From Amoeboaphelidium protococcarum X5 (Eukaryota; Fungi; Aphelidiomycota), in the NCBI GenBank assembly GCA_023515725.1, contig JALDTO010000154.1, forward strand, positions 310,001 to 374,000: a DNA stretch of 64,000 nt. Reading direction: 5' to 3'. Shown piece by piece: positions 1 to 64,000 of this stretch (its first letter is position 1; each line of letters opens with the position of its first letter). The notes under the pieces are model-generated. The model saw only the letters and a list, made by a program, of their open reading frames with translations. It ran no database searches and had not been told where the DNA came from. The position numbers and the translations under genes were made by a program.

Positions 1-2053
1 TGTGCGATTTGCTTCATCATCTTACCATGGGTATAAACCGCCACAACCGAAGCCTTTGAAAGTTCCTCCTGGATTGTTGGCACTTGGTATCACTGCCGCG
101 GTTGGTTCTACGTTCTACTTGACAAGTCCTCCGCCATCATATAGCAGTCATTAGCTGGGTGATGAAGGAACTGATGATGTTCGACACGACGTTTGGATTA
201 GCTCTAATCCTGATGAGCGAAGACGATTGGGACATGGCAAGTTATCGAAATTAGTGCACAAGGTAAAAGACGCGGTGGAACACAAAGTATAAGAGGTTAT
301 AGCTGAATAGGGCGATATTGTGGAAGATGTTCTGGAGGAAGCTGCGCGTGAAATCGTTGAAGAGACTGTCGGAGTCTCTGTGGTGAAGGAAGAGATTACC
401 GGTGCGTCATAGCAATCTGTATCAGAATAGAATGAGAACTCGTAGTAAAGCGGTAGTGTTGTGCATACACCCACCAAAGCGTCTCCGTATGATGATATGA
501 TTGAATGTTAGTATCTGCTGATTGGCGGTGGTACTGCCTCTTTCAGTGCTATGAAATCGATCTATCAGCAGGATCCGCTAGCCAGAGTATTGATTGTCAG
601 TGCTGAGAGCCAGATTCCTTATATGCGTCCACCACTGAGTAAAGAGCTGTGGCAGGGTGAGAAGAGTCAGTCGGATGTGAGTACAATCAAGTTCAAAGAT
701 TGGGGTGGTACTGAGCGAAGCTTGTATTTTGAAGACGCGTCCAGCTATAGCGTAGTCAAATCTACCGATTCTGTTGAGTACTAGAATGTAGACGATGGTA
801 CCCTAAAGCCGGTGATTATGCTCAACACCACTGTCTAGGATTTGAATGTTGATACACACCTTGCCAAGCTAGATACCGGTAGATTCATCAAGTACGATAA
901 AGTTCTGATTGCCACTGGAGGTAGTGCCAAGTTGGTAAAGTAGTTGCCGGTAGAGTTTTAGAATCGCGTCTCCACTTTCAGGACTGTGGATGATTATACG
1001 AGACTTGCTGATATCATACAAAGTGGTAACAAACGTATCCTGATTGTCGGAGGTGGATTCTTAGGTAGTGAATTGGCTTGTGGTGTAGCAAGATTTGGTC
1101 GTAAGTATTAAACCAAAGTCACTCAGGTTATGCCTGAAAATGGAAATATGGGACTTGTCTTACCTAAATACTTGGTCAAGTGGACTACTGAGAAGGTGCG
1201 CGCTGAAGGTGTTGATGTTCTACCAGATGTGTACATCAAAGGTGCCAGGTTGATTAATTCCAAGCAGCAGATAGAGGTTGAATTGGATAATGGCAAAACG
1301 GTGCAGGCTGATCTTGTTGTCGTTTGCGTTGGTATCGACGCTAATGTCTCTTTGGCGCGTAAGGCTGGTCTAGAAATTGACAAGGTGCACGGCGGTATTG
1401 TAGTTAATGATTAGCTGGAGGCCCGTAGAAATGTCTTTGTTGCCGGTGATGTAGCATCTTTCCATGACATCACTTTGGGCCGCCGTCGTATTGAACATCA
1501 TGACCATGCTATCCTTAGTGGTCGCATTGCAGGTAGAAATATGGCTGTGAAGGAGGATCGCAAGAGAAAGTCTTATAAGCATCAGTCAATGTTCTGGAGT
1601 GATTTGGGACCAAATATTGGGTATGAGGCTGTCGGTATTCTGGATAGCAAGTTGAAAACTGTCGGTCTATGGGCAAAGTAGAAGAAGGTTGATACTCCAA
1701 AGTAGGTGGTGTCTGTTGATACCAAGGAGGACCATAACGTCCGTGTCACGAGCCCTGAAGATCTGGTTGAAGCATCTCCTGATACCGTTGTAGCCAAGAC
1801 TGAAGTGGACTTCAAACTGGACGAGAATGCAGATGATTAATCAATGACGCCATAGAACTCTTCATCTATCGGCGGCGAAGAGTATGGTAAAGGTGTAGTA
1901 TTGTACCTGGACCCCGACGATGGTAAGATTGTGGGTGTCCTGTTATGGAACTTGTTCAACCGCACTAATATTGCGCGAAGACTTATTGCCGAGTAGAAGA
2001 CTATATCAGACATAAGAAATTTAGCGTCTCTATTTAAAATCCATGATAACTGA
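1..2053 (+). CDS. AIFM1: Apoptosis-inducing factor, mitochondrial flavoprotein (5' end lies upstream of the window)
   Basis: Frame 2 is open from base 2 to TGA 2051-2053 when TAA/TAG=Gln. Motifs: TM anchor [78 protein letters not shown]. Confidence 0.93.
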
Positions 2054-2208
2054 TCCATTATAATTATTATTATTAGATGAACGATAAAACGTGACATTAA
2101 TGCTATAAGGAAAAACGGTAATAACACTACTATATCATTTGGAAACAGTATACTGTATATATTCTCTTCACAAAACTCCTACTAAACTCTCAAATCAGAA
2201 CCATGGAT

Positions 2209-3606
2209 TCACAGAGTTCTAGTGTACAATATGTCACTCTTCTTGAATCCATTAAAGTTGGATGCAGCACAAATGGTGTACGCACCAGTATTTTCAAAGT
2301 ACAACCAGTCTCCAATCTCCAATTTCGGCAAAAGACTATTCTTGGTGATACAATCCATAGAGTCGCAACTAGGTCCCCAAATACTGCACGGGTACATTGC
2401 CGCATCTTAAGCAACTGACACGGTACCATGGCGGTACACTAAAGGCTCAACGACGGCGTGATCAAACAAAATACAATTAAACGATCCGTACACGCCATCA
2501 TTAACATAATACATAAAGCTCTACTTTCCACTGTCGGCATCTTATACACTGCGGCGCGCAGTAATCTGAACAGCCAGAGTAAAGGCGGAAGCGACAAAGA
2601 ATCTTCCAGGCTCGGCAATAATATTGACTCCCATAGACTAAGGGAAATACACATCCAACGCCTATCTGATCACATCGGCAATCTCCTCAAAAGACACAGG
2701 AGCTGGCTGATTAGATGGGAAACCACCTCCAATGTCTAACAGGGTGAAATTGAATCCCAAATCAGGTCCCAGATCGAAAGCTCTTCTAGCAGCGATGATA
2801 GCATCACTGAATGCCTTGGCATTAAAGCAGCCACTACCAACATGAAAACTAACACCAATAACATCCAGCTCTAATTCAGCAGCAACTCTCAACAAATGCT
2901 CAACCATGCTCTCAGATGCACCAAACTTTGTGCCCAACTTGCAAACACTATGACTATCATCAGTCAATATACGCAAAACCAACTGGGCATTAGGATGCAA
3001 CAGTTTAATCTTGTGTAACTCATCTGCATTATCAAAAGTCATCTTGCGTACATTGTGAGTGGCGGCAAACTTGATATGAGACGCCTGCTTGGTAGGATTC
3101 GCGTAGATGATCTTCTCAGGCTAAACTCCCAGATCCAGCATAGTCTTTATCTCGCTTTTACTGGCGCAATCAAATCCAATACCTTCATTGACAAGTGTCT
3201 TCAGAACACCCATGTCGGTATTGCATTTGACTGCGTAGAAGGGCGCCACTCGCGGCAACTGCATCTTCCATCTCACATGCTACCTGATAATCTCGCCAAG
3301 ATCAGCTACAAAGAAGGCATCCTCCTCTCTATCGCAATCATAAACTTGCTAGATCTTCTCCGAGATGATCGCCATTGTCAGTCTACTATCAACCTCTAAA
3401 TCGCCAATGTTATCGCCTTATACATAAGAGTTCTTCTTTATATCTGCTTCAGTGACATCGACAGCAGAATCTATAATAGGTCTATCATCACCAGCGCCGA
3501 CGTTGCTATTCAAGAACCATGGAGAGGAGTAGAGTAGCTTATCCGCCAAGCACTAAGATTCATCGACATTTATAACCAATCTATTAACCTTGTCAATTTC
3601 CAACAT
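2209..3606 (-). CDS. ODC1: Ornithine decarboxylase
   Basis: ATG 3606 to TGA 2209, 465 aa. Motifs: PFYAVKCN (PLP lysine), [34 protein letters not shown]. Confidence 0.95.
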
Positions 3607-4671
3607 ATTTATTGTTCAAAAGAGATACCACAATGTTTTTATATTATGATGATGTAATACAAATCTAAAATATATAAAGTTTGTTTGTCCGTAATTTTGT
3701 TATCAGCCAAAAAGTTAATTTAAGCTCAGGCAAGATCCAGTAGTAGTTAAGCTTCAGGAATGTCTTTCTTCAAGAATGGAAATCGCTGAATAACTATTTA
3801 TAAATAGACTTTTCAAAATTATAGACTTTCTGATAGAAGTAATTTGACAGACAACTATCACTTGTAAAGTTCAAAGTAAAGTCTTCTTATACTGCTTTGT
3901 AATGAAATCTGATCAAATGTGCAAAGTTTTGTTAAATTTCATGCTCCGCTCGATCTGATCATCGGTTTCTCTCAACCTTATTACTGTATTATGACGCAGA
4001 TTTAGTGCACACTTGATTAGAACTACTTGAATTGGGAAAATTTCAAATGTTGACCAGTGTTACTCAGTAATAAATTCAACTTGGATTCTCTCTAAAAAAT
4101 ACTATTTCATCATTGTTCTTAAAGACATGCTGTATGTGCGTATGTGCAGTACAGTAATGTTAACGCCTTTGATTTGACAGCAGAATGAGCCGGGCACTGC
4201 GATTACTTTGATAGGCGCGCTCTGATTTACAGATTCTAACTGGCTCGTTTCTCTTTGTGATAAAAATGATATTATCAAACTCTAGGCTTGTTAATGAATA
4301 TGCTTAGTCAATCTTTATACTCCAAGTTGCTGTAGTCTATGAGAGAACTTACTGTTTATGCTTTCCTCTATACAATTTTAACCATAGATTTATATTCCTA
4401 CATTTAGCACAGAATAACATTCACAATTGCCCACTTTACATGAATTATTTGATATGCATACTGAAGGGACGTGAATGTTAAATAATAGCATTAAATAGAA
4501 CTGTTCAAACAACTGAGTGATCACGTCGTCGTGGTTGAAGAATCGCGTCATTTTGTAGCGACGTCTAACATTGGCGTCGGCTCTCTTCAGCTTTTTGTCT
4601 TTTGGAATCTTATCGCCTCCTCTTTTTCTTTGCTCTTTCTGGTGTGAAAATCGCTTTGTGAAAATCTCAAG

Positions 4672-6387
4672 ATGGAAAATTCATTGAGGAAAATGTGTCT
4701 GAGACATGCCAATGCTGCTGCGTACGGCACATTGCATGACCATTTGGATGATGGAGATTTACATGCATTTTAGCAGTTATCTATTCAAGAGCAGGATCAA
4801 TTGTCCATGGCTCGTGAATTGTATAGCAACGCGTCTGATCCATTGAGAAGACTGTTATTGAAGAGCATCCTATTTGATTCTTGTTCATCCCAGATATCAC
4901 TGATAGAGTCTGAAATTAAGTATTATAGTAAGGTTGATTTTCTATCTGAGTTACCGAATGAGCTCGCTGTATATATACTGAAGAAGTTGGATATCTAATC
5001 TATATCTGCAGCATCAACTGTATCTAAGCGGTGGAATTCAGTGTGTAATGACGATAATCTCTGGTTTCATCTATGCGGACAACACATTGGTAAGCGCTGT
5101 GACGGCTGTGGGATTAATCTGCCTGTTGTACGATATAAGCCGCCTTAGATTAGCGCCGCTGTATGCTCCTCCTCCTCCTCTTCATCATCTCCTACAACTG
5201 TGAATGCTTCTCACAGGTCCACTTCCGAAGATCATCATCATCACCATCTGAATAATAATTACTAGTAATAGATCCAAACTTAGAGGCGGCGGTATTATTC
5301 TAAATGGAAATAGATTTTTATTGACCGATATATAATTGATAAGAATTGGGAGTATAACAGACACGTAGCATTTCGCGTTGATGGTTAATATTCGCTGGTG
5401 AAATTTTGTGGCGAGTCTAATACATTGCTGGCTTTCAACAATTTATAGGATGAACTTGTGTGCTTTAAAATTGCGGATGCGTAGTCCATGTCGAAGCCTG
5501 GCTACGCTGTGGAATTGTACAGAGTGCCTATGCCACAATCAATCAATGATCTGTACTTTGATGCGCGTAAAATAGTTGCGTTTGGAGGACACAGTATTTT
5601 TATCATGGCTCTGAACGATGGGTCTCTACTGAGTGAGATAAAAGTATCTTAGCTCTTCTAAAGGCCGGACTATTTTATAGAATTTTCAGCGACAGATGGG
5701 TAGAAGATTGTCGTGTTGCATAGATCAATTTTGGTTGTCTACGATCCTGGGCGCAAATTTAGAAAAGAGTATGACCTGATTGATTATTTTGGAGCTGATG
5801 GTGGTGGAGGTATGTAGATTATAATCGAAAATAATGTTGTAGTCGTTACTTGCCTATCTGAAGACGAAATGAACTTCTGCTTTATCGATACTGATTCTGG
5901 AAGAGTATTTAGTTAAACAATACGATGCGCACTATAGTGCCTCTCTCTGGTAAAAATGAACTAGAATAGCTATCTGATGCAATTATTGAATTATTATTCA
6001 GAGTAAGAGTTGTATGACTACTAAATCATTAGGTTTGATTTTTAATAGCTGTCTGTTAGTGCCGGTGGCGTCATGTACCGTGTTTTAGGGGAACCCATTG
6101 GATATGGAGACATCTAGAGGGCATCAGGCAATCGCTTTGTTGGTAAATTTAGCCTTGGCGGTATCTTTCTAGCATAACAGTGCAGTCTTCATGGCTCTGA
6201 TTTGTACCGCAGGCCACACTATTAGACTCACGAGCAGAAGCCAGACCGTCTCAAAATTTTATGGGATCAAGGAGATTTGAGATATCAACACCACGTAGTC
6301 GAGCATATCTCTGAAAGTAAACTGGTACTGCGAGGTAAGACCGATATAGTGATTTAGGACTATTCTGTCACGAATTTGGATATATGA
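4672..6387 (+). CDS. F-box protein, Met30/SconB-like, with a divergent beta-propeller C-terminus
   Basis: ATG 4672 to TGA 6385. F-box DFLSELPNELAVYILKKLD..VSKRWNSVCNDDNLW is followed by LCGQHIGKRCDGCGINLP, similar to the Met30/SconB CEQHIDxKCxKCGWGLP motif. Canonical WD40 repeats are not recognisable. Confidence 0.7.
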
Positions 6388-6501
6388 TGATTAAAAGTAT
6401 AAATGGACTTTTTGCACATTAAAATTTTATTTAATTCTTAACTTTTAATCAACATCATTTTAAATTTCGATAAAATAACCATCCACCAGTATTTAAATAG
6501 A

Positions 6502-7353
6502 TCAGCGCATTTTGGAAATCGACCGAACAGGAGGCTTAGTTGCAACTTTAAGATTAGCAGCCATAGGAGTACTTTAATATCCTGAAGAGCGATGGTAAGC
6601 TGGAGATGTGGCAACAGGTGTCTGCGGGAATTTGGTCTTCATTGGCTAAAACATTTTCTTCGTCTCTGCCACGTAAGCCTTGTGTGAGGCGGGAACTGCC
6701 TAATACTTTACCACGTCAGCGTAAGTGGCTATTTGCTTCACTTGTACGCAATTCTCCTATCTAAATTGACGCTTTCTCTTCATTTCATGCTCAGCATTAT
6801 CAGTAAATTGCTATCCACCAAATCCGGTAAATTTGAACGATGTCACCTGCTTACTATTACTCTAGTCTCTCATGGACACTCCATCCTGGCGCATTACATT
6901 AGTAATATCAACCAGCGGTCCTCCGTACTCAGTAGCGAAAAACTTTCTCTTCTTTTAATCTTTTCCCGTATTATTAACTTTTGCTCTTTAAGATGATTAC
7001 TAGTAGGAGCTAGTACTATACTATCCAGTCAGTGGATTAAGATTCTCCTTGTTACCATCACCGCCGATATGATTTCTTTAAGGCGTAGTAAACGGAGTTT
7101 GCTAATTATGATGATTCTTCACTGGGAACTGATTAGTATTTAAAAATACTGATTGTTTATTATGCAATTTGATCAATGATGATTACTATTCCAAAGGATA
7201 CTAATTCTTATTCTAGGTGGCAGAATGCAAGTTGATTGCGGGAACTGTTGAACAGCTGCTCTTACTGAAATCATATTACGGTCCACTAGAGAAAGAGAAT
7301 GTAAATCCATCTCCACTCAAGTTATTACTTCCAAAGCGATATATATCTGTCAT
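6502..7353 (-). CDS. Orphan disordered 283-aa protein with KEN box, D-box-like motif and C-terminal MR tail
   Basis: Uninterrupted ATG 7353 to TGA 6502 in the reassigned code. Contains NKENLNP and GPLVDITN, and ends RSISKMR*. Confidence 0.7.
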
Positions 7354-7949
7354 ATCTTCCCAGAACTTATAGATATAGCTATTGAAGCAGAGTATATAAC
7401 AAAATCAAGGTAAAACTATAACGACAGCAGTTGAAAGATGAAACAACAATTCGCTTGTTTCAGAGAAATGACAAGAGCGCCGCCGCTCATTCAATCAGGG
7501 ACAAACAAACAAACAAACAGACAACTGATTAAAAGCGAACGCGGGCATGAGCAGGAAACCATGGCACTTTTCTTGCAGAAATCTCCCCTGTATGATGACT
7601 GGCTTTCCACTATATAATGGTGTAATCAGGCAGAACTTTCGTTGTTACTTTTGGACTACGACAATTGCAAGAGGAACATAGAATTCAAAAAAAGGAAACC
7701 TTTAGAATCTTCCATTGAGACAAAAGAGCACCTGCAAAGTGATTTTGACTCTATAAAATGAAATTTAGAGCTACTTAAGTAAATGACTCTCATTGAAAAC
7801 GATTCAATATTAAAGCTCGCTGGGATCTCTGGAGTACTAGCAGATGAAGCGATTTAATGACTATGATAATTGCTGCAATTAATTGATCTTACTAAAAGAC
7901 GAATGGCAGGCCTGAAGTTACTGTATAAAGGATATAGCTAATCGCGTCG

Positions 7950-9730
7950 TGCATTTTTAGAAAGGCAATGAGTGTCTCATCTCTGCTGTTAAAAGGCGCT
8001 TGTCTGCTTTTGTGAAATGCCTTAATTCGTATAATTGGTCTATTAGTGCATTTAGTTGGATTTTGGTCTCAGCAAAAAGTGCAATCTTAGGACACTTAGA
8101 AAGAATTGTTTTTTGGAGGAAGTGGGGCCTATGCTTCTTGATCATTGCGATATGATGGGAAGAGTCAATCTTTGAGAGTTTGTTACAGTTCATTCGTTTT
8201 AAACGTAGAATATTAAGATATACCATTGGGATTTCATTACTGCTTTTCTGCAGGCCAAGTTGAAGAGTTTAGTCTACATAGCTTAGCCCGAAGGTTTTGT
8301 TGTTCGTGGTAAAGAAGATTATGTCTATGCCTGCATGAAAAATGCGTTTTCACGTACCAAGTTCAATTGTTTCCATATCAAGGTTATCAATCTATTTGCA
8401 GAGTACTGTGATAAAAGTAAACGTTCATCAATTGACTAAGAATCCAAAAGTCTGCTTCTTTCAGATTAGTTAATAGGCCGTTTACTGTATTGTGAAGGAT
8501 GCTTACAAGTAGAATTGCCCAATCTGTGAGGAACCGTTTAGTCGTTCTGTGAAGAAGAAAATCAAAATGTGGATGCTTTCTTAACTTGACGCTCGTTATA
8601 AATCTTTCAGTAGAAATTTTGGTATTTAGGATTCCTACTTAGAGTCTACAGTGGATAGTAAGCCAATAGAAGTGGTTGTTCAGTTGAATATTAGATTAAG
8701 GACCCGCGTGACCAGGAGATGATGATTCTGAATCCGTCAATAGTTAAGACAGTGTTGATGGCTATTGTACTATGATGGCGCTGCAGAAGATTTGTGTTGC
8801 TGCCAATCTGCCAAATGTCCATTAGATGAATACTCACGCTTTGTGGTCACATTGTTTTAGATTAAACAAGGTCACTAGTTCTATAGATCAGAGAAGACGT
8901 TTTAAATTACTCCATAACATTCGCTGATGTTGGCAGTCCTGTTTCCGTTTTACGGCCCGCGTATCGTGCTCCTCCTGCTAGCCGCTACTGGTTTGCTTTC
9001 GATGGTACCGGATACCAACCATTGGATGTAAACAATGAAACTCGCGTACTCGGAATTCACGTCAATAGTGGCGTGCTTTTGGGCTGCTTTTGGTGGTTTT
9101 GATGACCGAATCCCAGGTGTTCCAACTGATCAGACATCGTTTATAAATGGAATGCATGAGCTGGTGTACACGACTACCAGATGGCGTGAAGAGAACGGCG
9201 AAAATTTAGGTGAAAAGAAGCGGGTTGAATTCAACGAAGAGCTTCAGAGATCACCAATGCCACATGACCCACATTCCTTCCGCTAAATCAACCTCATTTC
9301 TGGCAATCATCTAACATAAGCAGTATGTATGTTGCCTTTGACGCTACTTCTCCTGGATATCCTGCGACTCCTAACAAGCGGCTGTTTTATATGAGCTGAA
9401 GAAACGTAGCAGAGTCCGCTCGGTCCCTAAGTTTCGAACCAGTTCAAGATAGATGTAGAAATTGTGAGTGTGAGCTCGTTCAATCCCAATTATGCCTAAT
9501 TATGTATTGCCCAAGAAACAATTGTTTAGCTATCTGGCACCGTGGTGAGAATGCTGCACGTAACATTCGCCGCATCTTTCTGGCAATATATCGTGACTGT
9601 GGTGAATGGCCGGTTCCATTTCGATACGATCCTCCTCGTCCTCAATTAATGATTAGCCTAGGCTTCGCGCGTAACAGATTGATCGGCGATGAATATCCGC
9701 AGCTATCCCTCATACACCTAAAGTATGAAA
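7950..9730 (+). pseudogene. Decayed Fanzor1 (TnpB-like RuvC nuclease), frameshifted, catalytic residues substituted
   Basis: Motifs appear in order across frames: RFVLLP (8791), LWSHCF..RRF..SITFAD (8841-8930), RVLGIH (RuvC-I, 9058), VAFD..GYPATPNKRL..ELKKRSRVRSVPKFRTSSR/CRNC (RuvC-II, 9429), YCPRNNCLAIWHRGENAARNI..WPVPF (Zn finger and RuvC-III, 9544). The 5' boundary is approximate. Confidence 0.75.
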
Positions 9731-9800
9731 ATTACTGTAAATGTCTTTATTATTTTTAATGAGAGTTCTTTTCAAATCATGTCTATCAACCAGTAGTAAT

Positions 9801-10871
9801 TCAACTGTTCTGCTCAATCTTCTAAATGACAGCAGCAGTGAACTCTGAGCACTTGGCCTTTCCACCCAGATCGCCAGTTCTAACTTTACCTTCGGAAATT
9901 GTGTCAATCACACTCTTCTCAATCAGCTCAGCATACTCATCCAGATGCATGTGCTTCAACATCATACACGAGGAAAGCAGTAAAGCAGTTGGATTAGCCA
10001 GATCTTTGCCTGCAATCAGAGGCGCAGTTCCATGGACACTCTCAAAAATAGATGCGGATTCACCGATATTACCAGAGGGAGTCAGACCAAGACCACCAAT
10101 CAGACCGGCACACATGTCAGATAGAATGTCACCATACAAATTAGGCATAACCAGAACACTGTCCTTGTACATGCTCGGATTGGTAACAATATTTAGGCAC
10201 GCATTGTCCAGGGACACGTCATCATGCTTGATGTCCGTAAAGTTCTTGGAGGCGTCCTGGAACGCGCTCAGAAACAGACCGTCCGAAGACTTCATGATCG
10301 CAGCCTTGTGCACGCAAGTGACGCGGGAACGGCCCTGATTCTTGTGGCGACGCGCATAGTCAAATGCAAAGCGTACAACACGGTCAGATGCCTCCTTGGT
10401 GATTAGTTTGATCGACTGCACAACACCTGGCACAACTTCATGCTCGATACCGCTGTACTCACCCTCAGTGTTCTCTCTGATGATCACCGTGTTCACATCC
10501 TTGTACGGAGTAGGGAAACCAGGCAGAGAACGGCACGGACGGACGTTGGCGTACAGATTGAACAGTCTGCGCAGAGTCAAATTCAATGACACGTGTCCTT
10601 TCCCGATAGGAGTTGCCAACGGACCTTTCAGCGCAATCTTATTGTGGCCGATACTATCCAAGGCGGCTTACGGAATAGTAGTCTTTCCATCGGGCAATCT
10701 TACCGGAGTCACGTCCACCTCTTCCCACTCAATTGGCACCTGCGCGGCGATGTAAATCTTCTTCAGCGCTGCACTAATTTCCGGTCCAATTCCATCACCA
10801 GGTATTAATGTGACGCGATGCTTAGTTCCCACAGACGCTAAATGTCTTGCAAATGTTTTTCCTTAAATCAT
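9801..10871 (-). CDS. IDH2: NAD-dependent isocitrate dehydrogenase, catalytic subunit (yeast IDH2 / IDH3A type)
   Basis: ATG 10871 to TGA 9801, 356 aa. Motifs: [51 protein letters not shown]. Confidence 0.95.
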
Positions 10872-11129
10872 CGTATATATATCTATATTGAGATTCCTAC
10901 CGTTTTGTTAATCGAAATGGAGTAGAAAAAAATCGTAAGGATCAAAAGAGGCAAATCGTGAAAAATCACACCGAACGAAAAAAATAATCCTGCCTAAACT
11001 AGACTGATTTGACATTTACATTAATCCTGCTAACATGATAGTCTTTATTAATCCATCATAAACTAGTCTAATCCTATTGAACGGTAATGTATGTTGTTTG
11101 TGACTTTATTAATAACAAAACATTCAACT

Positions 11130-11788
11130 TCACTGAATAACTTTTATTTTCAACTACACATAACGTTATGACCAACTATGAGCACACAAAACAGATTGAG
11201 AAAAAATACCATCATAAAGTGGTCATTAATGGGATCAATCAACATCAATTTACGCGACTTGAACAGCGTTCGGTTCTGCTCTTTAATATAACTGTGAATC
11301 TTGTCCAATCTCTACATATGTACAAATAGCGACCTAAATGTCCACCAAAATATCATGCTATTGAGCTCACCTTTTCAAACCTTGATTGGAATAATAATGA
11401 GTAAAGTTGAAAAGTCGCGCATTCTAGAAGACAATCCAGAATATTAGGCCAATTTAAACGCTCCGCCTGAGCGTACATGGAGTTGAGAGTATTCAACACG
11501 GGTATGAGTTCATTCAATTCAATCTACAATGAGCTTTATTATTAAAAAAAAATTGTATTAAAATATACTCTTTCGAGATGTTACATATTCAGACAGTTCT
11601 GACGGCAGTTCTGACGTTCTGAATTGGATAGTGTCACCATGTGAGTAATCTCGTTCCACGATAAAGAACTTGCTCCCACTCTCTGTCTACTTAACTTGAG
11701 GCTATTATTATTATTCTTCTTGTCTAGTATTAGGAACTCCACTATTGCTATGATCAGCAGTATTTTTGTTTTGAGATTGAAGCTCCAT
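11130..11788 (-). CDS. ERF4: Erf4/Golgin A7 family palmitoyltransferase accessory subunit
   Basis: Introns 11524-11584, 11312-11370 and 11154-11209. Spliced product: FIVERDYSHGDTIQF..LPSEL..LNTLNSMYAQAE..LLECATFQL..YIKEQN..IDP..LKIKVIQ*. Confidence 0.8.
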
Positions 11789-11892
11789 TTATAAGGTACA
11801 ATTTCTGTGACGCGAATTGCTTGCTTTCAACCAAGAGAGATTTTTAACTGATCAACTACCTTGACCATTTCGCGTCAATAGTAAGAATCATC

Positions 11893-12375
11893 ATGTCATA
11901 GTAGCAACCACTGAAAATGTACATTATAGTGCGACGGGATTTATCTAAGGTATAAATATTATAATTATAATTAAAATAAGCCGTATCTAATTTAAGTCTA
12001 TTGTAGATGCTCAAATGGCCTGGAGGCGCGGTGATTGCCCAGGCGTGTCACGCCTCAACTCTCGCTCTGCATCAGTTTAAAGATGATACAAATACGACTG
12101 AATACTTGAAAGATGCTCAAAATATGCACAAAGTAGTTTTACAGGTAATTCAATGTTCTTCGGTGGGAATTAGTAGATCATGTATCGATCGAACACCGCT
12201 GTAGATTGAAGATGAAGCATAACTAAAGCAGCTATCCGCCTCGCTGTAACAACGAGGGATTGATCATGTTACGTGGATGGAGTAGCCTGAGAACATCGCT
12301 ACATGCATAAGCACTAAACCGTATCGCAAAAATGAAATTGGAGATATTCTCAGCCATTTAAAGTTATACAAGTGA
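11893..12375 (+). CDS. PTRHD1: Peptidyl-tRNA hydrolase 2 family protein
   Basis: Introns 11950-12006 and 12145-12204. Motifs: MYIIVRRDL, WPGGAVIAQACHAS, MHKVVL, WMEQPENIATCISTKPY. Confidence 0.9.
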
Positions 12376-12474
12376 TTTCTCTCGTCAGTCCTCTCCCATA
12401 CGTACTCACTCTTCTTTCCTCGTTCATTCCCCTTTCTCATTAACGTTTATTAAGAACCTACTGGTACAATTGTG

Positions 12475-12846
12475 ATGAGCACAACTTAGTCTTTTAGAGA
12501 GCGAAATTTAATTGCGGCCATTGGAGATGAAGACAGTGTGACTGGACTCCTACTGGCGGGCATTGGCAATGTTGACCCAGTGTCAAAGGCGTCCAACTTT
12601 CTGGTTGTGGATAAGAATACGACGCTGGATCAGATTATATCCACATTCTAGTAGTTTTGTAAGCGGAAAGATATTGCAATCATTCTTATTAATCAGTACT
12701 TGGCTAATGAAATAAGAGATTAAGTGGCAGAGTAGTAAAAGATGGCGTTCCCTGTAATAGTTGAGATTCCATCAAAAGATTATCCATATGATCCTGCTCA
12801 AGACTCGGTGCTGATCAAGATTCAGAAAATGTTTGGTAATGAGTGA
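12475..12846 (+). CDS. VMA7: V-type ATPase subunit F
   Basis: Motifs: [48 protein letters not shown]. Ends in four tandem TGA codons. Confidence 0.95.
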
Positions 12847-12944
12847 TGATGATGATAATCTTGTCACTTCAAAATATGGAGTGTGAAATAATGTACAGAT
12901 TATATCTAATTTACATTGAAATTTTTTAACACGACGACAACCAG

Positions 12945-14099
12945 TCATGGCTCGGAGTTGATTTCAATGACCGACTGTAGAATTTGTGCAGGTTAGTTAT
13001 AATTGGTCCACGCTGATATGATACAATTGCCATCGTTCTGGTCATCACTAAACATACAATATGTAAAGTTTTCGCAACGTTTAAACATTTTCTTGACTGT
13101 GGGGTATTGGAGCGATATTGCCATTAACTCATTTTAGACACTTTCCACTATACGCTCCAACCTGTCTGAATCTAAATCTAATTCATCACGCTAAATAAGT
13201 CCAACTTCATCCGGCACAATCAACTTACACCCATTCACGATTCGCACAAAGTACACCAGTCCTGGGAAGCGATAAAGGTAAGGAAGAAGTTGAACACGAG
13301 AATATTACAAGTCAACGGCAATATCTAAGTTGGATAACTCTAAGAAGTTCCTCAAATCGGAATCATATTCAGGCGGGAGTAATTACACCAACACAATGCC
13401 AGGATTATTCAAATGTCTCACAGAAATCGCCATATCCCCTGACACATTAAGCCTGTACTCTTCACTTTTTGACTATATATGCCTGGTGTAGACATTAAAG
13501 AGAACATTAAACAGCCGCAAAAGAGAATTAGACACGTCACCGTGGACGTAAAACAGTGTATCATTGTGGTAGATAGCCGATGGTAAGCTTTGCATCTAAA
13601 ACAAATCCTGAAACTAAAGTCTTAACTCAGCTGCAACAATAACATACTCTTTGATAGCCAAATCTTAAAAATAACGAGTGGATGGACTCTCTGTAATAGT
13701 CTTTAAACAACAATTGATCAGTTCAACCAGCTACGTGTTTCCGTCAAGCAAGTCTATAACGCCATCTATATGTAAGTCATCTAAGCATATATCAATCAGA
13801 TCAATAACTATATTCACTACGGATTCCGCTCTCGCTTAATTTAGACCACAGCAATACAAATAACCAACATCATCATCACCTAGCGCCTTCATGATGAACT
13901 ATCCAGAAGATTTATAAAACGAGGCAGCTTTTACCATGATCCGTTGATTATTATCATCAGTATCGTCAGAGCCATTTAGTAACTCTGTTAACAAATTCTA
14001 AGTGGTAATCAAAGGCATAAATTATACATCACTTTAATCTCCACAGTCACCAAAACGGTATCTGATAATACCATTCCTATCGAGCAAAATTATACTCAT
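12945..14099 (-). CDS. Longin-domain trafficking protein, HPS1 (BLOC-3)-like
   Basis: Open frame from ATG 14099 to TGA 12945, 384 aa. N-terminus MSIILLDRNGIIRYRF is longin-like. YLYRFPGLVYFVRI resembles the HPS1 FPGLVHFIYV motif. Confidence 0.5.
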
Positions 14100-15146
14100 T
14101 CTCCACTATAGTAAATATTTAACAGAGAAAAGAATGAACGGTCTCAAGAGAGTGAGTATTCAAAGAGAAGTAGAACAACGCGATACAGATATAATGTTGG
14201 AGGCGGGTGGCTGTACTCAGCCACAACTTGATCGACTGCTGTGTTAATCGAAAGGTGGCGCTTGCGCCTTGAATCTTGAAAGTGAAGGAAAATATACTCA
14301 ATAATTAGCAGTTCTTTATTCAGATTCCTACATATAACGTAGAGTCTATGCACAGTCTGTTCGCTGATTGTTTACAGATTGCTGCGTGAATCATTCGAAA
14401 CAGCTTTAGCGCCAATAAAAAGGTTTTCGGAACATTCCGCGAGCGATACATGGACAATCAATCCGACCGACCAACCAACCAGAGCGCGCGCCCTGACGTT
14501 GAGGACGATCGCTCAGGCATTCGAACCTTCCTCCACACACACACATTCATCCCTTGACGCGAATCTCGTGAATGAATTCGTATTATTACCCCCGATCCGC
14601 ACGCAAGCACGCTCGCCGCCATTTCGCGATTGCAGTTGGATAGATCGATTTCATCATAATCATCGTCTTCTGTGTTTTGATTGATTGACAACATTAAGGC
14701 TTTGACTTTGTCCTCTTTTGTCTTGCGTAAGGGCTTCACATTGTTATCGTTATTACAAGAGATAGCACTCCTTCTCTTTCTACAAATTGCTGTCACTAAT
14801 AGAGATTAGTCTACAATCTTTGGTCATATCATCGTCGATTCCTGGGCTCTCTCTCTCTTTACAGTATACAATATACAATCTGGATACATTTGGCGTGATA
14901 ATAGCTGCACACCCGACTACTATATAATTGTTGAACTAATTGTTGTTGTTGTTGAAATTCCGAGATATAGAAGGTTGATTGTTGAAGTACATTACATTGA
15001 GATTGCCAAAAGACAACATCAAAGTATAATTATAAATTTTGGATATTAGAGCAATAAGTTGCACATTCGATAGTGGTAAGCTTTACTCGTCTTGGTATAT
15101 ATATACATAGTAAACCTACAGTTAGTTTCTGAGTTTTGAGTGATAA

Positions 15147-16310
15147 ATGGCCGATAAATATTATAATGGTGTTGCTGTGACTGCTCCGGTAGCTCCTAGA
15201 TGGTAGTAGTAGGGGAAATATATATCATCATCTACATCTTTGGACCCATCCCTGATATCTTCTGCGTAGTCTACTGGAGCCTCATGGCGCAAGATTGCTA
15301 GGCCCTGTGAGCAGATTCAACAATATCAATCCTTTAGTTCTAGTTAGGTACCGGATGATTATAGTGGTGTTAAGTTATCTACTCCATAAATGAGAATGGG
15401 AGATTAAGACAGGGCGAGCTAGAGTGAAGTCTCAGTTGCTGGATGGAGTGACGATTAGCGTGTGTGGCAGCAATAATCAACAGTATCGAATAATGGCGGT
15501 ACACATTAGACTTAACTTTTCAATCGGTGTGAGAGCAGAAGTAACGGAAGTAGTTATATTGGCGACAATCAATTTGACGGTGGTAATATTGTTCACAGTC
15601 AACCTACAGTAGTGGACAAGGGGTACGTACAGTCGATATGGAGTAGCCACGATGAGAAGGAGTATTTGCGTAGAACTAGAAGCTCCGATATTAGCTATAA
15701 TAAGCATCCCCATTATTCGCATAATAATCATCATCAATAGTCTCAGTAGTTATCGTTGCAGCAGAATCATCATAATTATAATCACTCCATGTACAATGGA
15801 TCATCCGTGCCAGATCTGACATCATGCGGATCTCAGTTTGACGATGTGAAGAGCATCAAGAGTGATCTGTCTTCACCTGCTGTGAGAAGTGATTTGTCTG
15901 TAAGATCTATAGATGGTGGTGGCAATGGATCTATGTTTTCGTATTATCCCCAATCTGAGCCTGACAGTACACGGAAATGGATAAAGGTGAAGTAGCCAGA
16001 GTTGCTACCATACCAACATTGGAATAAGCATTTGAATGCTCAGATTATGCCACTTGGTAATCCACGACATTTGAAGGGGAAGATGCAGTAGAATAATGGC
16101 ACTAACGTCGGAGATAGACATGGTGATGACGCGTAGTAGTTGCAATAATAGCAATAGTTTACCGGATTTATAGTTGGACGTCAAGACTACAATAACAGCA
16201 ACAATAGCAACAATAACTATAGTAATAATGTGAAAGGTACGAGGAATTATCAACATCGCTATCAGCATTAACAATAATAGCAGAGACCATAGCGAGAGTA
16301 TCAATACTGA
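15147..16310 (+). CDS. Uncharacterised Q/N/S-rich low-complexity protein (387 aa)
   Basis: Single frame with no TGA from ATG 15147 to TGA 16308. Gln runs are encoded by TAG/TAA. No domain recognised. Confidence 0.7.
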
Positions 16311-16444
16311 CGCCAGCAGGATCTTGACTGATTATAGTTCAAGTTTCGTATTATCTAACTGAGTATAAAAAAAAATAAAAAAAAAAAATATAATAGTGAA
16401 CAGATTGGAATGAACTTAATATATATTTTAGTAATAAAAGTATT

Positions 16445-18007
16445 TCATTTATTTTTGCGCTTGCCCCGCTTCTTACCACCTTCTACGGCCAATGCGTGTC
16501 CTGTGGCTTCAATATGTCGAAATAACTTGTTCCTGGTCTCAAATTGCATTGAACATACATTACATGCCAGTCCTTAAGATGATGAAAATTGCGCATTCTT
16601 ACCTTTGGCCCTCCTAGAACCGCTCTTTTTGGTCTAACTTTATGAGGCTTTATTTACTTGAGTACCGGCAGACGAGATCTCTTCCTATTAATCACCTTTA
16701 TGCTACTTTTCATCTTGATCTGATATGTCTATAGATTTAATTCCTTCCACTACTTCAGGCTCACCGTACTCACTCTCGGATGATAAAGACCCTGTGGATG
16801 AATTACTTGATGTAGCAGATTGATCCAATTCCTGCTCTTGATCAAAGGCACCATTGTCCATTAATCCGTCATCAGAATTGATTTCATCAGTCTACTATTC
16901 TTATTATTCATCTAAAGGAGATTCTGACGCGTCTTGAACTTCTTCAGAACTTGCATCAGCGTCATTTAGTTAATTATATAATTCGTCATCCTTCAGCATC
17001 TGTTCCTTTACCAGCTTCTCCATCTTTTAGTGCTTCTTACTTCGCTCATGATTACTTAGCTATTTATCAGACTTGAAACTTTTATCACACAATACACAGA
17101 AGAAATCTTATTCAAACGAGTCATCTTCATCAAAATCGCCATCATTGACATCTGCATTGCCAGATTAATAAACATCTTCATACTCTTCATCCAACAGCTG
17201 GTCCAGCCGATCTTCATCAACTTTCATCCACTCCTACTCTTGAAAGAATTCTCCCTTTCGAAGTAATTCCGCTCTCTCTTCAGCCACTCTACGCCTTTCT
17301 ATAGTCTACCTGGCCTCTTATGCAGCTTTCGCTTCTTCATGCAAACGTTTCCACCGCTCATCACGTCGCTGCACAAACTTGGTTAGAGCTCGGACACTAT
17401 CATTATACTCGCGCTTGGCCTGCTCTCTAAATTTCTTGTTCTCTTTGCCAACCACACGGCGGACGCGTCGATTATGTTCATCAGCCGCGCGATACTTGTC
17501 GACCCATGCGAAATCCAGCGAGGTTGAAAACGACGTCCAGTAACCGTAGAAGGATTTCAGAGTCTGGTAATCAGTATTTAGAGAGCCAAATGACATCTGG
17601 AACATGTCGCTGTTACCCGCCTTGATTTCCTGCTATACAAGCTCTTCATACACGCTCCTATAAACAGCATAGAAACCGTTCGGACTATCATTAAATCCAT
17701 CGTAAACCGACGTAGAGAAGTAATGATTAACATCCACAATATCCTCGAAATACTGCTACTATTCCGCTTAATCTTTAGAATTTCTAAGAATTTAATTTCT
17801 ATGACTATCATACCAAGATCGCTCCTGAGGATCAGATAGAATATCATAAGCTTCCTGAATCAATCTAAATCTACTTGTCGCCTCTTCAACCTTGTCGGGA
17901 TTCTTATCAGGATGCCACTGTAAAGCCAATTTCCTATAAGCCTTCTTAATCTCATCATCTTACGCTGTACGCGCAACTCCTAGCACCTCATAATGACACT
18001 GCTTCAT
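16445..18007 (-). CDS. JJJ1: DnaJ co-chaperone Jjj1/DNAJC21 (J domain plus C2H2 zinc fingers)
   Basis: Motifs: [73 protein letters not shown]. 520 aa. Confidence 0.92.
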
Positions 18008-18171
18008 ATCTATATCTATCACTGTGATAATTTCTAAGAGCAAAGAAAAACGACAGCGTATTCGAAGTGAAAATAAAAAAGAAATTTAAAAAACAAAACA
18101 TTTCAATGCAGTTAAGTGTATATGCCTTCGTTATTATCATTATCAAGTGTGTACCAACGTCACTACACAAC

Positions 18172-20843
18172 TCAAGGACCAGAGACCACCTACTTCACCA
18201 AGCTCCTTGACCATCTGATAACTTCGCGTGTCTGAACAGAGAACGATCTGTCAGCTCTTGCCTCTTTGAAGAAAGCTTCCACCCACGCGCCAGTGAGAAA
18301 CTGTTTCAGATCAGCGCCCATCGCGTCGGCCATATCGCCCAAGAGACCAATAGCACCTCTCACCAGTGGCTCCGTCTTGTTCTAATCTTGGAAGATCTCA
18401 TACACAAAGGCAAGCATCGTCTCCGCGTATTACAGCAGCAGCTTGCCTTTGCCGTTCATCTTAAATCCTTAGACGATTCCGGTCAATGCTTCCAAAATAC
18501 CTTCTCGCAACGTACACACATAGTCGACCATGTCCAAATCATGTGGGTCGGCCTACATCTGAGCCGCCTGTTGCAATACAGTCATTGTCACTTGCAAAAA
18601 TGGCTCAAACTTTGATTCAATCGCAAGGGATATGTCTCCAAAGCACGATAAAATGGGCGGCTTCACCTCCCTGTGCAAAACTTCACTTTATAGATTTTAG
18701 ACTAGCAGAGTCATAAACTTCTCGCAGTACACTACCACTTAATCATTCAATGCACGACAAAGATCTCCAACGACGCCAACGGCAATCTAACACAATTAAT
18801 GCTCAGTATGATTCTACAAAGCCTGGCAAAGGAAAGGTACAAACATATCTGCATAGCGTTAAAAGTCCTGCCCCATGCAGTTAATAAGGACTCCGATAGC
18901 AACAAAGACGTCTTCCACAGTCGTGGTATTTTTTGAAGACTGAGTGAGAATCTTCAGCAGAGATGTCATAATGCGATCAGAGTACGCAGTAATTCCTCTC
19001 TTTAATCTTCTGGCCAAACTTTATACTACAGAGCACAGAGCAAGTTACAGCTCAGCCTGTTCATTTAAATCATCCGCTCCCAATGCCTAACTTCCTTATT
19101 GTATAGAAAACTCAAGTCGCGAGAGAACAACGTTGGCTGCATTATCAACAGTTTTAAGACAATCTTAAGCACAGTATTAAATGAAATTAGCCAGCGCTTC
19201 GTACGCGGAAGTCTTCAACTAATGCTCTACTGCATCACTTCTCTGGGCTGCATTTAACAATGCATTCACCGCGGCATCAAAGAAAGGTGAAAGAGCATAT
19301 GTCACCTCGTCCTGGTCATCCACACCTAGTTCATTAGCCAAATTCATCAATGCCCACGAAGCACTAGCAGCCACCTTAGGGGAGTCTTATAGAGCTCTAA
19401 GCAGCGCCTCAATGACCGAGGTAAGCATCTGACTGCCTTTAATACATGCAGAATGTAATTCACAAATCTTGCCCAAGGTCCACGCAGCTCCATCTTTTAC
19501 TTGCACATTTTGATCACTCATCAGCTGCAATAGAACTGGCATTGCCTAAGTAATCAGCTGCTATAGTATCTAGCTATCCGGACCATTCAGGATGGAGCCA
19601 AACGCCATGACTGAAGCTTCTCTCAATCTCCACTCTGACTTGGTAATGTTAGCCTCTACAAACGGAACAACCAATGGTACAACATCGTTCTAAATACACT
19701 CGGCAAACAGAGACAAAGCAGTAGCTGCAGCCATAAAAGGTGTCCATTCATCCTCATCTATACCCTCTTCCTACTAAGTCAGCAGTTGCAATAAGACAGG
19801 CACGACATTGGGAGCAGCAGCTCTAGCAAAGTTCTGACTGACTCTTTCTGGTTACTCACCAAACTCCATAGCCTCCTCTGCCTCTTCCATCAACGCGATT
19901 TCTTCATCACAAACGGTTGACCAAAATTCTATGGCCTAAAGAGCAATGTTAGTGTCTTGACTAGTCATTCCATTAATAGTCAGCCCAAATAGAGCCTGTC
20001 GCATGTATACCAGCATATGATCATAGTACAGAGACATTATTCTGACCAGACACTCAAATGCAGCACTCACAACTTCTCCACTCTCCGTGACTGTGGTGGC
20101 CTCACAAACAACTTGCATTATAAAGTCCCGCTCTTTAGGATTGTCGAAATTGCGTCTAATAAACTCCAACGAATTGGTCATAGCTCTAAGAGCTGCGATA
20201 AGAATGGCAGGACTCTGACCTTTGCGCGCACCTTGCACAACTGCAGTCAGAATTTCATTGGAATAATTCTCCAAGGCTTCAGGTGCAACTTCTTCGCAAA
20301 GAAAACCAATGGTCTGCAAAGTGGCCTACTTTAATTCATTAGAACTTGACTACGCAGCGACATTATTCATCAGCGTTTAGATAAGTTCTGGCCATGCATT
20401 CATAGGCAACTCTATGGCTGCAATTACAGCAATGGCCTAACCAGCAGTCGTGGTCACCAGCTTTTCAGTGGCAGTCAGAGCCGAGAGAGTCAACTGCTTC
20501 ACCTGACTCTTGACACCGCTATCAACAGTCTGCCATTTCTACTGTAATAACACCCGTCTGGCAAAATCCTTGGCGGTTAAATTATTCTTCAGTTGCAGAC
20601 CAGCAGCAGATCTCATAGCTGGCGCCTGGTCTCCTCTAGCCAGCTCAGTGGCAAGACCCAACACGAATTGTCCAAAGTTCTCCTACGCGGCTTATTGCAA
20701 CTGACGCAAAGCCTGGTCTCTTTCAGACTGGACTACACGATTCAAGATTAAATTCACAATCAACTGTGCTCAGTCACGTAATTAATTCAAGTCATACCTG
20801 GTGAGAGAGTCTTGGCAAAAATCTACCCAAAGTTAACGCTCAT
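18172..20843 (-). CDS. KAP95: Importin subunit beta-1
   Basis: Intron 20733-20797. Motifs: [67 protein letters not shown]. Confidence 0.95.
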
Positions 20844-21317
20844 ATTCCTAAATACTCGAGGTGATGTTTAATGTTCAGAAAGAAGACAAGATCTCAGTTA
20901 GGCACTTCTCTGCTGGTTGAATGAAAAAAAGAGTCACCGCGTTTAAAGACAGACGGCGGAAAGCACAACACCGAGCGCAATGGACGAAATAAATACTCAA
21001 CTTCTCTCGGCTCTATCAAAGTCAAATCTCGCCAGGCCAGGAGGATGATTGAATGCTTCTCTTCGAGTTCGACAGAAAGCGGGCAGTGGCGAAAACTTTA
21101 AACGCGTTTCAACAAGTGCCGTCTTTGATTGCCGAGTTGATTGACAACCGCGCGAGGTGACTTGTGTTGAGAAGTGAAACGGGCCTCGTATCAGAGCAAC
21201 AGCTTATAAATAGCCCTGATTTTACACAAATGCTATAATCAACAATTATTTACAGATACCATGTTTTCTTTTACACTTATTCAAATGCATTAGCAGGTTT
21301 ATAACAATACAGTAATC

Positions 21318-23897
21318 ATGGATTCGGTGTAAGAATCAGATCGAAACGTTCACGGTGGAATGGACCAGCAGCTGCTAAATGTTAAAACTCAAGCATCAGA
21401 TATCCAGTCATCACAGTAACTAGTGCTTAAAAGTTCTATTATTGCAATGGTTGATAACGCAGAACAGTCAATCTAATAGCAACAATAACAACAGGTTCAT
21501 TCGTAAATTTAATAGAAGAGAAAGGTGAGTTAAATGAAGGCTCGTAAATCGGCACCTGAAAAGTTTGACTAGCAGAAGCTGGCCCTATCCTCTAGAGTTG
21601 ATAATGGCAGTAAGCTCTCTCCTACACCTGAAAGCCCGTAAAGTCCGTCATAGAAGCCATTGACGCGTAGAGGACACAAGAAACTTAAATCTGGAGATAG
21701 GCGAAGGATCCGCGAGAGTTTGAAGGAGAGCTAGAAGAAACTGCTGAACTAGGGTGGACCTGCATCATTCGTGTTGGGACCACAAGTACATTCATAATAG
21801 CGAAAATCCTCATCAAGTTTCCGAAAGTCATTGTCAATGAACGATTTATAGAGAGAGCATAATGTATTATTTTCCACAGATTTATTATGTGATATCAGCG
21901 CGACGACGTAAAGCAGAAACTAGGCAGGTTTCGATTAATCAGATGTCAAACGTCAAGAGAAAGCTTAAGCTGCAGCGATTACCATCCAACGTTATTATAG
22001 ATTCTATAGAATGAAAAGACATTATGGTCTCATGCTGGATAAAATGTAATAGAGTCGCAATCTGTCATTGATTAAGGAAAGCAGACGGAAAAGCGTCATG
22101 TTAATGCTCGCTCATGCTAATCAGATCAGTCCATCATAAGAGTTGCTCTTGAGGTTTCAACTAGAATCATAAACGTCACCAAGCTCAGAATCTTAGATAC
22201 AGCATGATACATAGACATCGACGCTATTGTCAAATGAAATGCTAGATGCATAGAAGGAGAAAAAAGCAATTAGAAAAGTCACCAACTTATTTAACGAGAA
22301 TCCATCCAAGGGAATATAAAGCGCGATTTAAATGGCTCAATGTGGCTCCGACTCTAAAGATGTCGCGAAATTTTTATTATCTCATCCAGGACTATCCAAA
22401 GTGAAAATTGGGGAGTATCTTGGCATAGGTGATTCCATGTCAAACTAGGTGCTACATCATTTTGTTGATGAATTAGATTTTTAGAATCTGTCGTTTGATG
22501 ATGCGCTCAGAATGTTGTTATAAACCTTCCGACTGCCCGGAGAAGCGTAGAAGATTGATCGTATTATGAACGAGTTTGCTCGAAAGTTTTGTCAAGACAA
22601 CTCTGACGTGTTTCAGTCCCCAGATACTGCTTATATTTTGGCGTTTAGTTTGATTATGCTGAACACTGATGCCCATAATCCGAATGTGAAGAAGAAAATG
22701 TCACTGACTGACTTTCTGCGTAATAATCGCGGTATTAATAATAAGGAAGATCTTCCTCGTCCTTTTATGGAGTAACTTTATTATAACATCATAAACAACG
22801 AGATAAAGATGAATGACCATGATGGTGAGTGGCATTTTCGTGATATTTTATCCAAGCTGGAGGGAAAACAAGATGCTCTTCAGACAGCGGGGCGTGAAGT
22901 AGTTGCTGAATTCACTGCATACTAAATTCCTGATATAGGCAAACCTAACACTCACAGGCACGAGCGGACTTTATTCGTCTGCAATGATTTACTTCTGATT
23001 GTTAAGCCGCGACACGGAATGCAGTTGAGTTAATATGTGACAATGTAAAGTGATTCGCACGCGTCCTTGTCGAGATCTAATCTATCAAAGAACGTGGCCG
23101 ATTTGAGGGAGCGCGAATAGCAATACTCTGGTAGAGAGAGGGTGTCCAGTGCTAGTGGAACTGTGTCGTCTCGTCCTAGCAGTGCAGTGGCTGGTGTTAG
23201 ATACTAATTTAGATACTTTTTCAATTATATCACAATGTCGGCTCTATCGAAAAGTTCGGCCTGTCATCCCTTCATTGTCCAGTTGGTGAATATTAATGGA
23301 CATTTGATTGATCTTGGCTTTAGTCACAAAGAAGAGTAGGAGCGCTTTCTGGAAGTACTGCGCGCTCAGATTGAGGATGAAGAGGAGAGGGAGTTGGATA
23401 AGAAACGCAAGTTATCTGAGCTTACCATAAGCAGAGCTGAGGCTGCCAAGTTTATGATTGAGAAAACATACTCCCTTAAAGATTTAAGTTATGATGAGCT
23501 CTCGCATTCTTAAAGCTCGATCACTGATGAATCTGCAGGTTAAGGACAGCTGGGTCCGAAGCACCGATTTTCTCAATATGGAAGCTTACGAGATGCGCGT
23601 ACGGCTTTAAAAGCCCAGGCAGCGTTCTTGCGCGGTAAATCTAGTAAGAAGACTGCCCAAGAAGCCAAGGATGTTGAGTAGATTCAGACTGATCTGAAAG
23701 CTTTCAGCGTGCAATACAAGTTGTCAGTTCCGTCGCCCAGTCCACAGAATGCCAATCACCCGGCGAATGATGCTTTGATTGAGGCGGATGAGTTGTCGCC
23801 GCCATTGTAAGGTAGTAACGACAATCTGGCAAAGGGTGATGGTAGACTAAGAATACGACGGAAAACTATTACAGATTTGGGCACACTAGGAAATTGA
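21318..23897 (+). CDS. Arf guanine nucleotide exchange factor with IQ-Sec7-PH architecture (IQSEC/BRAG-like)
   Basis: IQ motif AAITIQRYYRFYRMKR. Sec7 motifs FRLPGEAQKIDR and YILAFSLIMLNTDAHNP. PH segment YQIPDIGKPNTHRHERTLFVCNDLLLIVK. Confidence 0.85.
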
Positions 23898-24073
23898 CTT
23901 CGAGCTTGTTGAAAATTTGGTCTTCATATATATTTTTACTTGTTTCAATCGCTCATGTTCTAGAATGTTCTACCTGTTTCGCGATGAAATGGACAATCTG
24001 AATACAAAATGTCATGATCTAACTCACAACATCTCTTTTTATTAATTACAATTAAAATATCTTAAAGAACATT

Positions 24074-24691
24074 ATGTTTGCATACTATCCTTGCTATTAT
24101 TAAGATACTACTCCTCTGGTGTTTGGTACACCTTATGCTCAACAGAACTGGTACCCAGACTACGCGGTGCATGATTGGTGCCCTCAATCTTAGCGAAGAA
24201 GGAAGACTCCAAAGCGCAGACATCGATCTTCTTAAAACTCTCAATAAAGTATCTCTGCTGCAAGTGTTATCTAAAGAGCATATAGATCTTATACTTTAAG
24301 AAAGAGATTGCACGCTCTAGCTGTGATTCGTCGATTCTTGGATCGCGTGGCTATCAAATTGGAAGTGTAACGTTAGGTAATCTCACCTCTAAAGTAAATA
24401 TATAAAATCCAATAAGAGTTGAGTGACATTAACGATCTGCACTGCGATGTATTTTGGGGCAATCTCAGCTTCATAAATGGACACCTCGATTACTCTAATG
24501 CGAATAACAAATCGTTCTTGCTATTTGAAGATAAGTTGACCAAGTTGCTACTGAAACTGGACTCTATTCAATCCAATGGCCGTGAAGAAGTCCAGACTCG
24601 AAGGAAAGCTGCTATAAAGAAAGTCCAATAATGCCTCACTGAATGTGATAACTACAGAGCTGAACAGTTGCACAGTGCAATTGAACAGTGA
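24074..24691 (+). CDS. IQ-motif plus BAG-domain co-chaperone
   Basis: IQ motif AASVIQRAYRSY (Q encoded by TAA). BAG domain FEDKLTKLLLKLDSIQSNGREEVQTRRKAAIKKVQ. Confidence 0.85.
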
Positions 24692-24741
24692 ACAACAAAT
24701 ATCGTGTAAAATAAATCCCCATCCTCTATTTTTATCATAAC

Positions 24742-25332
24742 TCACATTTACTATTTTAATTTTGCTGCCCAATGCTTGGTAGTGCGAGGAATTACACCCA
24801 GATTGACCGCGAAATTTATAGTCTTGACCAGTCTGCGCTGGTTCCCCGACGACAAACCAGTCACCCTCCGCGGCAGTACCTGGCCCAAATCATTAACGTA
24901 TTCAGAGAGGAATATAGCATTCTTGTATTCTCTGGACACGTCGACTCCAGTTTTGGTCATCCAATCGACATTACGCGTAACACTATCATTAGAACTTTGT
25001 GTATTCCAGTACCACATATCATGGACGCGACTGTATCTATTACGCGCATTAAATTCGCTTATAGACAAGTTCAGATCTTCATCAGAATAGTTATGACCAG
25101 ATTCAAATTTCAGTTTTCTGTCGCCAAAATTAGCGCTGCTATTGGTCTAATCAATCAACTCTGCCTTGCTCCGGCTACTTTTACTCATGATAGAGCTTAT
25201 AGAGTTGGTATTACGTTCAGCGACTCTCTTGCTTGTAGACTTGACGTCTGACAGAATCTACTCAATCTCATTATGGGCACTTTTACGCGCCTTGGCATCA
25301 TTAAATACACGCTTTATGCAATTTCTAATCAT
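24742..25332 (-). CDS. RSM18: Mitochondrial ribosomal protein bS18m
   Basis: S18 signature YKNAIFLSEYVNDLGQVLPRRVTGLSSGNQRRLVKTINFAVNLGVIP. ATG 25332 to TGA 24742. Confidence 0.88.
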
Positions 25333-26050
25333 TTTGAATTTACAATCAGTAACTTTAACAGAGTTTTCTAGAAAATTTTAAATTCTTTGATGACAAACGA
25401 GCGCGTTGAATTTCGCTCTCATTTCAATAGTTTTGACAAGAAATACGTCAGAAGAGATTTAAAATGTTAAGACTAACGCGTCGATTGTAATCTAATTAAG
25501 CCGCATATTCAGCCAAGAATCTAGCTGGAGCTGCCTCCTAATAGAGCAGTAAGAAGGGATCCTAAAAGACTAAATAGAGAAAGCATCAATAGTAGCATGG
25601 GAAGGCATCGTAAAAGCCTGTGCCAAATCAGTAGCTAAAAGTGATGGAAGTTGATGCTCATCCGATAGACACCACCGCTCCCTATCAGTTCCTCAAGTCA
25701 TCATCTGGGTATACATATCGCGATCATTTGACCTTGTTAAATCCTGAAAAGTGTCGATCAGAGAAGTTGCGATCCATGCTCCCATAAGTGATGAAGAGTA
25801 CGGATCATTAGGAGTATCTTTAGTCCATGCTTGACGCGTTAAATATGAATCCACAGTACAGTCTGAAAGATAAAGTGGAAATGCTAGAGTTGGCATGCGA
25901 TTTCTTTATCAAGAATCAGGGAGGCAAAGCTACTGATTACTAATTTGAATCATTAAAGGGAACGCCGTAAGAGAAGATGACGCGTATATGAAATACAATT
26001 TGATACGTCTACAGCAGAGAAACAACGTTTATTCATATAGACTATCTTTC

Positions 26051-26594
26051 TCATACTTTGGGCGTATATCCAGGTGGAAATCCTCTTGGGTGTGGCATCT
26101 TTGTAAAATGAGGCACTACACAATTCAACTTTAATCATTAATGATTTTACAGCTTAAAAACAAATACTCACCTGCTGTGATAGGCTTCCGATGTCCTTTA
26201 GGATCTCTACTAAACACGTAATACTTTTCCACAGGCTTCAGATCGGACTCCTTCTTCCACTGACCATTTTCAATTTATGACTACACATAGACACTTGCAA
26301 TATAAAATGATATGATCAGTAAGATTGGAAATCAGCGGTATATATATTACGCGTGATGAAAATGGAACTTTAGATTCGAGCAGTGTCTATATCACAGAGT
26401 CGACCTACTTGAGCCGCTTTCTAACATTTCTCTTTTGTGTGTGACTTAGAAAGAATGGCCTTCTTGCAAATCTACACACTCACTTTAATTAATTCGATAT
26501 CAGCAATTACGTGTCATTCTAAATATACAGTAACAAATATCTACCTCACTTGACCCACCTGGGCGATAAATGAAGGTTTAAACGCGCCAAACAT
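26051..26594 (-). CDS. MRPL31: Mitochondrial ribosomal protein mL60 (MrpL31)
   Basis: Introns 26472-26544, 26281-26350 and 26116-26171. Spliced product: MFGAFKPS..PFFLSHTQKRNVRKRLKQVDSVI..EKYYVFSR..RKPI..VPHFTK. Confidence 0.85.
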
Positions 26595-26850
26595 ATTTCT
26601 GCTTTTTGAGATATTTTTTACTCAAGCGTTTCACTCAAAACAGGAAAATGTAAGCGACACCAAAAAGTCGTTCGTTGTCGAGTCTTTTTGTGTGTTGATC
26701 AATCCGGGCGAGATGTTTGAGCTAAGGTTGATACGAAAGAGCGAGCGAATGAGACGCGTTCGATTAAAATTTTTTGATCACTCTCTCTTCTCTTCTTCTG
26801 TTATCACAACTATTACATTTGCATCAACAATTTAAGAAGATAGATTCAAG

Positions 26851-26919
26851 ATGCGTGAGAAGTGGAGAAAGAAGCGTATGAGAAGATTGAAGAGAAAGCG
26901 TCGTAAGAATCGCAAGTGA
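26851..26919 (+). CDS. RPL41: 60S ribosomal protein eL41
   Basis: MREKWRKKRMRRLKRKRRKNRK* after an A-rich leader. Confidence 0.93.
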   Translation: MREKWRKKRMRRLKRKRRKNRK

Positions 26920-27049
26920 GCTCTCTATTGACATTATAATAGTGAAAGTTGAAAAAATAAAAGTTACTTATTACCTATTACTATATTTCTTTTGTTTATT
27001 TCTCTTCTTACTTTTTAACTTCTCTTCTTCTTCTACTTCTTTCTACTCA

Positions 27050-28200
27050 TCATTACTTCTACAATGTCTCATCGTCGGAATCCTCAGGAATCACGTCCAC
27101 CAGTAGCTTCCAAACTTGCCTTCCCCGACTACAATTGCGCCTTCTAATGTTGGAGTTCTGCACTATCATTTACTTCAGAAACTGAAGAGAGTTACCCAAA
27201 CCAAAATTTTTTATTGCTGTAACCTTGCAGGCTCGCGCAAAATTTTCGACACTTAGGAAGACTCCCAAATCATCTTTTGAAGGATATACTCGTCGCAATT
27301 GCTATACCAGTGAATGCAGCACATTGCAAGGGACGAAGTGGAGACGCTGTCTGATATCAGTTACAGTCAACTCCCAATCATAGTACGCCAGATAGTCAAA
27401 CTATTCACAAGCGCTGTGCAGAGTATTCAAAGATTCTGAAAAGCCGGCAGCATTGTTCCAAATTAGCACGTGCTTCTTATCCGACTAGTCTTTTGACTCT
27501 CCTACAGCACGACTAAACTCCATCCATTCATCATTGGTTGTTAGATCTTCAGACAACTTCACCTTGTAAAAAAACAACTCCTTCTCAAATTTCTGCACTC
27601 TGATCACTTCATTCATCATTGATTTAAGGACACCTATATGCCGGCGACGCGCAGTAGCCATGTCAGTCCGCGTGCAGCCACAGCAAAGTACAAGAAATCT
27701 TCCAAATTTTCACCTTCATCTTCATTTTTTAAGTCATACACTTTGCAACCATTAACCAACTCAAACGCGTTTCCTGTAAAGACTTTCTTGTCTTCCTCCC
27801 TATCCTTGATGAGATAGTACTTCTCACCATTAATAATTTAGATATACTTTTGAACGCTTTCTTCTGGAAATATGCCTCCAAGGATGTCCTCAATACTTTT
27901 TTCAATTGATCGCGTATCAGTCTCTAAATCATTGAACTATCTATCAAATTATAGTAAAAATTGTGCAGCACTAAATCCATAGAAGCAAAGGTTATCTCGC
28001 CATACTACAGATTACAGCTTTACAATAACCATCCAGAAGATATGTACCATACTGATTCTAGACATCAATGTCAAAATTATTCTAAGCTCAATACTTTTCA
28101 ACGCTTAAATTAGTTTACTATATTCTTCCACTAGTACCAATACGACTGACTCTGATGCAAGATCACATTATTTCCAGCATTTGCTAATTTCAAGGCCTTC
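27050..28200 (-). pseudogene. Fragmented ORF(s) of unknown function
   Basis: Two long TGA-free frames (about 28200-27620 and 27661-27050) offset by a frameshift. No recognisable domain. Confidence 0.35.
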
Positions 28201-28484
28201 GTTGTCACAATGCCGATATACACCCTTCTGCGCGCATCGGGGAGAACATATTCTTCCCTTTGAACAATTTACGGTAATAATGACTTGGCAGAGCTTGTGA
28301 TAACCTGAAAGAAAGAGAACGAGAGTGAGAGAGAAGAGCTATTCCGTGCAGCAACTCGCGATAAAAGCTAGTGTTTCACACGCTTGAAAATATTTTTTAA
28401 ACTCTTTGTTGCGCACTGTTCTGTACTCATAATTTAAAGTGCACTACGCCGCTGATTTAATACTACTACAACACTAAAGTGAAA

Positions 28485-31022
28485 ATGAACAAGAAAAAGA
28501 GTCAACAATAATAATAATAAGTGTCATAGAGTAATGGTGGGAAGTAGGGAGTGTCCGAGACATTTCTGTCACCGCCAGTGGAGGAAGCATTGCATGAAAT
28601 ATTGAGAGACTGGCCTCAACTGGTGCCAAGCATAGAGCAGATTGAGCGTAATGAAACAGACTACAATCCCATCACTCTGGCGCTAGAACTGCTTGATACA
28701 ACTAATCCTGCATCCAAGTCTCCGGATATGTTCTTATAGTCTCTGGGCAAGCTGGAACATGCGATGGAAGTCTTGGTGGATGAATACTACACTCCATTTA
28801 ATGCCAGTATTTAGACGTACAGCCAAGTGTCACAAATGGTTGGATCATCGCTCACATCAGCCACCACGATCAAGAGTGATCTGGTCAAGTGTATTACTCT
28901 GCTCTCTGAACGACGTAATGACCGTATGAATTAGGAACTTCTGTCCGTGTGGACCAAGTCTGTCAAGGTGAAGGAGATGCTCAAGATGTTCACGCAGATT
29001 GATGAACTTGTCCAGACTCCTGCGAAGATATAAACGTTAATGGCGGATTCAGAGTATGTACAGGCTGCCAAGTTGTTACTTTCAAGTCTCAAGAAACTTG
29101 GCGTCGGTCAGTCATAAACTAGTGGTTTGAATGAAGTCCAAGGGCTGAAGTAGTTGACTGATAATCTTCTAGTGCTGCGTAAAGAACTTCCATCACAGAT
29201 ATTGAACCATTTGGTGGAGATCATGTTTGGACATGGCGATTATTATCAGTAAAACTTGTTTAGTTCTGGTCGCTAGTTCAGTATTGAAAATAGTGGTGGT
29301 TATGGTATAGACGGTGATATTCATCATCCAGGTAAAGAGAATGATAACTTTATCCCTGGACATATCCACCATAATCGAGACAAATCTAACTCCGTGTAAG
29401 GCAAAGGTGGCGGTAAAGTTTCTACTATTGCTAGCAACACTCGCAATGATGGTAATAAAGATGTTTTTCATCTTGTCAGTATGTGCGTCTAAGCTTTAGA
29501 TTTATTTGATAAGGTGAATGAATCTGCAGCTGAGATTAAAAGTAGACTGAGCAATGAAATGTTCAAAGTTACTGAGGCTGTAATAAAGTAATTTGAGTCC
29601 AATTTTGGTTAGACGAAAGGTTAACTAAAGCAGTTTAAGAAGAAGACTGCGAACTTGGTATTGAATGAAGTTTTCAATCTGAAGAAGAAGGACCCTTTAT
29701 GGACATTGCTTAAAGGAGAAGATGAATAGTAGCGGAAATTGTTACTTCTTCTATTCTCCTAACTGTTTGAGAGGTATAGATGGATTTATTAGATGAATTA
29801 GTATGTGGTGAATTGCCTCAAAGATTCTTACATGTCAGAGTCCATGGAGAAGATGTATTATCTGTAGGTGACTGATGGGCGAAAGAGTCCTGTGAAGGAT
29901 AAGGTGCTACGCTTATCTGCTGTAGACTCATGGAATGCCATTTAGACAGAGCTGAAAGATATTTTGGAGTTGTATTTGGACATTTAATCTCACCAGATTT
30001 AAGATAAGCCACTGCCTATTGTAAAGCCTTAATAAGGAGCTTCTGGCAATTCATATAATGGCGCTGGATAAAAGTCAATTTTCTAAATCGCCACTGAAAG
30101 CATTACCGGCGTGACTCAGTCTGCCAAAAGCACCAGCAGTCCACTGAAATCAAAGCCTGAAGATGTATAATTGCGCCCACAATCTACTCAGGTCCCCGTG
30201 GCCACCAATACATCGGGAACTTAAAGACATTAACTTTTAGTAGATGGTAGCATTGCCAATATCCTCACTTTGTATAAGCCATGTGTCGACTTTGCAGCTT
30301 TAATGGAGGCTAACTTCTTGAATAGATTCGAGCGCCGTAGTGAAATATTCTCATTTCTCAACACCGCGTTGGGTACGCAGTTTATTGAATACATGAACAA
30401 GATGGTGGTGGAGAGTCGATACAACACCACTGTAATGGTTGATGACGCGTTTGACATTGACTCGGAGTCTGATGACTATTATCTGGTGCAAAGATGCTTT
30501 CCCTCAATGTCTGCTCTGCTCTACGATGTCTATGTGGTATAACACAGAATGCTCATGTTTGCTGATAAATTACAAGTTATAGTTGACAAGTGCATGAATT
30601 AGTTTATTAGCTCTTGTTCAGCGTACTTTGAGAAGACTGCAAGCAGGATAAATTCTGGCCTATCAAGCGAGTATGCTAGTAGTAAGATTGCTATTGATGT
30701 TTTGCAATTGGATCAAGTCACTTCAGTGTATCGTCAAGTTTTTACTGGTAGTAATGATGGTGGGAATTCGGGCGCACTTAATAATTTGGGGAATCACGAT
30801 AAACTGGAATTGACAATTGATGAAATGCACTCTATTAAGCAGCGATTCATTGAATAACGCTTTGGAGAAGAATTTGCATTCATTAATGTTGATTACTCTA
30901 GCGTGGATTCTATCGCCAACTTGTACGTCTCTCTGCGATGGTTCACCCGTTCCATTGAATGTATCCCTGTTAGATTGGCAAATGTTCCATCTCAGACCGC
31001 TTCGCCTAGTGTACAGCGGTGA
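28485..31022 (+). CDS. SEC8: Exocyst complex component Sec8/EXOC4 (appears C-terminally short)
   Basis: Sec8 N-terminus DYNPITLALELLD..LVDEYYTPFNASIQTYSQV and later IANLYVSLRWF. The frame closes at TGA 31020 (845 aa). Confidence 0.8.
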
Positions 31023-31147
31023 TTCTGTAAAATTACTCGTTTTGTTATTGTATCTTTTTTTGAGGTTTTCAGTAGTTATTTTCACTCACGTACTGTAATA
31101 CTTATTAAATTCGAAGTTGTTTTAGCTATAACGCGTCAGGTTTAGTC

Positions 31148-32236
31148 ATGACGTTGACTCCCAGCGAAATTATAGCAAGGTGCCAAAGTAAGTATATATC
31201 TACTAAAAGTCAATGAATGCGAAATTTACTATTATATCTTGTAGATTTAAAGTAACGAATAAACGTAAAATCTCAATCTGATAATGTCAAGAGCGATGGG
31301 ACGAGTATGCAAACAGAGTGTATCCAAGAAATCGCCATGTTAGAATCCTAAATGCACCAGGTGCGCTCTCAAATGCCAGCATACGATGTGAAAATGTGCT
31401 CAGATATTCTTACATCTTTAAAGCGATAATTGGATTCTTATAGTCAAGTTGCGCGTCCAAGATTTTAATTCAAGAGCACGTCGCGGTAACGTGAAGCTGA
31501 TTAGACTTTTTTAAGTAAAGACTCAGTGGATTCAGTTTAGTAGATATGCGGTAAAGCTAAAGATTAAGAATCTGACGATAATCAGGAACTGTTGGCTGTC
31601 AGCGAACAGTGTTTTAGTATTTGTGACGTTCATCATTGCCATCAGTTACCTGAATCATTGCGGAGTCTGTTGGTAACTGCTAATCATTAGACTCTCTCTG
31701 TTAAAAACTGTTCATTCGCCATAATTGATCTTCAAAGCATTAGATATGAGCCAAAGTCTCTGCGTATATCAAATTTACAGTCATGCCTGGTGATTGCTCC
31801 TCCTGTTGATGGACCGGTGTTTGTAGATGGCGTAACAGAGTCTCTTATCATCTGTCATTGCAAGCAGTTGCGCGTTCATAACAGTTCTGATGTAAAGTTC
31901 ATTGGATTTAGCTCAAGTTCACCTGTAATTGAGAATTGTACACGGCTCACCTTTGCAGATTGTCGCGATTTTTATAAGCATTATGAAAATAAAGATTATG
32001 TCGTTTAAGGTAGTAGCGACTAATAGAATGATGGATCTTAAATCGTTGGACCAGTTAATAAGTTTTATCAAGTGCAAGATTTTGGATGGCTTCAAGCTGG
32101 GCAGAGTCCAAACTTTAAAATTGATAATTCTGTGTCTGACGTTACAAGTCATATTTAAGAGTAGATTTAGATTTTCTCTGATAATATTCGATAGCAGCAA
32201 TAGCAAGAACAGAAATGTGATATAGGTAGAACATGA
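31148..32236 (+). CDS. TBCC: Tubulin-specific chaperone C
   Basis: Intron 31188-31244. N-terminal motif MPAYDVK..RPRFQFK. C-CAP motifs GPVFVD..CKQLRVHNS..PVIENC and QVQDFGWL..SPNF. Confidence 0.88.
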
Positions 32237-32346
32237 ATAAATTAGCATAAAGTTACAAAGCTAGTACTCTTATTAACGTCCAACCTCAAGCGTACTCTAT
32301 TTCGAGCGTCATAACACGTTGATACTCGCCAAAGTGTTCACCAAGT

Positions 32347-34146
32347 TCACGTTCCGACATACTGAGGACCGCCACCACCTTGAGGCACGACCCAGTTTAT
32401 GTTCTGTGATGGATCCTTGATGTCACAAGTCTTGCAGTGAACACAATTCTGCGCATTGATCTGCAGGCGCTTACCACCAGATCCATCCTCCTTCTCTACA
32501 TACTCATAAACACCTGCTGGGCAGAATCGGTTCTCTGGACCATCGAACACGGCTAGATTCCTATTCACTGGCACATCCTTGTCCTTGAGAGTGAGATGAA
32601 CAGGCTAGTCGTGATCATGATTAGTACCAGATCGGGTCAAGTTGGTGAGCAGATCAAAGCTGAGCACACCATCCGGTTTAGGATACTCTATGCGCTTAGA
32701 CTCTGCGGCTGGCTTCAGACAAGCATAATCAGGAGGTCCATGCTTAAAGGTGACCGGCAATTTGCCTCTAAACAGAATCGTCTCCAATCCAGACCACAAT
32801 ACACCTCCATAGAGTCCTTTGAACGAGTGAAAAGCAGGACGGCAGTTGCGAATAGCCCACAATTCCTCCCATACCCACGACTCTTTCAATGTCTTTTCAT
32901 ACTCAGAAAGTTCAATAGCAGATGATGATGATGATGAACCTGCAGACTCTTCAGATGCGCCGCTAAGAGCATTGAAAGCAGCTTCTGCAGCTAACATTCC
33001 ACTCTTCATCGCCGTATGAGTGCCCTTAATCTTTGGCACATTGACAAATCCGGCAGAGCAGCCAATAAGTGCACCACCTGGGAAATACAGTTTAGGTACA
33101 CTCTACACACCACCCTCATTAATAGCACGAGCACCATAAGCAACACACGTTCCGCCCTCCAAGTACTATCTAATAGACGGATGATGCTTGTATCTCTAAA
33201 ACTCCTTGTACGGACTCAGATACGGATTAGTGTAATCCAGGGCAACTACAAAGCCAACATAAATCTTGTTACCATCTGCATGATACAAGAACGATCCTCC
33301 GTATGTATTAGAGTCTAGAGGCCATCCAAGACTGTGAACCACCAATCCGGGCTGGTACATCTTGTTTTTTTCTGGATCAATCTCCCACACCTCCTTAATT
33401 CCAATACCATAAGTCTAATGCTGACAGTCTTTGCGCAAGTCAAATTTATTGATTAGCTCTTTTGACAGCGAACCGTGAACACCTTCACCAAATAGAGACA
33501 GCTTGGCATGAAATTCCATTCCACGTTCGAACGAGTCTTTAGGCTTACCATCACGGGCAATACCAACATCATTAGTAGCGACACCTTTTACATTTCCATT
33601 GTCATCATACAACACCTCACTAGCAGCTATTCCGGGATATACCTCAACACCCAACTCTTCCGCCTGGTCGCCCAACCACTAGGTGACCTCTGATAGACTA
33701 ACTATATAATTACCCTTATTCGACAGGGATGGAGGATGCGGTAGAGGAAGCGAAGACTTTTCAGAGAGATAGAGCATTTTATCTTTAAGTGCAGGCTGTC
33801 TTAGAGGAGCACCGCGGCCCTTCCAATCTGGGATAAGCTCATTCAGAGCCCGTGGTTCCAACACACAGCCAGACAGAGTGTGTCTACCGATCTCTGCCGC
33901 TTTCTCCAACACTACAACTCTTAAATCCTTATTCTGCTCGTTGCACAGCTACTTGAATCTAATCGCTGCTGATAGCGATGCAGGTCCTCCACCAACGATG
34001 ACAATATCAGTTTCGTCAACCGGTCTCTCTGCCTCAATCTTTGAGCCGAGCACAGACATTGGACCCTCTGCATAGGAACTTTAGAATCTTTTGGCACATA
34101 CCGCTAGCGATTTCTTGATTCTAGACGCTGTAGTCAATCTCTTCAT
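32347..34146 (-). CDS. ETFDH: Electron transfer flavoprotein-ubiquinone oxidoreductase
   Basis: Motifs: [61 protein letters not shown]. 599 aa. Confidence 0.96.
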
Positions 34147-34458
34147 ATTATAGCAGTCGATGTCACTTTTAAGCTATTACAATTTAAAAAAGTGTACAAG
34201 CTTTGCACTGACTGACTGACGTTTATCGCTGCGCGCAGTTCTAAATGGAAAGGAAGATCGAAAATCCGTGCGCTGATCAAAAACTATTCAAACAACCTGC
34301 TGTTACGATATGACTTTTTTTATCAACACCAATAGCTTTTTAGAAATCATTTAAAATAGCAAATAAAACTAAATTAAATGCCAAGTTGAGATTGTATATT
34401 AATCGCTCTTCTGAATAGCAGTAAAGTGAATTACAGCATTAAACGTGTAAAAAGAATA

Positions 34459-35326
34459 TCAGAAAATGACATCAGCATCATGTTCATCCTGGAGCAGATT
34501 AGGCCCGACCTGAGCAGGATCAACAGCGAAATTGCCGTCAGTGTTCATACGTACTGCATTCTTGGCCGCTTCCTGATCAGCGTGTGCCAGCATCTCTTTG
34601 TATGCAGCCTCCTTGGCCACCTTCTTCTTACCTTGCACCTTCTTGAGACGAAAGAACTCCTCTCTGTCCAGTTCATCCAATTCTGACTGAATGTATTTGA
34701 TAGTGTTCTCTATTCTGGGGATAACCACGAATTCTATAGCATTAACTCTCCTGTTAGTAGCCTTGATCACCTCATCGAGGATTACAAATGCCGTCTACAA
34801 AGAGGCAATCTCAATCAGCAACTCTACCGACTTGACGTATGTCTCTTTACATCGCTGCACCTGAGCACCACCACGACCAAGCCCGGTCAATTCAAAGGCA
34901 TTTCCAGGCTCATATTACTTTTCAAAGGCGGGAATCAATACACCGCTCACGTTCTCCTGCCGACTTTTGACTTTATAGTTGGCAGTCTTCACGTTCTCCC
35001 GCACCTGATATCCAATGTCACCGGCAGCGTATACAACTTGTGAGTATGAGAAGGAGGCAGTCTGCATCACCTGGCCCATCTGGCGCTTGAGATCATCAAT
35101 CTTGTGCAGAATCTCTCTAAATCTCTTTGTCAAAGCCTCGCTCTTCCTCTTTAACAGAGAATGACCAGTCTGAGCACCTTTTAATTTGATCTTCATGTTG
35201 GTCAAAGCCCTACACATTAGAACGCAGTCATTGTTAATACAGTGATTGTTAGTGTCAATAGTGATCGATCGCCATAAAATAGTCTTACATCCTGGTAGGA
35301 AATATCGCAATTCTATTACTGCTCAT
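34459..35326 (-). CDS. VMA8: V-type ATPase subunit D
   Basis: Intron 35210-35288. Motifs: [62 protein letters not shown]. Confidence 0.96.
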
Positions 35327-35609
35327 AATTACTCAATTATTTCAACTCAACTTTACTCTTATAACTATAATTATTTGATGAAAGGTCTAAATTACAAGTT
35401 AAAAGTGACTACTATGCTCAGCTATAACAGTATTCACTTGAAAGATGACGGTCAAGAGAAAGACAGGAGCGGGAGATCTCTCAGCGATTGCAATTCGGAA
35501 CTTTACTAAAGAGCGCATAAAGGAAGCTTTGTTAAAGCAAGATTAATTAATAACTATTAATTTAAAGGTTTTAATTATAAGCTCAAGAATCATATCTATT
35601 AATTATGTA

Positions 35610-36893
35610 TCACTGATATTACCTTTGCTTTGTGAGAATTGACTAGATCTTGGCTAATTAATCCGCAGATAGACTGTGGCGCTCAATCTGCTCATCTTTT
35701 AGAACAAGCAAAGTATTCCCCAGTTCATACGGCAGATCGTCGTCCCACCGCGTTAATTTAAACTTTCCAAGACTACAGCCAGATATGACACTTTTACCTC
35801 GGCAACATTCATCAGCAATAAATGCTATATCAATCTCTGAGATTTTGATCAATTATTGCTACTACTCTTTAGGTATCGATTCCACAAGATCTCGCCACAA
35901 CTACTTGTAAAACTTTGGTCTGTGCTCGATAGCTGCGCGGTCAACCGTGACACCACCCAACTCTGCAAGCACATGGGCAGCAATTGCAGTACCAAACATT
36001 GAAGGCAGAGGACTGACCACCGGGAGTGTACGAACGCGAAAGTTGGGCAGCGTTGCATAGTCACCTGCTTCTTCCGGCTTATCAGTTGGCAACGAGGAAA
36101 TGGACACCTATGGCTTTTCATCGGAGAATACCACTGTAATCGAGTCTAATACTCTTTCCAAGTGTTGAGGTTGAGGATAGAACTTCTTCAACTTTTACCG
36201 GACACTCTTGGCCAGACTATCACCCTTTACTTCAGCAAGAGTAGCTATGCGTACGCGAGTCGGATCAATCTTCATTGCACTTCCCATACTACTGATAACT
36301 TTGATACCACGGTCGTAGCAGTATCGCAACAGATCCACCTTGGTATCGATATTGTCTATGCAATCAATCACGTACTCTGGATTTCCCGCAAGCAATTAAT
36401 CAGCCACATCCATCTAAAATAATTACACTTTCGCATCAATAGAACACTGAGGGAAAACCTGACGTGCAAAGCTTTTAATAGATTACACTTTAGGTAGACC
36501 AACATCAGATCTTAGAGCGGTGGCGTGTCGATTAAGTGATGACAGAGTGACTTGATCAAAATCTATAACTCTCAGCTTTTGTACGCCTGACCGAATTAAA
36601 TTCACAGCACAGTGTGATCCAACACCGCCAAGTCCCACTACCACAATGAATGAATTTTTAATCCTATCCATACCATCTTGGCCAAAGAATTAATGATTAC
36701 GCGTCAATTACTCCTATTCTAATTCGATATTTCCTAAAGTGCCTCTATCACTTTTGCTGTTAGCTAGATCACTGCTTAAGCCTTGATGATTCGATTTCTT
36801 ATTACTCTGCTGTTTATTAGCTATCACAGAGAACACTATCCAAGCAGCAGCAGCACCAGATAAAAATATAAGAGATGATCGATAATTGTCCAT
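35610..36893 (-). CDS. TCD1: tRNA threonylcarbamoyladenosine dehydratase (ThiF family, Tcd1/Tcd2)
   Basis: N-terminal TM segment. Motifs: VVVGLGGVGSH, DFDQVTLSSLNRH, YVIDCIDNIDTK, VVFSDEKP, PLPSMFG. Confidence 0.9.
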
Positions 36894-37184
36894 TAAATAA
36901 ATGATATAGATATCGGATGGTTAATTGCCGCGTTTTAATGAAAGTTTGTCTTAACACGAAGACAACGTTCTCTCTCTTATCAGTGTGAATAAGATAAAGT
37001 CATGTTAAAAGTCTGTCGATTTAAGCTTGCTCGCCAGTAACCACTCAGACCGGATTTACAGCAATAACAATCATCAACAACAATAACACTAAATTCATAT
37101 AAAATACGATATCTATTATTCAATCGGTCAATATAGATTAGCTCAATTAGTCAATAAAGATCTCCTCATAGTAGAATTACATGC

Positions 37185-39094
37185 TCATACTCGCCAAGAA
37201 TGATCCTTGACGCGTTTCTTGTTGTTTTTGTGATGCTTCTTACCACCTGCAGCGATATCCAGCATAGATGTAGTGGATCCAACGGCTGAACTGGCAGCCG
37301 CTACAGAGTCTCCATCACCGACGCCACTCCCACTTCCACCCATTATATATCCACTCTGATGCGGGAAATGATTCAGTCTTGAGAATCCAGGCACTTGCTT
37401 GTACTTGCCCGTGATCTTGACACCCACCGCACCACTATCCTAATCTTGAAAGAAGCTCTTATCAAAAGTCTTTGGAGCATGACGGCGCTCTTTTTAATTT
37501 ACTACAGGTGATGAAGCAGATTCACTATATGTACTATGCTACGCCGTCTTCTTTGACTCAAGTTTAGCCTGTGCCTGTAGATAGACATCATGCAGACGAC
37601 CACCTTCCTGGTACGAGAACTGATTAAACTATTCGGGATCATACTCACACCCAGGTGGAGGATAGACATACAATAATTCTCCATTCACATAAGCTTTCAA
37701 TACAAGTCGGGCAGAGCGAGATTCGTCAGGATTACCTTGTCCAGATCTCATGAATCCTCTAGCCTAGGCAAGTGAGAGCAGCAAATCTTGTCCAGATATT
37801 TTCTTATTCTAACTTTCATCAAGGAACCCATTAGAGCTAGTAACTGATATAGTGATACCGTACAAGTACTCTAGCAGCCACTTTGGAATTCGCGTAACCA
37901 ACATCTCTGAAGGGGATCTGTAATCTCTGAGCTCATCGACATTCAGTACGCCATTGAGTACCATGTCTGCTTTCGTGGCTGCAAACGTCGGAAACACCAG
38001 ACCAGGACAATCACAGAGAGTGATCTGGGGATAAGACGGAATTACACCTTTCAACGTCTAAAAGTGCTTAGTCTTTCCAGGCGTGGCAGACACATTAACT
38101 TTCTTATCCTGAATCAGAGCATTAATCGTGGAACTTTTACCAACATTAGGATACCCACATAATCCCACTACAACTTCCTTCTTGTCTGCTGGTGCAAATT
38201 GCAGCAAAATCTCACAGAGCTCATTGCAGCTGATAACATCACTGATTGACTTTGGCTATTCAACTTTCTGATCATCCACCTGCACATCATCTTGATCGTC
38301 TTCAGTGGCCTGTGAGGCTACATACGCGGAAAAGAAGGCGAATTTGATGCCTTGAGCCACAAAGTATTCAGCCCAAGATTCACGCTGCTACTTGCTCAAA
38401 AGATCTGCTTTATTCACCAGTAAAACATTAACTTTTGAACTATCAACCTCCACAACGTACTTTTCCAAATCCTCACTTCTATAGAATAGCGGATTCCTAG
38501 CATCTAGAATCTGAACAACAATATCACTTCTCTCCACTACTCTCCACAACTAACGCCACACCTCAAGATTCCTTTCATATGGTGTCATCAGCATCTTCTT
38601 CTCTTCCTCCAACACGGCCAGAGACTTTCGCCACTCTAGAAAACTATCACGCTCATTGCGATCGAGTTCATCAGCAGTAGTACTCGAATCCCAGTGTGGA
38701 CGACGTGGCACTTTCAACTGATCTTGATATTGCGTCATTTTCTACTGCACTTCCTTCATCTTGGCATCGCTCATCACCAATGGATTATGAGTGTCATCAG
38801 AGGTGGACACAATGTGCAGATTACGGCGCTCAGCAGTAAATTCAGTGCCAGCCAGTTCAGCATTTCTTAAAAACGCGTCCAGATCATTTTCCTGAGTAAT
38901 TGATTATAATTTCACAGACTTTGGTGTCTTGTCGATATCAGTGGTAAACTACACATCATCATATAAGTTACGGGATATCAATATAAATATATTAGCTGTA
39001 ATCTTACAAGTCTAGTGTCATCATCTCTGGGCCTCTACCCAGCAAATCTACTCTTAATTATAGCTCTACCCAGCTATTTACCGTTTTTGCCCAT
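37185..39094 (-). CDS. LSG1: Large subunit GTPase 1 (circularly permuted)
   Basis: Intron 38949-39007. Motifs: TPYERNLEVWRQLWRVVERSD, NKADLL, GYPNVGKSS, TPGKTKHFQT, DCPGLVFP. Confidence 0.96.
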
Positions 39095-39147
39095 ATTGGC
39101 TTGTAAATTACCACTCTACCTACTTTTAAAAAGAAGAAAAAATTGTA

Positions 39148-39172
39148 AATTTTACCGCGAAGCGGTAAAATT
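39148..39172. repeat. Perfect 11-bp inverted repeat with GAA loop (AATTTTACCGC-GAA-GCGGTAAAATT)
   Basis: Directly visible. It lies between the transposase-like ORF stop and the LSG1 start. Confidence 0.9.
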
Positions 39173-39278
39173 ACCAAGCAGGGGCTCACACCTGTTTAAA
39201 CTTAAGGTCGAGCAGGAGATAAAATTGTAAAATTAGAGCTATCAAAATTAACTATTAGTACATTTGTGTCAAAGGTCA

Positions 39279-42200
39279 TCATTATTGGCGCTTTTGGATC
39301 TGCTTAAAAGCGCGCATATAGCCATTATATAGTGTATCCTTCTTCTTGATATCTTCTTTTGTTGGCTTTCGTTGCAGTTTAGAGCAGAAATCGTTTGAGT
39401 GGCCATCCACAAATACAAACTAACCAGCCGCGTTTTTGCTCTTCTGAACTTCCAGACATGCGGCGCAGACATGGACACTCTTGTCTAAAAACAATTTACC
39501 TAAAGGATCATCAATGTTATATTTACTTCGTGACACCTTCTTCACCAGCGCTTGCTCCGGCTCCGGCAAAATAAACTCATTCAGATCGAATCCATCAGGA
39601 TGTAGAGGCAGCCTTCTAGGAGAATCAAACACAAAGAGAGCTGGAGGATCTGCAATTTGCGTGAAAGCAGGACCGCTGAGAAGCGCAGACATACTACCAT
39701 CATCCACAACATCTATCTCATGCACATGTTGAGAATCCAAAAGCTGCTGTATCAAAAACGCCTACTGATCAAAGCTTTCAGTGTCGTGACCATCAAGACT
39801 GAATTCTGAATCCAATTAACTAGCACCGGAGACAACAACCTCATTATTGCTAGCCTATAATACTTTCGATTCTTCAATTTGCGACAATTAAGCATCTTCT
39901 GATGACTAAAGCGAAGGAACAGGATGCTGGAATACATGAATATTGTCATTCTGAAGATCATAAGAGAGCTTATTCAATTCATCCAAATGCTTCTGCATAA
40001 ATTATTTAGCCTGCGCCTTCTAGTCCAGACGTTTTAAAAACTCCAACATATGACACTGATGCTTGAACCCAAAACTCTCGAGACCAGCGATAGGATCGTC
40101 CATCGATTTCAGACGGAGTTCAATTTCTATATTCCACTTGGCTGTTAGTTCATTGACATTGATCATGTCACCGTTTTAGATCTGCCCCATCACCAATTCA
40201 ATAAAGAGCTCAATTTCTTATTCGCTTTCGATTGATCTCGGCACCACAGCCGATTTTAAAGATTCGGAGTAAATGGGATCTAATACCACACTAACATCTC
40301 CGCTTGTGTCCAACTTTTTAATGAAATTCTGAAGCCACATCAGCTATAGGTCTGGAACCACCTCATCTATTAACTAAGAGCCTTCGACTTCTTCTTCATT
40401 TATAACAGCAAAATTAGATTCTAAACTACTTTCTGGTACATCAAATATATCGGCAAATTGGTCTTCATCCGCAATATCACTGAAATGAACATTCTGTACG
40501 CCACTGAGACAACCAAAGCTTTCGACATCTTTCGATGTCATGGGAGTCCAAAACACTTTATACATAGGCTGAGCATCAAACAAATCCGGATATTGCTGTC
40601 TGATTGAGACAAGAGCTTGCATTAACCCAAAATCATGCATGCCGAAATTCGACATCAACTTAGATTTAGATGCCATTTTGCAATTCCATTGAAAGACCAA
40701 ATCCATCACCACTAAATCAGCTAGCTCTTATGACATTTATTTAGCCTTGATAGAGTTTCTCAAGTAGAAATGGAAGCCTTCTTATTTAGAGCTCCCCCTC
40801 GCACACTTCAACTTCAACAAGGAGGCGGATGCTGTGGACAGTTGACGATACAGATTCACGCCCGGTGGATCAGAAAGGCAGCCATTGAGTAGATGCTTCA
40901 ACTAATTCTGATGAGTTTCTAGAACAGATTTATTTATAAAATTTGGACACATGCCATGAAACTTAGTAACAACTTCATCAACACGAGCGGCGACTTTCTC
41001 AGCTTCAGGAATGATCCGTCTTATCCTACCACTAGCCAAATACTTTCTATACATCCAGTCCAACTACACGGGAGGAATCTACTTGTTACTCAGGTACTTC
41101 TTAACGGCCTCCACATCAGCCTAGCAATTGACAAATGTAGCATCAGACATAAACTGCAAAAATGATTTGTACAAAAAGTGATGTTTACTAACTTTGTAGC
41201 GATCAATAAAATGGAAAGAGTCCAGCAAAACTCGCTAGTGCTTAGCGCCATCAGTTGGCTCAGTGGATACTTCAGCATTACCGGCATTATTTTACACATT
41301 CTCTTTATTTTCACCATTGCTGTCGTTAGTCTCATTCACATTCTCCACTGCTGCAATCCCCAAATCTATTGCAGAAATATCATTTGCAGAAGGATTGCCG
41401 GAATTTGCGATACTTAATCCATGGTTCTAAGCAGCTTAATCAAACTCCACATCTAGCATCAACTAATCCAATCCTTCAGACGCAGAGAGAAGCAAACATT
41501 CATGCTGATAGTACAGAAGGAAAGACGCATACACGTCATCAACGGCGTATTAAATCTAAGCGGAGGACAATGATTGAGAGCTCCAGGGTGAGATGCGGCA
41601 TGCATGTTTAAAACTCATGGTTTTTTATAAGTGCTCTTCACAAAGAGCCTGGAGATTGAGATTCACCGAGCCATATTGATCTTTGTAAATTTGCTCCACA
41701 TCAACAAAGTTGAGAAGCGGCAGTCCAAAATCGCGCAATAATTTCAAACTATCACCTGAAATATTTACACCAGCTTTAATGACTTTAGATTGCATAAATT
41801 CCACCAGACACTGAGGCAACTCAGCAAAGAAAGAGAGTTATACTATAAGAGCGATCTTTCCGTCGCAAATCTGAATGACAGATGTCGGCCGCTCAGGAAT
41901 CCCAGCTTTATGCACTTTGTCCCACTCCATGTCAAAACCCACAAAATTCTAATTCAAAGTTAGCAAGCGACGTTTCAGCTCTTCTTAACACTTAATTAAT
42001 ACCACTTCACCTTCAAACTATAGCGTTGACAGCGGCGCACGATGAGTCTCAGTAAACGGCTTCAACAGAGAAGGAAAGCACTACTAAAGAACTGCACGAT
42101 CGTGACAACAGTTGTCAGTGTAAAATATCTGCGGACCTCCCATGACATATCTCTAACTAATCTTACTCAGTTGCATTTGAATTTCTTTCAAACCTGTAGA

Positions 42201-43457
42201 ATGCACGAAATAGAAACCACAAACGAGTCCAAATTCATTCATTACAGAATAGCAGCCTTTAAACAAGCGATTTTGATTTTTAACAGGCACCTTAGCAATT
42301 TTGAACGTATGATCACCACATAATATCTCGCCCTTAACCGACATTAATGTGTTAGACTTGTCCTGATGTACAGCTGATTGCCGCTCCTTGTATGCCAAAA
42401 TGAGACTAGGCTAAGAAGGAACCTGGCCACCGTATCCAGCACAATTAGAGTAACTGCCAAAATCTTAAACTTTCTTATTGTTACAAAACATAAATTTGGC
42501 GCCATATTTAAGCTACTAGATGGAATAAGTCTCAAAGCTAATTCTTTGCATTGAGTATACAGAATTATTAATTTCCTAATACAAATGTTAAAAATCTTAG
42601 AATGACTGCGAGTGGATGATTTAGCGGCAAAGCATCAGTAACAATGTATTGTCAATAGCCACCTTTGGATATACGACACACGGCAATTAGTTTTATACGA
42701 ATAATGGCAGCTTCTTAACAACATCCCGATCGTATCCACAGAACTACTTCGAGCAGGCCTTGCAGCGATAGCGCAAACACACTATAGAATACTCGCGACC
42801 AATTGCTGATACGGTTCTCGGTCCACATTTGTTCCACCCGATTTAAACCACACTACCTTCTCCAGCGTTACAAGATTCATTTGGACATTACAGATGGCGA
42901 ACATGTTCCCAAAAGAACAACTCAGGAATCCAAAAGAAACACCTAACACGGTGCCAATCCTATGCATCAATACTTTTAGAGAGCAAAGGATTCGGTGGAT
43001 CCACAAAGATATTCTCCCAGTTTGGAGTCATAGCAGGACGACAATCACATGGAGTAGGATTCTTCAACTGAGTGTTACAAGATTTTCCTCTGCCCTTCTT
43101 ACTCAGGTCACCCTTTTAGAATCTATGTATATCATCCACATGCTTTCTCAACCAGCTGTACTTATCATCCTTCAGCCATGATAGATGGCCTTTCTCCTCC
43201 TCATCTTCCTAGATAACTGTACCCTACACATTTTGAGACGAACTCTAAGTTACAATTCCAGTCGTGCTGTCTTGATTCATAGAGATAGAATCAGTGAGAT
43301 CCACAATTTGACTTCGGACATTCTACTACAGGCGGACAACATTCTCCGTTCCTTGAATTTAAACCCCAAAGCTCAATTTCTATTGTGCTACACTATCGCT
43401 GTTAGATGACTTCTATAAAGAACTTCCACCGAAGTTGAGCTTGGTAGAATCTTTCAT
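39279..43457 (-). mobile_element. Intact 1392-aa DDE transposase-like protein (DUF6729-like N-terminus, MULE/hAT-like D-D-DxxH-E) with inserted DEDDy 3'-5' exonuclease
   Basis: One frame from ATG 43457 to TGA 39279. Motifs in order: FFWIPE..CP..C..GW..GPRTV..RYRCKAC; CGDHTFK (42312); YTDNCC (42114); exonuclease VGFDMEWD (41931), GVNISGD, QYAVDD (41535); RVLLDSFH (41220); GCLSDP; CARGSSKQEGFH (40779); C-terminal CxxC..H..C. Confidence 0.78.
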
Positions 43458-43890
43458 TTAGCACTACAAAGATTGGTGATTGTTAAGTATAGAACACTCT
43501 AAAACGACTTACAATCTTTCGATGATTGTATTAATTCTAATACGAATATCTTTTGTTGCAATGTGGGCAAGTCCAGCTATCGGACTTGCGCACAGGACCA
43601 GGAGTAATCTTCTACTTCTTCAGTTTCATGCGGAGACCACCAAACTCTCTCAAATGATTAGTTAATGCAGTGAATCGAGCTACACACGCATACTTTTTCA
43701 TCAAAAGCAATTATTAAAGAAAAGATAGAATTACTTCTTGATAAGTTAGATTTATTCTACAACAGTGGTTTACGTATTCTAACCACTAACTTTTAATGCA
43801 AAGTAGAATAGTTGCGACTCGTGGCTATTTGTTTCAGCGACTTGTCTCCGACACGATGATTTCTTTCGACGGCTCCGACATGAGCCCCCT

Positions 43891-43929
43891 GACTCCGACT
43901 CCGACTCCGACTCCGACTCTGACTCCGAC
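43891..43929 (+). repeat. (GACTCC)n hexamer tandem repeat, probably a transposon subterminal repeat
   Basis: GACTCC x4, GACTCT, GACTCCGAC. Further TCCGAC/GCGAC copies occur at 43814-43880. Confidence 0.8.
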
Positions 43930-44101
43930 ATTTTCTTTTGAGTAGATCTAACCTATACATCCCCATATTTCTCTCTCACTGTGATTTTAACGTTTTCAAT
44001 TAAGAGAAAAATGAGATCGGCTTTTACGGAAATTAACGGCAAACTGCCTGATATCAGAAAAGCTATATAATACAAAACAATCATTATCTAACTGATGTTA
44101 A

Positions 44102-45655
44102 TCACCTAAACTGCATGGAAGAATCATTTGATGTGAACATTGTCCAAAGGCGCGAAGCACTGGAAGGACCTAATCGTCGTAGCTGCGGATTAGATGGATC
44201 GATAGTTCGCTCCACCACCATGTCACCTAAAACAACTTCAGCCTGTCTTGCACTTTAAATACCTCGGATTCTCCGTCTAAATGATGATACCGTGGGATAC
44301 TGTCTAACAATAGCCTATGCCACAGGAGGTGTTATTTTGAAAACTTGAAGCAGCATTCGGAGCCAGGTATCGGTTAGATCTTTACCACTTCCGCCAATGT
44401 CATCGGTGCAAATATTCTCATCAACAGCAAACGTTTTAACTAGAACATCAGGACCACTAGCAATCTCACGTGTAAGAGTCAATATCCATTCACTCACATT
44501 CTCACCCTTGTATACATTAATAACACGAACATCTGAGGAAATTTCCAACATTAGTAACGCGTTCTCAATTTCAAACTTCTTCACATTGAGGCCGTTGTTG
44601 AGTTACAGCTACTAACCAGTTTTAAATGCGCGCTATAGTTCAACCTTCTACTTCCTAAAGTGCTGCTCAATGTCATAAACTATAAGTATAAGTTTTTTAT
44701 TCGGAAAAGAACTCTTGATACTCTCTATTGTGACTGCAAGCTGACCACCACCTATAAGCTAAGCCAAGTTGCAGCCATCCATCAGATACGCGACAAATGG
44801 TTCTTTGTGGATATAAGGCGTGTCAATGGGATTGAACAGACCCGCTTACTGATCCCACACTCGCCTCGACTCACGTTCCCATAGAATCGTACGACTGTAA
44901 GAGTTGTTGACAACATTAATGCTGGCGCCCACGGCTTCCATTTGCACTCTGATCTCTTCAAGCTTATCCACTGGAGTCCGTGAATCAATCAGCAACGACA
45001 TCTCTTGAACATTCTTGTTCTTGTCTATCGTGATAGCGTTGGCCTTCGCAATCGCCTTCTCCTATTCTTTGGCTTGTTTCAGTCGTTGTTTCTCCTCCTA
45101 CTTGAGTCGTTTCTGTTCCTCTTTTGCACGTTGAGCTTCAAGCTTTTTCAAAAGTTTTTCCTGCGCCAGAGCTTCTTTATCGCCAGCATTATTACGCGAC
45201 CGTTTCACCTATTTACTGTTATGGATTGCACTATCAAAGCCAGCGGTGCTCTGGGAAAAGTTGGAGCGCGCATTACTGAGAGGCTGCGGTTGAGACGCGC
45301 TTTCAAAACTAAAATGAGGCCTCTCCTCAGCCATGCTCTAACTGAAACTAAATAACGTTGCAGCATTGTTAGCATTACTCGCAATGTCTTCAAAAGTTGG
45401 CAGGTCATCATGATTATCATCTTCACCATCATTCAGCAGGCCATCATTATTCTCATTAAATGCATAGTCAGACTAGACAATGTCTATGCAGTCCATATCG
45501 TTTAACGGTACAATGTCAGAATCTTGAGTAAAATCAAATTCAACCTCCACCTGGGAAGACTCTTTCACTTACTGAGAGTATATATTTTCATGCACGTTGA
45601 CATCTTCTTCATTTTCACTGGACAGTAAACTGATGACTTCAATCTAGCCCTTCAT
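44102..45655 (-). CDS. EME1: Crossover junction endonuclease subunit EME1/Mms4
   Basis: Acidic N-terminus and coiled coil. ERCC4-like region, then GKDLTDTWLRMLLQVFKITPPVAQAIVRQYPT..RRLGP. 517 aa. Confidence 0.85.
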
Positions 45656-46163
45656 TGCTTCCACTATAGTGGCAAAGGGGTTCTCGCTTCAATCTAAATT
45701 TTGGCTCGCAGGAAAAGCGAGTAATTATCGGCCGAAACACTGAAAAGAAACTAACAAATTACAACGACTGCTCGGCGCACGTTATCAGGGAACCTTATAA
45801 TTACTTTCTAGAATTCGACTTTAAATATGTATTGGTCTTTCCAGAAGAACACTATTTTTGCATTGTGGTTCAGATTCGCAAAACGGCTATCGATTATACT
45901 AACGTGGTAACACGGTATACAAGCTGCGTTGAGCAGCAGGAAATACACGTCAATAAGTGGTGCGCCTGAAATCGTACTGTAATCAGCAGACACGTAGCTG
46001 ACAAACGCCATTATCTGAAATTACATTAAAGAATAGGATTGCCTTCATAATGTGAAATCAAATAACGCTCGGTCTTGCGTAGCAATCAATTGAAACATTT
46101 TAAGCAGTCTCTTAATACATATATATTCATAGAAATTTTTTATATTGCATTAACATCATATCT

Positions 46164-48185
46164 TCATAAATCTTTCTTATTTTCAAGCGGCACACTATCA
46201 TCCATGACATACATTTTCAAATGCATTTTGATCAAAAACCTCAGCATGAACATGGATACAATGAGCGCGGCGACACTAATAACGTTCTGAAACGCGTAAC
46301 TACTTAGTATAGTCTACGTGTTAACCAAGGTAAAAGCAGTATTGAGAGCAGGCTTTCTGAATTGCGGCAAAAATGTAGGCGTTATCAGAAAAGCCAGCTA
46401 TAACACCATACTAGACAATGCTCCAAGCAAAGCAAATGGAGACCTCATTCCAGACAGCGCCACACTCACCATGTTCACGAGGATAGTAGTCATACAAGTT
46501 CCCACCTTGAACTGTAGCACTGTATAATCGACCGAGTTACCGCCCAAAATCAAAAGGTAGAGCTCCAATAGAAACATTACATTGTCGATAACTATACATG
46601 CAATTGACACAAGATATGCTTAGGTTGCGTACTAGCATTTAGTAATACTACGATAAACAATCATGACGACCAGCAAAGCAGCTAGTACGGAGCACTTGAT
46701 TATGTTGCCCATCTCAATAGAACCCAACTGCAGCGAAAGCAGACTCAGCAGTAAATCAAATGAGATAGCCACAAAAATATTGGTCCATACTGCTTTCGCA
46801 GCTGATCTGTCGTAATTACTGTTAAATACAGAGGGGGTATGGAAATACCATCTCTTCCACCACGGTTTCTTCTGCAGCACCTACGTGTTACTACGAATAT
46901 TGCTCACTTTCTACGCGTAGAACAACACACGAGAAGATACCAATATTCTATACTTGATAAGTAACGAAAATGCTGCCATCTTTAAGCAGCCCAAAAACAA
47001 AGGAAGACTCGCACGCAGATTATCCAACGGATTTCCAATGACAGTGGCAACCATTATAATTTGACCAAGTATAGGGATTATAGCCATGGAGAGTGATTGC
47101 ACAAGACTAGCAAACGATCCGGCACAAAGAGCAAAGATTATAGCGTAGTACTCGACTTGATGAAATGCCAAAGTGCCCGAGATCTGACCGTACACTCTAT
47201 TTATATATTTGTATTCCGTAAGGTAATACACTGCTGTCATCTGAAGTAGCAGAAATAGCGTAGATACGACAGTAGACGCCTTATGATGTACTTCATACCA
47301 CTGGACTAAAGAATACCTAATCACCAGGTATCCGCTAAAAGCAATAGACAAAAGCGCAAAGCTAAGCAAGCCATATATAAGCCATAAAATTTCATCATAT
47401 CTGATGATTGGGTTGGCCACAGCAACTGTATAGAAAAGGAAGGCCAAAATTGCTAGCAGGCAGTTCCTTTTACACACGCGAATTTGAGAATGCTTCTGGT
47501 ACTCTTGTTCAAACAGAGTGTCTCTAAACACAGCCCGGCGCAAGTCCAAAATCTGGGACACCTTCTCCGCATCAGCCCATATGTTAGTGATGTCTTCAGA
47601 AAACACAACTTTGGCAGGGAGGAAAGCTAGAGACTTCCCCGCGCGATTGCCACCAGTTGCCGGGGTTGATCCAGACCCAGGAGAAGAACTGCCCTTCTAC
47701 AGTCCATCGTCCAAATATATTCTATTCAGGAAAGAGTGGCGATACTGGTCAGTGCCCAAATGCGGGTCATGTCTTACAACGGATGCACCAATTGAACTTA
47801 TATTAGATGAGTCGGTCTGCCTGATATTCTTAGTCTTTACAATCGGCTCGTGTGAATTCACTTCACTGATTTAGCTCTTACCATTCTTACTCTCGGGATA
47901 GCTATCTTAATGGCTTGTCTAGGTGCTGATTATCTAAGTGTTGAGCAGTTGAGTGTTGATAATCTAAGTGTTAATCAAAGTCTAACCCGAAATAATTTAG
48001 GCGTTGACAACAGTCTAATCTGCCATAATCTAAGTGTTGATCAACGTCTAATCCGATACAATCTAGGCGTTGATAACAGTCTGATCCTAGGCGTTGATTA
48101 CGGTCATATCCGCCGTCTCAAATTACACATTACGGGTTTAATTGGCCTCCTCTGGTGATACTTCAATCCTTTCAGAGTCACTCAT
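46164..48185 (-). CDS. Polytopic membrane protein (about 2x6 TM) with N-terminal 11-aa repeats
   Basis: One frame from ATG 48185 to TGA 46164, 673 aa. It joins the ORF fragments 46911-47606, 46632-46880 and 46398-46610 through TAG=Gln. Confidence 0.8.
47915..48100 (-). repeat. Coding tandem repeat, 33-nt unit (DQTVINAQIVS-like)
   Basis: CTAGGCGTTGA/CTAAGTGTTGA units recur on the + strand. They translate as DQTVINAQIVS DQTLINTQIMA DQTVVNAQIIS GQTLINTQ IINTQ LLNTQ. Confidence 0.85.
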
Positions 48186-48587
48186 AACTTATAGATGCTT
48201 AAATTGAGATATATTTACAATTGCAGCAATATGTTTAAATGTACTCAACACTAAAAGTTCATACTCAAGATGTTGCGTCAAAGCATGTAGGCTATTATTA
48301 GACACTCATTTTACTTGAAACGGTGTGCAGTGATGGAAGGCTATTTATAGACACTCTTCATTTCCGAGTAGTCTAGAAGCACTAAAAATACTTCAAGAAG
48401 TTTCCGTGGAATGCACACGTTAAATATGATTGGATTCTCATTAAAAAATATTTCCAATAATAGATTCCAACCGAAGAAAATTGGCATACACTTAAATTGG
48501 ATTTTGCCTATAAATTCGCCTTTTACTGCTCTTCTCTCTCTTCCTTCTTCACAACAAACCAAAATCAAAAACAAAAAATATAACAAA

Positions 48588-48746
48588 ATGGGACAATCTT
48601 GGGCTGGAAATCCTGACTTCATTGGTAACGCTTCTGACTACGCACAGGTTGAGACTATCATCTCTGCACCTGCTGTTGCTGCATCCATTGCTGCTCCAGT
48701 TAGCGCTTCTGTTCAGCTGGTCTCTGATGGCTAGTTGACTTTGTGA
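48588..48746 (+). CDS. 52-aa microprotein, possibly N-myristoylated
   Basis: TATAAA near 48509, a pyrimidine tract and a long A/C-rich leader ending CAAAATG, with biased codons. Sequence MGQSWAGNPDFIGNASDYAQVETIISAPAVAASIAAPVSASVQLVSDGQLTL*. Confidence 0.6.
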
Positions 48747-48886
48747 AGACCCTGTGCTGGTGATAATATGACCTTGTGATTGTTGTCATTTAAATAGATT
48801 TTATCTTTTACCATTTAATCTCTTCTCTTTTCGATTACTTTGTATTCACTTTCAACGCGTAAATACACCCAACCCATAACTATACT

Positions 48887-49168
48887 ATGAGCTTTAGCCA
48901 CCTCATCCACCATGTATATATATCTATTGCTTGTGCGCACCGCCAATACGGGCACATTATATACGGGCACATTATGCGTCATCTCTTGGCTCATAATATT
49001 CCGGCGCCGTCAATATGGGTCAATATGGCCGATCGACCCCTTAATCCTGAAGAATTGCTGCGCCACACGCTCTATTTTGTCTTTGTTGAGCTCGCTGATC
49101 GCGCCTTGTCATTGGTAAACGCGTAGTTGAGCTCGATCAGGCCCAATACCCGTTTGATTCTTGTTTGA
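48887..49168 (+). CDS. Hypothetical His-rich small protein (93 aa)
   Basis: Open ATG-TGA frame followed by a second TGA. Internal 15-nt duplication ATACGGGCACATTAT. No homology recognised. Confidence 0.3.
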
Positions 49169-49954
49169 TGATATCAGTAAACTATTTAAACTTGCAATTA
49201 TCTGACAAACCCGTCTTTTCATTTGTCTACATCAAGAAAACGAAAAATTATTTGAATTGAATAGCAGAGAAAATGGGGCACAAGTAAACAACTTGCGATA
49301 AATTTTCCCAAGATGAAGATTCTATTCAAAGCAGCAGTGTGGTTTACAGCACTAGTTACTTATCAATTGAAATTGAGAAAGTCAAGGAGACGTTGCCAAC
49401 GAACTATCTTTAGGTGACGACTGCTGATCAAACGAATGCCTGAAACAAGCGATTTAAAAAGTGAAACAATGAGATGAAATATGAAATGAAATTTTTACTA
49501 AATATTTTATACAAATTTTTATATCACTTTAAGTAACACTATTTTACTTTTAAATTCAATAACGTTATCATTGAAAAGATTTGAGCACTTGCACATTATC
49601 TTGTCTCTGTCGAGAATCGGATTTATATTGTTCCGCGGCCGAGTAGTCCTAAGTTTAACCAAATGCAAACTCATCTTCATCTATAAACTCCTGATACTTT
49701 GGTGAAGTAATACCAAGTGCATCGGCCAGCCATCCACCAAATGCATCAATAACGGATAGGGCGCATGTGCCAGCACTTATCGCTGCTTTCTAAAAGTACT
49801 TCAACACCATTGATACTTGATTGCGGTTGCTACACTGAGTCAAGAGAGAAAGAGAAGAAGTGACATTTTTGATCAATAACTTATCTTCACGACAGTAAAA
49901 GAAAGGGGAAACCATTGAGATTGACGCACTGTTATATGTTAAAAATCATTATAA

Positions 49955-52516
49955 TCATTTCGGACCTTAATATCTGTTAGGCTGACTACCACCATAGTTA
50001 TTGCCATATTGGTATGAAGGTGGCTATTGGTGATACTAATTCTAGTTCTGCCCGGAGCTACCATACTATAACGGCTGACCAGGATTCCAAGTCGTCTGCT
50101 GAAGAGATGTATCAGCATATCCATAACCAGAAGGTCGCGGTGGAAGTGTAGGGGCATTCAACTGATATTATGGTGCAGTAGCATTCTGGTACTGTTAAGC
50201 GGGAGAAGAATATTGAGAGTGATAGTTATTCTAACCATTACCGGAAGTCCCAAGATTCATTCCAGCGAGACCTTCCGTGAGATCTTTCAACATGTCCTTC
50301 TTCTCTATACTTCTAGCCGTTACATAGTCATCAACTTGCGACTTGAGACGCTATAGAGCAGACTGAAGGTCGCTGTAAAATTTAATACCTTCTTGAAGAT
50401 TATTCGACAACTCTTTGAAAGCCTTATAGCCAAGATCTAAATTATTCAAAGCTATTTCTCTCGACTTGAGAGCATCATTGCTCTGCTTCTTGCGGTTAAA
50501 TCTCTCAAACGCTTCACGCAACTAATTGTTTAGCTGAATTTATTTAGAGGCAAAAGCCTCACAGCTTTAATGGAACTAATCATATGCCTTTAAACGAGCA
50601 GAGAATATTACATCATAATTCGTGTCTTTCCTAGCGTAAGCTTCCAGCAACTGCGTCCCAATATCATCTTTCGCCGACTGCTGTCTGCACTAGTCAATCA
50701 GTTAAGCACGCATCTTCACTAAGTCATCCAAGGACTGCATGGACGCTTTCACTTGCATCACATCCTGATCATTCTTCGCCAGCGAGGTTGACTGACTACT
50801 AGCAGGAATGAGGCTCTCCAGCTCTTGGCGAGAACTACTTAACGATTCAATATGAGGCAGGTTGCTATCAAATTTACTTTTAACCAGTAAGTCACTTTGT
50901 CGAGCAGTTTACACCAACTTTTCGCGCTTGTCCAACTGTTCTCTAAGATTCCTCTACAGCTCCAGAGAACGCGTGCGTGTCCACCTACTTACTCCAAATC
51001 TGTCGCGACACTCTTCATCATCTTTCTACTCATCCTCAAGTTATCGTCTAATCTGCGCCAAAAGTTCCTAATCTTCTTAAGCAAGAACATTCAAAGTCTA
51101 CAACTGCTATTGTAAAGACATTGCCCCACCAACCTGCTTAACTTCAGTCGACTTTTGGATAATCTCTTGCGGTAGGCCAATAGGCTGTTCATACGCCTGA
51201 ATAACAGATGGAAGGTTTCTACACCTCAACACTTCATTATACTCATCATTCTGCTTCTACAACTTGTCCGCGATAGATTTGACAACTATAGACTTGCGGT
51301 CATTGTATGCTTGGATCTGAGTATAGATCATGTACGGATAGAGCTTCTCAAATAGAGGCTTGCCAACTATTGATGTCATCTAAGGACTAGACAGAGGCGG
51401 AAATGCAATGGCTGAAGAAAGAGCCGCTTTATCTATGGCACTTAATGATGCCTAAGATGGTATTGGATCCAGGTATACAACGTCGTTATCCTTCTCAGAT
51501 CGCTTGAGTTGATCCTGCAACAGAGACTGGAAACTCTTCAACTCTTTGACAACCACGTCTGATAGGGCCTTGTGGAAATCCAGAGCCTTCTTCACGTACA
51601 ACTCTGCCAACTGCAATCTGGCAATCTCCTCGCCATACTTGCCATTCTCCACAACTTCTCTACTCTTCCTGTACTAGGCGATAGCGTTCATCCACAATGC
51701 TCGCATCTGCATAGCCACAAGCCACTCGGTCGGAAATATACATTTGCTAGAGGTGGGAGACTACAAAGTTTTATTGGCATGCTCATACGCCTGATTATAC
51801 AGCTCAGCCGCTCTACTAGCAATTTTCGCTATCGTACCATCCTTCACCTTGGACGCACCGCTGTCAACATCAATCATGATTTTGTGAAAGAAACACTCCT
51901 GTGCCAGCCCCAGATTAATGGCAATCAGACACTCCATTGCAGTGAGCGACATTTCAGGATTCGGACCGGCGGATTACATCTTGGTCGAATGATTATCTGC
52001 AATTTCCTAAAACACGCCAGCTGAACTTTAAAAGTAATTCGCAGCCTTCTTGACAGAATCTACACCCACGGAGCACTTTAGGCCCACCAGAGACAGAGCA
52101 GAATGCCCCAACTGATTGTACATGGCACCAATATTGAACAGTAGATGAGCCTTCTCAAAATCGCCACTAAAACTGGACACTGGCTTATTCTTGGCACTAC
52201 CAGAGGATGCGAATGACGAGTAATAACGCCACGGGACACGAACAGAAGAGCCACTAGGAGAGGAAGTCTCAGCACTGCTATTGTCGTCCAGCGGAATCTT
52301 TCCACACACAAATGACAGCTGACCATAATACTTGATTAGCTTATTCAGCGACTGCTCATGCGTCTCTGGAGATACCACTTCACTGCGCATTGCATCCAAC
52401 AACTGTAAGTCTGCAGCAAACTGGTCCGGATTCATAGAATACACATCTTTGATGTAGTCAGCGAGCGGCTGCTTTAAAGACACTGGATCAGTAGCTTTAA
52501 ACTGAATTTTGAACAT
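49955..52516 (-). CDS. Bro1-domain ESCRT adaptor (PalA/Rim20/ALIX family)
   Basis: Motifs: FEKAHLLFNIGAMY, LGLAQECF, KYGEEIARLQLA, EKDNDVVYLDPIP. V domain EGIKFYSDL and a Pro/Tyr/Gln-rich tail. 853 aa. Confidence 0.92.
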
Positions 52517-53314
52517 CTCTGCAATAGTAATAATAAAGTTTGAACTCACAGTAGTAATTTATGATTAAATAATTAAGAGTACTGAAGACAACTTATTGAA
52601 GAGAGTAGATGGTGATCGCTAAATGTTAAACACTCAACGCGACAGAATGAATGACGCGGCTTTAACGAGATGGATCACCTATAGACGAACACACGCGTGA
52701 TTTGCTTTCTTTTAGTGGCCAGCCAGGCAGAGGAATGAATCGCCTTTTGTATAGAACGATCTGCTACTGTTTCGAAGATCTCTGAAACTCTTTTCGCGAT
52801 TACAATTTCATGCTCGGTAACTGCGCCGTTTTGCTTACTATCATCGTATCAGATTATTTACCCATCAAAAACTGTTTTATACCTCCTTTGTTGACAACTT
52901 CATAGAAATTTAACTCGATTCAGGCAGAAAAAGTGTCCGAGTACTCTTGTGAGTCGATCAGTCATGTAAATGAAAGAGCCAGCTCACTTTACGTGAAAGG
53001 AAGAATATTAATATGGTATTATTCTAATTCTAATTTGCTTATATAAAATTATTGTAAGAGTCTCATATCGAGGCAGATTACTCTATGAACATTGATATAG
53101 ATGAAGAATGCAGTGGCGAGCTGCAACAAGACAATTGAGGCGACAACGCGTCTGTGTTAATTTCTTCTCCCTTCTCCCGCTCAAATCGTTAAATCTTCTG
53201 GTGCTTTGAGAATTTAAATACCTTTGTCTTTCTCACTCAAGAATATATATATATATATATTTGAGCAGAGTATATTTTGCCACTAATTATATAAATCTAA
53301 TATCTAATTGAATA

Positions 53315-54661
53315 ATGCTTGGCCCTGAAATGGATGGAAAATAGTAGGAAGAACACATTGCCGGTAATCTAGGTAGTAATGGTGGTGGAGCTGTAGTTAG
53401 TGACACTGACTTGGTGAAGAAGACGGCTGGCATGAAGGTCAAGGAGGTGCTTGATGTTTACAGTGCTGGCAAGGACATGAGCTAATACAGATTTTGGAGC
53501 ACTTAGCCGGTGATGCGGTTTGATTAGCAAGAGTTTGCGGAATGTGGTCCCATCGAACCTGATGTTGTTATAGAGAATGTTCGCAAGACTCCGTATGCTC
53601 TCCCTCCAGGCTATTCCTGGGAGATTGTTGATTTGTAAGTGGATGACCAATTGGAGGAGGTTGCTTAGTTTCTAGATGCTAATTATGTGGAAGATCTCAT
53701 GTCCACCTTCAGGTTGTGTTATTCTAATGAATTACTGCGGTTTGCACTGTGTCCACCCGGGTATTTAAAAGATTGGCACGTTTGCTTGCGTGATGCTAAG
53801 GGAAAGCTGCTGGCGACCATATTTGCTGTTCCTGCCACGATGTCAATTTACGGTAAATCTGTAAAGATGGTGATTATCAACTTTCTATGCGTCCATAAGA
53901 TCTTGCGCTCCAAGCGATTAGCTCCAGTGTTGATCAAAGAGATAACTAGGCGTGTCAATTTGACTGGATTAAGTCAGGCTGTGTATACCGCTGGTACAAC
54001 ACTACCCAGGGCCGTTAGCAATGTTTAGTACCTGCATAGATCTATTAATGTGAAGAAGCTGGTAGATACCGGATTCTCTTACATCAAGAAGAAGATGACT
54101 TTGGTGAGAACGATCAAGTTGTTCAAGCTGCCAATCTAATTCACCATTCCCGGATTTAGAGTACTATCTTCGGAAGACAATGATTTGGATGCCGTCTTGA
54201 CTCAATGTGCTGCTCTTTATTTGGAGTTCTATAAGCAGTTTGACATGTACCATGACATGAGCGTGGAAGAAGTGAAGCATTATTTGACTCCTGTGAAAGA
54301 TTCTCTTGTCTCATTTGTAGTTCAAAATGCTGATGGTAAAGTTTTGGCTTTCACCTCATATTACATTATCAAGAACAAGATATTGGGTAATCCGAAATAT
54401 GATTACTTGAATAGTGCTTTCCAATGGTAGTTTGCTGTTGCAAAGGATTCTGGTGTGTCTCTGCAGCAATTGTTTGAGAGTTAGATGATTCACGGCGTCA
54501 ATACAGGAATGGATGTGTTCACCTGTCTAAAGGGCATGGGTAGAGATGAAGTGTTGGAGAAGCTCAAGTTTGCTCCCGGCGATGGTCATCTGAATTTCTA
54601 TTTGTTCAACTATAAATGCCCGTAGATTAGTGCGGATAAGCAGGCTTTTATGATTATATGA
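53315..54661 (+). CDS. NMT: Glycylpeptide N-myristoyltransferase, divergent paralogue A
   Basis: Motifs: [60 protein letters not shown]. Start is 53315 or 53330. Confidence 0.92.
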
Positions 54662-55053
54662 ATTTAGAATGAAGTACATTCATTATTGCTTAGAAGTTGA
54701 TTTGATCTTTGTTTTTGATGATGATAATAGAATTCAGATTGCTTGCGAGTTAGAGCGATTACACCATTCAAAATTCCAGATGTTTGGTAATAGAAATTTT
54801 AAGTACAAAAGTAAAAGGTATCTTGAGCGTTAAGTTAAAAGTTCAAATTAGACTCTCTTTGATGAAACCAAATGATGGAGCTAATCGAAGCGGCCACTCT
54901 TTATGGTTTGTCTTCACACGCTCGCGCTCGCGCTCACTCATGTGATCGTCTAGAGGCGATCCTTTGCTTAGCAACGCTGTGGCTTGTTCCTTTTTCGATT
55001 CGCTTTAAAATCTACAGGAGTTTATCACAGAACAATTGTTGTTGATTCGGAAA

Positions 55054-56382
55054 ATGGACGGAAATAAGTAGGAGTAATAGACTGCAAGCGATGTAGGCAA
55101 AAATGGCGGAGCGAAGGAGAGCGGTACTGATATGGTGAAGAAAATGGCTGATATGAAAGTCAAGGATATGCTTGATGGCTACAATGCAGGCAAAGACATG
55201 AGCTAGTATAAGTTTTGGGGTACTCAGCCGGTGATGAGATTTGATTAGTAGGAGGCGGTGGAATGTGGTCCAATAGAGCCTGAATTGGTGGTGGAGAATG
55301 TTCGCAAGACTCCATATGCTCTTCCGCCAGGATACTCATGGGCAACTATAGACATGCAAGTGGACTCTTAATTGGAAGAATTTGCGTAGTTTCTGAACGC
55401 GAATTATGTAGAAGATCTTATGGCGACTTTTAGACTCTGTTATTCCAACGAATTACTGCGTTTTGCTCTATGTCCGCCTGGGTATCTAAAAGATTGGCAC
55501 GTTGGCCTCCGTGATGGTAAGGGCAATTTGATGGGCACCTTATTTGCTATTCCGGCCACTCTCGCGGTACTCGGCAAGCCTATCAAGATGGTTATAGTTA
55601 ATTTTCTCTGCGTTCATAAGTCACTGCGGTCCAAGCGATTGACTCCAGTGCTGTTCAAAGAGGTGAAAAGACGTGTCAACCTGACTGGGTTGAGTCAGGC
55701 TACTTCCACTTCCGGCGTCATTCTACCCAGAGCTGTCACTAATGTAAAGTATCTGTATAGATGTATTAATGTGAAAAAGCTAGTGGATACCGGATATACT
55801 TATATCAAGAAGAAGATGACTCTGGCGAGAACGATAAAGTTATTCAATCTGCCGGCAAAGTTTACTATTCCCGGATTTAGAGTATTGTCCGCGGAAGATT
55901 AGGATTTAGATGCTGTCTTGACTCAGTGTGCTGCTCTCTACCAGGAGTTTTACAAGCAGTTTGATATGTATCATGACATGAGTGTGGAAGAAGTCAAGTA
56001 TTATTTGACTCCGGTGAAAGATTCTCTGGTCACATGTGTAGTGCAGAATGCGGATGGTAAAGTGGTTGCCTTCACATCTTACTTTGTTATTAAGAACAAG
56101 ATTCTGGGTAATCCGAAATATGACTATTTGAATTGTGGGTACCAATGGTAATATGCTATTGCAAAGGATTCCGGTATTTCCATGGAAGCTTTGTTTGAGA
56201 ATCAAATGATTTACGGCGCCAGCACTGGAATTGACGTGTTTAACTGCCTTAAGAGCATGGGCCGGGACGAAGCTCTGGAGAATCTCAAGTTTTCTGGCGG
56301 TCAAGGGAATTTGAATTTCTATCTATACAACTACAAGTGTCCGTAAATTAGTGCTGATAAGCAGGCATTTATGATTATATGA
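55054..56382 (+). CDS. NMT: Glycylpeptide N-myristoyltransferase, divergent paralogue B (tandem duplicate)
   Basis: Motifs: YKFWGTQPV, VNFLCVHKSLRSKRLTPVLFKEVKRRVN, LKFSGGQGNLNFYLYNY. Collinear with paralogue A. Confidence 0.92.
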
Positions 56383-56831
56383 TTATATCATTTATGTATG
56401 TAAGCATATTGCTGAACTCGGTGAAAGTTAAAAGTCTGTGGATGTTTAATGCTCCTTTCTGCTTTATCATGGTGAGGAGTTTAAATAACCTGCTTTTGAA
56501 TCAGTCTTTCTATTATTTTAATTCTTTCAAGCGCTCTATATTTTGTTGCTCTTTCGATACTATAGTATTACGACCTGTGCTCAATGAGATAGGGGACATT
56601 GGATGCGACGCAACTAACATCTCAAACTCAACGGTACTACTTTTCGATATGCGCAGTAATTTTGCTCAGTCAAATGTCTTATGAATGACATGGTATAACA
56701 GAGAACGCAATAGAATCAAAGATTGTCATAGAATTTATTAACACGCTTTATATTCGCTTTGATGTTTAAAGTGAAATTTTGGTGTTTAAAGATTTTAAAT
56801 CGACCTATAATAGCTTCTCAATATTCAAATT

Positions 56832-57848
56832 TCAACCAGTGCGCGTTCTCTTGAAGGGATTCATGAAACTGAACCAAGTTCTTTTGGGCTTTTATATGCG
56901 TTCTTCGAGAACAGGTGCATCTCCAAAGGCGCCTAGGTTAGACTCTTGTTCTTGTGTCAATTGATTTCTTTGTCGCATCTCTGCCTTCAACGGTTCGATT
57001 AAAGACCCTTCCGCTAATAGCTCTGCTTCCAGAGCGTCAACTTCCTCGGACAATTCTTACTCGTCTTGATCATTCTGGAACTCTGACAAATCAGCAACCT
57101 TGATGGTAGGAACGTTGAAGAACCATAAATTATCAATGTTCCGCTAAGATTGTTAAATTGCAATTCGCACTTTGGACTTTGCAACAACATTTGCAAACTT
57201 CAAACCGCTTATTCTGGGATTGCCGCCTTGCTTCTTCTTGACTTGATCATACGCGTAGGCAGCATCTATTAAGTGGTCAAAGTATCCAATAGTGTACTTT
57301 TACTTGTCGACAGTAATGGACGCTTTCCAGGACACCCAGCGCTTAGAAAACTCAACCCCCGGTAATTTGACCAAATCTCTTGTGACAGCGTTGACAATGC
57401 CGACTTTCAAAGCAGCATCCGGCAGACAAATATCCAGATATTCGTCGACATAATCGCGTTCTTCTACGACCATCGAAAACTTTTCAGAATTGTTAACATC
57501 TGCCAGGTACTCAATCTTTGCTCTAATGTATCTTTTGGCATTAAGCAAATCCTCGAACACGTACCCATCGACCACGACATCTTGCTGTTGCACTTCTGGA
57601 TCACAGCGTCTGTGCATTTCACCTAAAGTGGCACGACGTGCGTACGTGTATGGAATGTCATTGCCATCAGTAGCCTCGCGGTTATCATCGAATGGCTAGA
57701 AAGCGCTGCCATTATCAATTATGATCTTCAAATACTCTGCCTCCTTGCTAAAACTCAGATCATCTCCATCGTTGTACAAAGTTGGTGGAGAAACACACAA
57801 CTTAGCCAAAATAATCACACAAAATAATATCAGAGTAACAGACTTCAT
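56832..57848 (-). CDS. Secreted orphan protein (signal peptide), 338 aa
   Basis: One frame from ATG 57848 to TGA 56832. N-terminus MKSVTLILFCVIILAKLCVS|PP. Acidic stretch, then a basic/aromatic tail KPKRTWFSFMNPFKRTRTG. Confidence 0.72.
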
Positions 57849-59099
57849 ACAGGCAGAATTATCTTATCTTAGTTTGTGTATTGATAAGAAGGAAACGGCT
57901 GAGCAAACTTGAATGCGCCACCTCCACTTCATTTTGTATGCGCCACATCAATCTTACTTCGCCTGCGCCACCATCAGCTGTTTCAATCTAAAAATGGCAT
58001 ATTAACTTAACTTATCTATTTCTCAGAGAAGTTATTGTTCAAAATAATATAACATCAATCAAGCGCGAAAGTAGAATCTGGTCTTTGTCTCTGCGAACGA
58101 CCGTCTGTATATGAGAACTACTTATTGATTCTGCATATGATTAAATAGCTTTGAAACTTCTGGTTACTTGGCCTTGCACGACATCATATGAATTTGCCAG
58201 ATCCGGTGAACTGCCTAACTGTTCTTTTATGGACTTCGCCGTGTACGAATATGAATCGCTTCACCTGTTTCTTCCACTGGTCCCCATTCGCATACAAACA
58301 GTTGCGGCTATCAACATCAGTCCTTTCAACACCAATATTACCTGATCACCACGCGTGTATTATGATATGTTTTTGTACACAAAATCATATTCGAACGGCC
58401 AGTAAATCTCACCCCAGCTGATTAGGATTATCAGACTCACTCCCAATGTACTAAACGCGCAATCTCATCATCTTGCTGAATACAATACTTGTTACAATGC
58501 CATGAAATAACTGTTATTTATTTAGCCGACTTACGCAGTTCTTCAGCAGTGGTACTTTAGAATGCAGTTTCAACTGTTGGGAAGTTTTAATCGCGTTGAC
58601 TTTCTTTAAAGGTTTTTACCAACAGCATCTGCTGCCGTTGTTTCAAAGATTTGGTGATCTAGTATGGGGTATATGAGTTGGAAGTAATGTTCAGAACTCT
58701 GCCCCTGAACCGAAGTTGAAAAAGTTTTTTCCTACAATGATCAAGACGCCACCCACCCACACTCATTGACTTTTGATCCTTGAATGATAGACAAAAGCCA
58801 CACGGCAAATACAATCAACATTTTATTGTTTCACTTGATTCATTTATATCAACTGACTAAATAGGAAATCTAGGATCAGTGGCAGTAGGATTAAGAGGAT
58901 TTTAATTACTATTTGAAGGCTAATGAAGCAGCTCTATAGAATGATCTGGCTGAATTAAAGAATATTCTGCGTCCATCCTGCATAATGGTTAGAGAAGTAA
59001 TCGCTGAATTGAAGTAGAAGGAAGCTGTGCTCGTCGGCGTATCTTGGACTACTGTATCTATAGAGTTATAGCGTTCAAAAAGTTTTCCTTTGTATATCT

Positions 59100-61040
59100 G
59101 AAGCTGTTTCAGCATTGTATCAATCTATTTAATCGTTATAATGTCAAGTCTTGCTCTCTATTGCCTATTGTCTCTGCTAAAGAACCGTTTTGAGTATCAA
59201 TGATTATGAGCTGATGAATTATTTGGTCCCTGGCAAACTAGTGCGAGACTATGTTAAATACATCTCTAATCATGAGGGTTAGCTGTGGGCATTGAAGACT
59301 GATTCTTATCAAGTCTAGTTTGTGTTCAAATGTCCCGACGAATATGTTTTTAAAGAAATTAGTGTGATGAATTGTATTGATGTTGTACGAGTTGATCCGT
59401 CTGGTAATGGCTAAATTTAGCTTCCTGAAGATTTCAACGCTACGCATGAGTACAAAGACATAGGTTAAGATGAACTTGGTGGGGACAACGACGATTTTGA
59501 GTTTGAATATGAATTTGATGGCGAGTTGGAGTTTACAAAAGCGCCACACAGTTCTCTATTTCTTCTTCCTCTTTCTTATCTGACTTCTCATAGAATAGAA
59601 ATGGCAAAGAATGTTACGCGTAAATTCAAACTGAAAACTGTCTTGAATCTGAGCGATACTGATAAAGAGAGATTGCGTATCTGTTCGGATCAAGGCGTGA
59701 TAGCTTATACCAATGAAGCTTCAGACCTGCAGAGAAAGGCGCGAAATACTGACCTGTCTCAAGTGGTTGTTGGGGATTTGCTTTGGAAAACAGTCGGAAT
59801 GTAAAACAAAGGATGAATGGCTCTCGATTGGATTGGCGTTGACCCTGCTATGAAGAACGTACTGGTGTGAGGCGACGAGGCGAATGTCGAAGGTGCAATT
59901 ACGCTAAAAGAAGCCAAGCAGGAGTTAAAAGAAGAGGGCCACATATCTGCTGGATACTGCAAAGTCTTACATTGACTACGAAACCCGAAGCCCGCCTATT
60001 GCACATCAAACCAGCAGAAATCACGCTGATGGAATATGAAATGGCATAATCAAGCAGTAATCAGTAGTATCTGGATGCCTACATCAGATATTTTGACGTC
60101 GTTTATCCGTTCTACTCCAGATCATTCCATCGTAACTGGCGATTTCGGCGATTTTTGTAAGACCAAGTCTTGCGTTTGGCAATGTCATTATCATGATGAG
60201 TGCCACCCGATCACAAGTGTATGCATTGTCAAAATTTATCTTACTTGTCGGAGGTCATCTAGACTATATGAGACAGATGAGTCTGAATATGAGAGCTTAG
60301 ACAGCACTGATGGTGATGTGCAACATGACTCGAACGATTAGTAGAATCTTCGCTGTGATGTTGATCGTCGTAATATCATTTCTGGCTCTAGATTACGGGC
60401 TAGAGCGAATCTCGCGACCTTTAATCTGCTAATAAACTGGATTACGCGCAAAGTCTGAGATTCTGTCTACTTCTATTTTACTTGGAATGGCCGGCCAAAA
60501 TCACCTGTTCCAATAATAAGTGATCTGCGCCGATGTAAAGCTGCAAATAAGAGGAAACGCAAACTACGTAAATCTTATGGCAAGTTATAACCTCCAGATA
60601 AACCTCCGGTGATTGCTTTTGGTGATGCTGGCGTGAAACACTTTTGTGGTAATCCTCCAGTTCCAGTGAAAAAGTTTGCGGACGAGTCGAGTCGACGGGC
60701 ATTGGTAGTGATTACTCCTGAGTATCAAACTAGCAAACAGCACTCACTCTATCATGCAGATCTTCACTGGAAGCGCAAAATGGTGATGAGGTGTCGATAC
60801 AAGAAGGTAAAGAAGATACTGCCTGGTCGTCGCCGCGCTTAAATGTCTGCATCAAAGCTGATGGATCGGAAATACTATAGCACGAATGTCCTGATCATTT
60901 CAACCGAAGAGTCCTAATCAAGATTTGATGTTTGACCCGACCTGTCAAAACACTGGATGTAACGTCTTTTTAGATCGGGATTTTAATGCTCACAGGACTA
61001 TGGCATAATTAAATAGTCCGCCATTACGCGATGAATGGTA
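59100..61040 (+). pseudogene. Decayed Fanzor1 (TnpB-like RuvC nuclease) with D-E-D triad retained
   Basis: Motifs: LFLLPLS (59559), WIGVDP (RuvC-I D, 59841), PVIAFGDAG..GNPPVPVKKF..VVITPEYQTSK (RuvC-II E, 60720), CQNTGCNVFLDRDFNA (RuvC-III D, 60979). In-frame TGAs at 59814 and 59868, plus frameshifts. The 5' boundary is approximate. Confidence 0.82.
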
Positions 61041-61041
61041 G

Positions 61042-61095
61042 CATACCGTAATAGAATTTCCGCGCCGAAAGGCGCGCCTGAAATATACGGTAATG
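61042..61095 (+). ncRNA. Candidate Fanzor omega-RNA scaffold stem-loop
   Basis: Nested pairing TACCGTA(61044)/TACGGTA(61086), ATTTC/GAAAT and CGCGCC-GAAA-GGCGCG, immediately 3' of RuvC-III. Confidence 0.55.
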
Positions 61096-61414
61096 TTTGT
61101 GGGACTGACTGATGAAATAGACTGCATTTTATTGATGCATGTAAAGTACTCAGCTATTCAGTGACCACTCCTCACACTTGCTATTGAAACGAATTACTTG
61201 CGAGTTCTACGAATAGAATTGCCATTTTCTTACTTTGAGCATTGATTTAAAACGTATCCAATAAATTAGATAGCTTATGGCGGTTGTAACAGCGTTGCTT
61301 TTTATCTTGGCGAATACCCGTGCATTTGATATCACCGCTGTTGGCTCATTTTCAAGTTTGCCTCTTCTTCTGCTCTCACTAAAAAATTTTATCACGAATC
61401 ACTGCTTTATTATT

Positions 61415-61761
61415 ATGGCTTTGCGTGGTTAATCCTTTAAGCGGATAATACCCGTCACTAGATCTATTCAAAAAAGACTGCTGGTGCATCCTTAAAGTAA
61501 GGTCAGTAGTAGTGACTACTCCTTTTATGATGACCATGTCGCCGAATATGCAGCGAGACCTATAACGCGACTATCCTTGTCAGAATTACTCACCTGGTCC
61601 AATAATGATAAGACTACGCAACTGGTATAGAGGGAACTGCCAACGAGGATTGCTAGAATTATTAGAAATATCCAGGCGCTGCCGTTTATCGTTGGGATGA
61701 ATCCGTATATAAAGCGAGTTTATCTGTTGTACTTGGACAGTCTGGAGCGATTGCGGCTATT

Positions 61762-61797
<36 letters not shown>

Positions 61798-62752
61798 GCT
61801 GTAATAATAGTAGTAGTCACAATCTTCAAATGAACAAGGCAGTCATCAGAAATAACACTAGCATACTCATACGCAGTCATAAGACTTTCCGCAGGTACTG
61901 AAGGAAATGGTAGATTCTCATAGTGAAATTATATAAACTTTGGCGCAGGGAATGTCTGAATGTCGACCATATTTATCAGAGGATCTGGTCACGTCGTTCT
62001 TGAATAAGACTATTCAGTAGCGGATTGGAGTAAGAGTTCTGGCTGAACATTACCTGGCATTAAATGAAGGCCATACTGGAGATGATTTTCACCACCAAAA
62101 TGTGAAGGCTGCGATTGATCATTAAAAAACTTGGCCTGGTGATGGATAACACGCGTTCGCTGGTCGAGGTATTGTAGATTTTAATATCAATCCAAGGAAT
62201 CTTTTAAAGTCTAGCATTGTGCCTATGATATCGCAACTATCTGAACTGCATTATGGAATGGAGCCGGAGGTTGTGATTGATGGAGATATTCAGTTCCCTT
62301 ATATCAAAGTGCACTTGGAGTACATCTTGACTGAATTGCTAAAGAATTCATTCAGAGCATCAATACTGCATACTAGGAAGAAGAATATGATTGGTCATGT
62401 ACCACAGATTCATATCACACTTATAGATGGTGATGGTGTAGTGACTATCAGAATCAGGGATCATGGAGGTGGGATTCCGCGCCATGAGATTGAAAATGTG
62501 TGGCGATACTCATACTCCACGGTGGACAAGTAGGAGGAGATTGGCGGTGGGAATGTACTCTCCGTCGCCAGTCAAGAGACTCTTATACACAGTAGTGGTG
62601 GACCTATGGCTGGTCTCGGGTATGGACTCCCAATGGCACGAATTTATGCCGAGTGGGCTGGTGGCTCTCTTAAACTCATGTCTATGCCTGGCCACGGAAT
62701 TGACACATTTCTACGTCTGCCTCACATCAAGTCTTAACACCTGAGCATTTGA
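61415..62752 (+). CDS. Mitochondrial alpha-ketoacid dehydrogenase kinase (BCKDK/PDK family)
   Basis: Motifs: [68 protein letters not shown]. Contains an in-frame (TAA)10-TAG polyQ tract. Confidence 0.92.
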
Positions 62753-62888
62753 TTCGTGAGTTTTGCGTAAATAGAAATGGAGAAATTGAATGGAATAATC
62801 ATGAAGAGAATACGAATGAATATCTTATTATTAGACCGAGTGCAATTATGCAGCTTTAAAATTCCACATTTAAAGCACCATATATAGA

Positions 62889-64000
62889 TCAAGTAGCCTG
62901 ATTGAATCGGCGGAATTCAATATTAGAGTAGCCAGACATATTTTTGGACACTCGAAAGAAGCCTTCAGCATATTCATGAGCACCAAGCAGTCGCATAAAC
63001 TATTCGTCATGAGTGATGATGATCAGTTAAAAGTTTGCCTACTATCTCCGAATCTCTATGATTCTATGCAGTGATTCAGCCAGACTTGCGGCATTGTCCT
63101 CGTCCAGGTTAGTGGTCGGTTCATCCAGAGCCAGGATACCACAGTTGATACAGAAAGTCTCTGCCAGAGCAAGACGAATGATCAGGGAGGCCAACACCTT
63201 CTATCCAGCACTACAGCGGCCGCGAATGTCCATCTAAGTGTCACCTTTTTACATGACAACTCTGTAGTTATAAGAACGCTGCGTAGTTGCAGTGGATTTC
63301 TTCTCATTGGTCGAGTCAACATCGGAGCATATCATTATGGAGTCAATATCATTGCCGCGATACGTGCTCTACCACAATTGTCTGATAATCTTATTAATTT
63401 CCTCCATCTTCATGGAATGGAATTTGAGGATGGCACTCTCAAGAGCCTTTGAATACTTTTCCAAATCCTGAGTAGCTACTTACGCAGTCTTCACTTTGAT
63501 GCGCTATCCACGAAGCTGATCATCAATGTCCTAATAATCATCACCAAGACTACTCTCATACGACTCTCTTTAGATCTAAAGTTGACGCAGCTCTCCCTAC
63601 ATTCCAGCCTTCTTTGCATTACATTGCTCTAACTGTTATCGTTTAGCATCGACTGTCCTTTGCACTCTTGCAGCATCAGCGACTTTCATTCTCCCCTCAA
63701 GATCAATCATCTACCCAGACAAATTCTTGATCGCAGTTTCCATGCTCAGCATACGCAAAGTGTCTTGGTACTTTCGAATGTCAATCTCTAAAGTATTCGA
63801 CCTCTGAGATAAGGCTGCAATTTCCTCATTTACAGCGTTCATTTGAGATTCAAGGGAATTCTTCCAATGTGACATTGTTTTCTACTCATTGATATACTCT
63901 GCTAGTTGGGATTCGAACCGGCTAATATCCATCTACTTTATCTAATCACGCAAAGACTAGAGTTGATTGATGACTTTTTGCAATTTCTAGATCTCCTTCT
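62889..64000 (-). CDS. RAD50: DNA repair protein Rad50 (3' part; continues beyond the window)
   Basis: Motifs: [65 protein letters not shown] at 62889. Confidence 0.96.

Follow-up and report, generated by a model that had tools for sequence, protein, structure and literature searches.

A probable Dada transposon with a WRN-like exonuclease nested in its transposase in the aphelid Amoeboaphelidium protococcarum

What kind of gene encodes a transposase-like protein with an exonuclease inside its catalytic core, and does it belong to a mobile element or to the host? The question arises from one long frame between LSG1-like and EME1-like genes in a 64,000-nucleotide stretch of the genome of A. 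protococcarum X5, a parasite of algae (contig JALDTO010000154.1, positions 310,001 to 374,000; hereafter the window). Coordinates are window positions, and all features of the gene lie on the minus strand. The main open reading frame (ORF) occupies 39279..43457, the reverse complement of which is 4179 nt long and comprises 1392 codons and a TGA stop. Translation in the standard or bacterial code gives 59 stops, and the terminal TGA alone remains when TAA and TAG are taken as sense; the first-pass annotation had described an unbroken 1392-codon frame invisible in the standard code. We read the 58 in-frame TAA/TAG codons as Gln because of the ORF statistics (25 TAA and 33 TAG vs 26 CAA and 26 CAG), because UAR = Gln is documented for this species (PMC5304391), and because codon 1000 differs between strains by a CAA>TAA change. 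Proteins KAI3629663.1 and KAI3630079.1 of A. protococcarum are 99-100% matches to paralogues in the same genome.

The gene probably begins upstream of this frame. Contig 26 of sequencing run X9, whose cDNA nature we deduced from intron-sized GT..AG skips as the record carries no RNA label, joins 43463 to 43513 and 43679 to 43735. These junctions define a 49-nt intron (43464..43512, GTAAGT...TAG) just upstream of the previously assigned ATG and a 55-nt intron (43680..43734, GTAATT...TAG) within the 5' leader. The intervening exon 2 (43513..43679) contains an in-frame ATG at 43629-43627 that extends the coding sequence by 41 codons and brings in a C2HC finger (CPHC...H...C), and the frame stays open over the 49-nt splice. 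This finger shares 65% identity with the N-terminus of paralogue C162b, and a high-copy sister family has it as well. Because the transcript contig is spliced and the finger is conserved in paralogues, we place the probable start of the coding sequence at 43629, across the 49-nt intron. The ORF bounds of the first-pass annotation (39279-43457) therefore delimit a real frame whose start is probably 41 codons too far downstream. A test of selection had also been suggested for this frame, and the 13 differences between strains are indeed biased to synonymous changes (8 synonymous vs 5 non-synonymous; binomial p 0.006 with 25% synonymous expected). All 13 fall within codons 902-1292.

The encoded protein contains, in order, a DUF6729 domain with a CCCC finger, the D1 and D2 motifs, a WRN-like DEDDy exonuclease, the DxxH and E motifs, and a CCHC finger. 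The matches to DUF6729 (PF20499; 42624..43007; 40 bits, E 3.2e-9, cut-off 27 bits) and to the exonuclease profile were obtained by a genome search that reads through TAA/TAG; ten stop-free pieces of the ORF compared with Pfam gave a weak PF01612 match and no match for the transposase part. Both fingers were seen in the translation, the first formed by C191, C196, C232 and C235 (42753..42887; Cx4C-x35-Cx2C) and the second by C1331, C1334, H1353 and C1358 (39384..39467; CxxC...H...C, aa 1331-1358). The D1 motif CGDHTFK (aa 380-386; 42300..42320) holds catalytic D382, which is kept in 30 of 31 aligned homologues and in all paralogues whose frame spans the motif, and which lies on beta1 of the RNase H-like fold in homologue models. 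Catalytic D448 of the D2 motif YTDNCC (aa 446-451; 42105..42122) is kept in 43 of 44 aligned homologues and comes directly after beta4 in the models. The DxxH motif LLDSFH (aa 744-749; 41211..41228) follows beta5 in the models, and its D746 and H749 are present in 59/59 homologues. Within the E motif RGSSKQEGFH (aa 887-896; 40770..40799), catalytic E893 is conserved in 60/60 sequences and the Arg and His each in 59/60; in the models this segment lies on the closing helix of the RNase H-like core, and its Q892 is encoded by a reassigned stop codon. Across 10 paralogues of the same genome and 59 distant homologues, the residues of D1, D2, DxxH and E are invariant or nearly so. Every motif that had been named from the sequence (Cys-rich N-domain, D1, D2, exonuclease, DxxH, E and C-terminal zinc finger) was found and is kept in relatives.

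The exonuclease domain (PF01612; 41511..41996; 56.4 bits, E 4.1e-14, cut-off 23.6 bits) spans aa 488-649, between D448 and D746, as the first-pass annotation had claimed. Its motifs are GFDMEW (aa 507-512), ISGDS (aa 566-570) and YAVDD (aa 637-641), and all five DEDDy residues (D509, E511, D569, Y637 and D641) are present and align with those of a homologue. The same five residues are common to the WRN exonuclease, EXD2 and Mut-7/Nibbler, which are likewise DEDDy enzymes of PF01612. Similarity is greatest to WRN: the best PDB match of a 70-aa piece of the window's own protein is the human WRN exonuclease (E 2.2e-6), its ExoII block closely resembles the human WRN block, and the family profile gives E-values of 2e-50 for WRN, 9e-37 for EXD2 and 3e-22 for Mut-7. 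The known enzymes of this type stand alone or, for WRN, form the N-terminus of a RecQ helicase, whereas the window's domain is an insert within a transposase core. Its nested position is evident because paralogues without an exonuclease (the high-copy family, C206, C162c and C136b) align with the sequence before and after it, and only aa ~465-740 are missing from them; their matches end at aa ~464-481 and resume at aa 738-741. The missing segment, aa 465-740 (41238..42065), comprises the exonuclease and an acidic, Asn-rich linker.

The fold of the protein was examined on models of homologues, which are 32-37% identical to it. Because the exonuclease dominated Foldseek results for the whole model, the core of an exonuclease-free homologue (P0130) was folded apart (pLDDT 90.9). 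This core matched the transposase of ISCth4, an IS256 element, with Z 13.6 over 243 residues, Hermes with Z 10.3 over 241 residues, and retroviral integrase cores with Z ~10.5; the P element transposase was also among its Foldseek matches. Like the homologue core, ISCth4 (PDB 6XG8/6XGX) and Hermes (PDB 4D1Q/6DWZ) combine an RNase H-like DDE fold with an insertion domain of alpha helices that lies between beta5 and the E helix. Their identity to the core is 7-10%, and no match was seen at the sequence level, the family profile having found no transposase among PDB sequences. Neither enzyme has a nuclease nested in its core, and their DNA-binding domains differ from the DUF6729 and CCHC domains of Dada transposases. 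In the model of a full-length homologue (P0022; pLDDT 82.5), the inserted domain superimposed on the WRN exonuclease with TM 0.82-0.86, rmsd 2.0-2.1 Å and 34-35% identity. The homologue models therefore support the predicted RNase H DDE fold interrupted by a nuclease fold. The first-pass annotation had erred, however, in placing the exonuclease at the canonical insertion-domain position. That site, occupied by the all-alpha insertion domain in hAT/MULE/IS256-type enzymes, lies between DxxH and E, whereas the exonuclease is inserted between the helix after beta4 and beta5, upstream of DxxH.

We then delimited the element that carries the gene. A block of 4866 bp (39098..43963, minus orientation) is shared with a second locus, C155:887110-891975, at 99.98% identity, with one mismatch at 40626 and unrelated flanks. 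Contigs from another strain and from a sediment metagenome show the same ends. In the window it is flanked by a left (39092..39097) and a right (43964..43969) copy of CATATT, or by the 8-bp sequence CCCATATT when the element's terminal CC is counted, and the C155 copy has GAAAAGTG (8 bp) on both sides. The target-site duplication (TSD) is accordingly 6 or 8 bp long at the window locus and 8 bp at C155, these being the two sites known. Contig C162, which is 92-94% identical to the window locus, carries an empty site with one target copy (~540249-540256). Another strain has both empty-site contigs at the window locus and the element with other flanks, and in the sediment metagenome an element end is joined to yet another flank; two or three insertion sites are known in all. 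The first-pass annotation had recommended counting copies and comparing the LSG1-EME1 locus across strains; both comparisons, with two copies at unrelated loci and an element absent on C162 and in another strain, favor the potentially active DNA transposon that it envisaged, as does the spliced transcript. The TSDs, the empty site and the differences between strains led us to reject segmental duplication, which we had considered as the origin of the two copies.

The assembly contains two full copies. A third, apparent from contigs C231 and C252, was rejected: the contigs abut at the single SNP (40626) and stop exactly at the element ends, and for these reasons we regard them as repeat unitigs. 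A match on C57 is a frameshifted relic and was not counted as a copy. No convincing terminal inverted repeats were found; inverted 8-mers between the two ends did not exceed those in shuffled sequences, and the ends share just GGnnTGTAnA and TCTAC at equal distances. A repeat search identified a sub-terminal hairpin with 16-nt arms and a 3-nt loop in the 3' non-coding end (39143..39177) and a (GACTCC)n hexamer array of variable length in the 5' non-coding end (43889..43932). The hairpin loop reads GAA in the window and TTC, its reverse complement, in another strain; the array is 12 nt shorter in the other strain and is also shorter in relic copies. Both insertion sites are in ordinary intergenic DNA, and their sequences differ. 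Searches of the window and of the surroundings of the insertion sites found no tRNA and no Rfam family, the one weak match in the flanks being a chance-level snoRNA (E 0.22).

Although the first-pass annotation treated the family as poorly characterised and left it unnamed, the design of this protein has been described. Kojima and Jurka in 2013 described the Dada superfamily, with DDE+DxxH transposases of ~1400 aa that have an N-terminal CCCC and a C-terminal CCHC finger, and reported that Laccaria and Ectocarpus Dada elements carry a DEDDy exonuclease between D2 and DxxH (PMC3706591). The window's protein has the catalytic set (D382, D448, D746/H749 and E893), the exonuclease between D448 and D746, and both fingers, the first spaced Cx4C-x35-Cx2C vs Cx4C-x34-Cx2C in Dada-U6_DR (C389/C394/C429/C432; PMC3706591). 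Inspection by eye of the published supplementary alignment (Dataset S1) revealed the same strings, DHTFK, DNCC, GCLSD and RG(T/S)(N/S)xxE, and Dada-1_LB and Dada-2_LB resemble the window's protein and the family consensus in one block after another. In Dataset S1 and Figure S1, Dada-1_LB and Dada-2_LB (Laccaria bicolor) and Dada-1_ES (Ectocarpus siliculosus) display DHxxK, TDN, LxDxxH, SDPPG..LY, RCxRGTNxxEGxH and the exonuclease blocks (PMC3706591). Their domain order is that of the window's element, with which they share the signature blocks DHxxK, TDN, LxDxxH, SDPPG..LY and RxxRG(T/S)(N/S)xxEGxH. The RNase H-like fold akin to those of IS256, hAT, MuDR and P, seen here on homologues, and the lack of terminal inverted repeats, with short sub-terminal ones at most, are also Dada traits. 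The element is thus a well-preserved new example of the 2013 design and not a new kind. It differs from the Laccaria and Ectocarpus elements, for which no definable termini, TSDs or targets are given (PMC3706591), in that its ends and TSDs are defined and both an empty site and a transcript are known. It also differs in its aphelid host with UAR = Gln, its intron-free main ORF and its intergenic insertions.

The Dada-U6, Dada-U1 and Dada-tRNA families of fish, Daphnia, oyster and Capitella (PMC3706591, PMC8869645) resemble the window's element in their ~1400-aa DDE+DxxH transposases, finger spacing (Cx4C-x34/35-Cx2C), D1-D2 distance (68 aa vs 66 aa in the window), lack of terminal inverted repeats and, apparently, short TSDs. 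However, they have no exonuclease and insert with 6-7 bp TSDs, the length reported for Dada in general (PMC3706591), at fixed positions in U6, U1, tRNA or 5S genes. The window's element has the exonuclease, 6-8 bp TSDs and ordinary intergenic sites; fixed-site insertion into multicopy small-RNA genes was not seen. That preference is a trait of the well-characterised animal and Perkinsus families and was not the criterion by which the Laccaria and Ectocarpus elements were assigned to Dada (PMC3706591). We conclude that the exonuclease-bearing lineage in this genome inserts in ordinary intergenic DNA, unlike the fish and invertebrate Dada families.

Could the transposase instead belong to another C/DxxH superfamily, such as a MULE/MuDR-like, hAT-like or KDZ-like group with a Cys-rich N-domain, that acquired its exonuclease independently? 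The structural neighbors are IS256, hAT and integrases, small-RNA targeting is absent, and an 8-bp TSD would suit hAT or MULE. Dada could not appear among those neighbors because none has been solved, and our PDB searches found no Dada transposase structure. Among eight full-length homologues, Pfam reported DUF6729, PF01612 and, in one protein, a ZSWIM1-3 RNaseH-like (MULE-derived) match at 22.4 bits, below its 27.2-bit cut-off. No MULE/MuDR, hAT or KDZ model matched these homologues or the window's pieces, however, and the motif strings, finger spacings, D1-D2 distance and exonuclease position closely match published Dada, as does the absence of real terminal inverted repeats. Membership of a different superfamily is therefore very unlikely.

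We also considered that the element looks intact but is now immobile, its copies and strain differences being left from past activity, recombination or gene conversion. The assembly holds two full copies and no more, and the clustering of all 13 strain differences in codons 902-1292 hints at recombination or conversion. Against this, the copies are nearly identical, the ORF is unbroken, the catalytic residues are all kept, the gene is transcribed and insertion sites vary between strains. An exonuclease-free sister family in the same genome has at least 17 near-identical copies and therefore points to recent Dada-type transposition there. Loss of mobility is consequently very unlikely, and judging from these sequence comparisons the window's element has apparently moved recently and appears active. 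Finally, a domesticated gene, that is, a transposase-derived nuclease fixed and immobile between its LSG1-like and EME1-like neighbors, is scarcely credible even though the ORF is intact, transcribed, spliced and biased to synonymous change and domesticated Dada genes are known in cyprinid fish, because C162 and another strain lack the element at this locus, a near-identical copy with its own TSD sits at an unrelated locus, the ends adjoin other flanks in another strain and in the metagenome, and, unlike in dDada, all catalytic residues are intact. The first-pass alternative of a domesticated nuclease, which predicted a single syntenic copy, thus fails.

We therefore favor, with a probability of about 0.87, the reading that window 39098-43963 is an autonomous cut-and-paste Dada transposon in the nuclear genome of A. 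protococcarum. This reading draws on the domain order, residue conservation, homologue fold, ends and TSDs, empty site, strain insertion difference and spliced transcript. Its single gene, with two short 5' introns and one long exon read in the host's UAR = Gln code, would encode a transposase of ~1430 aa: a C2HC finger, DUF6729 with the CCCC finger, a DDE core with an all-alpha insertion domain, and a CCHC finger, with a complete WRN-type DEDDy exonuclease set into the loop between the post-beta4 helix and beta5. The DDE core presumably cuts and joins the element ends, and the fingers and DUF6729 may recognise these ends or the target. The exonuclease could trim 3' ends or flaps arising from excision or integration, as proposed by Kojima and Jurka (PMC3706591). 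KolobokP is likewise reported as a eukaryotic DDD/E transposon with a second nuclease (PMC9587614). Its second nuclease is a His-Me finger endonuclease, which is of a different type, and the element belongs to a different superfamily; the likeness is one of analogy.

The wider family is large, with 2019 representative clusters at E<=1e-3, and long homologues that were scanned contain PF01612 in 8/8 cases and DUF6729 in most. Our literature searches on DUF6729 and on transposable elements of aphelids returned no reports. In A. protococcarum, some dozen such loci or more are annotated as hypothetical proteins or are hidden in the standard code. Several paralogues are known in part, and the high-copy family is represented in the data without its far ends. 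We know of no biochemical or structural study of a Dada transposase.

Dada is among the least studied superfamilies of eukaryotic DNA transposons, and the role of the exonuclease that some members carry is a published guess. The locus described here supplies a whole element of the exonuclease-bearing type. Its ends and TSDs are mapped, an empty site and a transcript model are available, and there are signs that it moved recently. The locus also indicates that small-RNA genes are not a necessary target of Dada elements. The element's exonuclease-free sisters in the same genome offer a natural comparison for the role of a 3'-5' exonuclease in DDE transposition. More speculatively, exonuclease-bearing Dada elements might form a distinct mechanistic branch without small-RNA targeting, in which the WRN-like exonuclease carries out an indispensable step, for example the resection of 3' flanks or flaps at the donor or target; we regard this idea as possible but doubtful. 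If it is true, such a step could explain the variable 6-8 bp TSDs and the absent terminal inverted repeats, and the aphelid copy would be the first exonuclease-bearing Dada with defined ends, an apparently active candidate for testing that step beside its exonuclease-free sisters.

When TAA and TAG are read as sense codons, the window's longest open frame runs over 39279-43457 on the minus strand. Its reverse complement (4179 nt) contains 59 stops in the standard or bacterial code and only the terminal TGA with TAA and TAG as sense. The in-frame TAA (25) and TAG (33) codons are roughly equal in number to CAA and CAG together (52), and codon 1000 changes from CAA to TAA between strains. UAR = Gln has been documented in Amoeboaphelidium protococcarum (PMC5304391), and two NCBI proteins from this species, KAI3629663.1 and KAI3630079.1, agree at 99-100% with paralogous loci translated in code 6. 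All of the catalytic and finger motifs named in the first-pass annotation were found in the frame at the positions it gave.

A 4479-nt contig from public run X9 covers 39242-43463 and then omits 43464-43512 and 43680-43734, both of which read GT...AG on the minus strand. A similar 59-nt GT..AG gap in X9 coverage of the neighboring gene (38949-39007) precedes the minus-strand ORF 37185-38774 by ~175-235 nt, counted from its start, and is probably within its 5' leader. The run type is unrecorded, but this gap in the neighboring gene suggests that X9 is a transcript assembly; the GT..AG gaps suggest cDNA, and the contig would document transcription of the element. Local translation of the joined model showed that the upstream frame remains open once the introns are removed, and an in-frame ATG at 43629 adds 41 codons with a CPHC-x12-H-x3-C finger. 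The nearest paralogue (on contig C162) carries an N-terminal finger 65% identical to this one, and a high-copy family of paralogues has one too. Because the frame is open over the splice and paralogues possess the finger, the coding sequence is probably ~1433 codons with one intron, instead of 1392. The single 1392-codon frame reported earlier is unbroken under UAR = Gln, but probably lacks the 41 codons encoded upstream of the intron.

We detected domains with a read-through profile search of the genome, in which in-frame reassigned stops were ignored. This search matched PF01612 (3'-5' exonuclease) at 41511-41996 on the minus strand (56.4 bits, E = 4.1e-14) and PF20499 (DUF6729) at 42624-43007 on the same strand (40 bits). 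Pfam searches with ten stop-free pieces of the ORF found no domain beyond the exonuclease match. The top PDB match of one 70-aa piece is the human WRN exonuclease (E = 2.2e-6), and the ExoII blocks of the two are close.

DUF6729 has at least 30 matches in the A. protococcarum genome, and we grouped the paralogues, whose regions are partial, by local code-6 translation and BLAST. Exonuclease-bearing paralogues, with 25-37% identity, comprise C162b, two C264 loci, C146, two C179 pairs, C233 and C136, named here for their contigs. Exonuclease-free paralogues (C206, C162c, C136b and a family of at least 17 near-identical copies) align on either side of the exonuclease, with matches that stop at about aa 464-481 and restart at aa 738-741. 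Because these paralogues are without precisely that stretch, they are direct evidence that the exonuclease is a nested insertion, bearing out the proposal that it sits inside the catalytic core. The catalytic residues of both nucleases are conserved: DH(S/T)(F/Y)K, DxCC, LDx(F/W/Y)H and RG(S/T)SxxEGxH show no variation among the paralogues with a fetched frame covering them, and the exonuclease blocks are kept in nearly all exonuclease-bearing paralogues. The high-copy exonuclease-free family is Dada-like (loci L026-L037, e.g. G000:C154:403866-407432, outside the window); its copies are 99.8-100% identical over an ORF of at least 919 codons and have the terminus ...GGTACCC. All ten flanks compared at one end of these copies differ (10/10), and one (L027) is tRNA-like.

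The predicted fold was obtained with homologous proteins. P0022 (1020 aa) is 32% identical to the window protein over aa 100-1029 (E = 1e-151), and its model, folded with 59 homologues, has a pLDDT of 82.5 and a pTM of 0.74. Its inserted domain resembles the WRN exonuclease (TM 0.82-0.86, rmsd 2.0-2.1 Å, 34-35% identity), and the family profile matches WRN at E = 2e-50, EXD2 at 9e-37 and Mut-7 at 3e-22. The exonuclease-free core of the Paraphelidium tribonemae protein P0130 (residues 150-510) is 37% identical to the window protein and was modeled with a pLDDT of 90.9 and a pTM of 0.86. The top Foldseek matches of this core are the ISCth4 (IS256) transposase, Hermes, retroviral integrases and the P element transposase. 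With VIA-align, 243 of its residues match ISCth4 at Z 13.6; the scores are about Z 10.5 for integrase cores and Z 10.3 for Hermes, and each of the top 50 rows is a DDE enzyme (50/50). These homologue models support the suggested RNase H-like DDE fold interrupted by an exonuclease. By alignment, D382 maps to beta1, D448 directly after beta4, D746/H749 directly after beta5 and E893 to the closing helix; the fold matches of the homologues suggest that the D/D/E residues would converge. The exonuclease comes after the helix that follows beta4 and ahead of beta5, one element before an all-alpha domain that sits between DxxH and E. This makes it an additional insertion, which neither replaces the canonical insertion domain nor sits at its position, where the first-pass annotation had placed it.

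A profile of the E region matched 2019 representative clusters at E ≤ 1e-3 in a search of 1.84 billion proteins. PF01612 was present in all eight long hits that were scanned and DUF6729 matched in seven of them, three times under the Pfam cut-off. Named sources of homologues are aphelids (A. protococcarum and P. tribonemae), chytrids and one mucoromycete.

Transposons of this kind are already known. The Dada superfamily was defined by Kojima and Jurka in 2013 (PMC3706591), who described DDE proteins of about 1400 aa with DxxH, an N-terminal CCCC finger, a C-terminal CCHC finger and distant likeness to MuDR, hAT, P, Kolobok and IS256. The elements have 6-7 bp target-site duplications (TSDs), lack terminal inverted repeats and insert into U6, U1 or tRNA genes (PMC3706591). 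The same paper already placed a DEDDy exonuclease between D2 and DxxH in Dada elements of Laccaria and Ectocarpus. Dada was later reported from four fungal phyla (PMC5751038), and a domesticated form is known from cyprinid fish (PMC8869645). The motif spacings of the window protein match those of Dada-U6_DR: Cx4C-x35-Cx2C and Cx4C-x34-Cx2C for the N-terminal finger, 66 and 68 aa from D1 to D2, and 169 (without the insert) and 176 aa from D2 to E. Compared by eye in the published figure and supplementary alignment (PMC3706591), Dada-1_LB, Dada-2_LB and Dada-1_ES have the same sequence blocks. By these published spacings and blocks, the element is very probably a Dada member.

The main ORF is present twice in the assembly, in the window (contig C154) and on C155. 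A single base (40626) separates the two copies in their 4866 bp, and the loci are unrelated beyond 39098-43963. The C154 element is bounded on both sides by CATATT, or by CCCATATT with the terminal CC included, and the C155 copy by GAAAAGTG. On C162, both C154 flanks (92-94% identity) are directly joined with a single CCCATATT, and this locus is an empty site. The closest intact paralogue, L015 (G000:C162:525504-528959; 37% identity, exonuclease-bearing), is only ~12 kb from this site and has no counterpart in the window. Contigs C231 and C252 were considered as a third copy and rejected; they stop exactly at the element ends and meet at the SNP, and are therefore repeat unitigs. The 5' end also survives as two solo relics of 217 bp, which are ~90% identical to the element and stop at its own terminus in two near-identical loci (L042, G000:C209:1852-2058, and L043, G000:C107:11134-11340). 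A decayed, frameshifted relative (L005-L007, G000:C57:15321-16196) matches aa 799-934 in three frames at 74-89% identity.

Public data add independent support for mobility. Run X5, a second sample labeled as the same species, contains a 5077-nt contig in which the entire element shows 17 differences and is flanked by other sequence, and in a sediment metagenome contig the element begins at 39098 behind another flank. Two further X5 contigs link 39097 directly to 43970/43972. Because their divergence from the right flank is ~10%, as in the C162 copy, these contigs may represent that second copy in X5 instead of the window's own locus emptied of the element. Two unrelated loci, TSDs, an empty site and additional flanks thus favor a mobile transposon over a domesticated nuclease, the two readings offered by the first-pass annotation. 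Two minus-strand ORFs flank the element, which lies 324 bp upstream of the start of one and 139 bp downstream of the stop of the other, and searches for tRNA and Rfam families found none across the 64-kb window. The element lacks real terminal inverted repeats; only GGnnTGTAnA and TCTAC are common to both ends.

All 13 ORF differences from run X5 fall within codons 902-1292 (39582-40752), with none in the first 900 codons, a distribution suggesting that the 3' part is mosaic or gene-converted. Eight are synonymous, more than the 25% expected (p = 0.006). In a sub-terminal hairpin (39143-39177), the 3-nt loop GAA (39159-39161) is replaced in the other strain by its reverse complement, TTC, as a small inversion at the tip of the hairpin would produce. 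The (GACTCC)n array at the 5' end (43889-43932) varies in unit number, being 12 nt shorter in the other strain and shorter too in the C209 and C107 relics.

In the mechanism we propose, the DDE core would carry out cleavage and strand transfer, cutting the target with a stagger of 6-8 bp, while the ends or the target would be bound by DUF6729 and the fingers. The exonuclease may serve excision, integration or repair by trimming 3' ends or flaps. What this element adds to the Dada superfamily is an aphelid host lineage with its code, a member without small-RNA targeting, an exonuclease-bearing member whose ends and TSDs are defined, and evidence of recent activity.
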